DNA of 63,914 bases, filler included, from Octopus bimaculoides (taxonomy: Eukaryota), in assembly GCF_001194135.2 (NCBI RefSeq). It is 8 parts of 7 records of this genome, joined end to end, with 100 filler letters (N's around TTAATTAATTAA, not from the genome) between each part and the next. Parts side by side here need not be neighbours in the genome. Positions count along the whole stretch, not along the records: positions 43,251 to 56,151 come from NC_068989.1; 7 more parts are not named here. One strand, given 5' to 3'. Of this stretch, positions 1 to 63,914 are shown piece after piece. The stretch's first letter is position 1. Each line of letters starts with the position of its first letter. A program made the translations under genes and the position numbers. A model generated the notes under the pieces. It worked only from the letters and a program-made list of their open reading frames with translations, did not search any database and was not told where the DNA came from.

Positions 1-12
1 ATATATATATAT

Positions 13-681
13 ATAAGGATTTACTTTTCGTAATGAGATAAAAGACCAAGGCTGTGTATAATATAGAACATTTATAAATAGGTCTTACAGCTGTTTCCAG
101 GATATCTATTATATCCCTTTATCGGAGACAGTGTGAGAGTATGATTAAGTAATAGTTTAGTTAAGATAGGAAATAGAGAATGGATGTAGGGATATTGTAT
201 TTGTAAATCCATTGTTTCGGCAAAATGGTATACATATAAGATTCCAGTACCTTGTGAGTAAAATCCAATTGATTTTAAGATTGGTCGTTGCCTTTGTAAA
301 TCCATTATTAAGATACCAATACCCTATGAGTAAAATCCAGCAGTCTTTGAAATTGGTCATTCCAAATACAGAGTTTATACACAGTGTTATTGAATCAAGG
401 GTTCTGTTTAAAGTTAAACAGAACCTTTGATTCAATAACACATCTTATATGTATACCATTTTGCCTAAAATTGGATTTACAAATACAATATCCCTACATT
501 CACTATCCATTTCCTATCTAAACTAAACTAACTATTGCTTAATCATCCCCTCACACCGTCTCCGATGAAAGGATATAATAAATATCCTTGAAACAGCTGT
601 AAGACATTCTATTTATAAATGTTCTATATTATACACAGCCTTGGTTTTTTTTATCTCATTACGAAAAGTAAATCCTTATAT
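13..681. mobile_element. Foldback/MITE-like element with ~230-bp terminal inverted repeats
   Basis: 13-245 (ATAAGGATTTACTTTTCGTAATGAGATAAAA...) is the reverse complement of 443-681 (...TTATCTCATTACGAAAAGTAAATCCTTAT). Flanks are TA-rich. The interior has a ~43-bp direct repeat (244-286, 316-358) and no transposase ORF. Confidence 0.75.
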
Positions 682-1737
682 TCACACGCTGATATATGAC
701 CTACGTCGGACCCCTTATTCGCATAACCACCGAACATGGAACTTAACTGTGGTCTATCCATAGCATTTACTCAGCATTACATGAAACCTCTGGGTCTAAT
801 TGACACCACTATCGCTCATAACCTGTATATATATATATATATATATNNNNNNNNNNNNNNNNNNNNNNNNNNNNNNNNNNNNNNNNNNNNNNNNNNNNNN
901 NNNNNNNNNNNNNNNNNNNNNNNNNNNNNNNNNNNNNNNNNNNNNNNNNNNNNNNNNNNNNNNNNNNNNNNNNNNNNNNNNNNNNNNNNNNNNNNNNNNN
1001 NNNNNNNNNNNNNNNNNNNNNNNNNNNNNNNNNNNNNNNNNNNNNNNNNNNNNNNNNNNNNNNNNNNNNNNNNNNNNNNNNNNNNNNNNNNNNNNNNNNN
1101 NNNNNNNNNNNNNNNNNNNNNNNNNNNNNNNNNNNNNNNNNNNNNNNNNNNNNNNNNNNNNNNNNNNNNNNNNNNNNNNNNNNNNNNNNNNNNNNNNNNN
1201 NNNNNNNNNNNNNNNNNNNNNNNNNNNNNNNNNNNNNNNNNNNNNNNNNNNNNNNNNNNNNNNNNNNNNNNNNNNNNNNNNNNNNNNNNNNNNNNNNNNN
1301 NNNNNNNNNNNNNNNNNNNNNNNNNNNNNNNNNNNNNNNNNNNNNNNNNNNNNNNNNNNNNNNNNNNNNNNNNNNNNNNNNNNNNNNNNNNNNNNNNNNN
1401 NNNNNNNNNNNNNNNNNNNNNNNNNNNNNNNNNNNNNNNNNNNNNNNNNNNNNNNNNNNNNNNNNNNNNNNNNNNNNNNNNNNNNNNNNNNNNNNNNNNN
1501 NNNNNNNNNNNNNNNNNNNNNNNNNNNNNNNNNNNNNNNNNNNNNNNNNNNNNNNNNNNNNNNNNNNNNNNNNNNNNNNNNNNNNNNNNNNNNNNNNNNN
1601 NNNNNNNNNNNNNNNNNNNNNNNNNNNNNNNNNNNNNNNNNNNNNNNNNNNNNNNNNNNNNNNNNNNNNNNNNNNNNNNNNNNNNNNNNNNNNNNNNNNN
1701 NNNNNNNNNNNNNNNNNNNNNNNNNNNNNNNNNNNNN

Positions 1738-2231
1738 GCGTGTGTGTTTGTGTGTATGTGTATGTTGTGTATATGTGCGTTGCTGTGTACGTGTGCGTGC
1801 GTGCGTTTGCTATTGTATGTGCGTGTGTTGTTTATGCCCATGTGTGTGTGATTGGATGCGTGTCTGTGTGAGTGTGTAGTGTTGGTGAGAAGTGTGAGTG
1901 CGTGTGTGTGTGTATGTGGGTGTGTGCGTGTGCGTGTGTATGTGTGTGGATGTGCGTGTGTGTGTGGGATTGTGAGTGTNNNNNNNNNNGTATGTGTGTG
2001 TTCGTGTGTGTGTTTGTGTGGGGTTGTAGGTGTTGGGTAGGTGTACGTGTGTGTGTGTGTATTTTGTATGTGTGCGTGTGTATATGTGTATGTTTTTGTG
2101 CGTGCGTGTGTGTTTGTGTGTATGTGTATGTTGTGTATATGTGCGTTGCTGTGTACGTGTGCGTGCGTGCGTTTGCTATTGTATGTGCGTGTGTTGTTTA
2201 TGCCCATGTGTGTGTGATTGGATGCGTGTCT
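1738..2231. repeat. Cryptic (TG)-rich simple repeat
   Basis: Degenerate TG/TGTA runs between N gaps. A ~130-bp stretch occurs twice (1738-1870, ~2099-2231). Confidence 0.9.
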
Positions 2232-3059
2232 NNNNNNNNNNNNNNNNNNNNNNNNNNNNNNNNNNNNNNNNNNNNNNNNNNNNNNNNNNNNNNNNNNNNN
2301 NNNNNNNNNNNNNNNNNNNNNNNNNNNNNNNNNNNNNNNNNNNNNNNNNNNNNNNNNNNNNNNNNNNNNNNNNNNNNNNNNNNNNNNNNNNNNNNNNNNN
2401 NNNNNNNNNNNNNNNNNNNNNNNNNNNNNNNNNNNNNNNNNNNNNNNNNNNNNNNNNNNNNNNNNNNNNNNNNNNNNNNNNNNNNNNNNNNNNNNNNNNN
2501 NNNNNNNNNNNNNNNNNNNNNNNNNNNNNNNNNNNNNNNNNNNNNNNNNNNNNNNNNNNNNNNNNNNNNNNNNNNNNNNNNNNNNNNNNNNNNNNNNNNN
2601 NNNNNNNNNNNNNNNNNNNNNNNNNNNNNNNNNNNNNNNNNNNNNNNNNNNNNNNNNNNNNNNNNNNNNNNNNNNNNNNNNNNNNNNNNNNNNNNNNNNN
2701 NNNNNNNNNNNNNNNNNNNNNNNNNNNNNNNNNNNNNNNNNNNNNNNNNNNNNNNNNNNNNNNNNNNNNNNNNNNNNNNNNNNNNNNNNNNNNNNNNNNN
2801 NNNNNNNNNNNNNNNNNNNNNNNNNNNNNNNNNNNNNNNNNNNNNNNNNNNNNNNNNNNNNNNNNNNNNNNNNNNNNNNNNNNNNNNNNNNNNNNNNNNN
2901 NNNNNNNNNNNNNNNNNNNNNNNNNNNNNNNNNNNNNNNNNNNNNNNNNNNNNNNNNNNNNNNNNNNNNNNNNNNNNNNNNNNNNNNNNNNNNNNNNNNN
3001 NNNNNNNNNNNNNNNNNNNNNNNNNNNNNNNNNNNNNNNNNNNNNNNNNNNNTGGTCTG

Positions 3060-3062
3060 AAG

Positions 3063-3121
<59 letters not shown>

Positions 3122-3160
3122 GATAGATAGAAAGATAGATAAATAGATAGATAGATAGAT

Positions 3161-3228
<68 letters not shown>

Positions 3229-3262
3229 TGCTAAATAGATAGGTAGATAGACAGACAGACAG

Positions 3263-3319
<57 letters not shown>

Positions 3320-3358
3320 TGATAGATTGCTAAATAGATAGGTGGATAGACAGACAGA

Positions 3359-3397
<39 letters not shown>

Positions 3398-3398
3398 T
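3060..3398. repeat. (GATA)n/(GACA)n/(GA)n compound microsatellite
   Basis: Read directly from the sequence. Confidence 0.95.
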
Positions 3399-3871
3399 AC
3401 TCGTACACATACCTTTCTATCTACATGCCAACATACATACACACTCACATACATTTGGGTCTCTCCCCAAATGTACCTTGTCAGTCTACATCTTCTCCCT
3501 CCCCTACCTCTTCGAATCTCTTTCATTACCCCCTATTCATCTTTTTATTACTCATCTCTCTATCACACTTCCTCCCTCCCTTCATCCTCTTTTTTTTACT
3601 TATTTACTGTATTATTTTGCCGGGTGTCACTGAGGATGGCAGTACCTGATACCCCATACTATCACCCTTTTCTATAGTGCCAGTCATTGTCCCTCCTTCT
3701 CTTCGCCTCTCTCTCTCTCTCTCTTTCTTTTCTTTTCTTTCTGTATGTTTGTGCGGTCGTATGTATGTGTGTGTGTGTATGTATGCATGTATGTACGAAT
3801 GTAAGCATTTATGTAGCTAATGTATGTGTATGTATGAATGTACGCATGTATAGAGATATATACGCGTATTG

Positions 3872-3914
<43 letters not shown>

Positions 3915-4770
3915 CTAAAAAATCATATTCGGCCACTTATATCGAATGTTTGCCTTATAGTTCTAATGTTTTGATTTCTCTTTTCCTGTTTGTACCACCA
4001 AACCTCTCCCTCGCTTTTTTCTCTCTCCGTGTGTGTGTGCGTGTATGCATGCGTATATGTGTGGGTGCGCGTGTGTATACATACATACATACATATATAT
4101 NNNNNNNNNNNNNTATATATATATATATTCGCACACACACACAACATACATACGTACACACACATTATATATGCGTATATATACGTACGCACATAAGTGT
4201 GTAAGCAAAGATGTGTTTAATAAGTCAGTAATAGTTTATAATTTAGGATTAAAGCTAGAAATTAGGGGAGAAACACTCTAATGTCGATTTAATCAACTTT
4301 CCGAGAAGAAAAAGAAAAAAAAAAAGGAAATCACAGGGGTGGGGGGATGTTAAGTAACCGACCCTCTCCGTTACCATGTTGAAATAAACAACGGCTCGAT
4401 TTGAACACTTAATGCGAAGGATCATTATTGAATTAAATTACAGTAAACTATTTTACTCCGCTGTCTCACCTATACACCCACCCCTAGCGCCCAGCAATTC
4501 GATAATGGTTCACGAAATAAGCACAGAGTCAGAGATTTTTTGGTGAAAGTGTAGGGTGAAGTAAATCAAAGTATAGTACTCTTTTTTATCTACTGTTGCT
4601 GGAATTTTAGCTCAGAACGTAAAGGTCCATAATTAAATACTGTCATATTTTTTTAGTCCGACTCTTATTACTGCATCGCCCTAGCAATAATAGCTCTTAA
4701 CACAATGATAATGTGATAACGAAGAATATAGTAAAAGATGCCAAGTCAGTTTTTATGTACACCCTTTGAA

Positions 4771-5075
4771 TGACAACTGCAAAATATTTTCCACTAAACT
4801 CTTATTCTGCTAATCTTTTATTCCTTATGTTCATGAAATACCAATCAGTGCTTCAGTTCTTTTTTGTATTTTATATTCATTTTCATTCCGTTCCTTCTTT
4901 TGTTAGTTTATAACTCTTACTCCATTAGATGACAACTGCAAATGTTTTTCTTAAACTCATATTCTTCCATTCCTTTATCCTTTAACGTTCTCGAAACATG
5001 AATCAGTGCTTAAGTATGATATTTTCATTTCATTCCTTTATTCTGTTACGGTATTCTTTCATTCTTTCTTACTCA
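4771..5075. repeat. Diverged tandem duplication, ~158-bp unit
   Basis: ATGACAACTGCAAA...CTAAACTC...ATCAGTGCTT starts at ~4771 and again at ~4929. Confidence 0.7.
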
Positions 5076-6114
5076 TGTCATGTTTGTTACTCACCCTAGC
5101 CAATGCAGGCATCGTCAATAACAGCAATAGTAGTAGTCATAGTAGTGATTGTTGTTGTTGGTGTTGTTGTGGGTAAGAGCTGACAGGAGCTGCACAGAAA
5201 TACTGATCATTTTCCCCTTTTTTTTTCTGCTCGGCCCTCCTCTACTCTGTTTCATTATTTAAATAAAAACAAAGCCAAGATCGAGGTCCTCCTCAATCCA
5301 TGGACAAGAAAAACCCCTCAAAACTGAAATAAAATAACACAAAAAACAGCCAGCCCCAAACCCCAAAACAAAGAAGAAATAATTAGACCCTGTTCCCTTT
5401 CCCGCAGATCCGTTCCGTGGAAAATATGAGTAATATCGACTAGGAATATAATTATAGTAAGCTACCATCATTGGTGAATCTTTAAGAATCGTTTATTAAC
5501 TTTGATATTGAACATAGAGAGGATGATGACGACGGTGATGGTGGTGTCGGGAACGAAATAAAATATAAAGGAAGAATAAAAAAATGCTGATTACTACGAA
5601 AAGTGCTTCCGTAGTTAAGTTTCGCATGTTTTTCTGTTTTAGTTTCAATTCATATGCCGGTTGTTATCGTTGTTGTCATTGTTGTTGTTGCCCAGTCCCC
5701 TCCCTATCTTCATTCGTATCTATGGCCAACCCTAATTAAGCAGCAGCCCTTAATCGCATATTCTTCCTAATACTGTCTTAAAACAAGGGCTCACCGAATA
5801 GTAGTACCCGGGGTCCTCGCCGGTCTAGGGTCTAGTTCCGATCTAGTTATGCTGTTGTTGCTGTCAATAAATAAATACTATTGGGTCCATTGTAGCAATT
5901 TGCCCAGGGGGCCTTCAAATCTTCTAAGACAGTCCTGATCCTTCATTTATTGTAACTCCGTATACTATTGTTTGAGCGAAATTTAACAACTATTTATCGG
6001 AGATGTAGCAACTGTTTCGAAGCAGACATTCTCCATCTTTCTCTCTATCTCAACCAGCTTACAACTGCTACTGGTGTTACATCTATACTATTAATACTAA
6101 TAATAAGAAGGGGT

Positions 6115-6270
6115 AAGGCGGCTAGTTGGCAGAATCGTTAGCACGTCGGACAAGAATGGTAAGCGGCCCGTCTTCTGACTCCTTGCGTCCGGAGTTCAAA
6201 TTCCGCCAGGATCAAAATTGCCCTTCATCGTTTCGGGGCCGATAAAACAAGTACCAGTTGAATACTGGAG
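6115..6270 (+). mobile_element. tRNA-headed SINE family A, truncated
   Basis: A box TGGCAGAATCGTTAG, B box GAGTTCAAATTCC, central GCCCTTCATCGTTTCGGGGCCGATAAA...GTACCAG. Confidence 0.8.
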
Positions 6271-6309
6271 TCGATGTATTTCAGAATTGTATCTTTGGTA
6301 GAAAGGCTT

Positions 6310-6495
6310 TGCGAGCTGGCAGAATCGTTAGCAAGCCGGCCAAAATGCTTGGCGGCATTTCGTCCGTCTTTAGTTCAAATTCCGCCGAGGTTGATTTTGC
6401 CTTTCATTCTTTCGGGGTCGATAAAATAAATACCAGTTAAGCACTGGTTACTGTTCCTCCCTCAGAATTGTTGGTTCTGTGCCAAAATTTGAAAC
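6310..6495 (+). mobile_element. tRNA-headed SINE family A
   Basis: Same head, GCCTTTCATTCTTTCGGGGTCGATAAA core and GTGCCAAAATTTGAAACC tail as the other copies in the window. Confidence 0.8.
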
Positions 6496-6838
6496 CATCA
6501 ATATTATTATTGATAAATAGTGGAAGTGGTCATGTTATAACTATAGTTATTACTAGTGGTGTTGACGGTAATGGTATTACTGCTGTTACAACTATACAAT
6601 TAGTAGCGGCGCTGGTGGTGGTGGTAGAAGCGCTAATGATACTACTACTACTGCTGTTAGTGATACACAACTACTTCTGTTGCTGCTGCTGTCTTTACTC
6701 TCTCTCTCTCCCCAACCACTCTGCTCGAAATTCGTTTCGGTGGCTCCATTCCACATTTTGGTAGCAACTGGCTGCCTGAGCAGTCGGGCAAAAATTCACT
6801 GAGACGCCATTTTAGTTAGTTTGTTTTTGCCCTCTGGA

Positions 6839-6999
6839 ATGGAGGAGACGAAGATTATTTACCACATTGATGACGAGGATACTCCTTACCTAATCAAGCT
6901 CCCTATTGCTGCCGATCGAGTAACGCTCGGGGATTTTAAAAATGCCCTCAACAGACCCAATTTCAAATTTTTCTTTAAGTCTATGGACGACGACTTCGG
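6839..6999 (+). CDS. dvl: Dishevelled coding exon 1 (N-terminal part of DIX domain)
   Basis: ATG at 6839 gives [54 protein letters not shown], the recognisable Dishevelled N-terminus. It ends GG|GTAAGT (phase 2), the intron position after DFG known from vertebrate DVL genes. Exon 2 (VVKEE...) was not found in the window. Confidence 0.95.
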
Positions 7000-7242
7000 G
7001 TAAGTGCCATCCATACAAACATACATACATACATGCGTGTATGTATGTATGTTTCTCTATGTACATGCTTGCAAGCGTATATATATATAAACACCCACAC
7101 ACATATATATGCATGCATGCATATGATCAATCAGTCATATACATATATAAATATATACACATGCATACATATAGATTATATATATGTGTGTGTGTGTATA
7201 CACACACACATACGATTACATATGCATGCACGAATACACATG

Positions 7243-7278
<36 letters not shown>

Positions 7279-7367
7279 AATATATACACACACGCATATA
7301 TACACAATTATAGGCCCAGACTAGCTTGTCAATGATGTGTCTACTAGAATAAGACATACATGCACAC

Positions 7368-7417
<50 letters not shown>

Positions 7418-7997
7418 GTATAGGTATATATATGTATATAGGTATATATATATATGTATAGGTATATATATGTATATAGGTATATATATATATATATAGG
7501 TATATANNNNNNNNNNNNNNNNNNNNNNNNNNNNNNNNNNNNNNNNNNNNNNNNNNNNNNNNNNNNNNNNNNNNNNNNNNNNNNNNNNNNNNNNNNNNNN
7601 NNNNNNACATACATACAGACACAGTCCTTCTCATTTTAATATCTGGCAGACAGATTCTTCACCAAGAAATTCGTTCATTATTTTTTCTTGTGTGTGTGTG
7701 TGTGTATACCTTGTTTTAACTCGTTTGTTTTGACAGGTGAACAACAAAATTTACACGTTTGTAGTGGTGGGTAACTGGCTGAATGGATGGTTAAGACAGG
7801 TAGATATATATATATAGGTAGATAGAATATTCACGTTTTTATCCACTTCGTTCCCTTTTTCATTTGTATATTTATCTTAAACCATTCTTCAGTATCTATC
7901 TATCTATCTATCTATCTATCATATACCTTTCCCCTTAGCCATATTTTCAGTATTCACAATCAGCATAAATATTGCCAGCTGAATGCCATCAACTTTG

Positions 7998-8024
7998 CTG
8001 AGGAGGTCTTATTAAGGCCGAAAC
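7998..8024 (+). ncRNA. Degenerate hammerhead-ribozyme core (Penelope-type)
   Basis: CTGAGGA, 6-bp stem II (GGTCTT/AAGGCC, loop ATT), GAAAC. Helix III, cleavage triplet and helix I are not intact. Confidence 0.35.
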
Positions 8025-8927
8025 ACAACTATTACTTTCTCTGAAAAGTAGACCTTTCGCTCACATATATTCACTGAGTATATTCTCCACTGATTTCATC
8101 TGATCTTATTAGTGTTACTTCCCTTGCTCGACTTTCAGTGTTAAACACTTCAAGTAGGAAGTTTTTATTTCCTAATCGCCTGGACAATCGCAGAATATCT
8201 ACTTTATATTATCTTATTACGTGTGTGAAACTCTTACTCTATTTTGTATTTAACTAGCAGAAAACACCTGAGGTATTTTCCCTCGGCCCCTATTGGCCAC
8301 ATTTTTGTGGGTGTCATTAATTTTTCGAGCCCCGTCCTCTGTTATTTCGTCTGCTGAAACATCCCTTTTGTTTTTGTTAAAGCCCCAGACCAGCTTTGAT
8401 CGAAGAAAGATCACTGAACAAAAGCATTCCAACATAACCTTTCCATATTTTTTCTTTTAAATGTTTTATCTTGGAGCATAATTACACAAATGTACTCCCT
8501 ATGACTTTGTTTTCTCATTAGCTTTCAGAAAAGAAAAAAAAAAAAAATTAATTAAATTTTCAACAGTTACTTTTCAAATGGTATCCTTAACGACTATGCC
8601 TATCTTGGATTACATTATCCAATGCCTTTTTGTTTTTCTTAAGACAATAGTATTGTAATCCGTTCGAGATTTGGCTATTATTTCTAGCTGCTCGTTTGCT
8701 GATTTAGAGGCTCCCTATTTCTGATTTGATCCCTTAAAAAATTTTCCTGTCGGTCTTATGTCTTCACACACACTTACGCTGCTTCTATATGTAGACTTCT
8801 GTTGAAACGAGGAATGGTTACCAATTCTCTGAATATTTCTCGAGCACTTTTGGTGAAAAAATAGCCAATTAAGATTAATTTTGATGTACCTTGTGAAATA
8901 TAACGTCTTCCTACCGTGTGCGCGCAC

Positions 8928-8979
<52 letters not shown>

Positions 8980-10610
8980 ACCAGTATTAATCTGCAGAGT
9001 TTTCAGTGATTCGAGGGACGACAGTTTCGTGCATTGATTAGCAACTTCTAAAACTAAATAATAATCCTTTCTACTATAGGCACAAGGCCTGAAATTTTGT
9101 GGAGGAGGGGACTAGTCGATTACATCGACCTCAGTGTTTCACTGGNNNNNNNNNNNNNNNNNNNNNNNNNNNNNNNNNNNNNNNNNNNNNNNNNNNNNNN
9201 NNNNNNNNNNNNNNNNNNNNNNNNNNNNNNNNNNNNNNNNNNNNNNNNNNNNNNNNNNNNNNNNNNNNNNNNNNNNNNNNNNNNNNNNNNNNNNNNNNNN
9301 NNNNNNNNNNNNNNNNNNNNNNNNNNNNNNNNNNNNNNNNNNNNNNNNNNNNNNNNNNNNNNNNNNNNNNNNNNNNNNNNNNNNNNNNNNNNNNNNNNNN
9401 NNNNNNNNNNNNNNNNNNNNNNNNNNNNNNNNNNNNNNNNNNNNNNNNNNNNNNNNNNNNNNNNNNNNNNNNNNNNNNNNNNNNNNNNNNNNNNNNNNNN
9501 NNNNNNNNNNNNNNNNNNNNNNNNNNNNNNNNNNNNNNNNNNNNNNNNNNNNNNNNNNNNNNNNNNNNNNNNNNNNNNNNNNNNNNNNNNNNNNNNNNNN
9601 NNNNNNNNNNNNNNNNNNNNNNNNNNNNNNNNNNNNNNNNNNNNNNNCATAGAACAAAAAACCGGAGGGATATATTGTTCTATGTGTGCCATAAATATCG
9701 CCATCCACTTTAGAGAAAATTTGTAGTTTGGAATCAGTAGTTCTTTGACTGCTATTTCTAAATTTTCAGTATGTTGGAGAAGCAACTCAATTGCTAATCC
9801 CTGTATATTTATAATGATAAATAGTCTTACCGATAAAGGTTTTTTTCATACTGAACTACTTGGCAGAATTGTTAATTATTAATTCTATTATTAATTGACG
9901 ATTCTCTGCCCTTATTCTTGTATATATATATATATATACAGAGAGAGAGAGAGAGAGGTAGAGTTGTGTGTGTATGTATGTATATTTCGCCGTATATTGT
10001 TAGTGACAGATTTCCATAGTTAGAAAATCCGGATATTATATAAATTTCCTGGCGGAGGTACAGAATAGGTCCACCACCCGTTTTCGGCGTAACAAAAACC
10101 CTAGCCCTTAACACCGAGTGTACATATTTCTTTACTTTCGCCAATTTTTCCATAGCTTTATTGTGCTACCTTCATATCATAGTTAGCCGTCAAAGCAATG
10201 GTAATTTGCACTCACATGTGTGTATATATGTATGAATAGATTGATAAATAATCTGGTTGACCATATGTACATAATATACACCCGTACACCCAGGGGCATA
10301 CCTCAGTTTACATCTTTTTTCGACGATGCTTCGTTTTCGTTAATGGTAAAAAAATATACCTAAAATTCTGTAGATTTATCCTATTCAATGTCGGTCTCAG
10401 CCAACATATTTTTAAAAAAACATACAAAATCTAATAAGAAAAACACTTAAAGACCAATAAAATGAAAAATCAAATAAAATACATATGATTGTATGAAGAA
10501 ATCATATTTATTAAAACATATGAACTAATGTATTTTTTTAAATGTTTTTTTTTTCTGGTTAAATCGCATATCTTGGTACCGACTACCGACATAAGTTGAA
10601 GTATGCTTGC

Positions 10611-10661
<51 letters not shown>

Positions 10662-10858
10662 GATATAATGTGTGTGTTATCAAATAACATTTCTTGTACT
10701 GAGTTTTTTCGTATCTTAGTGAAAATGTGTGCCGAGTTATATTTCATAAGGGTCTTGTTACCCCTACCATATATATATATATATATATATATATACCGGT
10801 TTCCCAGGTGAAGTCTAAAGTATAGAAATAATGCGACTTATACACGAGTAAATTACTC

Positions 10859-10862
<4 letters not shown>

Positions 10863-10893
<31 letters not shown>

Positions 10894-11033
10894 ATATATA
10901 CACACACACATACTGTTTGTGTAGGTTTATAGGTATCAACATCCTTAAATCAATCTATTTAATGGTTTATTCAGGCACGGAATGTGAGTGAGTAAACCAT
11001 TAAACCGCTGTATTTAAAGGTTTCGATACCTAT

Positions 11034-11066
<33 letters not shown>
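10863..11066. repeat. Inverted repeat (~50-bp arms, 15-nt loop) flanked by (TG)n and (CA)n
   Basis: 10925-10973 GTTTATAGGTATC...TTTAATGGTTTATTCA pairs with 10989-11038 TGAGTAAACCATTAAA...GATACCTATAAAAC. Confidence 0.8.
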
Positions 11067-11071
<5 letters not shown>

Positions 11072-11944
11072 CCTTTATACCTTCCTCTGCAAATGTATGC
11101 ATGGTGTGGATATATTTTTGCTCCAATAAACCCATTGATTATTGTCAGATCGATAGACAAGAGAGATGGTTATCGTTGCTCTTGTTTAGCGCCCATTCTC
11201 CCCTCCTATCAGCCATAATTTAGGGTATTGAATCCGTGACCAGCCAGTCTGATTTTGTTGTATATCAGCAACAACGTTTTCCTCTCTTTAGTGGGATTTC
11301 AATGAGATTTTGGCTTGTATTTCATTTGGTTCGGGTTAATCGCATCCGCACGCAGTGTGTTCCTCGTTGGAAGTTTATAAAATCTAGGATTTAACTCCAG
11401 ATTAGCCCTGGACCTGCAGATTTATAATCAAAGCCGTTCCAATAGTGATCATCCTACTGTTTTTATTACTATTATTATAAATATTTTCGGACACTTGTGT
11501 ATGTATATTTAGGACTCCATTCTCCAATGTGTTATTTTCCTTTGTACGGTTTTAAGTATAATTTCAGGGAGATATTTGGTTGCTATCTCTGACATATAAT
11601 AACGACCACGTAGAAAAAACCTTTTTTCGCTGTTTTTTTAATTTTTTATTAGCTTCAATAAAACACCAGTTATGTACAGGGTTTGAATATCATTAATTGT
11701 GTGTAGGGGGGAGGCCTTGTGATATGTTTTTTTAATTTTCATTTAACGATGGTCGTCACGAAAAGGATCTTGACTCTCCCCGCCGCACTATTTCTTCCCC
11801 ATTCTCGCTATTGTTGCGTTTCTAATTCCTGCTCCCTTTTTAAAAGGGAGCAGCAAGGGAGGAGTCAGGGAACAGGCGATAGTGAGCGAACAAGCAAAGC
11901 AAGAAAGCAACACGCATTAACTACAATTTTACCATTTGCTATAC

Positions 11945-11978
<34 letters not shown>

Positions 11979-12265
11979 CCATCATCATTATAAAGCCCAG
12001 GTGTGTTCTGGCATACACAAAGAAGACTACCACTCTCCCCTTCTTTCTGTCTGTGTGTCTGTGTATGTTCCTTTAGCTTTTTTTTCCTTCCATAGTTTAA
12101 ACTTTTTTGCGGGTGGATGGCGACTCCAACATACGTTTGTACACACACACACACACACACAAACACACATATATATTCTTCACACCTTATAATACCTTCA
12201 TTTTCTTTACATTGTATCAAGCCCTTTCTCGTTCATCTGACATTAAATAACGTACATTTATATAT

Positions 12266-12352
12266 ATAAAAGCAGGGAATGGAGGTGGGGGTTACGAGGT
12301 AAGGTATTTCATTTCTGGGAAGCGAAGTAGCTTTTAACCAAGTCATCTCTCT
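12266..12352. repeat. ~85-bp dispersed direct repeat, copy 1 (copy 2 at 13495-13580)
   Basis: TAAAAGCAGGGAATGGAGG...GGTTACGAGGTAAGGTATTT...AAGTAGCTTTTAACCAAGTC occurs twice, ~1.23 kb apart. Confidence 0.85.
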
Positions 12353-12570
12353 CTTGGATGAAGTGGACAACATTCCATTCCGTCTTACAAAAAACCTAGG
12401 AACTGCGCACCCAAGCCTGACCCTTGGCACGCACGCACACACACACACACACACACACACATTTTGGAGTTCTTTTGGTGCTGTTGGAAGAGAACTAAGA
12501 TTTCAGAGATTTGAATTATTATTATTTATTATTCTTTTCTTTTAGACACTAGTTTCTTCGCCATCTTTCT

Positions 12571-12966
12571 TTTCTTTCTTTCTTTTACTTGTTTCAGTCA
12601 TTTGACTGCGGCCATGCTGGAGCGCCGCCTTTAGTCGAATCAAATCGACCCCAGGACTTATTCTTTGTAAGCCTAGTACTTATTCTATCGGTCTCTTTTT
12701 GCCGAACCGCTAAGTTTACGGAGACCTAAACACACCAGCATCGGTTGTCAAGCGATGTTGGGGGACAAACACAGATACACAACATATACATATACATATA
12801 TACGACGAGCTTCTTTCAGTTTCCTTTTACCAAATCCACTCACAAGGCTTTGGTCGGCCTGAGGCTATAGTAGAAGACACTTGCCCAAAGTGCCACGCAG
12901 TGGGACTGAACCCGGAACCATGTGGTTGGTAAGCTAGCCACTTACCACACAGCCACTCCTGCGCCT
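12571..12966 (-). mobile_element. tRNA-headed SINE family B, full length
   Basis: The minus strand starts AGGCGCAGGAGTGGCTGTGTGGTAAG (A box) ... GGGTTCAGTCCC (B box), then CACTTTGGGCAAGTGTCTTCTACTATAGCC, an internal microsatellite and tail GACTGAAACAAGTAAAAGAAAG. Confidence 0.9.
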
Positions 12967-13567
12967 AAGAAAAGAAAAAATGCTGTTCCTTTCTGTCATA
13001 AAAAAAAACAACACTGCATGTATGGCTGTGAACATGAACACACACATAAACATACACACGTGTGTGTGTTTGTGTGTGTAGATAGTGTATAAGAAAGATT
13101 AAGGATGTGAAGATGAGCACACATCTAATGTGTGTGTGTGTGTGTGTGCACATATGCTTGATCATGGTTGCGAAAATAAACACACGTGTATGTATGTATG
13201 CATGTTTGTATGTGTGTGTTGATAGTATACAAGATTTGTGAACATGAACGTGTGTGTGTGTATGTGGTTGCGAAAATGAACTCTTATATGTATGTGTTTG
13301 TGTGTGTGTGTAATTATATCTATAGATGAATAGTCTGGTGTGTGAGAGTGCGTGCTTAAAAGCGTGGTTGTAAAAGATTGGTGATGGGGGTGGGGTGTGT
13401 GGGGGTGGAAGGCATTGCTTTTGGGACTTTCTTTATACCGTACCACCTCTTCACGTACCTACCTACCTTCCTACCCATCCCTTCAAAAGACGAAATAAAA
13501 GCAGGGAATGGAGGGGGGTTACGAGGTAAGGTATTTTATTTCTGGGAAGTAAAGTAGCTTTTAACCA

Positions 13568-13612
<45 letters not shown>

Positions 13613-14002
13613 CCTCTCTTTTATCCATCATCACAGCTGCCAGTCTCGGATTTCTGGCGAAAAGCTGAATTATCAACATTTTTTTTCTCTTTTTACTTCA
13701 ATTCCNNNNNNNNNNNNNNNNNNNNNNNNNNNNNNNNNNNNNNNNNNNNNNNNNNNNNNNNNNNNNNNNNNNNNNNNNNNNNNNNNNNNNNNNNNNNNNN
13801 NNNNNNNNNNNNNNNNNNNNNNNNNNNNNNNNNNNNNNNNNNNNNNNNNNNNNNNNNNNNNNNNNNNNNNNNNNNNNNNNNNNNNNNNNNNNNNNNNNNN
13901 NNNNNNNNNNNNNNNNNNNNNNNNNNNNNNNNNNNNNNNNNNNNNNNNNNNNNNNNNNNNNNNNNNNNNNNNNNNNNNNNNNNNNNNNNNAGCTGTAAAG
14001 AC

Positions 14003-14097
14003 ATCACAAAAACTGTTTCACGTTCTCGTTCATCGGACACCTAGAAAAACTGTCCGACGAACAAGAACATGAAACTCTGAGTAACAGTTTTTGTGAT
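14003..14097. repeat. 95-bp hairpin-forming inverted repeat
   Basis: ATCACAAAAACTGTT/AACAGTTTTTGTGAT outer stem, 21 of 24 pairs in the inner stem, loop CCTAGAAAAAC. Confidence 0.85.
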
Positions 14098-14197
14098 ATT
14101 TCTGCTGCTTTTTAATAAAGCATATTACTCTACCTCTGGTATTCTAGTACTATTTGTTCCACCTTGTTTCACATTTATGTGCTTACTCTGGTGTGTG

Positions 14198-14230
<33 letters not shown>

Positions 14231-14664
14231 TTATCTATCTATCCCGCCCGTTTAGTGTTGACTGTTGGGAAAAAAGAGTACTTGGTACCATTATCTAGAT
14301 TAATAATGTATTTTTTTATGGTTGAGTCAGTCTCCTGCTACTCTGCGTTTCGCCTGTGGGTGCAAAGGGTCTTCAGATAAGTTATGATAGTCATAACTTG
14401 TCTGAAGATCCTGTGCACCTCCCGGTGAAACTCGTTAGCAAGAGACTGACTCAATCAAAATAAACATATATATAATATGTGTGTGTGTGTGTGTGTGTCA
14501 ATAGTTTCATGCTAGTTAAAGTACCATAAAAGCATAGCATGAAACTATTTGTAGCTCTTTCAGTATATATATTAAATTGATATTTAACTCTCACTGGGTA
14601 GAGTAGTCTTTTGGGGGTTGATTCTATCTATATTGGACTTACAAACTATATAAAAAAAAGGGAG

Positions 14665-14978
14665 TAAAGATCCCCTTTGGTCATGAATGACCGTGGGATT
14701 GCACCTAGAAAGTTCCCCTCTGAGACAAGGTTGTTTATGGAAGAGCAGCAGTCAGCGATGCATACCAGTCTCCCCCACTGATGTTGTCCAAGGGAAAGGC
14801 AAAGGGGCCGATGCAGCTTGGCACCAGTGATGTTGCAACTCATTTCTGTAGCTGAGTTAACTGGAGCAACATGAAATAAAGTGTCTTGCTCAAGAACACA
14901 GCCGAGTCTGGGAATTGAAACTCACTACCTCATGATTGTGGACCCAATGCTCTAATCACTGAGCCATGCACCTTCACA
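14665..14978 (-). mobile_element. tRNA-headed SINE family C
   Basis: Minus-strand head GTGAAGGTGCATGGCTCAGTGATTAG...GAGTTTCAATTCCC, core TGTTCTTGAGCAAGACACTTTATTTCATGTTGCTCCAG. A related copy lies at 15925-16185. Confidence 0.75.
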
Positions 14979-14979
14979 A

Positions 14980-15010
<31 letters not shown>

Positions 15011-15200
15011 NNNNNNNNNNNNNNNNNNNNNNNNNNNNNNNNNNNNNNNNNNNNNNNNNNNNNNNNNNNNNNNNNNNNNNNNNNNNNNNNNNNNNNNNNN
15101 NNNNNNNNNNNNNNNNNNNNNNNNNNNNNNNNNNNNNNNNNNNNNNNNNNNNNNNNNNNNNNNNNNNNNNNNNNNNNNNNNNNNNNNNNNNNNNNNNNNN

Positions 15201-15247
<47 letters not shown>

Positions 15248-15382
15248 ATATAAAATAATTGTCTAAGGAATTGAATTCTCTGCAGTGCATGTTATGATTC
15301 TTGTACTTCCTAACGACTTACACAAATACAGTCACATGTGTATGTGTGTGTATTTTTATCTATTTATATATCTTCTATTTTC

Positions 15383-15840
15383 TGCTTGTTTCAGTCATTG
15401 GACTGTGGCCATGCTGGGGCATCACCTTGAAGTGTCTCTAGTCAAATAGACACCTGTCTGGTACTTATTCCACCCGTCTCTTCGAAATGCTAATTTATGG
15501 GGACATAAACAAACCAACATTGGTTGCCAAACAAGAGGGTGAACAAATACACACTAGCAGTTTGGCAGAAGTGACCGATAGAATGAGTACTAGGCTTACA
15601 AAGAATAAGTCCTGGGGTCGATTTGTTCGACTAAAGGTGGTGCTCCAGCATGGCCACAGTCAAATGACTGAAACAAGTAAAAGAATAACACTATAAAGTG
15701 GTTGGCATTAGGAAGGGCATCCAGTTGTAGAAACCAAGCCAGAACAGACTATGGAACCTGGTGTTGCCCCTGGCCTTGCCAGCTCCTGTCAAACCATCCA
15801 ACCCATGCCAGCATGGAAAATGAATATTAAATGATGATAT
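15383..15840. mobile_element. Composite of SINE family B fragments and a LINE-tail-like repeat
   Basis: Family B tail in both orientations (15383-15690), then GTGGTTGGCATTAGGAAGGGCATCCAG...AAATGATGAT, which recurs near 17360-17480 and 47400-47530. Confidence 0.65.
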
Positions 15841-15924
15841 TGATATTTTTCAGTCTATGGAGAAGTAGGTAAATTTAATGTGTTTGTATGTCTGCTATGT
15901 AGATCCGTCCGTCCGTCCGTCCAA

Positions 15925-16185
15925 AAACCCACCCAGATATACAAGATCCTTCCCGAGTCATATAAACTCACAGTGCTGGTTTCCGTAGTGCATATATTTC
16001 CTCTAGGATAGGACCCTGGTCCATTGCAGGATTGCTCATTTTTGTCAGCTGAGTGGACTGGAATGACATGAAATGAAGTGTTTTGCTCAAGAACTCAAAA
16101 TGCATTGCCCAGTCCAGTAATTGAAACTACAATCTTATGATCCTGAGTCCAACACCCCTAATCACTAAGCCATGTGTGCCTCCAT
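15925..16185 (-). mobile_element. tRNA-headed SINE family C
   Basis: Shares the head and the GTTCTTGAGCAAAACACTTCATTTCATGTC core with 14665-14978. Confidence 0.7.
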
Positions 16186-16227
16186 GATTTGATAGATGGA
16201 AGTAGAAAAAAGCTTGTTGTATTTATG

Positions 16228-16620
16228 TGTAGCTGTGTGGTAAGCAGCTTGCTTCACAGCCACATGGTTTTAGGTTCAGTCCCACTGTGTGGCACCTTGG
16301 GCAAGTGTCTTCTACTGTAGCCTTGGGCCGACCAAAGCCTTGTGAGTGGACTTGTTAGATGGAAACTGAAAGAAGCCCATCATATATATATATGTTTATG
16401 TTTGTGTGTATGTTTGTGTTTGTCCCCCCCCCCTACCATCGTTTGACAACTGATGTTGGTGTGTTTATGTCCCCATAACTTAGCGGTTAGGCAAAAGAGG
16501 CTGATAGAATAAGTACTAGGCTTACAAAGAATAAGTCCAGGGAGCACTTTCTTTGACTAAAACCCTTTAAGGTGGTGCTCCAGCATGGCTGCAGTGAAAT
16601 GACTGAAACAAGTAAAAGAA
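16228..16620 (+). mobile_element. tRNA-headed SINE family B
   Basis: GTAGCTGTGTGGTAAGCAGC...GGTTCAGTCCC...CACCTTGGGCAAGTGTCTTCTAC...ACTGAAACAAGTAAAAG. Confidence 0.9.
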
Positions 16621-18834
16621 AAAAATATATATATAGATGTGTGTGTGTGATGGGGTAGGTGAGTATATGTTCATATCTCCTTGTTTTGTCATCACTCGAT
16701 GACTACATATGAGTGTTTCTGTCATACAACTGTTGTTATTTATTTCCGATGCCTGCGAAAACATGTCTGGCTACGGAGGAAACATTACCTCGTTAGGAAG
16801 CTAACGAGGTAGATGAAAACTATAAAATTCCATTCCCTTGAGATATTGCATAACTGAGAAAATATGTATAAATACCTAACTGTGAAATAAAATAAGAGCA
16901 CTAAACAAACTTGAATGCATTAACTAGAACAATTTCTAGGTAGAATCGTAAACATGGTCCTCCTAGTACAGGTATGGAGCAAGAACTTGCAGCTACCTTT
17001 GTTTGTTGCTATTTGTGAAAAGATCATTCTACAGTTATCATTATAATCATCGTCATTTTAGGGTGTATTTTTCTATGCTTGCGTGCATTGGATGATGTTT
17101 GTTGGGCAGACTTTCTATGACTAGATGACTTTCCTCTCACCAACCTCACCTGTTTCCAAGCAAGTATGACAGTGTTATGTGTTTACAACTGTTACATGTT
17201 GTCAAGACAAGGAGACACAAACACATATTCGCGCACGTGACCTGCCCACTACGATAGAACTGAGATCCTAGAACCAAGGTACCACATAAAAGGCATTGGG
17301 TACTGATGCCACGTAAAAAGCGCTGGATATGGTGTCACGTATAAAGCACCCAGTTCACTCTATGGAGTGGTTGGCGTTGGAGAGGGCATTGAGCTGTAGA
17401 AACCAAGCCAAAGCATACAATGGAACCTGTTGCAGCCCCTGGCCTTTGGAAAACAGATGTTAAATATTGATGATGATTATAAAGGTGATGAGCTTGCAGA
17501 ATCATTAGCATGTAGGACAACATGCTTTGTGGTATTTCTTCTAGCTTTTCATTCTGAGTTCAAATTCTGTGCTTTTTATATGGCACCAGCACCCTTTTGG
17601 GGTCGATGAAATAGGCATCAGTTGAGCACTGGGGTTGATGTAATCAACTAACCCCCCCACTCACATTTCAGGCTGTGTTCCTATTGTAGAAAGAATCTAC
17701 TATAATAATACTCTTGTGTTTTTCTCCATCACAACGTATGAATGAGAAAGGAAGGGGTGATAGATGAGTAAGGAAAGAAGGGGTGATGGCAAACTGGTAA
17801 TGGGAGCATTTCAACTCTGTGTAAATATATGTGTGTGTATGTAAAAGGGAAGTATGTGAATGTTTGTCTGTGTGTGTGTGTGTGTATGTGTGTGTGTGCA
17901 CATACAATGGAAGTGGGATGGTGAACATTCAATGCTGAAAAGAAAAATCTAGCAGCGTTTCAACTCTGTGAGTATGTGTGTGTGTGTGCATGTGACAGCA
18001 TGAGGCCAGCTAGTTATTAATAAAGGCAACGAGCTGGCAGAATTGGTAGAGAATTGGACAAAGTTTTGTAAATAACCATTCATGGAAATAACAATTTGGG
18101 GTTAATGTATGCATGTCTCATCACTATATTTTTTATGAATACTGAAACCACAAGTGAGAATTACATATATAAAAAGCACGAGTATTACCTGTCTGTCTGT
18201 CTGACTGGTAACTTTCAAAGTGTACTTTTCCACCATTGATAATATCTGGAATTTGCGCTTACATACAATAATTTTTATTTAACTTTTATCAAATTTCTTC
18301 GTGCTTATACAAAATGATGGAAATGAACACTGATTTTTCCAAATGAAAAAATATCCATTATCTTGAAATAAAATAAATTTCACATTTGTATAATCCTTCC
18401 TCTAACTATTCTGTCATCTACTCCTTCTCCTCTGTCTATAATTCTTTCTCTATGTGCGTGCGCAGGTAGCATTCTTTTACTCATTGACAGCCACCAAACC
18501 TAGTATCTGCATTCATTCTGCAACTGTTAACTTTCTCTGTATTTTCATTTTACTCTCTTTCTCTCTCTCTCTTTCTCTAAATGATATAAAATGTGGATGA
18601 AGAATTAGCCAGGTTACATTAAACGATGTATTCTTAGATATACTGCCAACAAGCTCCACTACATTATACCTCGACCTGCTAGAAACATCAGCCAGATCTC
18701 CCTCGAATTACATCTTATTACCTTGGTGGGATGCAGGTCATCATAGCCTTTAATGATGAGCTGGCAGAATTGTTAGCATGTTGGGCAAAATGCTTGGCAG
18801 AATTTTGTCCATCTTTTTGTTGTTTGACATTAAC

Positions 18835-19245
18835 CAGTTGAGCATGTCCCTTGGTGGCTGACGATATGTACATCTCTGATCATAAGCAGAAGTAGTGGGG
18901 GAGCATCATAGCCATGTGTTGAGAGGGATTCTTTGGGGTTTGAATAATTTACCTCTGGAAACATGGGTGTTTTGCTCAACATCCTTAAACAATCCTTATT
19001 CAGGGACCTTTTAAGCGGGATGAGTTACTTGATCTGAACAAACTTCTAACTGGGCCCCACCTGCAAGGTTATGTGCCATTTATCTTGATATGAGATCACC
19101 ATGTCGCGCACATATGGTTGTGATACATGTACCTGGTGTACCCTTATCAGATGGGTGGTCATTATGGGTATACTGAGCTTCGCATATTTTACCCCAGTGT
19201 TACTTTGATGGCATGCACTGCTCTCTCACTCAATAATAATAATGC
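18835..19245 (+). repeat. Unclassified interspersed repeat ending in (AAT)n
   Basis: Complex non-coding segment ending ...CTCTCTCACTCAATAATAATAAT, embedded among SINEs. It resembles a non-autonomous retroposon; class not assigned. Confidence 0.4.
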
Positions 19246-19650
19246 TTTTAAATTTTGGCACAAGGTCAGCAAATTGTGGAGACTGGGTAAATCGATTACA
19301 TGAACCCCAGTGCTCAACTGGTATTCTTTTATCAACCCCAAACTGATGAAAGGCAAAGTTGACCTCGGTGGAATTTGAACTCACAACGTAACTGGTGAAA
19401 TACTGCTAAGCTTTTCATCCAATGTGCTAACGATTCTGCCAGCTTGCTGCCTTAATAATAATAATCCTTTCTACTGGAAGCACAAGGCCTCAAATTTGGG
19501 GAAGGGATTAAGTCGATTACATCGACCCCAGTGCGTAACTGGTACTTATCAACCCTGAGAGGATGAAAAGTAAAGTTGACCTCGGCAGAATTTGAACTCA
19601 GAACGTAACACTTTGCCCAACATGCTAACAATTCTGCCAGCTTGCTGGCT
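19240..19650 (-). mobile_element. Two tandem SINE family A copies
   Basis: Two successive GAATTTGAACTC...CTGCCAGCTTGCTG heads with GTTGACCTCGG and GACCCCAGTG cores. Confidence 0.85.
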
Positions 19651-19652
19651 TA

Positions 19653-19692
<40 letters not shown>

Positions 19693-19910
19693 AATAATAA
19701 TAATAATAATAATACAATAATAATTTATTAACAGTTTGTGGCCCCTAGAATGAACTTAGCTCATCAGACATATGTACATTAATGTTCAAACACATACTTA
19801 CATACATACACACACACATTCTAGTATATGTATATCGTTACCCATCTGTGCTTCTGTAATACATGCTTACTTACACTCATTGATGTTTGACACATATATA
19901 CACACACATA

Positions 19911-21115
19911 CACAACAAAAGTAAATAAACACCCTTATAATTGTTATAATTTATTTAAATCTGAAATTATACATTTGAATTATTTATTAGTTGTTATAGT
20001 GTGAATATTTAATATTTAGTAGACAAGCCCTTAGCATTTTTCAATGCAAGGATCTTATTAAGATGTTAATGATCAGATGACATTCTCTTGAGGAATTTCT
20101 TCCCAAGTTTCATGCAGTTATCTCAAAAGATCTGGCTTTGAAGATGCTATTCTTGTTCTTTTTATGAAGTGTCCTGTCCATTATGCCTCAGAGGTATTCA
20201 ATAGGGTCCATATCTGGTGACTGGCTTGGCCATGGAGGCTTTTTGATGCCATTCTCATCCAACAAATCTTGGGTCATTCTAGCCGTATGACAAGGAGCCC
20301 CATCTTTCGTAAATAGAGAATCTTTAATCATTTCACCACTTGAGTCCTTTCTGCAATATGGACATATATTTATCTGAGTTTATGTTTCCCTCACACTCCA
20401 CCAGCTCTGTTGACCATTGTTCGAAATTGCTCTCCAGACATCACAGAATAACTGCCATTTTTCTTTATTGGCTGCAATCTTTTCACGTCAAATTCTTGAT
20501 CACAGAGTCTCCAGACCTACACTCAACCACTGTCAGAAAATACAGCAAACCTGGACTCATTGATGAATATGACAGTGTCCCAAAATGCTAGTAGCCTCTC
20601 CACCATCTCACTGGCCCAATCTTTTCTCCATTTGATATTGGCTGGTCAAAGAAGTGGTTTCCTTCTTGCTGCTCTGCCATAGTAACCAAGTTTGTGGAGA
20701 TACCTGACAGCTGTTCTGGGACTGACATCAACTTGCTCTGTTATGTCAGAGGCTTTGCAATGAGGATTATCCTCTACACTTCTCTTAACAAAGAGAAGGG
20801 TCCTGTCAGAGAGCCCTGGTTGATCTGGGCAAGGTGATAGGGACTCCTTCTCCTCTCTGGTGAATTGCACAGTCACTCTATTAACTGTAGAAAGCAGGAT
20901 CCCATGATTTTCTGCAATTTTACGCAATGTCCACCTTCAGATTGACCTACAATATGGCCTCTTTGGAATTCAGACTGTTCCAAGGCTTCTTTTGTACATA
21001 GCATGATTAAACAGTCAAATATAGAACCTGAAACATAAAAATGTCAAAAAATATAAAACTTTTTTAGAATAAACATAAAGCGATGTTTGATGTGGTGGCT
21101 ATTTACTTCTGTTGC

Positions 21116-21116
<1 letters not shown>
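19911..21116 (-). mobile_element. Decayed Tc1-family DNA transposon with TIRs
   Basis: ~24-bp imperfect TIRs (19/24 match): CACAACAAAAGTAAATAAACACCC after TA at 19909-19910, versus the reverse complement of 21093-21116. They enclose a transposase pseudogene. Confidence 0.8.
20009..21004 (-). pseudogene. Tc1 transposase pseudogene
   Basis: Manual translation gives SEFQRGHIVG, RKIAENHGI, LGYYGRAARRKPLL, WDTVIFINESRF, DGAPCHTAR, WPSQSPDMDPIEYL and AKGLSTKY*. Several stops and frameshifts. Confidence 0.9.
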
Positions 21117-21140
<24 letters not shown>

Positions 21141-21147
<7 letters not shown>

Positions 21148-21248
21148 GTTCAATTCAAACACAGAATGTGTTCTAGATAAACTAGTTAAAAACAACAAAG
21201 AAATGGAAAAAGTGAATTTTATGTGAGTTAATGGTGAATTGAGAGTAT

Positions 21249-21290
<42 letters not shown>

Positions 21291-21503
21291 ATATACATAC
21301 ACCATAATCATTAAACAATGATGATGAATATATATTACATACACATTCCAATGTGTGTGTGTGTGTGTGTGTGTTTACATTCTCTCAATTCACCGTTATC
21401 TTACATGAAATTCACAGGAATATCCCAGGTTCACTCTTTTCATCTCTGTCGTTTTTAACTAGTTTATCTAGAACACAGTTTGTGCTCTAATTGAACATAT
21501 CTA
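21141..21503. repeat. Foldback element: ~110-bp outer arms plus inner (AC)n/(TG)n arms
   Basis: 21141-21250 pairs with 21376-21503 (TAGATATGTTCAATT/AATTGAACATATCTA; TTCTAGATAAACTAGTTAAAAAC/GTTTTTAACTAGTTTATCTAGAA). (AC)n 21251-21281 pairs with (TG)n 21352-21374. Confidence 0.85.
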
Positions 21504-22754
21504 TATATATGTATATATATATGCACCAGCACACAAAATACAGGCAATTGTATACTCACATGCATGAACTCGCCCCTTTTCTTAACCATTTCAACTCAAT
21601 ACTGATCCTTATCACATGACGTCAACACCATCGTGATAGCCTTTGTGCACATGCACACATGTGTATGTATGTATGTATATATATACATATACACACATAC
21701 ACACATATATATATACATACATACATACATACATACATACACTGACACACATACATACACACTAATATCTGTATACTGCTTTTATCACATAGATAGCTGA
21801 ATGGGCAGTGACTGCTGCCATTACATTTGATGGACAAAGTGATGTCACTACTCATTTGGCCATCTGAATGTCAGCATCTACATAAAACTCACATTTCTTA
21901 ACTGCATTCTCCTGATGACGGGCCATTGTGCTCGAAATATATAAAGGTTGCTCAAAATTCCTCCTTGCATTGTAAGAAGCTCTCTTTGCTTTTTGCCTGT
22001 TATTCTATTTCTATATCAGAATGCTTCAAGCAAACTACAACACTCTTCTTAAAATCATAAGTACTGGAGTCGATTCATTTGACTAAAAATTCTTCAAGGT
22101 GGTGCCCCAGCATGGCCACAGTCTAATGACTGAAACAAGTAAAAGATACAAAATGTATCTTGAATTGACCTCAGTACTTATTTTTTTTTTATTCATCATA
22201 AGCCTGGTACTTATTCTATCAATTGGTTTTGCTGAACTGTTAAGTTACAGGAATGTGAACACACCAATACCGATNNNNNNNNNNNNNNNNNNNNNNNNNN
22301 NNNNNNNNNNNNNNNNNNNNNNNNNNNNNNNNNNNNNNNNNNNNNNNNNNNNNNNNNNNNNNNNNNNNNNNNNNNNNNNNNNNNNNNNNNNNNNNNNNNN
22401 NNNNNNNNNNNNNNNNNNNNNNNNNNNNNNNNNNNNNNNNNNNNNNNNNNNNNNNNNNNNNNNNNNNNNNNNNNNNNNNNNNNNNNNNNNNNNNNNNNNN
22501 NNNNNNNNNNNNNNNNNNNNNNNNNNNNNNNNNNNNNNNNNNNNNNNNNNNNNNNNNNNNNNNNNNNNNNNNNNNNNNNNNNNNNNNNNNNNNNNNNNNN
22601 NNNNNNNNNNNNNNNNNNNNNNNNNNNNNNNNNNNNNNNNNNNNNNNNNNNNNNNNNNNNNNNNNNNCCAGTTGAGCACTGGGGGTCGATGTATTCAACT
22701 TGCCCCCTCCCCATGAAATTTCAGGCCTCGTGCAGAAAGAATTATTAAATATTT

Positions 22755-22980
22755 AAGGTGGTGAGCTGGCAGGGTGAAATGCTTAGCGGTATTTCGTCTG
22801 CCCTTACGTTCTGAGCTCAAATTCCGCCGAGGTTGACTTTCCCTTCCACCCTTTCGGGGTCGATGAATTAAGTACCTGTTGCGCACTGGGGTTGATGTAA
22901 TCGACTTAATCCCTTTGTCTGTCTTTGTTTGTCCCCTTTATGTTTAGCTCCTTGTGGGCAATAAAGAAATAAGAAAGGAT
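22755..22980 (+). mobile_element. tRNA-headed SINE family A
   Basis: Head, core and GTGGGCAATAAAGAAATAAG tail, flanked by repeated ATTATTAAATAT. Confidence 0.9.
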
Positions 22981-23119
22981 TATTAAATATTGTCTTTCCA
23001 AATCTTGCTGCATTTCACATAAGATTTCCGGTCTTTTCAGAATAGTCTTTTTCTGTCTAAATTGACCCACCATTTTGTTTGGCTGTAAATTTTGGTGTGA
23101 AAAATTTGACTTGTATCTT

Positions 23120-23710
23120 TTACTTGTCACTTGTTTCAGTCATTAGGCTGTGGCCATACTGGAGTACTGCCTTGAAGAACTTTTAGTTGATTGAATCAAC
23201 CCTAGTATTCATTTTTTTTTTGTTTTTGTTTTCAAGTCTGGTACTTTTTCTATAATATCTTTTGTTGAACTGCTAAGTTACAGGGACATAATCACACCAA
23301 CATCGGTTGTCAAGCAGTGATGGTAGACAAACACAGACCCCAAATCACTCACACACACAATTACAATGGGCTTCTTTTAGTTTCTTATTTCTTTATTGCC
23401 CACAAAGGGCTAAACATAGAGGGGATGAACAACGACAGACAAAAGGGTTGAGTCGATCAGATCGACCCCGAAAGGATGAAAGGCGAAGTCAACCTTGGCG
23501 GAATTTGAACTCAGAACGAAATACTGCTAAGCATTTCGCCTGGTGTGCTAATGTTTCTGCCAGCTCGCCGCCTTTTAGTTTCCGTCTCCCAAATCCACTC
23601 ACATGGCCTTGGTCGGCCCGAGGCTATAGTAGAAGACACTTGTCCAAGGTGCCACACAGTGGGACTGAACCTAGAACTATGCGGTTGGGAAGCAAGCTTC
23701 TTACCACATG
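23120..23710 (-). mobile_element. SINE family B interrupted by a nested family A copy
   Basis: The family B sequence breaks at 23384 and resumes at 23572 across the insert. Confidence 0.85.
23385..23571 (-). mobile_element. Nested SINE family A with 11-bp target-site duplication
   Basis: CTTTTAGTTTC at 23374-23384 and 23572-23582. Confidence 0.9.
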
Positions 23711-24284
23711 CGTAAAAATACTACTAGTACTACTTACTGCTGTTACTGCTACTATTTATTGCTGCTGCTGCTGCTACTTCTGCCATGTTTGATGTGTGAG
23801 TCTGCTCCCAACATTTATTAATGTCTTCACAGAGCCCCTCCTAATACAGTAGTTATTTCTAAGCTGATTCTGCTCTAACCTCTTCCCTCTCCCCTTAAAC
23901 TTTTTTTAAAAAAATTATTTTGTTAGGCTCCTGTTCAATCTGATACCAGTCTGACAAAATAAATTTTTTAAAAAAGTAGTAAAATAAACCCTCCTGAAGT
24001 TGAGGGATCTAAAGAACTTCAACTTATTTATTCAATCAACTCTGTTTTGTCACATTTTCTTTTTCTCTCTCTCTCTATCTCACTCTCTGTGTTTCTGTCT
24101 GTCTGTCTGTCTGTCCCTCATTTTTTTTCTTTGTTGCTCTCTATTGCTCTTTTTCTTTGTCACTCTCTTCTTTCTCAATCTCTCTTTCTTTCTCAATTTC
24201 CTTTCCTATTTTCTTTTTTACTGTTTCCCTTTTTTCTTTCTGTCTTTCTTTCCTTTATTCCTTCTCTCTCTGCCTCTGTTTGTT

Positions 24285-24336
<52 letters not shown>

Positions 24337-24982
24337 CTCACACACACAAATGAATGTGTATTATATAAATATATATAAAAAAAAAAAGCTTAGCCAGATT
24401 ATCTGAAATTAATCCTTTGCAATAAAATTGAAAATTGGATCTGCTTCTTCCAGAAAACAAACAGAACAAAATAAAACCAAACCAGAAAAACAAACAAACA
24501 AACGCCCATCCTTACGCTACCCCCTAAGCCAAACTAAGCCTACATCCATCCCTTCTGGAATTTCCTTCTATCCCATGTGTTCCCATCAATTACAGAGATC
24601 AGCAACACTTCTAAAACTGAAATACTAAACTGCACTAAAATCTAACATACACATCATGCTCCCTCCACAGTCCTCTAGCCTTACTAAGGCATCAACCAAT
24701 CCCCTTCCCATAATTCTTTCACTCCAAAGATACACACACACGTACACACACATATCAGTAGACTGGGTGTAGTCTTTCCTTTTACTGAAACAGTTGTTAG
24801 AGAAAAGGATGTTGATGGTGGTGGGGATGTTGTAGGTGGCGTTTTGGTGGAAGTGAGAGAAATAAATTTCTAACCCTTGGCAATAAGGGATGTTGTTCCT
24901 TAGCTGAAACTCCCATTGTACATATAATGAAGTTTATATATATATATATATATATGCATACACACATGATTTGTGCATATAC

Positions 24983-25033
<51 letters not shown>

Positions 25034-25060
25034 CTCTCTAACTATCTATCTATCACACAC

Positions 25061-25160
25061 NNNNNNNNNNNNNNNNNNNNNNNNNNNNNNNNNNNNNNNN
25101 NNNNTTAATTAATTAANNNNNNNNNNNNNNNNNNNNNNNNNNNNNNNNNNNNNNNNNNNN
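25061..25160. other. Artificial scaffold join (44 N + TTAATTAATTAA + 44 N)
   Basis: Identical 100-bp construct at seven sites; the 12-mer has stops in all six frames. Confidence 0.95.
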
Positions 25161-25198
<38 letters not shown>

Positions 25199-26146
25199 CC
25201 AAAAAGCGAAACTAGACGGGCAGGAAAACTAGAACGGAACATTCGTGGCTTTCTATTCATCAGTCAAGCTTCCAATCATCTTTACAGTTCCGGTCTGTTA
25301 CACTTGATATTATTCAAAATTGGTAGGCCACAAAAGTCTAAGCTAAGCGCATTAAATTTTTGGAAGAAAGTGAGCGAATGTGTGCGACAACACGGACAAA
25401 AAAAAAAAAACGAGAAAATGTTACCCGATTACAAATACAAACACAAGAATAACAATAAGTGTCTTTCGACTAAAAGGACAAGTTAAGTTGAGCTGGCGCG
25501 TGAAGTGGAAGCCTTATATATAGATATAATCGTATTATATCATATTATATTGTATTTCTACACGTGGAATATTATCTAATATATGTAAATAGGATTTGAA
25601 AATATTTGGATTTATCTTTTATTTCGTATCTTTTAACTTTTATTTGTTTCAAATATTGGACTGCGGCCAATTTGTTTTATAAGTCTGTCATTTATTTTAT
25701 CAGTTTCTTTTGCCGAAATGCTAAGCGCCAGGGACATAAGCTTACAACGGTTGTCAAGCAGTAGGGGGGAAAACATAAACCCAAAGACACATACACAGGT
25801 ACATCCCCCCACACACATGCACACACGCAAACACCACACCATACGGGCGCTCATTATTACATACAGGATGGAATTCCACACCGTTTCTGTATATCAAATT
25901 CATAAGGTAATGGTCGGCCCAGAGCTAAGGTAGAGTACACATGCCCAACGGGCTGTGCAGTGGAACTGAACTCGTAACCAAGTGGGTGCAAAGTGAGCTT
26001 CTTAATCACACAGCAATGCTTGGAATTAAACTAAAAGTTCTTGGGAATACTTTAATTTTGTTTATAATTTCTTATAAATTGCAGCAAAATATTCCAAACG
26101 TAGCATGTACACCACTTCTTCTGCTGTTCCATATTTGTTTGTTTAA

Positions 26147-26366
26147 CCTCTTAGCTTTCAGATTACTCTGCTAAACGTTATTCTCGTGTATTCACGTTAT
26201 TTAGAATTTATGATGCATCATCTCGAAGCTTCGAGATTTCTATGATGGGACAGTCAATTTTTATAATGATATTGTAGGGTTGTTGTGAGAGGCCACATCT
26301 GGTAAGTTTAAACATAAAATAGGTGGAATATTTGGGCCAAATATGGCCGGTTTAAATGCTAAAGGG
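26147..26366. mobile_element. piggyBac-like MITE
   Basis: TTAA on both sides (26143-26146, 26367-26370). Short TIRs CCTCTTAGC and GCTAAAGGG. No ORF. Confidence 0.6.
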
Positions 26367-26656
26367 TTAAATTCTTTTAAAGTTATATTTATTTGAAAGA
26401 ACTTGGAGAATAGTCTGCACGGCGGGAAAAATGCCCAGCTATATTTCTTCCGGCTTATTACGATTTGAGATCAAATCTCGCCTCAGTTTCAGGATTGATA
26501 AAATAAGTACCTGTTAAGCACTAGGGTCAGTTTACACACTTCGTTAAAATTACTGGCCTTTGGCCAAAATTAAGGAATTATTGGAAAGGTATGAACTACG
26601 AGAGTTGCAGTTATAACAGAACTGATGGAAAATCTTGTATGGGGATGAACCGACAC

Positions 26657-26712
<56 letters not shown>

Positions 26713-26737
26713 AGCATAAGAAATGCANNNNNNNNNN

Positions 26738-26790
<53 letters not shown>

Positions 26791-27529
26791 AGCATAAGAA
26801 ATGCATGAAAAGGTGTGATGGTGCGTACGTGCATGTGTGTTTTGTATTTGTGCGTGTGGGAGTGAAATGCGATGTATTGATTAAGATCTGAATAAAACTA
26901 GCCAGGTGAGAGAATCAATGGCTATTGTTGGTTGAAAAGGAAGACCAAACATTGGGGGGAGAACCGAATAAAGCGTTTCAAAGAATAGAACGGAGATTAT
27001 GTCTGAATAAAATTCTTGTTTAATTAACTGATGTTTATCCTATAGGTATAGACGAAAATTAATGTATGAAGACATAACTAAAATGTGTAACGTTCCTGTG
27101 ATGAAGTTGATATCTGAAAGAACACAATAAGCACGTAGATAAAGGTAGATAAATATCACCATTAAAGCGAATACAATAACGCCAAACATGTTTTATATAA
27201 GGTTTAAAGATTTATAAATGCCAAGATATAATAAGAGATATAAGCGGTTCTCCTTAACAACGTAATGGAATTTTAAATCTATGATATTATTTTCGATTGA
27301 TTTATCGATTAATATTTCTGATTAATCGATAAGTTTATATAAGGGACTTTATTTATAAGTTTAAAGTAAATTTCACATACGCTCTTACAATTTTACAATA
27401 TCTTCGTGAATCGATAATATAGTATAATCGTATCATATACGCGTTATCGATCACTGCATATACATACACCTCAACGCTCAGAACCCAAAATTATATAGGA
27501 CATATATTACACGCAAATATATATGTTTA

Positions 27530-27571
<42 letters not shown>

Positions 27572-27709
27572 TTGTCTATCTGTTTGTCTGCCTGATGTAT
27601 GAATGTATATGAATATGTATGTATATTTCTCTCCCTGTTACACACACACACACGCACACACACTCACACACACTCACACACACACACACATACATATGTA
27701 TATATACGA

Positions 27710-27900
27710 TACGATTGAACGTTGACTGAACACTATTCAATTTTTTTTCTCCGTGTTTTTCTCCTTGTCTCCGTATTCTTTCTGTTGAAGAGCGTAGCTC
27801 GAAACGTCAAAGACTTTCCGTATTCCCGAGCGTCATACTAATATATACTTTTGTTATTTACACCACCTGTCCTCGTCTGTTGTTATTATTTGTATATTCT
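27710..27900 (+). mobile_element. Probable Penelope-like element terminal-repeat fragment
   Basis: Inferred from the embedded minimal hammerhead motif, which is typical of Penelope pseudo-LTRs. No RT ORF nearby. Confidence 0.45.
27777..27813 (+). ncRNA. Minimal type-I hammerhead ribozyme motif (A6U variant)
   Basis: TCTTT-CTGTTGA-A-GAGC(GTA)GCTC-GAAA-C-GTC-AAAGA: 5-bp helix I, 4-bp helix II, palindromic ACGT helix III, GUC cleavage triplet. Confidence 0.6.
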
Positions 27901-28303
27901 CCCATATATACATACATACATATATATCTATATATATATATATTTATATATGTAGATGATATATTTGTGTGTGTGTATAATGCATATATATATACACACA
28001 TTCTGTAAATAGTAATAATATTTTATAAGCTCAGAGTTTTGAAAGGAATGTGACACCACAACGGCAAAGTATATTGCAAAGAGGGTGGGTGCATCAATGA
28101 ATATACACATTCAATCATACAAACACACACTCATAAACACACACACACATATATAACGAAAGAAAGAAGCACTCAACATATTTGGTTGGAGTTACATATA
28201 TTTAATAACATTTTAACACAGCTCTTCATTACTTTTAGTTTCTTAGGTGCAGGAAACATCCTCATTATCAGTTGTTCAGAGACATTTGAAGCAAGGAGAA
28301 CCC

Positions 28304-28348
<45 letters not shown>

Positions 28349-28385
28349 ACGCGCGCGTGTGTATGTATATATATATATATATATA

Positions 28386-28485
28386 NNNNNNNNNNNNNNN
28401 NNNNNNNNNNNNNNNNNNNNNNNNNNNNNTTAATTAATTAANNNNNNNNNNNNNNNNNNNNNNNNNNNNNNNNNNNNNNNNNNNN
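28386..28485. other. Artificial scaffold join
   Basis: 44 N + TTAATTAATTAA + 44 N. Confidence 0.95.
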
Positions 28486-28769
28486 AAATGGCTGAAGTCC
28501 AAAAGATAGTGCTCATGGGAACTGCCCATATCCTACGTAAAATACTGTCTATGTGATCTCAAATTTTAAAGCAAACATAATTTTCTTATGGTTTCTTAAA
28601 CATTCACTTGAACAAAACTGTACAAATCCAAATATATGGTACCCTAGGCATAACACCTACATGAACTTCTAACTTGTTGTCTCTTGAGGTCTCTGGGTGA
28701 GACTTGGATCCAACTTGTACAAATGCAAAACAAAAGTCAAACATAAAATAATAATAATAATAATAATAA
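28486..28769 (+). mobile_element. Dong/R4-clade LINE 3' end with (AAT)n tail
   Basis: MAEVQKIVLMGTAHILRKILSM* (C-terminus of an RLE-type LINE ORF), 3'UTR, then (AAT)n at 28747-28769. A near-identical inverted copy lies at 63565-63914. Confidence 0.85.
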
Positions 28770-28776
28770 CAATAAC

Positions 28777-30350
28777 ATCTGGGGGCAAGAAGTTTCCCAC
28801 AACCACGGTACTGAGTGGATTCATTCCGTAAGATCCGAACTCTGCCTCCTGGAGATTACACGACAGGACCATGTACGCATAACAACGGAAGATGTCATTG
28901 CACAGGTAGCAAAACTGCCAAACTGGAAAGCCGCAGGACCTGACTGAATTCAAGGCTAGTAACTCAAATGGTTTAGGTCAACACACAAGAGAATTGCGTT
29001 GCAATTAGGCAATTGCTTACAGAGTGGTGTAGTTCCGGAGTGGACGGTAGAGGGAAAAACAACATTGTTAATGAAAGATCGGTCAAAGAGCAATGAAGTT
29101 GGCAATTACTTGTCTTAACCTCCTGTGGAAAATATTAGCAGGTACCCTCGCGGGGACCCTATATACGTTCCTTGCAGAAAACAATCTTCTGCCAGTAGAA
29201 CAAAAGGGAGGCCGAGAAGGATCCAAAGGCAATAAGGACCACCTTGTGATAGACAAGGTTATAATGAAGAACTGTAAACAGTACCAAAAAAACTTATGTA
29301 TGGTCTGAGTATACTTCAAAAAGGACTACGACATGTTGCTGCATTCGTGAGCTTTGGAAACACTCGACATGTGTAGACTAGCTGAGAACGTGTGTGCACT
29401 GATTAAGAACAGCATGCCTAGTTGGAAAAAGAAGTCTTTCATGTAACAGCCAGCACTTAGCCGAGGTAACAATCAAAAGAGGTATCTTCCAGGGAGACTC
29501 TTGTTCACCTCTGTTATTTGATATACCCTTGATCCCACTTTCTGTAGCCCGACGCAAAGTCAACGCACACTATGAGCTGAGGAAAAATGGACCTCATCTC
29601 AACCACCTTCTCTTAATGGATGGTTTAACACTGTTCGCAGAAACAGAGCCTGAAATGGAGAGGCTGGTTGAGAATGTGCAAATGTGCAGCAAGGATATAG
29701 GGATGGAGTTCGGTATCTTGAAGTGTGCGGTGCTTACTTTGAAACGGGGGAAAAGAGTAAATTTTAGGGGCATAGAATTGCCAAACGGAGAGAGAATGGA
29801 AGACCCGGATGATGATGGGTGCAAGTAGCTTGGGATCCTGAAGCTGGATAATATCTTGCATTAAGAAATGAAAGACAGAAATGAAAGGCATATTTCAAAC
29901 GCCTTAAACCTCTCTTGAAATCAAAATTCAACTCAAGGAACCTTGTGACTGCCATCAACATATGGGCGGTTGCTGTAGGCCGCTATAGTGCATCCATCCT
30001 GAAATGGACACAGGCGGAGATTAACCAACTCGACCGCACTACACGAAAAACAATGACAATGTATGGTGCCCTCCACCCTAAGATGAATGTACATAGGCTC
30101 TACATGAAGAGGGGTAAAGGTGGGCGTGGGCTGATTAGCGTACGGGAGTGCATCAACAGTGAAAGAAGAAACATGACAGAATATTTGGTAAACAGCAAAC
30201 AAGACCTGCTACAGTATGCTGCTAATGCAGAAGGATTTAACAAAAATGGACTTGAGAGTGCTCATGAATTCCAATCAAGAACAGCCATCGAGAGAGAAGA
30301 ATCCCTACTCCGCATGGAATTATATGGTCGGCTCCACCGTGAAGCCAACA
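28777..30350 (+). pseudogene. Dong/R4-clade LINE reverse transcriptase remnant
   Basis: Motifs NWKAAGPD, ITCLNLLWKIL, LPVEQKG, KDHLVIDK, NHLLLMDGLTLFA, FGILKCA, NSRNLVTAINIWA, RLYMKRGKGGRGL, broken by stops and frameshifts. Confidence 0.9.
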
Positions 30351-30526
30351 AATTAAAAGAGAATAGTACTCTTCTTTTAATTTTGACTCTATATCTTCTG
30401 AAGGAGTTACTTCAATCCTTTATATATTAACCAAAATGAAATAGATTGACAAAATTATTTTTTTAACCTGTGAAGACACACGAGATGTCGAAATATCGTT
30501 CACTAGATGACAATGGCACTCTTCTT

Positions 30527-30527
<1 letters not shown>

Positions 30528-30603
<76 letters not shown>
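30528..30603. repeat. (AAT)n microsatellite
   Basis: Read directly from the sequence. Confidence 0.95.
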
Positions 30604-30604
<1 letters not shown>

Positions 30605-30692
30605 GTAAAAACAACAAGAATAACAAGAACATCAACAATAACAACAACAACAAGATCAATAGTATATTCATATTTCTTTCACTCTTTTTCAG

Positions 30693-30722
30693 ATCCTCAA
30701 ATGTTTGCCAAAATTGGTGACG
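30693..30722 (+). CDS. Candidate 30-nt microexon of an unidentified gene
   Basis: Acceptor TTTCTTTCACTCTTTTTCAG and donor G|GTGAGT. Phase 1-1 reading gives DPQMFAKIGD; phase 0 gives ILKCLPKLVT. No homology recognised. Confidence 0.4.
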
Positions 30723-31144
30723 GTGAGTTTTTGATTTGTTTTTTAATTTGCGTTGTTTTTTTTTCTTCTTTTCGTATTTTTACCAGAAGTGGGGCCTGTA
30801 TGTTATTGTTGTTTTTTTCTTATCTTATATGTATTTAATGAAGTGAAATATGAATAGTTTTCATTTAACACCTTCGATATTGATGAATGTTTTTCAAATT
30901 ATTTCTGAGATTTACAGGACTAAATTCTTTCATTATTCTTTTGCTAGTTTCAATCTTTGGTTTCCGGTAGCCGTGTTGTGGCCCGGATTTCGAGTGTTTT
31001 GTAGAGTGTTTTGTAGAGTATAACGAACCCCAATACGATACAATTCTATGCATACATGTACATATATGTAAATTTATAGGTATGAGTTTATATATGTGTA
31101 TACAGTCAGACAGACAAGCAGGCAGACGGATAGACGGGCGGGCG

Positions 31145-31234
31145 GACAGACAGAGGAGCAGACAGTCAAACAGATAGAGAAGCAGAGAGCCAGACAAACA
31201 GACAGACAGACAGACAGACAATCGGACAGGCAGG

Positions 31235-31265
<31 letters not shown>

Positions 31266-31474
31266 GTAGGCAGACAGGTAGACAGATAGATAGGTAGGTA
31301 GGTAGGTAGGTAGGTAAAGAGGTAGGTAGGTAGGTAGGTAGGTAGGTAGGTAGGTAGGTAGGTAGGTAGGTAGGCAAGTAGATAGGTAGATAGGTAAGTA
31401 AGTAGGTAGATAGATAGATATATAGATAGATATATAGATAGATATATAGATAGATATATAGATACATACATACA

Positions 31475-31508
<34 letters not shown>

Positions 31509-31530
31509 CATACATACATACATACATACG
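31145..31530. repeat. Compound tetranucleotide microsatellite (GACA, GGTA, GATA, CATA)
   Basis: Read directly from the sequence. Confidence 0.95.
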
Positions 31531-32140
31531 ACGAATTACCACTCAATTACTGTCCAACAAATATCATCGCAAGGCAAGTATTGGTCTTTATGAGACTCTG
31601 ATAGAAGACATTTGCTCAGAGTGCTACACAGAGGGTTCGAAACTTGATCCACGTGATTGCGATGCGAACATCTTAACCATATAGGCATGCCTAATCCCAT
31701 GGAGATATATATACATATATATTCCAGAATATTCTCAATTACACCCTTTAATATATATATATATATATATATATATTGCTGTAGTGTGAGCGTGTTGTAG
31801 TATCTATGAACGAGAAAAACTATAATATAAGTATGTAATTGTTGTTGTTTAGTTCAAGGTTAATTCTGGCGAAGTAGATCGATAAGATGATCGGCTTAGA
31901 TGGATCAATAGAACGTCGGACAAAATTCCTAATGATATTTAATAATGACATTTTAGCATCTGACTTCAAATCCTTCCGAGGTCGAGAAAGTAAGGCCCAA
32001 GTCAAGTACTGGGGTTCGATATATAAAACTCCTGTACTGCATTTTGGATTAAACGAAGACAACTCAAAATATTCTAGTTGTGACCGTCTGGTTCCCTCGG
32101 CCTACGTTAACTAATGTGTTCTGAGTTATTTTCTAAGCTG

Positions 32141-33563
32141 TCAGGTCATCCCATAAGTTCTGTCCGAATTTTGAATAAAGAAAACAAGTGATCAAATGTT
32201 ATATTTAATTGAAATTTAATCATCAATGTACTTTCCCTGATTATTTATGATTTCCTTCCATTATTTACAAGCTTTTTAATCCCATCAATGTAAAACTCAT
32301 TTGGTTTCAAAGCGAAGAACTCTGAAATGTCAGTTTCGACCTCCTCCTGGCTTGCGAAAGTTATGTCCCCCAAATGATTCTGTTAACTACGAAACAAATG
32401 GTAGTTTAAAGGAGCAAGCTCGGGAGAATAAGGTGGATGAGGATTTTTTTTCCCAACCAAGCTCTTCGATCTTCTGTGATGTGATCTTTGCAGTGTGGGG
32501 TCGCGCATTGTCCTGATGAAATATCACTCCTTTTCGGTTCACTAAAGCGGGTCTTTTTTTCTTCAAAGCTTGGTTCAAACGCTCTAATTGCTGACAGTAG
32601 ACTTGAGCATTGATTATCGCATTAGGTGGTAACAATTCAAAGTGAATTACTCCTTTGTAATCCCACCAGAAGAACCATTTTCCCATGAAGTTCCCTTCTC
32701 GGTTGTGGTTGAGCGTTTTCCCTTTTACCAAGGCACTGTTTACACCGTTTAACATTTCGATAGAAGATCCATTTTTCGTCACCAGTTACAAGTCTATCCA
32801 AAAAGGGTGAAATGAGTTCGCGAGAATGGAGAGAAGAGCAGATGTCAACTTCGGGATTTGCGGTTGCTTTCGGACAATTCATGAGGCATCCATTTTCCAA
32901 GTTTAGGAACCTTTCCAAGTTGTTGAAGATGACGATGAACAGTTGTATGGTTCGAACTAAGCTTTATTTCCAATTCTTCAACTGATAATGCAGGAGTTTC
33001 TTCAAGTAATGCCTCAAGGAGCTTATCATCAAACTCAACTGGACGTCCTGTTCGATCTTCATCCTCAANNNNNNNNNNNNNNNNNNNNNNNNNNNNNNNN
33101 NNNNNNNNNNNNNNNNNNNNNNNNNNNNNNNNNNNNNNNNNNNNNNNNNNNNNNNNNNNNNNNNNNNNNNNNNNNNNNNNNNNNNNNNNNNNNNNNNNNN
33201 NNNNNNNNNNNNNNNNNNNNNNNNNNNNNNNNNNNNNNNNNNNNNNNNNNNNNNNNNNNNNNNNNNNNNNNNNNNNNNNNNNNNNNNNNNNNNNNNNNNN
33301 NNNNNNNNNNNNNNNNNNNNNNNNNNNNNNNNNNNNNNNNNNNNNNNNNNNNNNNNNNNNNNNNNNNNNNNNNNNNNNNNNNNNNNNNNNNNNNNNNNNN
33401 NNNNNNNNNNNNNNNNNNNNNNNNNNNNNNNNNNNNNNNNNNNNNNNNNNNNNNNNNNNNNNNNNNNNNNNNNNNNNNNNNNNNNNNNNNNNNNNNNNNN
33501 NNNNNNNNNNNNNNNNNNNNNNNNNNNNNNNNNNNNNNNNNNNNNNNNNNNNNNNNNNNNNNN

Positions 33564-33647
<84 letters not shown>

Positions 33648-33824
33648 AGGGTTTTAATCAAAGAAATTTTAATTCTATTATTCTGTAAAATAATATTTAA
33701 TTAGTTTAAATGTACACAAATGCATAAAAATAATTTTTAATTCCATTAGACATTCTAAAATACTATTAAATTTCATTCAATTTTTAAAAAGGTAAAATCG
33801 GACAGAACTTATTGGATGACCTGA
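32141..33824 (-). mobile_element. Decayed mariner transposon with both TIRs
   Basis: TIR TCAGGTCATCCCATAAGTTCTGTCCGAATTTT matches the reverse complement at 33794-33824, followed by TA. Transposase motifs LVTGDEKWIFY, WWDYKGVIHFELL and FHQDNARPHTA are frameshifted. Contains an N gap and (GAT)n. Confidence 0.9.
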
Positions 33825-34891
33825 TAATAGGGCTTGAAATTTAATGATTATATACAGGCACTTTAGGAGGCTTGTTTTCTGTTGTTGTTGTTTATCTCCA
33901 AACGTCCCTCATCGACGGGTAGATCTATAGTCAAGAATAATCCAGTATTGATAATATATATTGCTTTTTATCTTTCTACGTGGCTGCTTGACCTCGTAGA
34001 ACTAGTAGTCAAATCGCTTTCAAGTCACACCCTATTGTTTTTAAAAAATTCCATGACACTTTAGATACTGTAGGCTTAGATGCATCATGCCTGTAAAAAA
34101 ACGGTGGGTAATGTCTGGAATGCTTTTCATTATATGTCTGATCGATCAGAGCAGACCTGTAGACAAAAATACAGTAATAACAACAATCTTATAGAGATAA
34201 CTAATAATAATGATGGTAGAGCTTGCAGTTATACGACAAGCTGATGTATTCAATGGAGACGTAGTCTTTTCCTTGAATCATATCCAAGCGTCTTAAAAAA
34301 CTGAACGCATGAATAATGTAGTCTCGGGTTCAAAATGCCTGAAAAATACAGGACAAACATGGCTGAAATGAAGCATACAGCTATGCTTGAGCTTGCTACC
34401 TCTACACGATTAAGACTGTCCTGTGATTAAACAGCAACAACAACGTAAAGAACCTTCAGCGATTACACTCTTCTGCTACTACGTTAACTAGCCTTCACTC
34501 TTAAAGCAGTTACAAAATCACTAATTTACATCCATCAGTGGAGAGGCTGAGATTTTTAAATTAGAGATGAAATTCCGCTTCCAGCATGCACTGCCACCTA
34601 CACAACCCTCTATCTACGAAAATATTGTTGCATCTAGTATTTAGAGTCACTTTACATGATTATACAACATGACAACGATCTATCAGTGCTTCTGAACACT
34701 TCTGAATCGTTGTGTTTTGAGAGGAATGTGACTGCTATTTCTAGCAGATTGTGTGACCACGCAATTTCTTCCATTGTTTTGATGAATACATATTAGTAAT
34801 ATGCATGATGTATATATAAATATAATACGTGTGTATGTATGTGTGTGTTCGCCTCTGTGTGTGTGTATAAACAGATACATCAAATATATAA

Positions 34892-34922
<31 letters not shown>

Positions 34923-34948
34923 TATAACAAATATTTACATATCATTAT

Positions 34949-34994
<46 letters not shown>

Positions 34995-35470
34995 GCGTAT
35001 GTATGTATGTATTGGCACATAGCTAGCAATTTAGACAGATACGTACATACATGCTTACATATATACGCACAAACATACATACAGGCAGACAGACATGAAA
35101 TTAGAGGGAAACAATTTTGGTGACAGTTACAATAAGCTTTTAACGTCTTGCTACGACTTTGGAGGTTTATCTCCAAAATGGCTGTCATGGTGTAGTTGAT
35201 AATGTATGTCGTCTACTTGATAATGCATTAAAGACGTACACAATTTGATAGATAGAAATTAGTGGGGCGGGTTTGTAGAAAGTAAAGAGACGGAGTCGGG
35301 ACTAGGATGGGTGAAAGAAGTTGTCGGAGGAGGAGATTCTCAGGAGAAAGAGGAGGAGAAGAACAACAACAACAACAACAACAACAAGATGATGACGATT
35401 ATGATGATGATAATAATGATGATAAAAATCAGATTAAAATGTAAAGAGATGAAAAGCAAGAAACTATTTA

Positions 35471-35508
<38 letters not shown>

Positions 35509-36034
35509 TAACCATACATAGTATGTGAATATGTATGTATGTATGTATGAATGTATGCGTATGCATATATGAATATACATATGTATGTGAATCTATACAC
35601 ATGTGAGTGTAAGTGTGTATATATGTGTGTTTGTGTGTAAGTGTGTACATAAGTGCGTGTGTGTACTTATATGGTGTACGAATATATATATATATATATA
35701 TATAATATATATATACATATATATGTATGTATGTACGTATGTATGTATGTATATATATATATATATGTATGTATGTATGTACTCGCATGCACACTTATAT
35801 ATATGTACATGCATGAAAATATGTTTTCGTACAAAAGAAGATCAAATGTTGGAATGGTGATGTGAGAACGATTAGATGGAAAGGGAAAGAAAAAAAAATC
35901 TGTTGAAGGAATGGTGAGACATAAACAAGCAAAAATACTTTGAGCTGTCATCAACGGATGTGTTGTGACGAACAAGAAAAAGGGGGAGAAAACGATATTG
36001 CGTTGCACTAGCAGCAGTAAGAGCAGCAACAGTG

Positions 36035-36105
<71 letters not shown>
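36035..36105. repeat. (AGT)n microsatellite
   Basis: Read directly from the sequence. Confidence 0.95.
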
Positions 36106-36106
<1 letters not shown>

Positions 36107-36340
36107 TGATGATGATGGTGGTGGTGGTGGTGATGATATAGATGGCATCAAAAACAGGATTGTAAGATTCCAAACCGATGAAGAGGAAAGGTAGACGGCG
36201 GAGAATGATGGCGATCGGTATCGCCAAAATCATCATCGTCGTCGTGGTGTTCGTTATGATGATCAAGAGACACATCTGTGAGAAAGAATTAAAAAATGGG
36301 ATCAATAGAAGAGGTTCGATTTTCTTTTTTCTTTTTTTTC

Positions 36341-36373
<33 letters not shown>

Positions 36374-37907
36374 NNNNNNNNNNNNNNNNNNNNNNNNNNN
36401 NNNNNNNNNNNNNNNNNNNNNNNNNNNNNNNNNNNNNNNNNNNNNNNNNNNNNNNNNNNNNNNNNNNNNNNNNNNNNNNNNNNNNNNNNNNNNNNNNNNN
36501 NNNNNNNNNNNNNNNNNNNNNNNNNNNNNNNNNNNNNNNNNNNNNNNNNNNNNNNNNNNNNNNNNNNNNNNNNNNNNNNNNNNNNNNNNNNNNNNNNNNN
36601 NNNNNNNNNNNNNNNNNNNNNNNNNNNNNNNNNNNNNNNNNNNNNNNNNNNNNNNNNNNNNNNNNNNNNNNNNNNNNNNNNNNNNNNNNNNNNNNNNNNA
36701 GAAGAAGAAGAAGAAGAAGAAGAAGAAGAAGAAGAAGAAGAAGAAGAAGAATATTTCAAGTGACTTCGTTATGTGGTGTTTCACATAGATGCAAAGGTTA
36801 ATGTATGAGATGGAATAGATGGTGTCACAAAAATGCGGAAGCGGCATCGATATGGAAAGGATTGTCACTTAAAGGGCTTCGAAACATTAATATAAGAGAA
36901 CGAATTAAATGGCGGAAATTTTGCAGAGAATGAAAGAAGCGCAAGTAAAATATACCTTCTGATTATCTTTTAGCTTTTACTTGTTTCAGTCATTAGACTG
37001 CGGCCATGCTGGGGCACGTTGATGAAATTTAAACCATGTAAGCTGCAAAAAATTTTTTTTAAAGTGTAGAACGTTTCTCACCTAATGATGATCATTAAAC
37101 TCGAAACGTCGAATGGTGAAGAAAAAGGAGAACCCTCCGGGCGGTGCTCCAGCATGTCGCAGTTCTATGATTGAACCTTCAAAAAAAGAAAATATGATCA
37201 TAACAAAGTGGTTTGAACGCCAAGAGAATCTTTCCAGAGGTGACCCGTTTAGCACCAATCAATAGTATTATGTTGTTTGATAGCGAAAGTAAAGTGTTCA
37301 TTGTAAAGCCACATCAAGCTCCAGTACTTGTTGTAATGTGGTAGCCTTCGTGCTTCAATACCTCTGAGAACTATGCCAGAAGAGTACCTGCTCCCGGTAG
37401 AGCCTCCCACGCTGGACAGGTAAAAAGGATAGAGTTCAGACTAATATGGGCCACTTCTTCCCAAAAATAAAAATGAGTTTACGTTGGATCAACCCTTAAC
37501 TAGAAAAAAGGGTAAAGTTGCTGAAGCAGCGATGACAATTCAAAGCCAACAAGATCTGGAAGAAGACCTTTGACAGCCCGGAGCCGAGAACAGTGAGAAA
37601 AAAGTCATCGATTGTTCCATAAGGAGCGAAGGGCTTAAGTAAATATTCAGTGTGATGCGTCTCCTATCAAATTCGTGTGTGTCAATAGTTACGTTACTGT
37701 TAACCAATTTAATATAGATAATTCAGTTAACCCGAACGGTGCACTGGTTTCTTCTCCATGCCTTTCCTACTGTAACTATAATGGCCTCTGCACCTTAGAT
37801 TTAGCCGGCTGGCTGGTTGGCTGGCTGGCCTCATGCCACTGCCAGCCATGCAGTTCCGACCCACTCGCTTTTCGCCTTTCATTTCCATTGTTGTATCCAA
37901 GGTTGTG

Positions 37908-37976
<69 letters not shown>

Positions 37977-38323
37977 GTTAGTGTTAGCATATATAATGCA
38001 TAGAACCTTAAAAGTCTAAAAGGAAATAAATATGCGGTGAGGAGAAGCAATAATAGACAACTCTGGACATGTTTCGACTTTGTTCTGTTCATTAACAAAC
38101 AGAGCCTACGCCGTTCTTGCTGAAATAATGATTAGTGAGTCAGTCAGTACAACGTTCTTCAGTTGAGCTATTTCTTATTCCTCCAAAGTACTTTAAATGA
38201 TTTCTACCATAGAAACGAGTTCATGAATGAGAACAATAAAACAAAGTGTGCTTGCTAGATACAGGCTTTTATCAGTTTCAGCCATTGGACTACAGTCATG
38301 CAGTGGCATAGCCTTCACACATA

Positions 38324-38374
<51 letters not shown>

Positions 38375-38713
38375 AATATATATGCATGTATATGTATATG
38401 TATGCCTGTGTGTAAAATATATATATGGTTATATATGTATGTTTAAATATGCATGCATTAAGAATGTGTATGTTAATATAGATAAAGCGCGTAACGATGA
38501 CAATGAAATCTTTATTACAATGAAAAGACACATTTAATATAGAAAATATACACCATTAAAATGTTGGGTGTTTTCACTGCAATTAGACTATTTTTGGTTA
38601 TCTGTTCCTCTGTTTGCTATGTAAGTTTCTTCCATACCTATACACTTAAAAATCAGGAATAAAAACATATCCGCTGTACAATTTCTATCGACGTTGAGTT
38701 ACTGTTCTTTCAG

Positions 38714-38899
38714 CATCTTTAAAAATAGGGATCCATCGATGCGTAATGACAAGTTAGATTTCTTTCTAGAAACTAGCATTGAATTAGATAGGTGGAAGAT
38801 CCTCACCGACGAACACCTTGTACAGGCTTCGACTTCTAAACAGGGAGGAAATGGTTTGGGTGAGTTGTTTACGCCTTTCTTGAAGGCTTTGGTAGTCAA
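38714..38899 (+). CDS. Candidate orphan coding exon (186 nt, phase 2-2; alternative donor after 38859)
   Basis: Acceptor CTGTTCTTTCAG, donors TGG|GTGAGT and CAA|GTAAGT. Only one + frame is open: IFKNRDPSMRNDKLDFFLETSIELDRWKILTDEHLVQASTSKQGGNGLG... Confidence 0.45.
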
Positions 38900-39059
38900 G
38901 TAAGTGCAATGCTTTTAGTTGAGAAATTAAATTGATAATAGACTAAATTATCCGGAAAACTATCGCCACTAGTTTTTCATCACAACTTTCTATTAACTTG
39001 TTTACTTCCACCACACATCGAAATAAAACAATATCGTAAAAGAGGAGCAACACGAACTT

Positions 39060-39530
39060 AGAACTCTTTAAGGTGGTTACAAACGCTAACCATCACCATT
39101 TCCTGGTGATTGTGCATTATCAACATGGCTAAGAATACAGCAAAAAATACTTCAGTCCACAACAACTACTTTTTACTGAAACAACGTGAGCAACAATGGA
39201 TATATTGCTCCCACATTTAGAGCGGTACTGTTGTTTGTTACACATACAGGCATCCCAGACACTACATCCAAAACAAGAGAGCCATTCGGCTAATTAGCAG
39301 GAAGTCGTAAAACTCCCTGAAACTGTTACATAATCAGCGATAGAAAAAGACAAAATTATTGAAGGAATGTATCGTCGATCATCATGATTTAATTTTTCTT
39401 CTGTTTCTTACCTCCTCCTCCCATTATCGATAGCAAATATTCCCAGAGATTGCCGTTAATCAAACATGCCTCAATTCTGCAAGCATTTAATTAGCAGGTT
39501 TCGATCCCTTATCAGTAAAAAGTGATGTAT
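39060..39530 (+). mobile_element. Highly decayed CR1/Jockey-like LINE 3' fragment
   Basis: Residual YCSHI*SG and KRAIRLI resemble the EYCSHIW and KRAxRLI motifs downstream of RT. Confidence 0.35.
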
Positions 39531-39579
39531 AAAACTTGGAATCGACTATTGATAACCTCGTGAGAGTCGTTACTGAAAG

Positions 39580-39636
<57 letters not shown>

Positions 39637-39653
39637 TATANNNNNNNNNNNNN

Positions 39654-39988
39654 TAAAGTGTCATCTAAATTACACAAAAATGAAAATAACACTGACATTT
39701 CATTTTAACAGATACATTTACCAAACTTACATAAAAATATCTAGAAATACTAGCGAGTAAATTTATTCAATAAAATCGCCATTGGCTTCAACCACGGCCT
39801 CCAGATGACTTCGGAATCTCCTACAACTCTTCTGGACGGTCTCCTTGTCTAAGTCGGTGAATGCTGCCATAATCCTTGCCTTCAGTTCATCTTTGGTGTT
39901 ATAAGGAGTTTTGTTGGTCTCTCGTTCAACTGATCCCCACACATAATAATAATCAAGGGGGTTACAATGTGAGGTGTTAGGTGGCCAG

Positions 39989-39990
<2 letters not shown>
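39654..39990 (-). mobile_element. Tc1/mariner (maT/DD37D-like) transposase C-terminal fragment
   Basis: WPPNTSHCNPLDYYYVWGSVERETNKTPYNTKDELKARI...RFRSHLEAVVEANGDFIE*. Confidence 0.8.
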
Positions 39991-40044
<54 letters not shown>

Positions 40045-40425
40045 CTGACTAAGCCCTCCCAGCCGGTGCCCCAGCACGACCGCAGTCCAATGACTGAAAT
40101 CATTAAAAGCATGGAGATATTTGTGTATTCTCGAGTGAACCTGTGCGAGTATGTGTGTATGCGTGTATGTGTGTATGCGTGTATGTGAGTGTGGGGGTGT
40201 GCGTGTGTAGTATCAATCTTCCTCTCATTTTGATACTAGGGTTGTTTATCTTTGCGTTTGTTTGTGTTTTAGTTTACTTTTTTCCATCAGATTCATAGAT
40301 AACAAAACATTAATCTTAAACTCAATATGAAAGGAAAATTAAATATACTACACTTCGTGTATGTACACGGATTAATTCTATTATCTGCAGACAAGTTTTG
40401 AGACGTGCTCACACAAACACACACA

Positions 40426-40478
<53 letters not shown>

Positions 40479-41569
40479 TTCCTCATTATAGTTTCATGGA
40501 AATTCAATTCAAACATTTGTTCTTCAAAGTTATGTTTAATTGGCATAAGACATAAGGCTACGGGATATCTTGGGATAAAACGTCAAATCAAAATGTAGTT
40601 GTTTCATGTTGTGTGTACCGGATACAGTACAGAAGGTTTACAGGATCAGATGAAATACAGTGGATAATTGAATAAAATTTCAAATCGAATTAAGTTATTC
40701 AAAGTCGTATAGAATTGGTCATAGAATATGATGTTACAATAATGTTGAAATAAAATAAAAAGAATCCCTTTGTATGCGTATAATATAAGAGAGTTAATTT
40801 TATTTTCGTTTCATGTTCAACACTGTATATTAAATTATTAAGTCTCTCCTTAATGGAGAAAACTAAAATAAAAAGGGGTAAAAGCCCAGGTACTGAAATT
40901 AGAAGTGAAAGAGTAATACGGCATAACAACGACCTGGTGAATGTAAGTCACATTCTGAGCCATGAAATAAAGTCGTAAAGATGTTCATCAACATCAGAAA
41001 TATGACCTCTACGTGGTCATTCGACCTTCAAGAAATAACTGCCAAAATTTCATCAGATTACATCCTACATCTTAAAAACGAAACATGCTGGATAATATTG
41101 TCAAGAGTATATTTTTGTTGGAAAAGACATGATGTTTTCATGGATTGAATGTGATACATAAAAGGTCGGCTTTATCAGAGCTTAACTAAGGTTAAACAAC
41201 ATAAATACTCTATGACTATTTATGCTGTTCAGGCCTAAGTAGCGGTCTTCATGCATAAATAGCCGAAAACTATTTGTCTGAAGACGTCGAAATGGCAGAG
41301 TCGTTTGAGCGTTGGATAGCATGCCTTACAGTTTTTCTTCCTTCTCCCTATGACCTGAGTTCAAACACCGCCGATGTCCACTTTGTCTTTCATATTTGCA
41401 GAATCGGTGAAAAAGTACAAATCTAAGGTGACTGATTTGGCGGAATCGTTAGAGGATCAAGTATGTCTTGATACTTATTCTGATGCTAAGCTGTACCGGC
41501 CTACGTCGATGGCCTTTTCTTTGGATAAACAATGGTGCAGTAAAGGAAGCAGTCTTTTGTTGTGTTACT

Positions 41570-42905
41570 GCTTGTATTGTGTGTTGAGTGTGTAATGGTT
41601 TGGTGTTCTGGCTTGCTGGTCGAAGCTTATTTCACTGTGTAAATGATGTATAGAGTGTGTCTTTTATTTGTGGGTTGTTTCGTTTAGGTTGTATTATTGG
41701 ATTGATAGTGCCTTTCGTAGGATGCAGGGCTATTTTTCGGATAGCGTGTAGTATTGAGGATCCAGGTATGGCTTCTACATTTTTTTTCATATGTTCTTTT
41801 ATCATGCCCAATACTCCGACTATTATTATTGGTATTGATTTTACCTTCATGCCCCACATTTTAAATACTTCAATTTCGAGGTCTTTGTACTTTGACAATT
41901 TCTCCACTTCTTTTTTGACAATATTTTGATCAGAAGGGACTGCAATGTTTATCTGTAAGCAGGTATTTTTTCCTCAATCCTTGACCATTATGTTTGAACG
42001 ATTAGCTTTTATTTCTTTGTCGGTTTGAACCGGCATATCCCAAATAATTGTGGTCTAGTGGTCGTCTTGTATCTTGTTTGGCACATACTTATACCACCTG
42101 TTGTCAATTTTGATGTTGTAATGTTGGCATATTGTTCAGTGGATATAATTGCTTACTCTTTCGTGTCAGTATATATATTCAGACTTAGCAAGGACTGAGT
42201 AGCCCGAAATGATGTGGGCAACTGTCTCATTGTGCTGGTTGTACATTCTGCATTTGGTGTTGAAGCCTGTTTTCATTATTTTGCTTTTATAATTGTTTGT
42301 AGTCAGGCATTGGTCTTGTGCAACGAGAATCAGTCCTTCCGTTACGGCTTTTAGTCCAGAGCTTTGAGCCGTTCTTGGCCTTTACTTAGGCTCATCTCCT
42401 CTCTGTCAAACCTTGCAGGATATTGGCCATGAAGTGACTTTCTCTCCATTTGTTGGGTACCTTGTCTATTCCTGGAGTTTTCCAGTTGTTGGTACTCCTC
42501 AGTGTGTCCATGATCTCTTGGCTTGTGATGGTAGGTCATATCTGTTGTGTTCTTCCTTTCTTTTTCCCTATTAATCTACGGAACATTTTTGTTGTGTTTT
42601 TCTTTTTTCTTTTTTTGTTTGGTTTGCTCCATATTGTTTCCAAGTATGACTGAATCGCTGATGTTGTTGGCATTGCATCTATTGATATAATTTTTTTGTT
42701 GAACTTTCTATAAAAACTTTTTGTGTTTAATTTGAATTCTCTATCTTATTAGAAGAAGCGTTCCCGTTTTTCATACCTTTTTATGCGGCAAGTTTTTGCT
42801 ACTATGCCGTTTAATTTTTCCTTTTATCTCTCAGGTATCTTCTTTAGTTTTTATGTTGTATTGTTTTGATTTATGGGTCTTTTTTATATTTTTCATATTT
42901 GATCC
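41570..42905 (-). mobile_element. Dong/R4-clade LINE, internally deleted (RT missing)
   Basis: The pre-RT segment RIKRYEKRERFF...FYRKF...IWSK joins to KSLHGQY, a decayed zinc knuckle (KCR...ETVAHIISG), WDMPVQTDKEIKANR, KLSKYKDLEIE and a frameshifted LRKALSIQ*. Confidence 0.85.
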
Positions 42906-42917
42906 CGTTTTATTTTT

Positions 42918-42936
42918 ATTATTATTATTATTATTA

Positions 42937-42971
<35 letters not shown>

Positions 42972-43150
42972 TAGTTTTATTTTTATAACGTGCTTTCACT
43001 TCACTACCGAGCGCAGCTCTGTGCGCCTTGGGTATGTGCTGTGGTTTGCTGTGGTGCTCTTATGTTTACTGTATTGAAAGTGTTTTGCGTAGAATGTGTG
43101 CAGTACCCAGTAGTGCAATTTTCTGTATGTTATATATATTTGTAAGTCCT
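42918..43150 (-). mobile_element. Dong/R4-clade LINE 3' end with (AAT)n tail
   Basis: GLTNIYNIQKIALLGTAHILRKTLSIQ*, 3'UTR, then (AAT)n on the minus strand. Confidence 0.85.
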
Positions 43151-43250
43151 NNNNNNNNNNNNNNNNNNNNNNNNNNNNNNNNNNNNNNNNNNNNTTAATT
43201 AATTAANNNNNNNNNNNNNNNNNNNNNNNNNNNNNNNNNNNNNNNNNNNN
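43151..43250. other. Artificial scaffold join
   Basis: 44 N + TTAATTAATTAA + 44 N. Confidence 0.95.
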
Positions 43251-43577
43251 AGCAGCCTGGTTTCGAGAACATCAGGAATTTTTCGAAATTTTAGAACTGT
43301 ATAAGAAATTCATGAAGAAAAATCTAAATTTCGAATATCTGAATATTAAAGTTATAAGTTTTAAAATAGTTAAATGTATTGAAATTATGTTTGATAGTAT
43401 TTTAGCTTTACATTAATTTAATGACAAGATAGAAACAAGAAATTGTATATTCTAATCAATGTCCATAAAGGCATAAATGACCTAAGTAAAGTGAAAAGGC
43501 GGTCGCTAGGAATCAGAATCGAAGTAAGGATACGGTTCATTAGTGCAAATTATGTAACATTAAACAACCATGCTTAC

Positions 43578-44249
43578 CTTCACAATATTTTCCTTTAAAG
43601 TTAAGTGGGCATTGGCAACGGAATTGGTTGGCATTTTGGATGCAGGTTCCTCCGTTAAGACAAGGGCGAGACGGACAATACGGTGGAGTACGTACAGTAC
43701 AAATAGTGCCAGACCATCCATTAACACACTTACAATTGAAGCCATATGGTCCTAATCTGCTACACTGGCCGTTGTTTTGACAAGGATTTGGGGTGCATAG
43801 ATTGATTACAACCTCGCATATCTGTCCAGTCCAGCCTGGTGGACAGTGACAAGTAAAGCTGTTTCCGTTAGGATAGCACTGTCCACCGTTCAAACAGGGG
43901 CTACCTGAACAAGACGCAGTGGGAATCGAACAGAGTTTACCAGTCCAACCTTGGCGACATATGCAAGTGATTTGATTGTTTACTATCTGACAAAATCCAC
44001 CATTTTGACAAATATTTGGTGAACAAACTGCTTTTTCACATCGTCGTCCTGTGAATCCAATAGGGCAATGGCAAGTGAATTGAACTCCACTTTGATAGCA
44101 TGTTCCTCCATTTTGACAGGGTGAGGTTTGACAGGAAGTAGTGGGATGTTCACAACGAGCACCGTAAAAGTTAGGAAGACAATGGCACATAAATGAGGTT
44201 CCCGCATTCGAACATTGACCACCGTTCATACAAGGTGTTGACGAACATG
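43578..44249 (-). CDS. DSL-EGF cassette 2: 672-nt exon with 6 EGF repeats
   Basis: Acceptor TTCTTTCAG, donor AAG|GTAAGC, phase 1-1, open frame ACSSTPC...KGKYCEG. Paralogous to 51237-52238. Confidence 0.9.
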
Positions 44250-45807
44250 CTGAAAGAACAAGATTCAAAACAAAATAGGATAAATTAACAGAATTAATCT
44301 ACTTAATTTACTGTTTAATAAAACAACATTCACTAAATCCATAAATGCCTTACTAAAGTACAAACGCAGAAAAGATTCAGTTTTGTAAATAAGATAATAT
44401 TGTGTGTGTTTTTCATTTTGTTCTAAATTACAACTTGGTTGCAATGCTAGCACACTTAAGACGTCTTATAACTAATTATAACTATGGCAGACCTGTTTCC
44501 TACACTATTATCGTTATTGAGTAAAAATCACTATCCGATCAGTATGATTGATTTACAATTACTAATTTAGCCTACAGGTCATCTACAAAATGTCAACAAT
44601 TATTCTCAAATAGAAATGTAATTAAGATAAAACATTTGATAACAGAAATAAAGATGTATTAAGTAAACGACTGCCAGACAACTTAATAATAATATATTTC
44701 ACTTCGTTTTGTGATTTTTGTGTTTTACTTTTCTAAATATCTTTTTGTACCACGTAATCCCAATACCGAAATTAATATACAATGCGGTATTCAATGCAAT
44801 TGCGAATATAGGCTTTATTTGTTGGTAGAAATTTGGTTATGTGAGATCCAGATATCACTCAGTATGGAATGTGTCTCCCATATCTATGTTGGATACCATT
44901 AATCTCTGACTTCTTTGGATGCTTATAGATGTATTTCAGCTTATTAGAAATCTTCAAATCTCACCGCTTGCTAGTTCGTTTTAGCTGAAATAGTGAAATT
45001 CTTAACTTGCAAGATGAATCTTCTTCCTCACATCTCCGAGTTGCACACGTGTCATGCTCACGTGTTCCACTTTAAATCCCGCTTCTACCTCTTAAACCCA
45101 ATCAACATATTACAAAGAGTAATTATAAGGACTATTTACCTCACCAATGTTAAAGTGCTATACACTAATCCCTCTAGCGAATGGTGGAAATCCACGAAGT
45201 ACGAGCAGTACTGTATATTTATAATATTATTTTTATAATTTGTATATATTTATTTTATAAATGAATTTATGTTGTAAATGCAAAAACAACACTACGTTAG
45301 CTTAAATAATAAACTGTAATAAACTGTAATAGGTGAACGACGATATGGCGAGAAATTACTGTATTATTCATTTAAATGCTTCGCTGTAAATAGGTATTAT
45401 GTAGCAGTGTAGGTTTCTGTTGTAAGGAGCAGGAGCCCTGTATAACAAGGAATGTTCTATTTGCTTGCAATTATGTGCGTCTGTCGTGATTACAGCTCAG
45501 ACAGACGTTTTTTTTTTAAACAGTAGATAATACATCCTTGATTAATGCAACAGTCATGAATAATTAAGGTATTTATGGTGGTAAAAAATTGATTGGATGA
45601 CTGATTTTCGATGACTCAGTTTTAGATCACCGGGAATCTAAAGTGTGAGTGAGCAAATTCGATATAATCGAAGTGCTAGCTAACCCCATAGAAAATCCAA
45701 GGCCGAAATTGGTCCACATTTTATTGGATCCAGGAAGCCAAAGGGAGAACTGATCTAGGCGGGATTTGAATTCATGATGTAAAGAGACAGAAATAATATA
45801 CACGTAC

Positions 45808-45870
45808 CATCGGCATTGCAGAATGGACCAATTAAACCAGGCTTGCAGACTTTTTCACCTTCAGAATTAC
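45808..45870 (-). CDS. DSL-EGF cassette 2: 3' part of the DSL exon (5' part lost in the N gap)
   Basis: (C)NSEGEKVCKPGLIGPFCNAD, donor ATG|GTACGT. Paralogous to the end of 55469-55613. Confidence 0.85.
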
Positions 45871-46875
45871 NNNNNNNNNNNNNNNNNNNNNNNNNNNNNN
45901 NNNNNNNNNNNNNNNNNNNNNNNNNNNNNNNNNNNNNNNNNNNNNNNNNNNNNNNNNNNNNNNNNNNNNNCAGCTATCAAGAAGGTAACTACTGTCTTTT
46001 ACAAAAAATGTAAAACACGATGAACAGCAAAAGCTTCCTCATAACCAAATTGTTCTGTTGTGGTTATGAAGCCTCAAGTCAGTCCTCATCCAGCAGACCA
46101 AGAACTAAAAACATTCCAGCTACACTTGACAAGTTCTTTGTTAAGACAATGCATATCTAGGACTAGACTGCATTGTTCAATATTTGCTTCCTCGCATTGA
46201 ATAATGTAATTTGAGAGAGATTTAGTGCCTAACAGTGGGAGCTTCTATGTTGTCAACTAATTGTATGATGGAGGATTCAAAATTATAACTGCTTATATAT
46301 TTAAAACCGTCTGTATAGTATATTAAAGTGTATTGAGAATAAATATAGAGTAAGTGTGTTCAAAATACATATCATCGTGTGATCCCAGCACTGGTTCTGA
46401 TATTTATGTGACAGTGAAGAACCCACAAAGAAAACTTGATTGGAAAGGATGGGAAAATATATAAAGAGAAATAAAGGCAAAAAAAACAAGAAAAAAACAA
46501 AGACATACTGTTAGAATTAGCCTGGTAATTTGTTTATTTCATTTTCATAGCAATATTAATTCATCTAATCTGAAATGGGTTCTGTTGTTTCATTTATTGG
46601 ATATGTAGTACATAAATTTGGTTGCAAATGCTTCCAGAAGAATTATGACAAAGAACCACAGGATAAAGCATATGAATTAGATAGAAATATTAATACATTA
46701 ATGATGAAGCATATATATGTATGTTTACTGAGAAAATAATCGCAGTAGAAAACCGATATTCCTTAATATATGTGAAAAAAATTAAAACCGTTATTAACAT
46801 ATGGTAGAATGGATTCTTCATATTCTCATACTGTAGGGGAAATTATTTGGAATAACTGAAATTCTGTTTCCTTGT

Positions 46876-47051
46876 TTATTTTCCAAAATTACAGTTGGCT
46901 CTGTATTGCCAATCACACACTTTCAAGACATTGTTGAAGTGCAAGTTTCCAGGGCAATCCTTTCTGTAGGCAGTACTCCAGTCACACTGATAAAAATGTC
47001 TGCAGCTTTGTGGGTCAGGGAAAAGACCTGTAGGTTCAGGACATTTGAAGC
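46876..47051 (-). CDS. Terminal exon: chitin-binding type-2 (CBM14/peritrophin-A) domain
   Basis: Acceptor TTTTTTTTCTTTTTCACAAG, phase 1. GFKCPEPTGLFPDPQSCRHFYQCDWSTAYRKDCPGNLHFNNVLKVCDWQYRANCNFGK* shows six-Cys CBM14 spacing with conserved aromatics. Confidence 0.92.
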
Positions 47052-49139
47052 CTTGTGAAAAAGAAAAAAAATGTAAATAAAATTGATTTTTATTACAAGT
47101 GTCGAATAAATGAATGTCAATTATATATAACTGATGATTAAGTAAACATTTATCGATGATCACATTTATCTAATTGATGATACTGGCAACATGAGGTGTG
47201 TGTATATATGTATGTACATATGCATAGATGTACATATCTATATATATATGTATCTATGTGTGTGTGCATGCATGCTTGTGTCTCCACGTTTTGCTACTGC
47301 ATGAATGTTATACATGAGTGCCACTTTCATACAAGAAGTGTTATTCATTTCCAGTATCCTGTGAAAACATGTCTGGCTGTCAGGAAATATTATTTTACTT
47401 GGAGACAGGAGTGGGTTGGCAGCAAAAAAGGTTTTGAGCTGTAGAAAATCTGACAGATGCAAGGTCTAATCTACCTGCCTGACCTATGCAAGCATGGAAA
47501 AGGGGATGTTAAAACAATAACGATGAATTGCTTTAATTGCTTTTGGAAATCCAAATCATTTCGTAAGAGAGACTGGTCCCTTTTTATCCCTTTGAAAATA
47601 CAAACAATTCTACATAACAACATGGATGTTCATTACACACGGATGAAGCTTAATGATCAACACACACACAAACACACGTACAAGTGTGTATTAATCAGAA
47701 AATAATGCATAATGGCTGTGTAAGTTNNNNNNNNNNAATCAGAAAATAATGCATAATGGCTGTGTAAGTTCCATACACTGAAATGAGTATAAACACCACA
47801 AAAATAAACCAAATAAAATCATCTTCGTCAACTCGTCATCTCAATTCATTTAAATTAGTGTTTCTCAACTAATCTCCGTCTATGGACCTTCTAGATTCCT
47901 ATTTCATTCAGGTGGACCCTGACAAACATTTGATGTTTAAAAAATCCTATTATATTATTATCATTAAATGATATTAGAAATTATATAAAATGATTGTTAA
48001 GATATTTTGGGCATTGTAGAAATATAACTGATTTATTGCACATAAATTTTAACAACAGAATCATATATGGACTCTCAAGGGTTATATGGAGTCTGGTTGA
48101 GAACGACTGATGAAGATAAAACAGGAGGAAGAGTTAAGCCATCTTAGTCAGTGACTAAAATATATTTGCATATTCATTGAAATGACTTGGGAAATTTCAA
48201 AATGAATATATATTTTTCTTTTCTGCCTCTGTGTTTAAAAAAAAATTATTAACTTTATAATTTTTGTGAACAGTATTTTGATAGTGAAACCTTTTAACCA
48301 AAACATACTAGCTGTCAGTATCAGAATAGTTGGTCAGAACGTTATATTTCTTTCATATTTAACCCCCCTCCCCACATGACCCCATTGTAAAATGATTACA
48401 CTCAACAAGAATCTTTTAATCTAATCAGCAGATTTATTATCAGAGTGTTAGCACTAAGTAGTGTTTAGGTATAAATAGGTAGTGACATATTTCAACTGCT
48501 AAAAGGCAAATACACTGCTGTTACCGTGAAGAACATATCTTTCTTATGGTAAAAACACGTGAAAATACCCGGTTCATTCAGTGTCATTATCTAGTAGGAA
48601 TCCAAGACACTAATGTTTCAAGCTTCTTGGCTCTTGTTGGTGAGATGTACCTTAGAGAGGCAACACTGCACGAACGTATAAAGCCATAGTTCTATGTATA
48701 ATCCAGTCAACACGACTGATTTGCCCTAGCAGATCACCCAATCGAGGTAAATAAATTTTTAGCATTAAGCAGTGTTTAGGCATAAGCAGAATGTAGGTTA
48801 TTTGAAATATGTTGAAATCTATTATTAATCCCCTACCGCTCTGTTTTATTCGTTTTGCCATACCATACATCAACTCGAATGTATTTACATCTTTGTTCAG
48901 TATGCTTCATTATCTCATCTGTTTGAATTTTTCCTCTTAATAGATTTACCTCAAGAGAATCATCTGTTTGTTGAATGCCCAGCTTGAAGGTACTAACCTA
49001 AAATCATTTAAATTCATTGAACTAATGACACTCTATTTTCTCAATTCTCAGGCAGGTGAAAACGGTGCTCTAAATGGTTATTGGCAGGGCAGTTTTTTCC
49101 TATTCTTATCACGACATTAAAAAATTGGTATTATTTAAT

Positions 49140-50064
49140 TCTTTCACCCGCACGATTTTAACTAAGAAAAAGGAAAAAAGTCGGAATTTTTTTTGCATGG
49201 AATTTAGTACCCTAACCTCCTAATATGCTGCAAACCCTTTATTTTTGTTCAGACAAAAAGGAGTGGGGGACCGGACAACCTCCCCCCCCCCATATATCGG
49301 AATCATTGGAATTTCTTTTTTCTGTTGAATGAATTCCGGTGACCTCCTAATATCCTACAAAACCCTTTTTGGGGTCCGGAAAACGGGGTGGCGTGAGGTG
49401 GAAGCCTCGGGAATTTCAGACCCTCCACGCACTCCCACCCCCATTGATCTTTTCACCCACACGATTTTCACTAAGAAAAAAACTCAGGTTTTTTGCGTGG
49501 AATCAAGTACCCTGACCTCCTAATATGCTGCAAATTCCTTATGTTTGTTCGGAAAAAAGGGGGTAGGAAAAAAGATAATTTTGTTTTAATATTACACTTT
49601 TACTTCGATTCACACATACAAGCAAAAACTCTAACGTTTTTTTTTTTAGATGAATTTATCGTTCGTTATCTCTCCGCACACTTCATTACCACTAACTTCT
49701 ATAACCTCTACAGTTTCACTTATTCATTTCAACAATCAATGTAGTTCACACTCTCTCGAAAACGTATTTCTGCAAAATATTATCTAAAATGATTGGTGAA
49801 GAAAGAAATAGGCTTCCATCTAACCCCATCTCGTTTTCCGGACCTAAAAAGGGTTTTGTAGCACATTAAGAGGTCACTGGAATTCATTCAGCGAAAAAAA
49901 AAAATCCAATGATTCCGGGATATGGAGGGAAGTGTCCGGTTTCCCCACCCTTTTTCCGAACAAAAATAAGGAGTTTGCAGTATATTAGGAGGTCAGGGTA
50001 CTTGATTACACGTAAAACAATCCGAGTTATTTTTTTCCTTAGTGAATATCGTGCGGGTAAAAGG
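49140..50064. mobile_element. Foldback element with ~245-bp inverted arms inside the EGF-CBM14 intron
   Basis: 49140-49385 is the reverse complement of ~49826-50064. A third partial direct copy lies at ~49443-49565. Confidence 0.75.
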
Positions 50065-51236
50065 AGCGAAATTTACCAAAAACTTTACTCATGTGAACGC
50101 ATAATCATTAAGGTGCGGGTGGTCAGTTTGAAAACCGCCAGATGAAATGATCAGAATAAATGTTAATTATCTCCGCAAATCAAATAGGGAAAATGCTGAA
50201 ATTTAGCAATAAATTAAAGGTACTGTACTTATTTGGCTGGTGGACTGGTACTGCAAAAGAATAATATAAATCAAAAGTCATATTAGTTTCATTTATACAC
50301 ACATACGTACGTACACACACAAACACATAACACACTACTAACATAAAATTACATGCACTCATATTACCCAGTAAACGAAGTTTAGGTGATGGTTTCATGA
50401 GATGAAAACGGTCATAAACCTAGTAAGTCTCAAAACTGGGAAACGTTTTTAACTAAGATTAATCTTGGATTAAGAAGCAAAATTTCCTCCACTAATATCT
50501 AAAATAAAAAAAAAAAATTTTTAAATAGTAAGGGAGAGAACTCCAATAGCTGCAAGTCTACCGCTGGTATTTGTTTTAGCATGCGGAATGCTTCCCTGAT
50601 ATATTTCCGTTAGTTCCTTTAATACAATTAACTTGGTATATCTGTTTATTGCATTTATGAGTTCTATTCTTATTCAAAGCAGCAAGACAATTTTAAAGTT
50701 CAATGGAGGCAAATTTTTCCAGCAATATTCAAATGAAAGGTTTATACGTGCAATAAACAAAAGCGATTTGAATTAGTCGTTTTCAGAGGCTGGAAGAAGG
50801 TAATGACCGACTAAGCAGCCTGGTTTCGAGAACATCAGGAATTTTTCGAAATTTTAGAACTGTATAAGAAATTCATGAAGAAAAATCTAAATTTCGAATA
50901 TCTGAATATTAAAGTTATTATAAGTTTTAAAATAGTTAAATGTATTGAAATTATGTTTGATAGTATTTTAGCTTTACATTAATTTATGACAAGANNNNNN
51001 NNNNNNNNNNNNNNNNNNNNNNNNNNNNNNNNNNNNNNNNNNNNNNNNNNNNNNNNNNNNNNNNNNNNNNNNNNNNNNNNNNNNNNNNNNNNNNNNNNNN
51101 NNNNNNNNNNNNNNNNNNNNNNNNNNNNNNNNNNNNNNNNNNNNNNNNNNNNNNNNNNNNNNNNNNNNNNNNNNNNNNNNNNNNNNNNNNNNNNNNCACT
51201 AGTGCAAATTATGTAACATTAAACAGCTATGCTTAC

Positions 51237-52238
51237 CTTCACAATAGGTTCCTTTAAAGCCAGGTAGGCATCGGCAACGTAATTGGTTGGCATTTTGGAT
51301 GCAGGTTCCTCCGTTAAGACAAGGGCGAGACGGACAATACGGGTTTGGAATACGTTCAGTACAAATAGTGCCAGACCATCCATTAACACAATTACAAGTG
51401 AAGCCATTTGGTACCGAGCTGCTACACCGGCCGTTATTTTGGCAAGGATTTGGGGTGCATGGATTGGTTCGAATGCCGCATGTCTGTCCAGTCCATCCTT
51501 GTCGACAATTACAAATAAAGCTGTTTCCGTTAGGATAGCACTGTCCACCGTTCAAACAGGGGTTACTCGAACAAGATGTAATGATATTCTGACAGTTTTT
51601 ACCAGTCCATCCTTGGCTACACACACAAACGTAGTTAAAATTGTTTTGTACAAAACATTGGCCATTATTATAGCATGGTTTTGAAGCGCAAGGATCTCTT
51701 GTCGAACAATCTCGACCACCAAATCCTTGAAGGCAGTCGCATATTCTTGTGTTTCTATTACAAGTTCCTCCATTTTGACATGGTGGATAACATTGAATCG
51801 CCACCTGGCATCTATCACCTTCAAATCCATTGAGACATGTGCAAGTGATTTGATTGTTTACAAGCTGACATGTTCCACCATTTTGACAGATATTTGGTGA
51901 GCAAAATGGTTGTTCACATTGTCGTCCTGTGAATCCAACAGGGCATTGACAAGTGAATTGAACTCCATTTGGATAGCATGTACCACCATTTTGACAGGGT
52001 GAGGGTTGACAGGAATTAATGGGAATTTCACATCGTGTACCAGTAAATCCAGGTTGGCAATAACATTTCGCAGCAAAGTTAGTTATAGCACATCGGCCAC
52101 CATTTAGGCAAGTCACCGACCGACATTTATCTGAAAATTGACAACGATTACCGTAAAAGTTAGGAAGACATTGGCACACAAATGAGGTACCTGCATTCGA
52201 ACATGTACCACCGTTCATACAAGGTGCTGACAAACATG
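51237..52238 (-). CDS. DSL-EGF-CBM14 gene: 1002-nt exon with 9 EGF repeats
   Basis: Acceptor TTCTTTCAG, donor AAG|GTAAGC, phase 1-1, open frame, nine six-Cys EGF modules. Confidence 0.95.
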
Positions 52239-52494
52239 CTGAAAGAACTAGATTCAAAATGAAATAAATAAAATAAATTAACAGAATAAATCTACTTAAT
52301 TTGCTGTCTAATAAGACAATATTCGCTAAATCCATAAATGATATATATCAAAATACAAACCCAGAAAAGATTCAGTTTTGTAAATAAGTAAATGTGTTTC
52401 TTTTTTCATTTTGTTCTAGATTACAAACATAGTTGCAGTGCTAGCACATTAAAGACATCTTATAGCTATATCTAAGGTAGACCTCTTTAATACA

Positions 52495-52799
52495 TGTGCG
52501 GACAGGATGCCGAATGCACTTTTGCCAAAAGACAAGTATCCGAAGCCAAGAATGCTGAATGAACTCAATGTCGAACGGACATAAAGCCGAACTGACACAA
52601 TAATAAAAAAAGAAAACATTTATGCCTACATAGTTTTCTTACCAATTCACTAATTTGGCACCTATTTAACGAGATTAAATTTTAATTTTTGTATGTCTTT
52701 TCGACATCTTGTCCGTTCGGCTTTACGTCTGTTCGGCATTGTGTCCGTTCGGCTTCTTGTCTTTCGGCAAAACTGCATCGGCGTCTCGTTCGTGTACTG
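52495..52799. mobile_element. MITE with 9-bp TSD (Mutator-like) and GCCGAA/TTCGGC subrepeats
   Basis: TTTAATACA at 52486-52494 and 52800-52808. Inverted arms. Absent from the paralogous intron near 44490-44510. Confidence 0.75.
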
Positions 52800-53870
52800 T
52801 TTAATACAGTATTATATTTATTGAGTAACACTCAATATCTGATCAGTACAATTGATACAATTACTAATTTAGCTTACAGGTCATCTACAAAACGTTAAAA
52901 ATTGTTCTCAAATAGAAATATAGCTAAGATAAAAACAATTGAAAATAGAAATAAAGTTGTATTAAGTAAACGACTGCCAGATAACTTAAGAGAGATTATA
53001 TTTTCTTTATTATCTTAAATATGATTTGGCGATGACAACCTGTTAGAAAGTGAGAAATGTATTTCACTTCGCTTGAATGATTTTTGTGTTATACTTTCAT
53101 AAATATTTTTTTATACTACGTAATCCCAATGCCGAAGTTAATATACGATGTGGTATTCAATGCAATTGCGAATATAGGTTTTATTTGTTGGTAGAAGTTT
53201 GGTTATGTGAGATCCAGATATCGCTCAGCATTGAATGTCTCTCCCATATCTGTGTTGGTACATCTTTAATCTCTGACTTCATTGGGTGCAAATAGATGTA
53301 TTCCACATTATTAGAAATCTTCAAACCTAACCACTGCTTGGTTCCTTTATAGCTGAAATAATTAAATTTTTATCTTGCTTATGTGTTCCACTCCAAATCC
53401 TGCTTCTACCTCTTAAACCCGTTCTACATATTGCAAACAGTCATTGTAAGGACCATTTGTCTCACTAATGTTAAAGTCTCTATATTAGCATCATCCTTTA
53501 TCTTCTAGTCTGAGACGACCATATCGCTTACAGACTTCGTTTTCCAACAAAATAGACAGGTCACACATTTTTAGGTGGTTTTATATTTGAAGAAGGAAAA
53601 TGATTTTAGTAGAAAGATATTAAAAAGTCTAACATATTTCTAATTTGAAATTGAAAGAAATTCATTTAGATAAGTAAATAGATCGTTACAAAGCTACTGA
53701 AATAATTTATATTCTTTTCTTATCTAGGCACATATATTCAGAGACAGTTGGTATTTCTCAGTTTACCATGGAACTTGACGGTTAAATTGTTTGCAATACT
53801 TACCTTGGTGAAATGTTTGCATTACTTTATTATAGTAATGTAAATTCAAATAGAAATTCATGATTCTTAC

Positions 53871-53984
53871 CATTCTCGCATCTGGATCCCGTATAACCAT
53901 ATGCACATTTGCAGTGATAGCCATTAATTTCGTCGACGCACGTACCACCATTTAAACAAGGAGCCTGTCTGCAGTCGTCGACGC
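53871..53984 (-). CDS. DSL-EGF-CBM14 gene: calcium-binding EGF exon
   Basis: TTTTAG acceptor, ATG|GTAAGA donor, 114 nt, phase 1-1. [38 protein letters not shown] contains the C-x-D-x4-Y-x-C hydroxylation motif. Confidence 0.93.
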
Positions 53985-54661
53985 CTAAAATAAATCAATA
54001 TTAACCCATTTTTTCACTTCGTTAATCTTTGAAAACTCATTCCAGTTAAGAACATCACAGGTATTGCAGTATCATGCATATTTAATAGTTTGTTTCTTTT
54101 AGGGACTAGTATTAATACCTTGTCGAAGCAGTTAAATCTAACCTGTTTAAATAACAGTAAATTGTTCGACATTTAAATGCATATCTACTTCTAAATGTTT
54201 ACTTCCATTTATTTTAACGTATTAATTATCCACTCATATCTACATGTTATTAATCAATCTAGAACAAGCTATTAACTTTCAACTAGAGTAATAACGTAAC
54301 AACTCAACTATGATAAGCTTTTGAACTTTCACTTCCAACGAATTATTATTGTCCATTTAAGCAAATGACCGAAATAATCTACAAGCATTATTTGGAATAT
54401 TTTTGAGGAGATAAATAACACACCAGCAGGTGGAATACATGTAGAACCAGACGACATGTAATATTAAATATCTAATGTATTTAAAAGTGCAAATCTGAAC
54501 GTACATATGTTAAAGTTGTCCACGTTAAAAAGAGTTTATTCTATGAAATGGATTCAATTAACAACATCGTTATAGCTAAAATAAAATAGACATTGATAGT
54601 TTCGCGAGTATTACGAATTCCTACAAATAAAGTAAACAAATTAACAGAAAACAGTAAATAC

Positions 54662-54772
54662 CTCTAATACAAGTTTTTCCTGTGTATAACGGTTTGCAGG
54701 TGCATCTGTACGTAGAGCCCATTGAGATACAAGTTCCACTGTTTTTACACGGTGCGCTGCGGCATGGATCAG
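54662..54772 (-). CDS. DSL-EGF-CBM14 gene: first EGF exon
   Basis: TTTTTCAG acceptor, GAG|GTATTT donor, 111 nt, phase 1-1. [37 protein letters not shown]. Confidence 0.9.
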
Positions 54773-55468
54773 CTGAAAAAAATATTGTCGATACATGTCT
54801 TTTGCGCACATATTTACTTTCTATTTATTTAAATTATGAAATTCGGTCAGAATGAAAATGAATCAGCTACATTAATTACAGCAATGTATTTACAATCTCA
54901 CAAAAAGAGAACTTGTATTCATTTTTTTCAGAGATTTACCTGCTTTCTATTGAATTGAGCTGTTGCGAATAGAGTCGAATCCGTGTCAGTCCACAAAGAT
55001 ATTCAACTCTCATCCATTTATATGCTTCGCTATAAATGGGTAATATGTTGAGATGTAGTTTTCTGCTTTAATCGCAGGAGCCCCGTAAAGCAACGAATGA
55101 TCTGTTTGCTTGCAATTATGTGCGTCTGTCGTGACTACAGCTCAGACAGACGTTTTTTTTTTAAACAGGAATTAATCCATCCTTGATTAATGCAACAGTC
55201 ATTAATAATTAAGGTAATTATGGGGGTAAAAAATTGATTGAATGACTGATTTTCGATGACTCAGTTTTAGATCACCGGGAATCTAAAGTGTGAGTGAGCA
55301 AATTCAAGATAATCGAAGTAATAGCGAATCGCAATGAAAATACAAGGCCAAAATTGTTTTAGGAGGAAATTGGTCCACATTGTATTGGATCCAGGAAGCC
55401 AAAGGGAGAACTGATCTAGGCGGGATTTGAATTCATGATGTAAAAAGACAGAAATAATATATACGTAC

Positions 55469-55613
55469 CATCGGCATTGCAGAATGAACCAGTGAAACCA
55501 GGCTTGCAGACCTTTTCACCGTTAGGACCACACTGAAACCTCGTTTGCTCGCTGATGGGAATATAACACCTGATGGCACAGTTTGGACCATAGTAGTCTT
55601 GGCTGCAATAGCT
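55469..55613 (-). CDS. DSL-EGF-CBM14 gene: DSL (Delta/Serrate/LAG-2) domain exon
   Basis: TTTCAG acceptor, ATG|GTACGT donor, 145 nt, phase 0-1. SYCSQDYYGPNCAIRCYIPISEQTRFQCGPNGEKVCKPGFTGSFCNAD matches the DSL pattern C-x3-YYG-x2-C-x3-C...C-x3-G-x3-C-x2-G[WF]-x-G-x2-C. Confidence 0.88.
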
Positions 55614-55763
55614 CTGAAATAAAACAATAATAAAGACATTCTAAGACTTTAGAAAATTGAACAGTTAAAGATGATTTCCGATATTTTGATCCCAAACAGA
55701 CTGTTTTAAAAGTATAAACGTTTGTAGCTTTGGTGTACGAGGTTTTAATAATTGGCATGGTAT

Positions 55764-55983
55764 AAGGTGGCGAGCTGGCAGAATCGTTAGCACGCTGGAC
55801 GAAATGCTGAGCGGTACTTCGGCCGTTGCTACGTTCTGAGTTCAAATTCTCCCGAAGTCGACTTTGCCTTTTATCCTTTCGGGATCGATAAATTAAGTAC
55901 CAGTTCTGTACTGGTGTCGATCTAATCGACTGGCCCCTCGTCCCAAATTTCAGGCCTTGTGCCTATAATAGAAACGATTAATT
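55764..55983 (+). mobile_element. tRNA-headed SINE family A
   Basis: Complete head, core and CAGGCCTTGTGCCTAT tail. Confidence 0.9.
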
Positions 55984-56151
55984 GGTATGGTATTAAGACT
56001 GCATGCTCTTCCATAATGAAACCGATTCTAATGCTGTTTAAACCGCAATATGTTCATAATAACACTATGGCTTGCCGGTTATTGACTGTGGTGTACTTAG
56101 AAGCAAATGCAGTTAATAGTTACGTTAATAACAGAAATTACTAGCTTCGCG

Positions 56152-56251
56152 NNNNNNNNNNNNNNNNNNNNNNNNNNNNNNNNNNNNNNNNNNNNTTAAT
56201 TAATTAANNNNNNNNNNNNNNNNNNNNNNNNNNNNNNNNNNNNNNNNNNNN
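56152..56251. other. Artificial scaffold join
   Basis: 44 N + TTAATTAATTAA + 44 N. Confidence 0.95.
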
Positions 56252-56680
56252 AAGCGACATTCGTAACACACAGCCACACCTGTTTAGGAAAAATTCCTAT
56301 CTATACTTATCCTACTGCATGGTTGTCTTATAAAAGATTAGCATATTCATAGAATTTAACGATGTTAATCACCAAATATAAACCGCCTCCGGAAAGTTAC
56401 ACGATAACATTAAGCTGAGGGCACTTGGTGGATTTCTGTCTATATTTATACTTAGTTGAAACGTCGGCATAATCCTAAGTGCAAACACGTACTCAAACGT
56501 ACGCGCCGGCACATGCAAACACACATACACAATACTGTGTTACGTCACGACGAAATATGGATACGGCTGGTGCCATGCCAAATGCATCCAAGAATTTCAG
56601 TCATCTTACATTCCAGTTATCCCTTCTATACACACACATATATTCGTGTATGTGTGTGTGTATATATATACATGTCTGCA

Positions 56681-56913
56681 AGGCGGTGAGCAGGCAGAAA
56701 CGTTAGCAAGCCAGGTGAAATGCTCTGCGGTATTTCGTCTGTCTTGACGTTCTGAGTTCAAATACGGCCGAGGTCGACTTTGCACTTTCATCCTTTCGGG
56801 GTCGATTATACAAGTACCAGTTACGCACTGGGGTCGATGTAATCGACTTAAACCCCTTTGTCTGTCCTTGTTTGTCCCCGCTACTCTTAGTCTCCTGTGG
56901 GCAATAAAGAAAT
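56681..56913 (+). mobile_element. tRNA-headed SINE family A, full length
   Basis: A and B boxes, GTCGACTTTGCACTTTCATCCTTTCGGGGTCGAT core, GTGGGCAATAAAGAAAT tail. Confidence 0.9.
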
Positions 56914-57531
56914 ATATATATATATATATATATATATANNNNNNNNNNNNNNNNNNNNNNNNNNNNNNNNNNNNNNNNNNNNNNNNNNNNNNNNNNNNNN
57001 NNNNNNNNNNNNNNNNNNNNNNNNNNNNNNNNNNNNNNNNNNNNNNNNNNNNNNNNNNNNNNNNNNNNNNNNNNNNNNNNNNNNNNNNNNNNNNNNNNNN
57101 NNNNNNNNNNNNNNNNNNNNNNNNNNNNNNNNNNNNNNNNNNNNNNNNNNNNNNNNNNNNNNNNNNNNNNNNNNNNNNNNNNNNNNNNNNNNNNNNNNNN
57201 NNNNNNNNNNNNNNNNNNNNNNNNNNNNNNNNNNNNNNNNNNNNNNNNNNNNNNNNNNNNNNNNNNNNNNNNNNNNNNNNNNNNNNNNNNNNNNNNNNNN
57301 NNNNNNNNNNNNNNNNNNNNNNNNNNNNNNNNNNNNNNNNNNNNNNNNNNNNNNNNNNNNNNNNNNNNNNNNNNNNNNNNNNNNNNNNNNNNNNNNNNNN
57401 NNNNNNNNNNNNNNNNNNNNNNNNNNNNNNNNNNNNNNNNNNNNNNNNNNNNNNNNNNNNNNNNNNNNNNNNNNNNNNNNNNNNNNNNNNNNNNNNNNNN
57501 NNNNNNNNNNNNNNNNNNNNNNNNNNNNNNN

Positions 57532-57578
<47 letters not shown>

Positions 57579-58272
57579 CGGTTACATATATGTGTGCGTA
57601 TGTATACGCATATATAATATATATTATTATATATACATTATATATCAAATGATATAGTATCATTTTATTTCTGCATTTTAGAATGATACTCCAGATATCT
57701 ATTAAGAGCTTTACGAACCTAAATTAGCACAGCAACACCAACAACAACAACAACAACAACAACAATAATAATAATAATTAAAAAATAATAATAATAACAA
57801 CAACAACAACAAAAACAAAAACAGCAATAAATATGCGAAAAGAAACAAAAACTAACAAATAAAAATGGTCGCCCTAACAACGGGATGCATTATCAGCGCT
57901 AAGTGTATTTGCATCTGAATTAGATTTATGATAAAAATGTAACCGAGCGGTCGGGTTTCAATCTGAATGTGCACATAGGTATTAGAATACAACTACACTC
58001 AAACACACAGGGACGCACACATACAAAAATGTTAAAAAATATTATACATACATACATACATATATATATATATATGTATATATGTATAGATACATGTATA
58101 TATGTGTGTGTATATGTATATATGCATATTCACACATACACATATACATATATATGTTATATATGTATATATACACACACACATACATATATATATACAT
58201 GCCTATATAATACTTATATATATAAGTATGTATGTATGCATGCATGCATGCATGTATGTATGTATGTATGTA

Positions 58273-58372
58273 NNNNNNNNNNNNNNNNNNNNNNNNNNNN
58301 NNNNNNNNNNNNNNNNTTAATTAATTAANNNNNNNNNNNNNNNNNNNNNNNNNNNNNNNNNNNNNNNNNNNN
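58273..58372. other. Artificial scaffold join
   Basis: 44 N + TTAATTAATTAA + 44 N. Confidence 0.95.
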
Positions 58373-58580
58373 GTGTGTCTGTTTGTTCCCCCCCCCACCA
58401 ACATCACTTGACAACTGATGGTGGTGTGTTTGCGTCCCCGTAACTTAGCGGTTCGGGAAAAGGGACCGATAGAATAAGTACTAGGCTTACAAAGAATAAG
58501 TCCTGGGGTCGATTTGCTCGACAAAAGGTGGTGCTCCAGCATGGCCGCAGTCAAATGACTGAAACAAGTAAAAGAGTAAG
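58373..58580 (+). mobile_element. SINE family B, 3' half
   Basis: GATAGAATAAGTACTAGGCTTACAAAGAATAAGTCCTGGGGTCG...ACTGAAACAAGTAAAAGAG. Confidence 0.9.
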
Positions 58581-58581
58581 A

Positions 58582-58618
<37 letters not shown>

Positions 58619-59163
58619 GTGTGTGTGTGTGTGTGTGTGTGTATACATACATATTATTTCTGAGAGAAAACGGTTGGTCACATTTAGAACTCCTTTGGTC
58701 ATAGGTATGTTAGGTCATAGTTGCATAGCTGATCATGCAAAACGCAAACAAACAGCAAAATAATCCTTATTTTGGGTATTGTAATTCACAATACATATGG
58801 GTTTTCATTCTTTATCATAAAGTAGCAAAACCTGTGAGAATTTCACGTTTTATAAATATTTCTATTTTGTTGCGTAAATTGATAGATCTTCATAATTATT
58901 GCTTCATTTCGTTTAAAGGTTTTAATTATGTTTTCGATGTCATTCCATAGTTTAAAATTATTTAAAAACGTGTCATACGAACCTTCATGGTAAAAATTTC
59001 GATTGTGCTTTCGATGTTATTCCATAGTTAACATTGTGGAAAGTATAATACTCGGATGTCTTTAATTGAGCTAAAGATTCGATTATATATTCGATGTCAT
59101 ACCATAATCTAAGATTGCTGAGACCGTGTCACATGAAGACACTTTGTGATGAGCATAATAAAT

Positions 59164-59563
59164 ATCATCATCGTCATCGGTCACTAGCCAGGTGCGCACC
59201 CTGTGTCCCATTGCAACTGTGTTGTGCTGCATACATGCACCATGCCAGGAACTTGCTTCCGGTTCATTCTTTGATGCCATCAGTTCAAAAACGTCATTGA
59301 CGGTCTCTTGCTCTCTTTTCTTCCATACTTCCTGTCAGGATGGTCTTCGGCAATGACTCGTGGCGTAACGTATATCCAAAATATGATTGGTTTGTGGGCT
59401 TAATTCTCGACAATGGGTGTCCCTGAATTTTCAGTTTTACTAGTGCTGTAGCATTTGATACATACCTTTCTTAATCTGTTCAGTCTACGAAAAATCCACA
59501 TCTCAAAGGCATCTACTTTCCATTTCTCTGTACATTGTCCAAGTTTCTGCTCTGTGGAGGACG
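59164..59563 (-). mobile_element. RTE-clade LINE 3' fragment with (GAT)n tail
   Basis: Frameshifted AETWT, KVDAFEMWIFRRL, YFGYTLRHESLPKTILTG, DGIKE*TG; tail GATGACGATGATGAT. Confidence 0.8.
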
Positions 59564-60194
59564 ATTGGCATGATATAACAATTACTAACTTTAATTGTAG
59601 GTGCAGTGTTATGCCTTTTGAGACGGAAGTATTTTACATTCATATAATTAAGGATAATAAATAGCATAAGAGATTTTTATTCCTTTGTAAATTCTCAATA
59701 TTATGTTCATTCATTTATAATCACCTTTTTATATCTATTTTGTAATTTCATTTATTAATTATTAAATTATTTATTCATTTACACATCGTTATGATTTATT
59801 TTATTTTTTATTATTTTATATATTTATTAGTAAATAGATTCGGATCAACCCAGAATTGTGACTGAAATTCGGGTGCGGAAATGCTTCGACCTTATGAGTC
59901 TATGGCTTGGGAAGGACTTTCTTTGAAACCGTGTTCTACGTGAGAAATTCTACCAGTATTCGAAGTTTGAAACTATTTGGTTAAAAAAATTAATTAAAAA
60001 ATCTGTGATTGAGATGGAATAGATCCCTCATCTATATTTAAATGTATGCATGTGTATGTATGTTTGTATGTATATATACATATATGTATTTATGAACGTA
60101 TGTGTGTGTATGTATATATGTATACATGTATGTTTACACATACACACGTGTATATGTTTGTATGCATGAAAATATATATACATTATATATATAT

Positions 60195-60237
<43 letters not shown>

Positions 60238-60476
60238 TAAAGTTATATATACAAAAAGGTATAAATATTAGGTTAAAAATCATTTAATGGTAGAACGAAT
60301 ATCTTGTTTCCTGGAGATGTGGGTGCGTGTCCCATGGGCAGCTTTTTAACGTAATATTAATAACCGGCTGTTATTAATATTTATAACACTATTTGCTTCG
60401 AGTTTTCCCTTCCCGACAAAAGAAGAATATATATGCGTATGTGTCTGCATGAGTGTGTGTGTGTGAGGGGGGGAGT

Positions 60477-60524
<48 letters not shown>

Positions 60525-60624
60525 NNNNNNNNNNNNNNNNNNNNNNNNNNNNNNNNNNNNNNNNNNNNTTAATTAATTAANNNNNNNNNNNNNNNNNNNN
60601 NNNNNNNNNNNNNNNNNNNNNNNN
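60525..60624. other. Artificial scaffold join
   Basis: 44 N + TTAATTAATTAA + 44 N. Confidence 0.95.
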
Positions 60625-60684
60625 TTATCTACAAGGAAGCATGTATTGACAAATTTGATGCTGTGTTCTGAGTTCTGTGTGATT

Positions 60685-60866
60685 ATGGCAGGAAGATCCA
60701 GTAACTTCGTTTCTATTATGGAAAAATTGAAAACAGAGGAGGATTCTGTGTCGTGCCTTCAAGAAAAGGGTGTAATACTCAAAAGAAAATTATGTAAAAA
60801 GAGGCATGTTATGAGTACGGAAAGATGTGGCGGGAACATGCAATGGTGATGCTCACTAATGAAATG
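60685..60866 (+). pseudogene. Possible Merlin/ISXO2-like transposase N-terminal remnant
   Basis: LKTEEDSVSCLQEKGVI...LCKKRHVM...W*CSLMKC resembles the TEEDxxxxLQExG / C-x3-H...WRC-x4-C N-terminus. Recognised by eye only. Confidence 0.4.
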
Positions 60867-62392
60867 TTTGTTTTTTTTTAAAGCATATTTAAATTGTAAT
60901 GTGTTTATTGCACATAACATGTTGTTCATCACATTTGCATTAAATGTATAGCGAATGCTTAAATGTTTATTTACTCATTTCTTTTTGTCACCAAGCACTG
61001 AAGTGGTTGTGAAGTGCACTAAAAAGAGCAGCCGAATAAAATTTATTGGATAAATCTTTTAAATTAAAGTTTATTCGTCAACATCTCGCTCAGAGATTTA
61101 AAACTAATTGTTTTTTTCTGAAATTACCATAAACATTTATTTACATGNNNNNNNNNNNNNNNNNNNNNNNNNNNNNNNNNNNNNNNNTATTGACAAAACG
61201 TGCAGCCATGCACAAAATGACAGCTTCCAAATCTTGTTTCTTGACTGGGTGAAAATGATCAAACATTAAAGGAGAGACCAAAGTGCCGCTACATTTTCAT
61301 GTATAAAAAATACAAAAATGGATAACCTAAGAACATTAAATTCCTTGGAAGAAAGCAGCGAATGTATACAAAAACAAGGACGGNNNNNNNNNNNNNNNNN
61401 NNNNNNNNNNNNNNNNNNNNNNNNNNNNNNNNNNNNNNNNNNNNNNNNNNNNNNNNNNNNNNNNNNNNNNNNNNNNNNNNNNNNNNNNNNNNNNNNNNNN
61501 NNNNNNNNNNNNNNNNNNNNNNNNNNNNNNNNNNNNNNNNNNNNNNNNNNNNNNNNNNNNNNNNNNNNNNNNNNNNNNNNNNNNNNNNNNNNNNNNNNNG
61601 CTGGCCAGATTGGAGCAATCTCGAATATAACCAGTCGAAATTGCAAAGACAATCTGGAACTCGACTGAGGGCAGAAAACGCCGAATGACCAGTCCTTGTT
61701 TTCTTTGTATCGTCTGTCTGGATGTTTTGTNNNNNNNNNNNNNNNNNNNNNNNNNNNNNNNNNNNNNNNNNNNNNNNNNNNNNNNNNNNNNNNNNNNNNN
61801 NNNNNNNNNNNNNNNNNNNNNNNNNNNNNNNNNNNNNNNNNNNNNNNNNNNNNNNNNNNNNNNNNNNNNNNNNNNNNNNNNNNNNNNNNNNNNNNNNNNN
61901 NNNNNNNNNNNNNNNNNNNNNNNNNNNNNNNNNNNNNNNNNNNNNNNNNNNNNNNNNNNNNNNNNNNNNNNNNNNNNNNNNNNNNNNNNNNNNNNNNNNN
62001 NNNNNNNNNNNNNNNNNNNNNNNNNNNNNNNNNNNNNNNNNNNNNNNNNNNNNNNNNNNNNNNNNNNNNNNNNNNNNNNNNNNNNNNNNNNNNNNNNNNN
62101 NNNNNNNNNNNNNNNNNNNNNNNNNNNNNNNNNNNNNATTTTCAACAATACGTTTTGATTTTACTGAACAATTACCAAAAATTGCTACATTAAAAATATA
62201 GCGCCATACAGCTTTGGAATTCTTAAGGAAAGAACACTCAACAGGGTGTACCAGATGAGTGTTTTAACGAAGACAAAATATACAAATATAACTTTTGTAT
62301 AATTAACAGATATCAAAAATGTTTTGAGTTTGTCGAGTCATATCGAAAGAATACAAAAAAAAAAATTAAAAAATAAAATAAAATAAAAAATC

Positions 62393-62773
62393 TCACGACA
62401 GTTTTGTAATATTCTTAACGTAAGGAAAGACTGAGCTCAAATCGCCTGGAAAATTATTTAGAATATCCCTAAAATGGTCTTTCCGCAAAACAGCAATGAC
62501 ATAGTGATCAGTACTTTTAAATATTTCTTCGATTGAACAGTCCTCACAGCAGATCAAACACATCAGTGGAAGGGGCTTAAAGTTTTGATTGAAGATTTCT
62601 TCAGTTAGAGCGACAACTTGTTTAAAGTAGTCTTCTTCGTGGATAGCATTAAATTCAGAATTACACATTACAAAATAGAGAACAAAATCGTATTTTACGC
62701 ACTCAAACATTTCAGTAACTTCTTTGTTAAGGAACTTGGGAAAATCAGTAATTAAAACCGACTTGTAATCAAT
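62393..62773 (-). CDS. Unidentified open frame of 127 codons running out of the join
   Basis: IDYKSVLITDFPKFLNKEVTEMFECVKYDFVLYFVMCNSEF...FPYVKNITKLS*. Complex, globular-like composition in AT-rich DNA. Family not recognised. Confidence 0.4.
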   Translation of the reverse strand: MDYKSVLITDFPKFLNKEVTEMFECVKYDFVLYFVMCNSEFNAIHEEDYFKQVVALTEEIFNQNFKPLPLMCLICCEDCSIEEIFKSTDHYVIAVLRKDHFRDILNNFPGDLSSVFPYVKNITKLS

Positions 62774-62873
62774 NNNNNNNNNNNNNNNNNNNNNNNNNNN
62801 NNNNNNNNNNNNNNNNNTTAATTAATTAANNNNNNNNNNNNNNNNNNNNNNNNNNNNNNNNNNNNNNNNNNNN
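62774..62873. other. Artificial scaffold join
   Basis: 44 N + TTAATTAATTAA + 44 N. Confidence 0.95.
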
Positions 62874-63269
62874 ACACACACACACACACACACAGAGATT
62901 AGTCATCAACTATAAGTAACATCAATGTGTTGAAGTTGCTATGTGGCTGGGTTGTGGAAACCATTGCCGATATTTCTCGCGTCAGATTTTTGCAGTTGTT
63001 TTTTTTTTAATTTTGTTATTATCGAACCTGTTGCTGCTGCTGCTGTTGTTATTGTTGTTGTTGTTGTTGAACTTGTTGTCACTGTTTCTCTCTATTAGAT
63101 TCTGTGTAAAGTGTTAATCTGTTGTTGTTGTTATTGGTTGTGGTGGTGGCGATGACTATTCGTCGTGGTAGCGATGGTAATGTCGTTAAAGATGGCGTTA
63201 TCATAATTATTTCTAAGGCGGCGATCGTTGGCGAGCACGGCAGAATACTTGACAGCATTTCGTCCATTC

Positions 63270-63530
63270 TTATGTCGATAAAATAAATATCAGTTGAGTA
63301 CTGGGTCGATGTAATCGTCTCACCTCCTCCCCCAAAATTTACTGGCATTGTGCCAAAATTTGAAACCTTCCCCACTGTTATTTTAATGGTGGTAAGCTGG
63401 CAAAATCGTCAGCACGCCGGACGAAATGTTTAGCGACATTTTATCCGTCATTACTTTCTGAATTGAGATTCTGTCGAAGTCGTCTTTGCTTTTCATTTTT
63501 TGGGGTTCGATGAAATAAGTAACCCATATT
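63270..63530 (+). mobile_element. SINE family A fragments (3' part, then a second head)
   Basis: GTCGATAAAATAAA...ACTGGGTCGATGTAATCG...GTGCCAAAATTTGAAACC, then GGTGGTAAGCTGGCAAAATCGTCAGC. Confidence 0.75.
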
Positions 63531-63564
63531 TCCGGCCTAGTGTCTACAGTAGAAAAAAATTATC

Positions 63565-63914
63565 ATTATTATAATTATTTTATGTTTGACTTTTGTTTTG
63601 CATTTGTACAAGTTGGATCCAAGTCTCACCCAGAGACCTCAAGAGACAACAAGTTAGGAGTTCATGTAGGTGTTATGCCTAGGGTACCATATATTTGGAC
63701 TTGTACATAGTGTTGTTCTAGAGAATGTTTAAGAAACCATAAGAAAATTATGTTTGTTTTAAAATTTGAGATCACATAGACAGTATTTTACGTAGGATAT
63801 GGGCAGTTCCCATGAGCACTATCTTTTCAACTTCAGCCATTTTGGGGGTTTCCTGGAATCTGATCTAGGTAGTAATCAACCTGTTTCGCTGTCATTCCCA
63901 GGGCACCTATGACA
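63565..63914 (-). mobile_element. Dong/R4-clade LINE 3' end
   Basis: VIGALGMTAKQVDYYLDQIPGNP/KMAEVEKIVLMGTAHILRKILSM* plus a 3'UTR nearly identical to 28486-28746. Confidence 0.88.

Follow-up and report, generated by a model that had tools for sequence, protein, structure and literature searches.

Does a Notch-ligand head that ends in a chitin-binding tail, at one locus of Octopus bimaculoides, belong to a single secreted protein, and would such a protein act as a Notch ligand or as something else? The window (the whole 63,914-nt stretch of DNA analysed, filler included) carries the exons in question on its minus strand. The original prediction had joined five of them into one frame encoding a DSL domain, EGF modules and a CBM14 domain, and had left three roles open: matrix-presented agonist, decoy, or co-opted structural linker.

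Gene model and domain layout

The five exons of gene A stand where they had been placed, with AG/GT at every flank, and join into one open frame of 515 aa that ends in a stop. The DSL exon E1 (55469-55613, 145 nt) enters in phase 0 and leaves in phase 1; E2 (54662-54772, 111 nt, phase 1-1) encodes one ordinary EGF module and E3 (53871-53984, 114 nt, phase 1-1) one calcium-binding-like EGF module; E4 encodes nine EGF modules in a single open exon with 54 Cys; and the CBM14 (peritrophin-A) exon E5 (46876-47051, 176 nt) has a phase-1 acceptor and ends in TAA at 46876-46878. An AATAAA motif overlaps this stop codon. One boundary is likely to move. E4 was first drawn as 51237-52238 (1002 nt), starting at the second of two AGs; the ortholog-type acceptor 9 nt upstream, TCTAG followed by TTCTTTCAG, adds ENVLSACLS and gives an exon of 51237-52247 and a product of 518 aa. 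Both acceptors (52247 and 52238) keep the frame, and comparison with orthologs suggests that the upstream one is probably the true site.

Pfam recognised in the product a DSL domain (PF01414, E=4.9e-11, 43 bits against a cut-off of 24), 11 EGF stretches and a CBM_14 domain (PF01607, E=1.9e-13, 51 bits against 22), in the order foreseen; the 145-nt exon thus does score as DSL. The DSL Cys spacing, C8C3C11C7C8C, is that of canonical ligands, and the domain is identical to the DSL of the RefSeq 'delta-like protein 1' (P0135). Structures of DLL4, JAG1 and DLL1 N-termini were matched by the MNNL+DSL profile (4xl1, 5.8e-13; also 4cbz and 4xbm). The six Cys of the CBM14 domain are spaced C13C5C9C12C7C; its sequence matched chitinase 6g9c (1.1e-11) and tachycitin 1dqc (2.7e-7) in the PDB, reached only E=0.61 with squid beak DgCBP-3 (7bwe), and gave a low-confidence predicted structure (pLDDT 47).

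The signal-peptide and C2 (MNNL) exons, expected beyond position 56151, are present upstream in the same chromosome record, CM046609.1 (L003 10001-18293), with which the gene A part of the window agrees at 100% identity: three exons encode the signal peptide and part of the MNNL domain, and a gap conceals a fourth upstream exon, which belongs to MNNL. An assembly gap of 1134 N lies directly upstream of E1. No hydrophobic segment was found in the gene A product, where the highest 19-residue Kyte-Doolittle mean is 0.74, so that it lacks a transmembrane segment and cytoplasmic tail, as had been proposed; nor was a transmembrane segment found in the family members, whereas the canonical O. sinensis Delta has one. 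The layout is signal peptide, MNNL (C2-like), DSL, 11 EGF, CBM14, stop, i.e., a secreted protein without a membrane anchor.

The current annotation of the assembly divides gene A between a 184-aa 'delta-like protein 1' and a product of 369 aa, which end at other small terminal exons (54544-54618 and around 50470-50497, respectively), so that the E4-to-E5 join in O. bimaculoides rests on comparison, not reads. From 55905 down to 45971 the window is colinear with gap-free O. sinensis sequence (L001 22732 to 32496) at 81-92% identity, and the RefSeq protein XP_029641279.2, the positional ortholog (81% aa identity, colinear introns), unites the same exons as SP-MNNL-DSL-13 EGF-CBM14. Singly, E2 is 82% identical in aa to residues 214-253 of O. 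sinensis P0007, E3 has its counterpart at L001 24650-24769, E4 is 66-74% identical to paralog P0001 (tblastn) with long stretches matching exactly, and E5 is 79-88% identical to the C-termini of P0001, P0004 and P0007. The O. vulgaris model P0134 has a direct E4-to-CBM14 junction, but reads it out of frame.

Both gaps inside gene A avoid exons and are spanned by this colinearity. The 202-N gap in the E4-E5 intron (50995-51196) starts 41 nt past the E4 donor; between its flanks O. sinensis has 127 or 118 nt and gene B (below) has 108 nt, so that the gap stands for some 110-130 intronic nt. The 10-N gap in the same intron (47727-47736), with flanks colinear with O. sinensis, hides little or nothing. 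This intron also holds a microexon relic. In relatives, E4 and E5 are separated by a 15-18-nt microexon (VPDQGS), and the homologous O. sinensis microexons at L001 28503-28517 and 75109-75129 encode VPDQGS and VPDPQAS; in gene A the relic (TACCAGTCCACCAGCCAA, 50233-50250, minus strand) keeps its acceptor, but the donor GT has become AT. With this donor lost, direct E4-E5 splicing is the sole frame-keeping join with canonical splice sites. Isoforms without the microexon also occur in O. sinensis (P0130, P0004).

A tandem family in octopods

The window also carries part of a second tandem paralog, gene B (43251-45870), which the original prediction did not mention. Its minus-strand exons comprise the 3' part of a DSL exon (45808-45870, ..EGEKVCKPGLIGPFCNAD, donor GT) and a large open exon of six EGF modules (43578-44249, 672 nt, 36 Cys). 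Gene B and gene A share 76% aa identity, and the alignment shows in-register deletions of entire EGFs; gene B has nothing that corresponds to E2 or E3. A 100-N gap between the two genes (45871-45970) cuts the gene B DSL exon. Because ~37 kb separates its flanks in O. sinensis (L001 32496 and 69986), the gene B 5' exons are probably hidden there.

Further relatives share the architecture, exon plan and chromosome cluster. They include O. bimaculoides XP_052826417-19 ('fibropellin-1-like') and XP_014781344-46 ('fibropellin-1'; UniProt A0A0L8GGG7, 'Delta-like protein'), among which XP_052826418.1 and XP_014781344.1 match gene A in architecture and exon plan; O. sinensis XP_029641279.2 ('neurogenic locus notch homolog protein 1-like') and XP_036362564-71 ('protein jagged-1b-like'); and O. 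vulgaris CAI9727904-14. They differ from gene A in EGF number, the ortholog having 13 and other members 6 to about 16 against 11 in gene A, and in the linker microexon, which most of them use; the gene A locus, moreover, stands in the annotation as two truncated genes.

When 1.84 billion representative proteins were searched by profile, the family appeared in Octopus and Argonauta only, with no members outside octopods, and among 281 proteins retrieved CBM14 was restricted to Octopus members. Gene A is a member of a small, tandem, octopod-specific, fast-evolving cluster. The earlier statement that no such protein had been described holds for the searchable literature, in which we found no paper describing a DSL-EGF-CBM14 architecture; it does not hold for RefSeq and UniProt, where SP-MNNL-DSL-EGFn-CBM14 proteins of three Octopus species, some predicted as early as 2015, already stand under misleading automatic names.

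DSL contact face, rate of evolution and known systems

Jagged1 binds Notch through a conserved DSL face, F199, R201, R203, D205 and F207 (PMC3415683). Gene A has R, Y, P, S and Q at these positions, so that all five are replaced, and the canonical RDDxFGHY motif gives way to IPIxEQxRF, a motif that the family retains as its own. All 12 canonical ligands aligned beside gene A keep RDDxFGH(Y/F). Pfam found no DOS-type EGFs in gene A; EGF1-2 are ordinary EGFs.

Between gene A and O. sinensis, dN/dS was 0.77 overall and 1.0 outside Cys, estimates that come from two sequences and may be distorted by gene conversion among paralogs; the CBM14 exon gave 1.23, from few sites. Nucleotide identity does not set exons (89.8%) above introns (82-89%), yet every one of the 78 aligned Cys is retained. 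The comparison thus indicates near-neutral evolution of gene A except at Cys. Such a high dN/dS would suit a structural spacer and, equally, diversifying selection on a protein of immunity or reproduction.

With canonical Delta/Serrate/Jagged ligands (DLL1, DLL4, JAG1 and the octopus 'delta-like protein D', P0092) gene A shares the MNNL (C2), DSL, EGF order; it departs from them in lacking a transmembrane segment, cytoplasmic tail and DOS-type EGF1-2, in its replaced DSL contact face, and in its C-terminal CBM14, its fast evolution and its expansion in tandem. C. elegans DSL-1 and relatives likewise belong to the DSL family without membrane anchor or DOS motifs (PMC3415683, PMC2504490), but DSL-1 has a single EGF, no chitin-binding domain and is a genuine LIN-12 ligand; beyond the DSL domain, nothing demonstrated links these proteins to the octopus family. 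The six-Cys module is common to gene A and CBM14/peritrophin-A proteins such as peritrophins, chitinase C-terminal modules, tachycitin, mollusc Pif/BMSP and squid beak chitin-binding proteins, none of which is fused to a DSL domain. Sea-urchin fibropellins are also secreted, with many EGF repeats; PMC10336842 gives them C1s-like N-terminal and avidin-like C-terminal domains, neither of which Pfam found in gene A, so that the RefSeq 'fibropellin' name is misleading. A different gene, octovafibrin (XP_014771937.1), forms secreted, load-bearing egg tethers in O. bimaculoides from 29 EGFs and flanking lectin domains (PMC10336842). Like the protein predicted for gene A, it is an octopus EGF string capped by carbohydrate-binding domains, although its ends are C-type lectins instead of MNNL-DSL and CBM14.

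Possible roles and origin

The best explanation overall, to which we give a probability of roughly 55%, is that gene A encodes an octopod-specific secreted mosaic, a chitin-anchored matrix protein of Delta-like origin. Among the three roles first proposed, the co-opted structural linker fits best; the agonist and decoy roles are weakened by the DSL face, the ordinary EGF1-2 and the near-neutral rate.

Less probable, and in our judgement unlikely, is a role in defence or reproduction based on chitin recognition. CBM14 would then sense, for instance, the chitin of fungi or parasites or the envelope of an egg or sperm, and the variable EGF/DSL part would offer an interaction surface shaped by diversifying selection. 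The tandem cluster, gene conversion, module gain and loss, and a dN/dS close to 1 away from the Cys scaffold (higher still in the CBM14 exon) favour it, as does the presence of CBM14 in immune-related lectins such as tachycitin; against it, a spacer with unconstrained loops predicts the same rate pattern.

The case for a Notch ligand is weak, and we consider it quite improbable that the MNNL-DSL head binds Notch on chitin-touching cells, either as an agonist whose chitin anchor substitutes for the mechanical resistance of ligand endocytosis, or as a free decoy that blocks the receptor. The head is homologous to the MNNL-DSL module with which DLL4 and JAG1 bind their receptor, Notch is activated by immobilised ligand ectodomains while the force requirement has hindered soluble agonists (PMC8391929, PMC12953149), secreted C. 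elegans DSL proteins serve as ligands (PMC3415683, PMC2504490), and DLL4 is functional without a DOS motif (PMC6986876). Set against this are the fully replaced contact face, a dN/dS of ~0.8-1.0 with a variable EGF number, which is atypical of a conserved receptor-ligand pair, and the canonical membrane-bound Delta (P0092) still present in octopus.

That gene A is not expressed as modelled, being a decaying duplicate or giving transcripts that end at the other small terminal exons (at 54544 and 50470 in the annotated products) while only its paralogs make the full protein, would accord with the split annotation, lost microexon donor and high dN/dS, but is very improbable given five of five open exons with intact AG/GT sites, Cys retention with a chance of ~3e-8 (a rough 0.8^78, ~0.8 being per-Cys survival at the non-Cys replacement rate), known microexon-less isoforms in O. 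sinensis, and split models that coincide with the gaps upstream of E1 and after E4.

As a chitin-anchored matrix protein, the gene A product would be an extracellular matrix component that may attach to chitin through its CBM14 tail. Candidate chitin sites are beak, radula, sucker or gut cuticle, stylet and egg envelope. The disulfide-locked EGF string would serve as a semi-rigid spacer that varies in length among paralogs (6 to about 16 EGFs) as entire modules are gained or lost. The MNNL-DSL head may offer the molecule a second point of binding, to membrane lipid or to some other partner in the matrix or on cell surfaces, instead of activating Notch in the canonical way. Most likely, the family would have arisen when a Delta-like gene lost its transmembrane and tail exons and captured a phase-1 CBM14 exon, with tandem duplication and gene conversion following that capture.

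Exon structure and continuity of the gene

Gene A, which encodes the DSL-EGF-CBM14 protein, lies on the minus strand, and its five exons encode a DSL domain (E1, 55469–55613, 145 nt), an EGF (E2, 54662–54772, 111 nt), a calcium-binding-like EGF (E3, 53871–53984, 114 nt), nine EGFs (E4, originally placed at 51237–52238, 1002 nt) and a CBM14 module closed by a TAA stop (E5, 46876–47051, 176 nt). As predicted, every exon was flanked by AG and GT, and the exons joined into one open frame of 515 aa. The fourth exon was present but its acceptor probably needs moving: two acceptor AGs lie 9 nt apart at 52238–52255 (TCTAG, then TTCTTTCAG), and because splicing in the orthologs relies on the one 9 nt upstream of position 52238, with a junction that reads ENVLSACLS, E4 was redefined as 51237–52247. 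In the neighbouring paralog (gene B) this upstream AG has been lost (TCTTG), so that the downstream AG must serve.

Between E4 and E5, gene A carries a relic of a linker microexon (50233–50250) with the acceptor intact and the donor GT changed to AT. As the next GT downstream would break the frame, joining E4 directly to E5 is the sole frame-keeping option with canonical sites. Isoforms lacking the microexon are also annotated in O. sinensis. In an O. vulgaris model (P0134), the N-terminus corresponds to the last-EGF exon joined directly to the CBM14 exon and read out of frame; it is therefore a third annotation with a direct junction of this type. The same model runs on into the MNNL exons of the next unit, i.e., it is a read-through or chimeric model spanning tandem paralogs. 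A homologous-protein search with the last two EGFs plus CBM14 gave no match, hence no transcript-derived protein across the junction; the equivalent search with the MNNL+DSL head gave only two. That gene A is not expressed as modelled nevertheless seems quite improbable to us.

The piece containing the gene (43251–56151) has three runs of N, at 45871–45970, 47727–47736 and 50995–51196, the last two of which sit within the E4–E5 intron. Continuity was assessed by alignment to the locus of the best O. sinensis relative (86.8 kb, no N). Positions 55905 down to 45971 were colinear with 22732 up to 32496 of that locus at 81–92% identity, across both intronic gaps. The flanks of the 202-N gap (50995–51196) are 127 nt apart in O. 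sinensis unit 1, 118 nt in the second unit and 108 nt in gene B, and by the same comparison the 10-N gap conceals negligible sequence. The order and orientation of E4 and E5 are thus supported by an independent, gap-free assembly. The flanks of the third gap (45871–45970) are ~37 kb apart in O. sinensis, where that interval carries the 5′ exons of the next gene, so that this gap probably conceals their counterparts. For that reason, and because a conserved stop closes the CBM14 exon in relatives, we rejected a reading in which E4 runs on into the gene B exons as one long gene. Nor is the CBM14 exon a nested gene in its own right: it lacks both a start codon and a signal peptide, its phase-1 acceptor coincides exactly with the border of the domain, and in relatives it is spliced to the EGF exon.

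Upstream exons came from a RefSeq 'delta-like protein 1' of O. bimaculoides (P0135, 184 aa), whose DSL domain is identical to that in the window. The piece matches the locus of this protein (L003, CM046609.1:17550382-17585751) at 100% identity and therefore corresponds to CM046609.1:17,549,092–17,561,992. The signal-peptide and C2 exons that the original prediction placed beyond 56151 were found there, with a signal peptide exon at L003 10001–10057 and two MNNL exons at 15499–15690 and 18213–18293. The family's fourth upstream exon (residues 111–166) was not found in L003; its expected position places it most probably in the 1134-N gap directly next to the end of the piece at 56151. Current annotation splits gene A (L003 10001–29441) between this 184-aa protein, which goes from the DSL exon to an odd terminal exon at 54544–54618, and a 369-aa product that includes E4 and terminates with a small exon at ~50470–50497. 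The breaks of both models adjoin assembly gaps.

Several other features of the piece were recorded. An AATAAA hexamer overlaps the stop of the CBM14 exon (46868–46884, GGAAAATAAACAAGG), as it also does in O. sinensis. This hexamer may direct polyadenylation, in which case the 3′ UTR would be very short. The E4–E5 intron contains a block of short repeat units (49125–50079), with three direct copies of ~79 nt starting at 49189, 49316 and 49489 and inverted copies at 49810–50020. The block resembles a group of SINE- or MITE-like insertions, and neither Rfam nor Pfam matched it. In the E3–E4 intron, 52699–52769 is occupied by a 16/32-nt tandem repeat (TTCGGCATCTTGTCCG-like, 2–4 copies). An Rfam scan of the piece detected no RNA families, and ten intronic or antisense ORFs had no Pfam match.

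Domains of the product and comparison with Notch ligands

Pfam analysis of the spliced protein recovered the expected DSL domain, 11 EGF stretches and CBM14. The DSL domain (PF01414) scored 43 bits against a cut-off of 24.2 (E = 4.9e-11 with E1 alone), and CBM_14 (PF01607) scored 50.8 bits against a cut-off of 22.1 (E = 1.9e-13), covering profile positions 1–53 of 53. In phmmer searches, the CBM14 exon matched solved chitin-binding modules, among them 6g9c (a chitinase, 1.1e-11), 8in3, 1dqc (tachycitin), 4zce and 6so0. Its sequence, CPEPTGLFPDPQSCRHFYQCDWSTAYRKDCPGNLHFNNVLKVCDWQYRANC, has six cysteines in the peritrophin-A spacing C13C5C9C12C7C, and the aromatic residues F55, Y56, W60, F74 and W83 are invariant across the family alignment. 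For the last EGF plus CBM14, the AF2 model (pLDDT 47) was too poor for surface inspection; that of DSL-EGF1-EGF2 (pLDDT 73) gave generic matches to Notch, DLL and JAG EGF rods with low TM-scores of ~0.3–0.37, which leave the DSL assignment neither stronger nor weaker. The predicted lack of a transmembrane (TM) segment was borne out: the maximum 19-residue hydropathy is 0.74, TAA directly follows CBM14, neither a TM segment nor a cytoplasmic tail is present in the gene A product, and the sole hydrophobic stretch in full-length relatives is the signal peptide.

The head of the protein shares with canonical ligands an MNNL domain ahead of DSL and the six-cysteine DSL pattern, with a spacing (C8C3C11C7C8C) the same as in 12 canonical ligands. 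MNNL (PF07657) is present in P0135, which carries the DSL exon of gene A, and so lies outside the piece but within the same gene. A profile of the family's MNNL+DSL region aligned full-length to the receptor-binding modules of DLL4 (4xl1, 5.8e-13, spanning residues 6–194), JAG1 (4cbz) and DLL1 (4xbm), which indicates that the head descended from a real Notch ligand.

DOS-type EGF1-2 modules are found in Jagged, Delta and DLL1, and are absent from DLL3, DLL4 and the C. elegans ligands. The two EGFs after the DSL domain of gene A are ordinary EGF/hEGF modules, not DOS-type; PF21700 (EGF_DL_JAG) reached 19.9 bits against a cut-off of 27, at residues 393–418, away from DSL. The TM segment and cytoplasmic tail of ligands are required for ubiquitin-driven endocytosis. 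The canonical membrane-bound Delta that octopus retains (P0092) has a TM segment at ~566–590, whereas the gene A product has neither a TM segment nor an endocytosis tail. In Jagged1, the conserved Notch-binding face of DSL comprises F199, R201, R203, D205 and F207 (PMC3415683); the corresponding residues in gene A are R, Y, P, S and Q, so that this face is not kept. The family has a conserved motif of its own, IPIxEQxRF, in place of the RDDxFGH(Y/F) of the 12 canonical ligands, octopus Delta included. Together, the changed DSL face, the ordinary EGFs, the missing tail and the retained Delta argue against canonical ligand function.

A tandem, fast-evolving family in octopods

Searching with the full 515-aa model identified relatives in three Octopus species: in O. 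bimaculoides, XP_052826417-19 (842 aa, named fibropellin-1-like) and XP_014781344-46 (UniProt A0A0L8GGG7, named fibropellin-1 or Delta-like protein); in O. sinensis, XP_029641279.2 (763 aa, named neurogenic locus notch homolog protein 1-like) and XP_036362564-71 (named protein jagged-1b-like); and in O. vulgaris, CAI9727904-14, as annotated by the genome submitter. In each of them a signal peptide and an MNNL-like domain precede DSL and the EGFs, CBM14 stands at the C-terminus, and a TM segment is absent. The loci of XP_029641279.2 and XP_014781344.1 showed a common exon plan: a signal peptide exon, three MNNL exons, a DSL exon, one to four single-EGF exons, one multi-EGF exon, a 15–18-nt linker microexon and a CBM14 exon. 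Gene A conforms to it, being colinear with O. sinensis unit 1, with its N-terminal exons in L003 and the microexon as a relic; XP_029641279.2 is its positional ortholog. Gene A is thus a secreted MNNL-DSL-EGF11-CBM14 mosaic whose exon plan is conserved across Octopus and which has been tandemly expanded. The fibropellin names do not fit: fibropellins have EGF repeats between C1s-like N-terminal and avidin-like C-terminal domains (PMC10336842), and Pfam found neither domain in the window protein. The precomputed Pfam lists of the paralogs P0001 and P0002 also held EGF-type and DSL families only, with no C1s-like or avidin-like domain.

Gene B (43251–45870) is a second copy, of which the piece contains only part. 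It comprises the 3′ part of a DSL exon (45808–45870), truncated by the 100-N gap, together with a six-EGF exon with an open frame (43578–44249); counterparts of E2 and E3 are absent, and the copy is ~1.7 kb short relative to O. sinensis unit 2. Its deletions take out whole EGF units, in register. A haplotype duplicate was rejected because the two copies are only 83–93% identical in DNA (76% in protein) and differ in EGF content. Across ~180 nt, however, 43251–43429 and 50814–50994 are 98–100% identical, against 83–92% in neighbouring duplicated sequence, and the latter stretch stops exactly at the 202-N gap; the near-identity reflects either recent conversion between the copies or a contig end that was collapsed in the assembly. 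P0001 likewise shares long exact matches with E4 of gene A, and 420 of its 842 residues fall in exact matches on L003, yet by tblastn its DSL and CBM14 exons are 61% and 79% identical to those of gene A. This patchy identity, taken with the ~180-nt stretch, points to gene conversion. In the O. sinensis cluster, at least four units share one orientation. The cluster lies within the span of an opposite-strand kinesin gene (1900–86846 of the O. sinensis locus; Kinesin, FHA and KIF1B domains; 979 aa), and no kinesin exon was seen in the window piece.

Between gene A and its O. sinensis ortholog, amino acid identity is 81%, and nucleotide identity is 89.8% in aligned codons versus 82–89% in introns. 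From these two sequences, dN/dS was 0.77 over all aligned codons and 1.0 without cysteine codons, values that paralog conversion may have distorted. All 78 aligned cysteines are identical; the chance of this at the non-cysteine rate is ~3e-8 (a rough estimate, 0.8^78). The gene therefore appears to be maintained, with essentially only its disulfide scaffold constrained. DSL was the most constrained segment (dN/dS 0.40), followed by the EGFs (0.7–0.8) and CBM14 (1.2), although the DSL and CBM14 values rest on 48 and 58 codons and carry large errors. The protein is thus fast-evolving outside its cysteines, and its DSL contact face has changed.

A search of 1.84 billion representative proteins with the MNNL+DSL head profile returned the Octopus family (E ≤1e-82), then a 93-aa Argonauta hians fragment (1.6e-24), and below it only generic Delta-type proteins from 3e-17 down, of which the best were cnidarian multi-DSL proteins. 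These next-best matches (P0139 and P0140 from Nematostella, P0142 and P0145 from other cnidarians) have 4–11 tandem DSL domains each, and one carries the RefSeq name 'protein draper'. Among the 281 proteins fetched, CBM14 occurred only in Octopus members. From these searches, the DSL-CBM14 family appears to be confined to octopods.

Full-text searches for DSL or Delta-like proteins with chitin binding in cephalopods or octopus, and for the accessions, found no paper, and no DSL-CBM14 protein is mentioned in papers on the matrix proteins of argonaut egg cases and mollusc shells. The remark in the original prediction that no described DSL-EGF-CBM14 protein was known thus holds for the searchable literature but not for databases, where the DSL + CBM14 combination already exists in Octopus RefSeq and UniProt entries. 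Their automatic names are misleading, and some of these entries were predicted already in 2015. The ingredients, secreted DSL-family proteins and CBM14 matrix proteins, are known; the fusion and its expanded family are undescribed in the literature found.

Possible roles of the protein

Most likely, with a probability of roughly 0.55, the gene A product is a chitin-anchored extracellular matrix protein. Its CBM14 module, predicted to bind chitin, would tie one end of the protein to chitin; the EGF string would serve as a disulfide-locked spacer, its length varied by whole modules; and the MNNL-DSL head would provide a second binding end. The nearest functional analogue would be octovafibrin from the same species, in which 29 EGFs capped by lectin domains make load-bearing egg tethers (PMC10336842). 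A chitin-recognition protein for defence or reproduction, under diversifying selection, is conceivable though unlikely.

The original prediction, besides a co-opted structural linker, also offered a matrix-presented Notch agonist or decoy. Activation of Notch by immobilised ligand ectodomains (PMC8391929) and the secreted DSL ligands of nematodes (PMC2504490) make such a role plausible in principle, but given the changed DSL contact face it is improbable; on present evidence, a chitin-tethered Notch ligand is unlikely. It would be a long shot that the altered head can still bind Notch, or some other receptor with EGF repeats, on chitin-apposed epithelium, with the CBM14 anchor replacing endocytosis as the resistance to pulling, in an octopod invention diversified by tandem duplication. 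If real, a chitin-tethered ligand would be informative about where the force for Notch activation comes from.

The names fibropellin, jagged-1b-like, notch homolog 1-like and delta-like 1 mislead pathway inventories: counting this family as Notch ligands or receptors would inflate cephalopod Notch-pathway gene numbers. Annotation of the gene A locus, now two incomplete genes, needs correction. The family represents clean domain shuffling: most probably, the membrane anchor of a developmental ligand gene disappeared, a chitin-binding exon of compatible phase was acquired, and the gene then expanded into a fast-evolving cluster that appears octopod-specific. Should the proposed role as a chitin matrix protein be true, the family would be a candidate constituent of the chitinous structures of octopus, the protein composition of which is poorly known, and would join octovafibrin as the second octopus case of EGF strings that serve a mechanical function.
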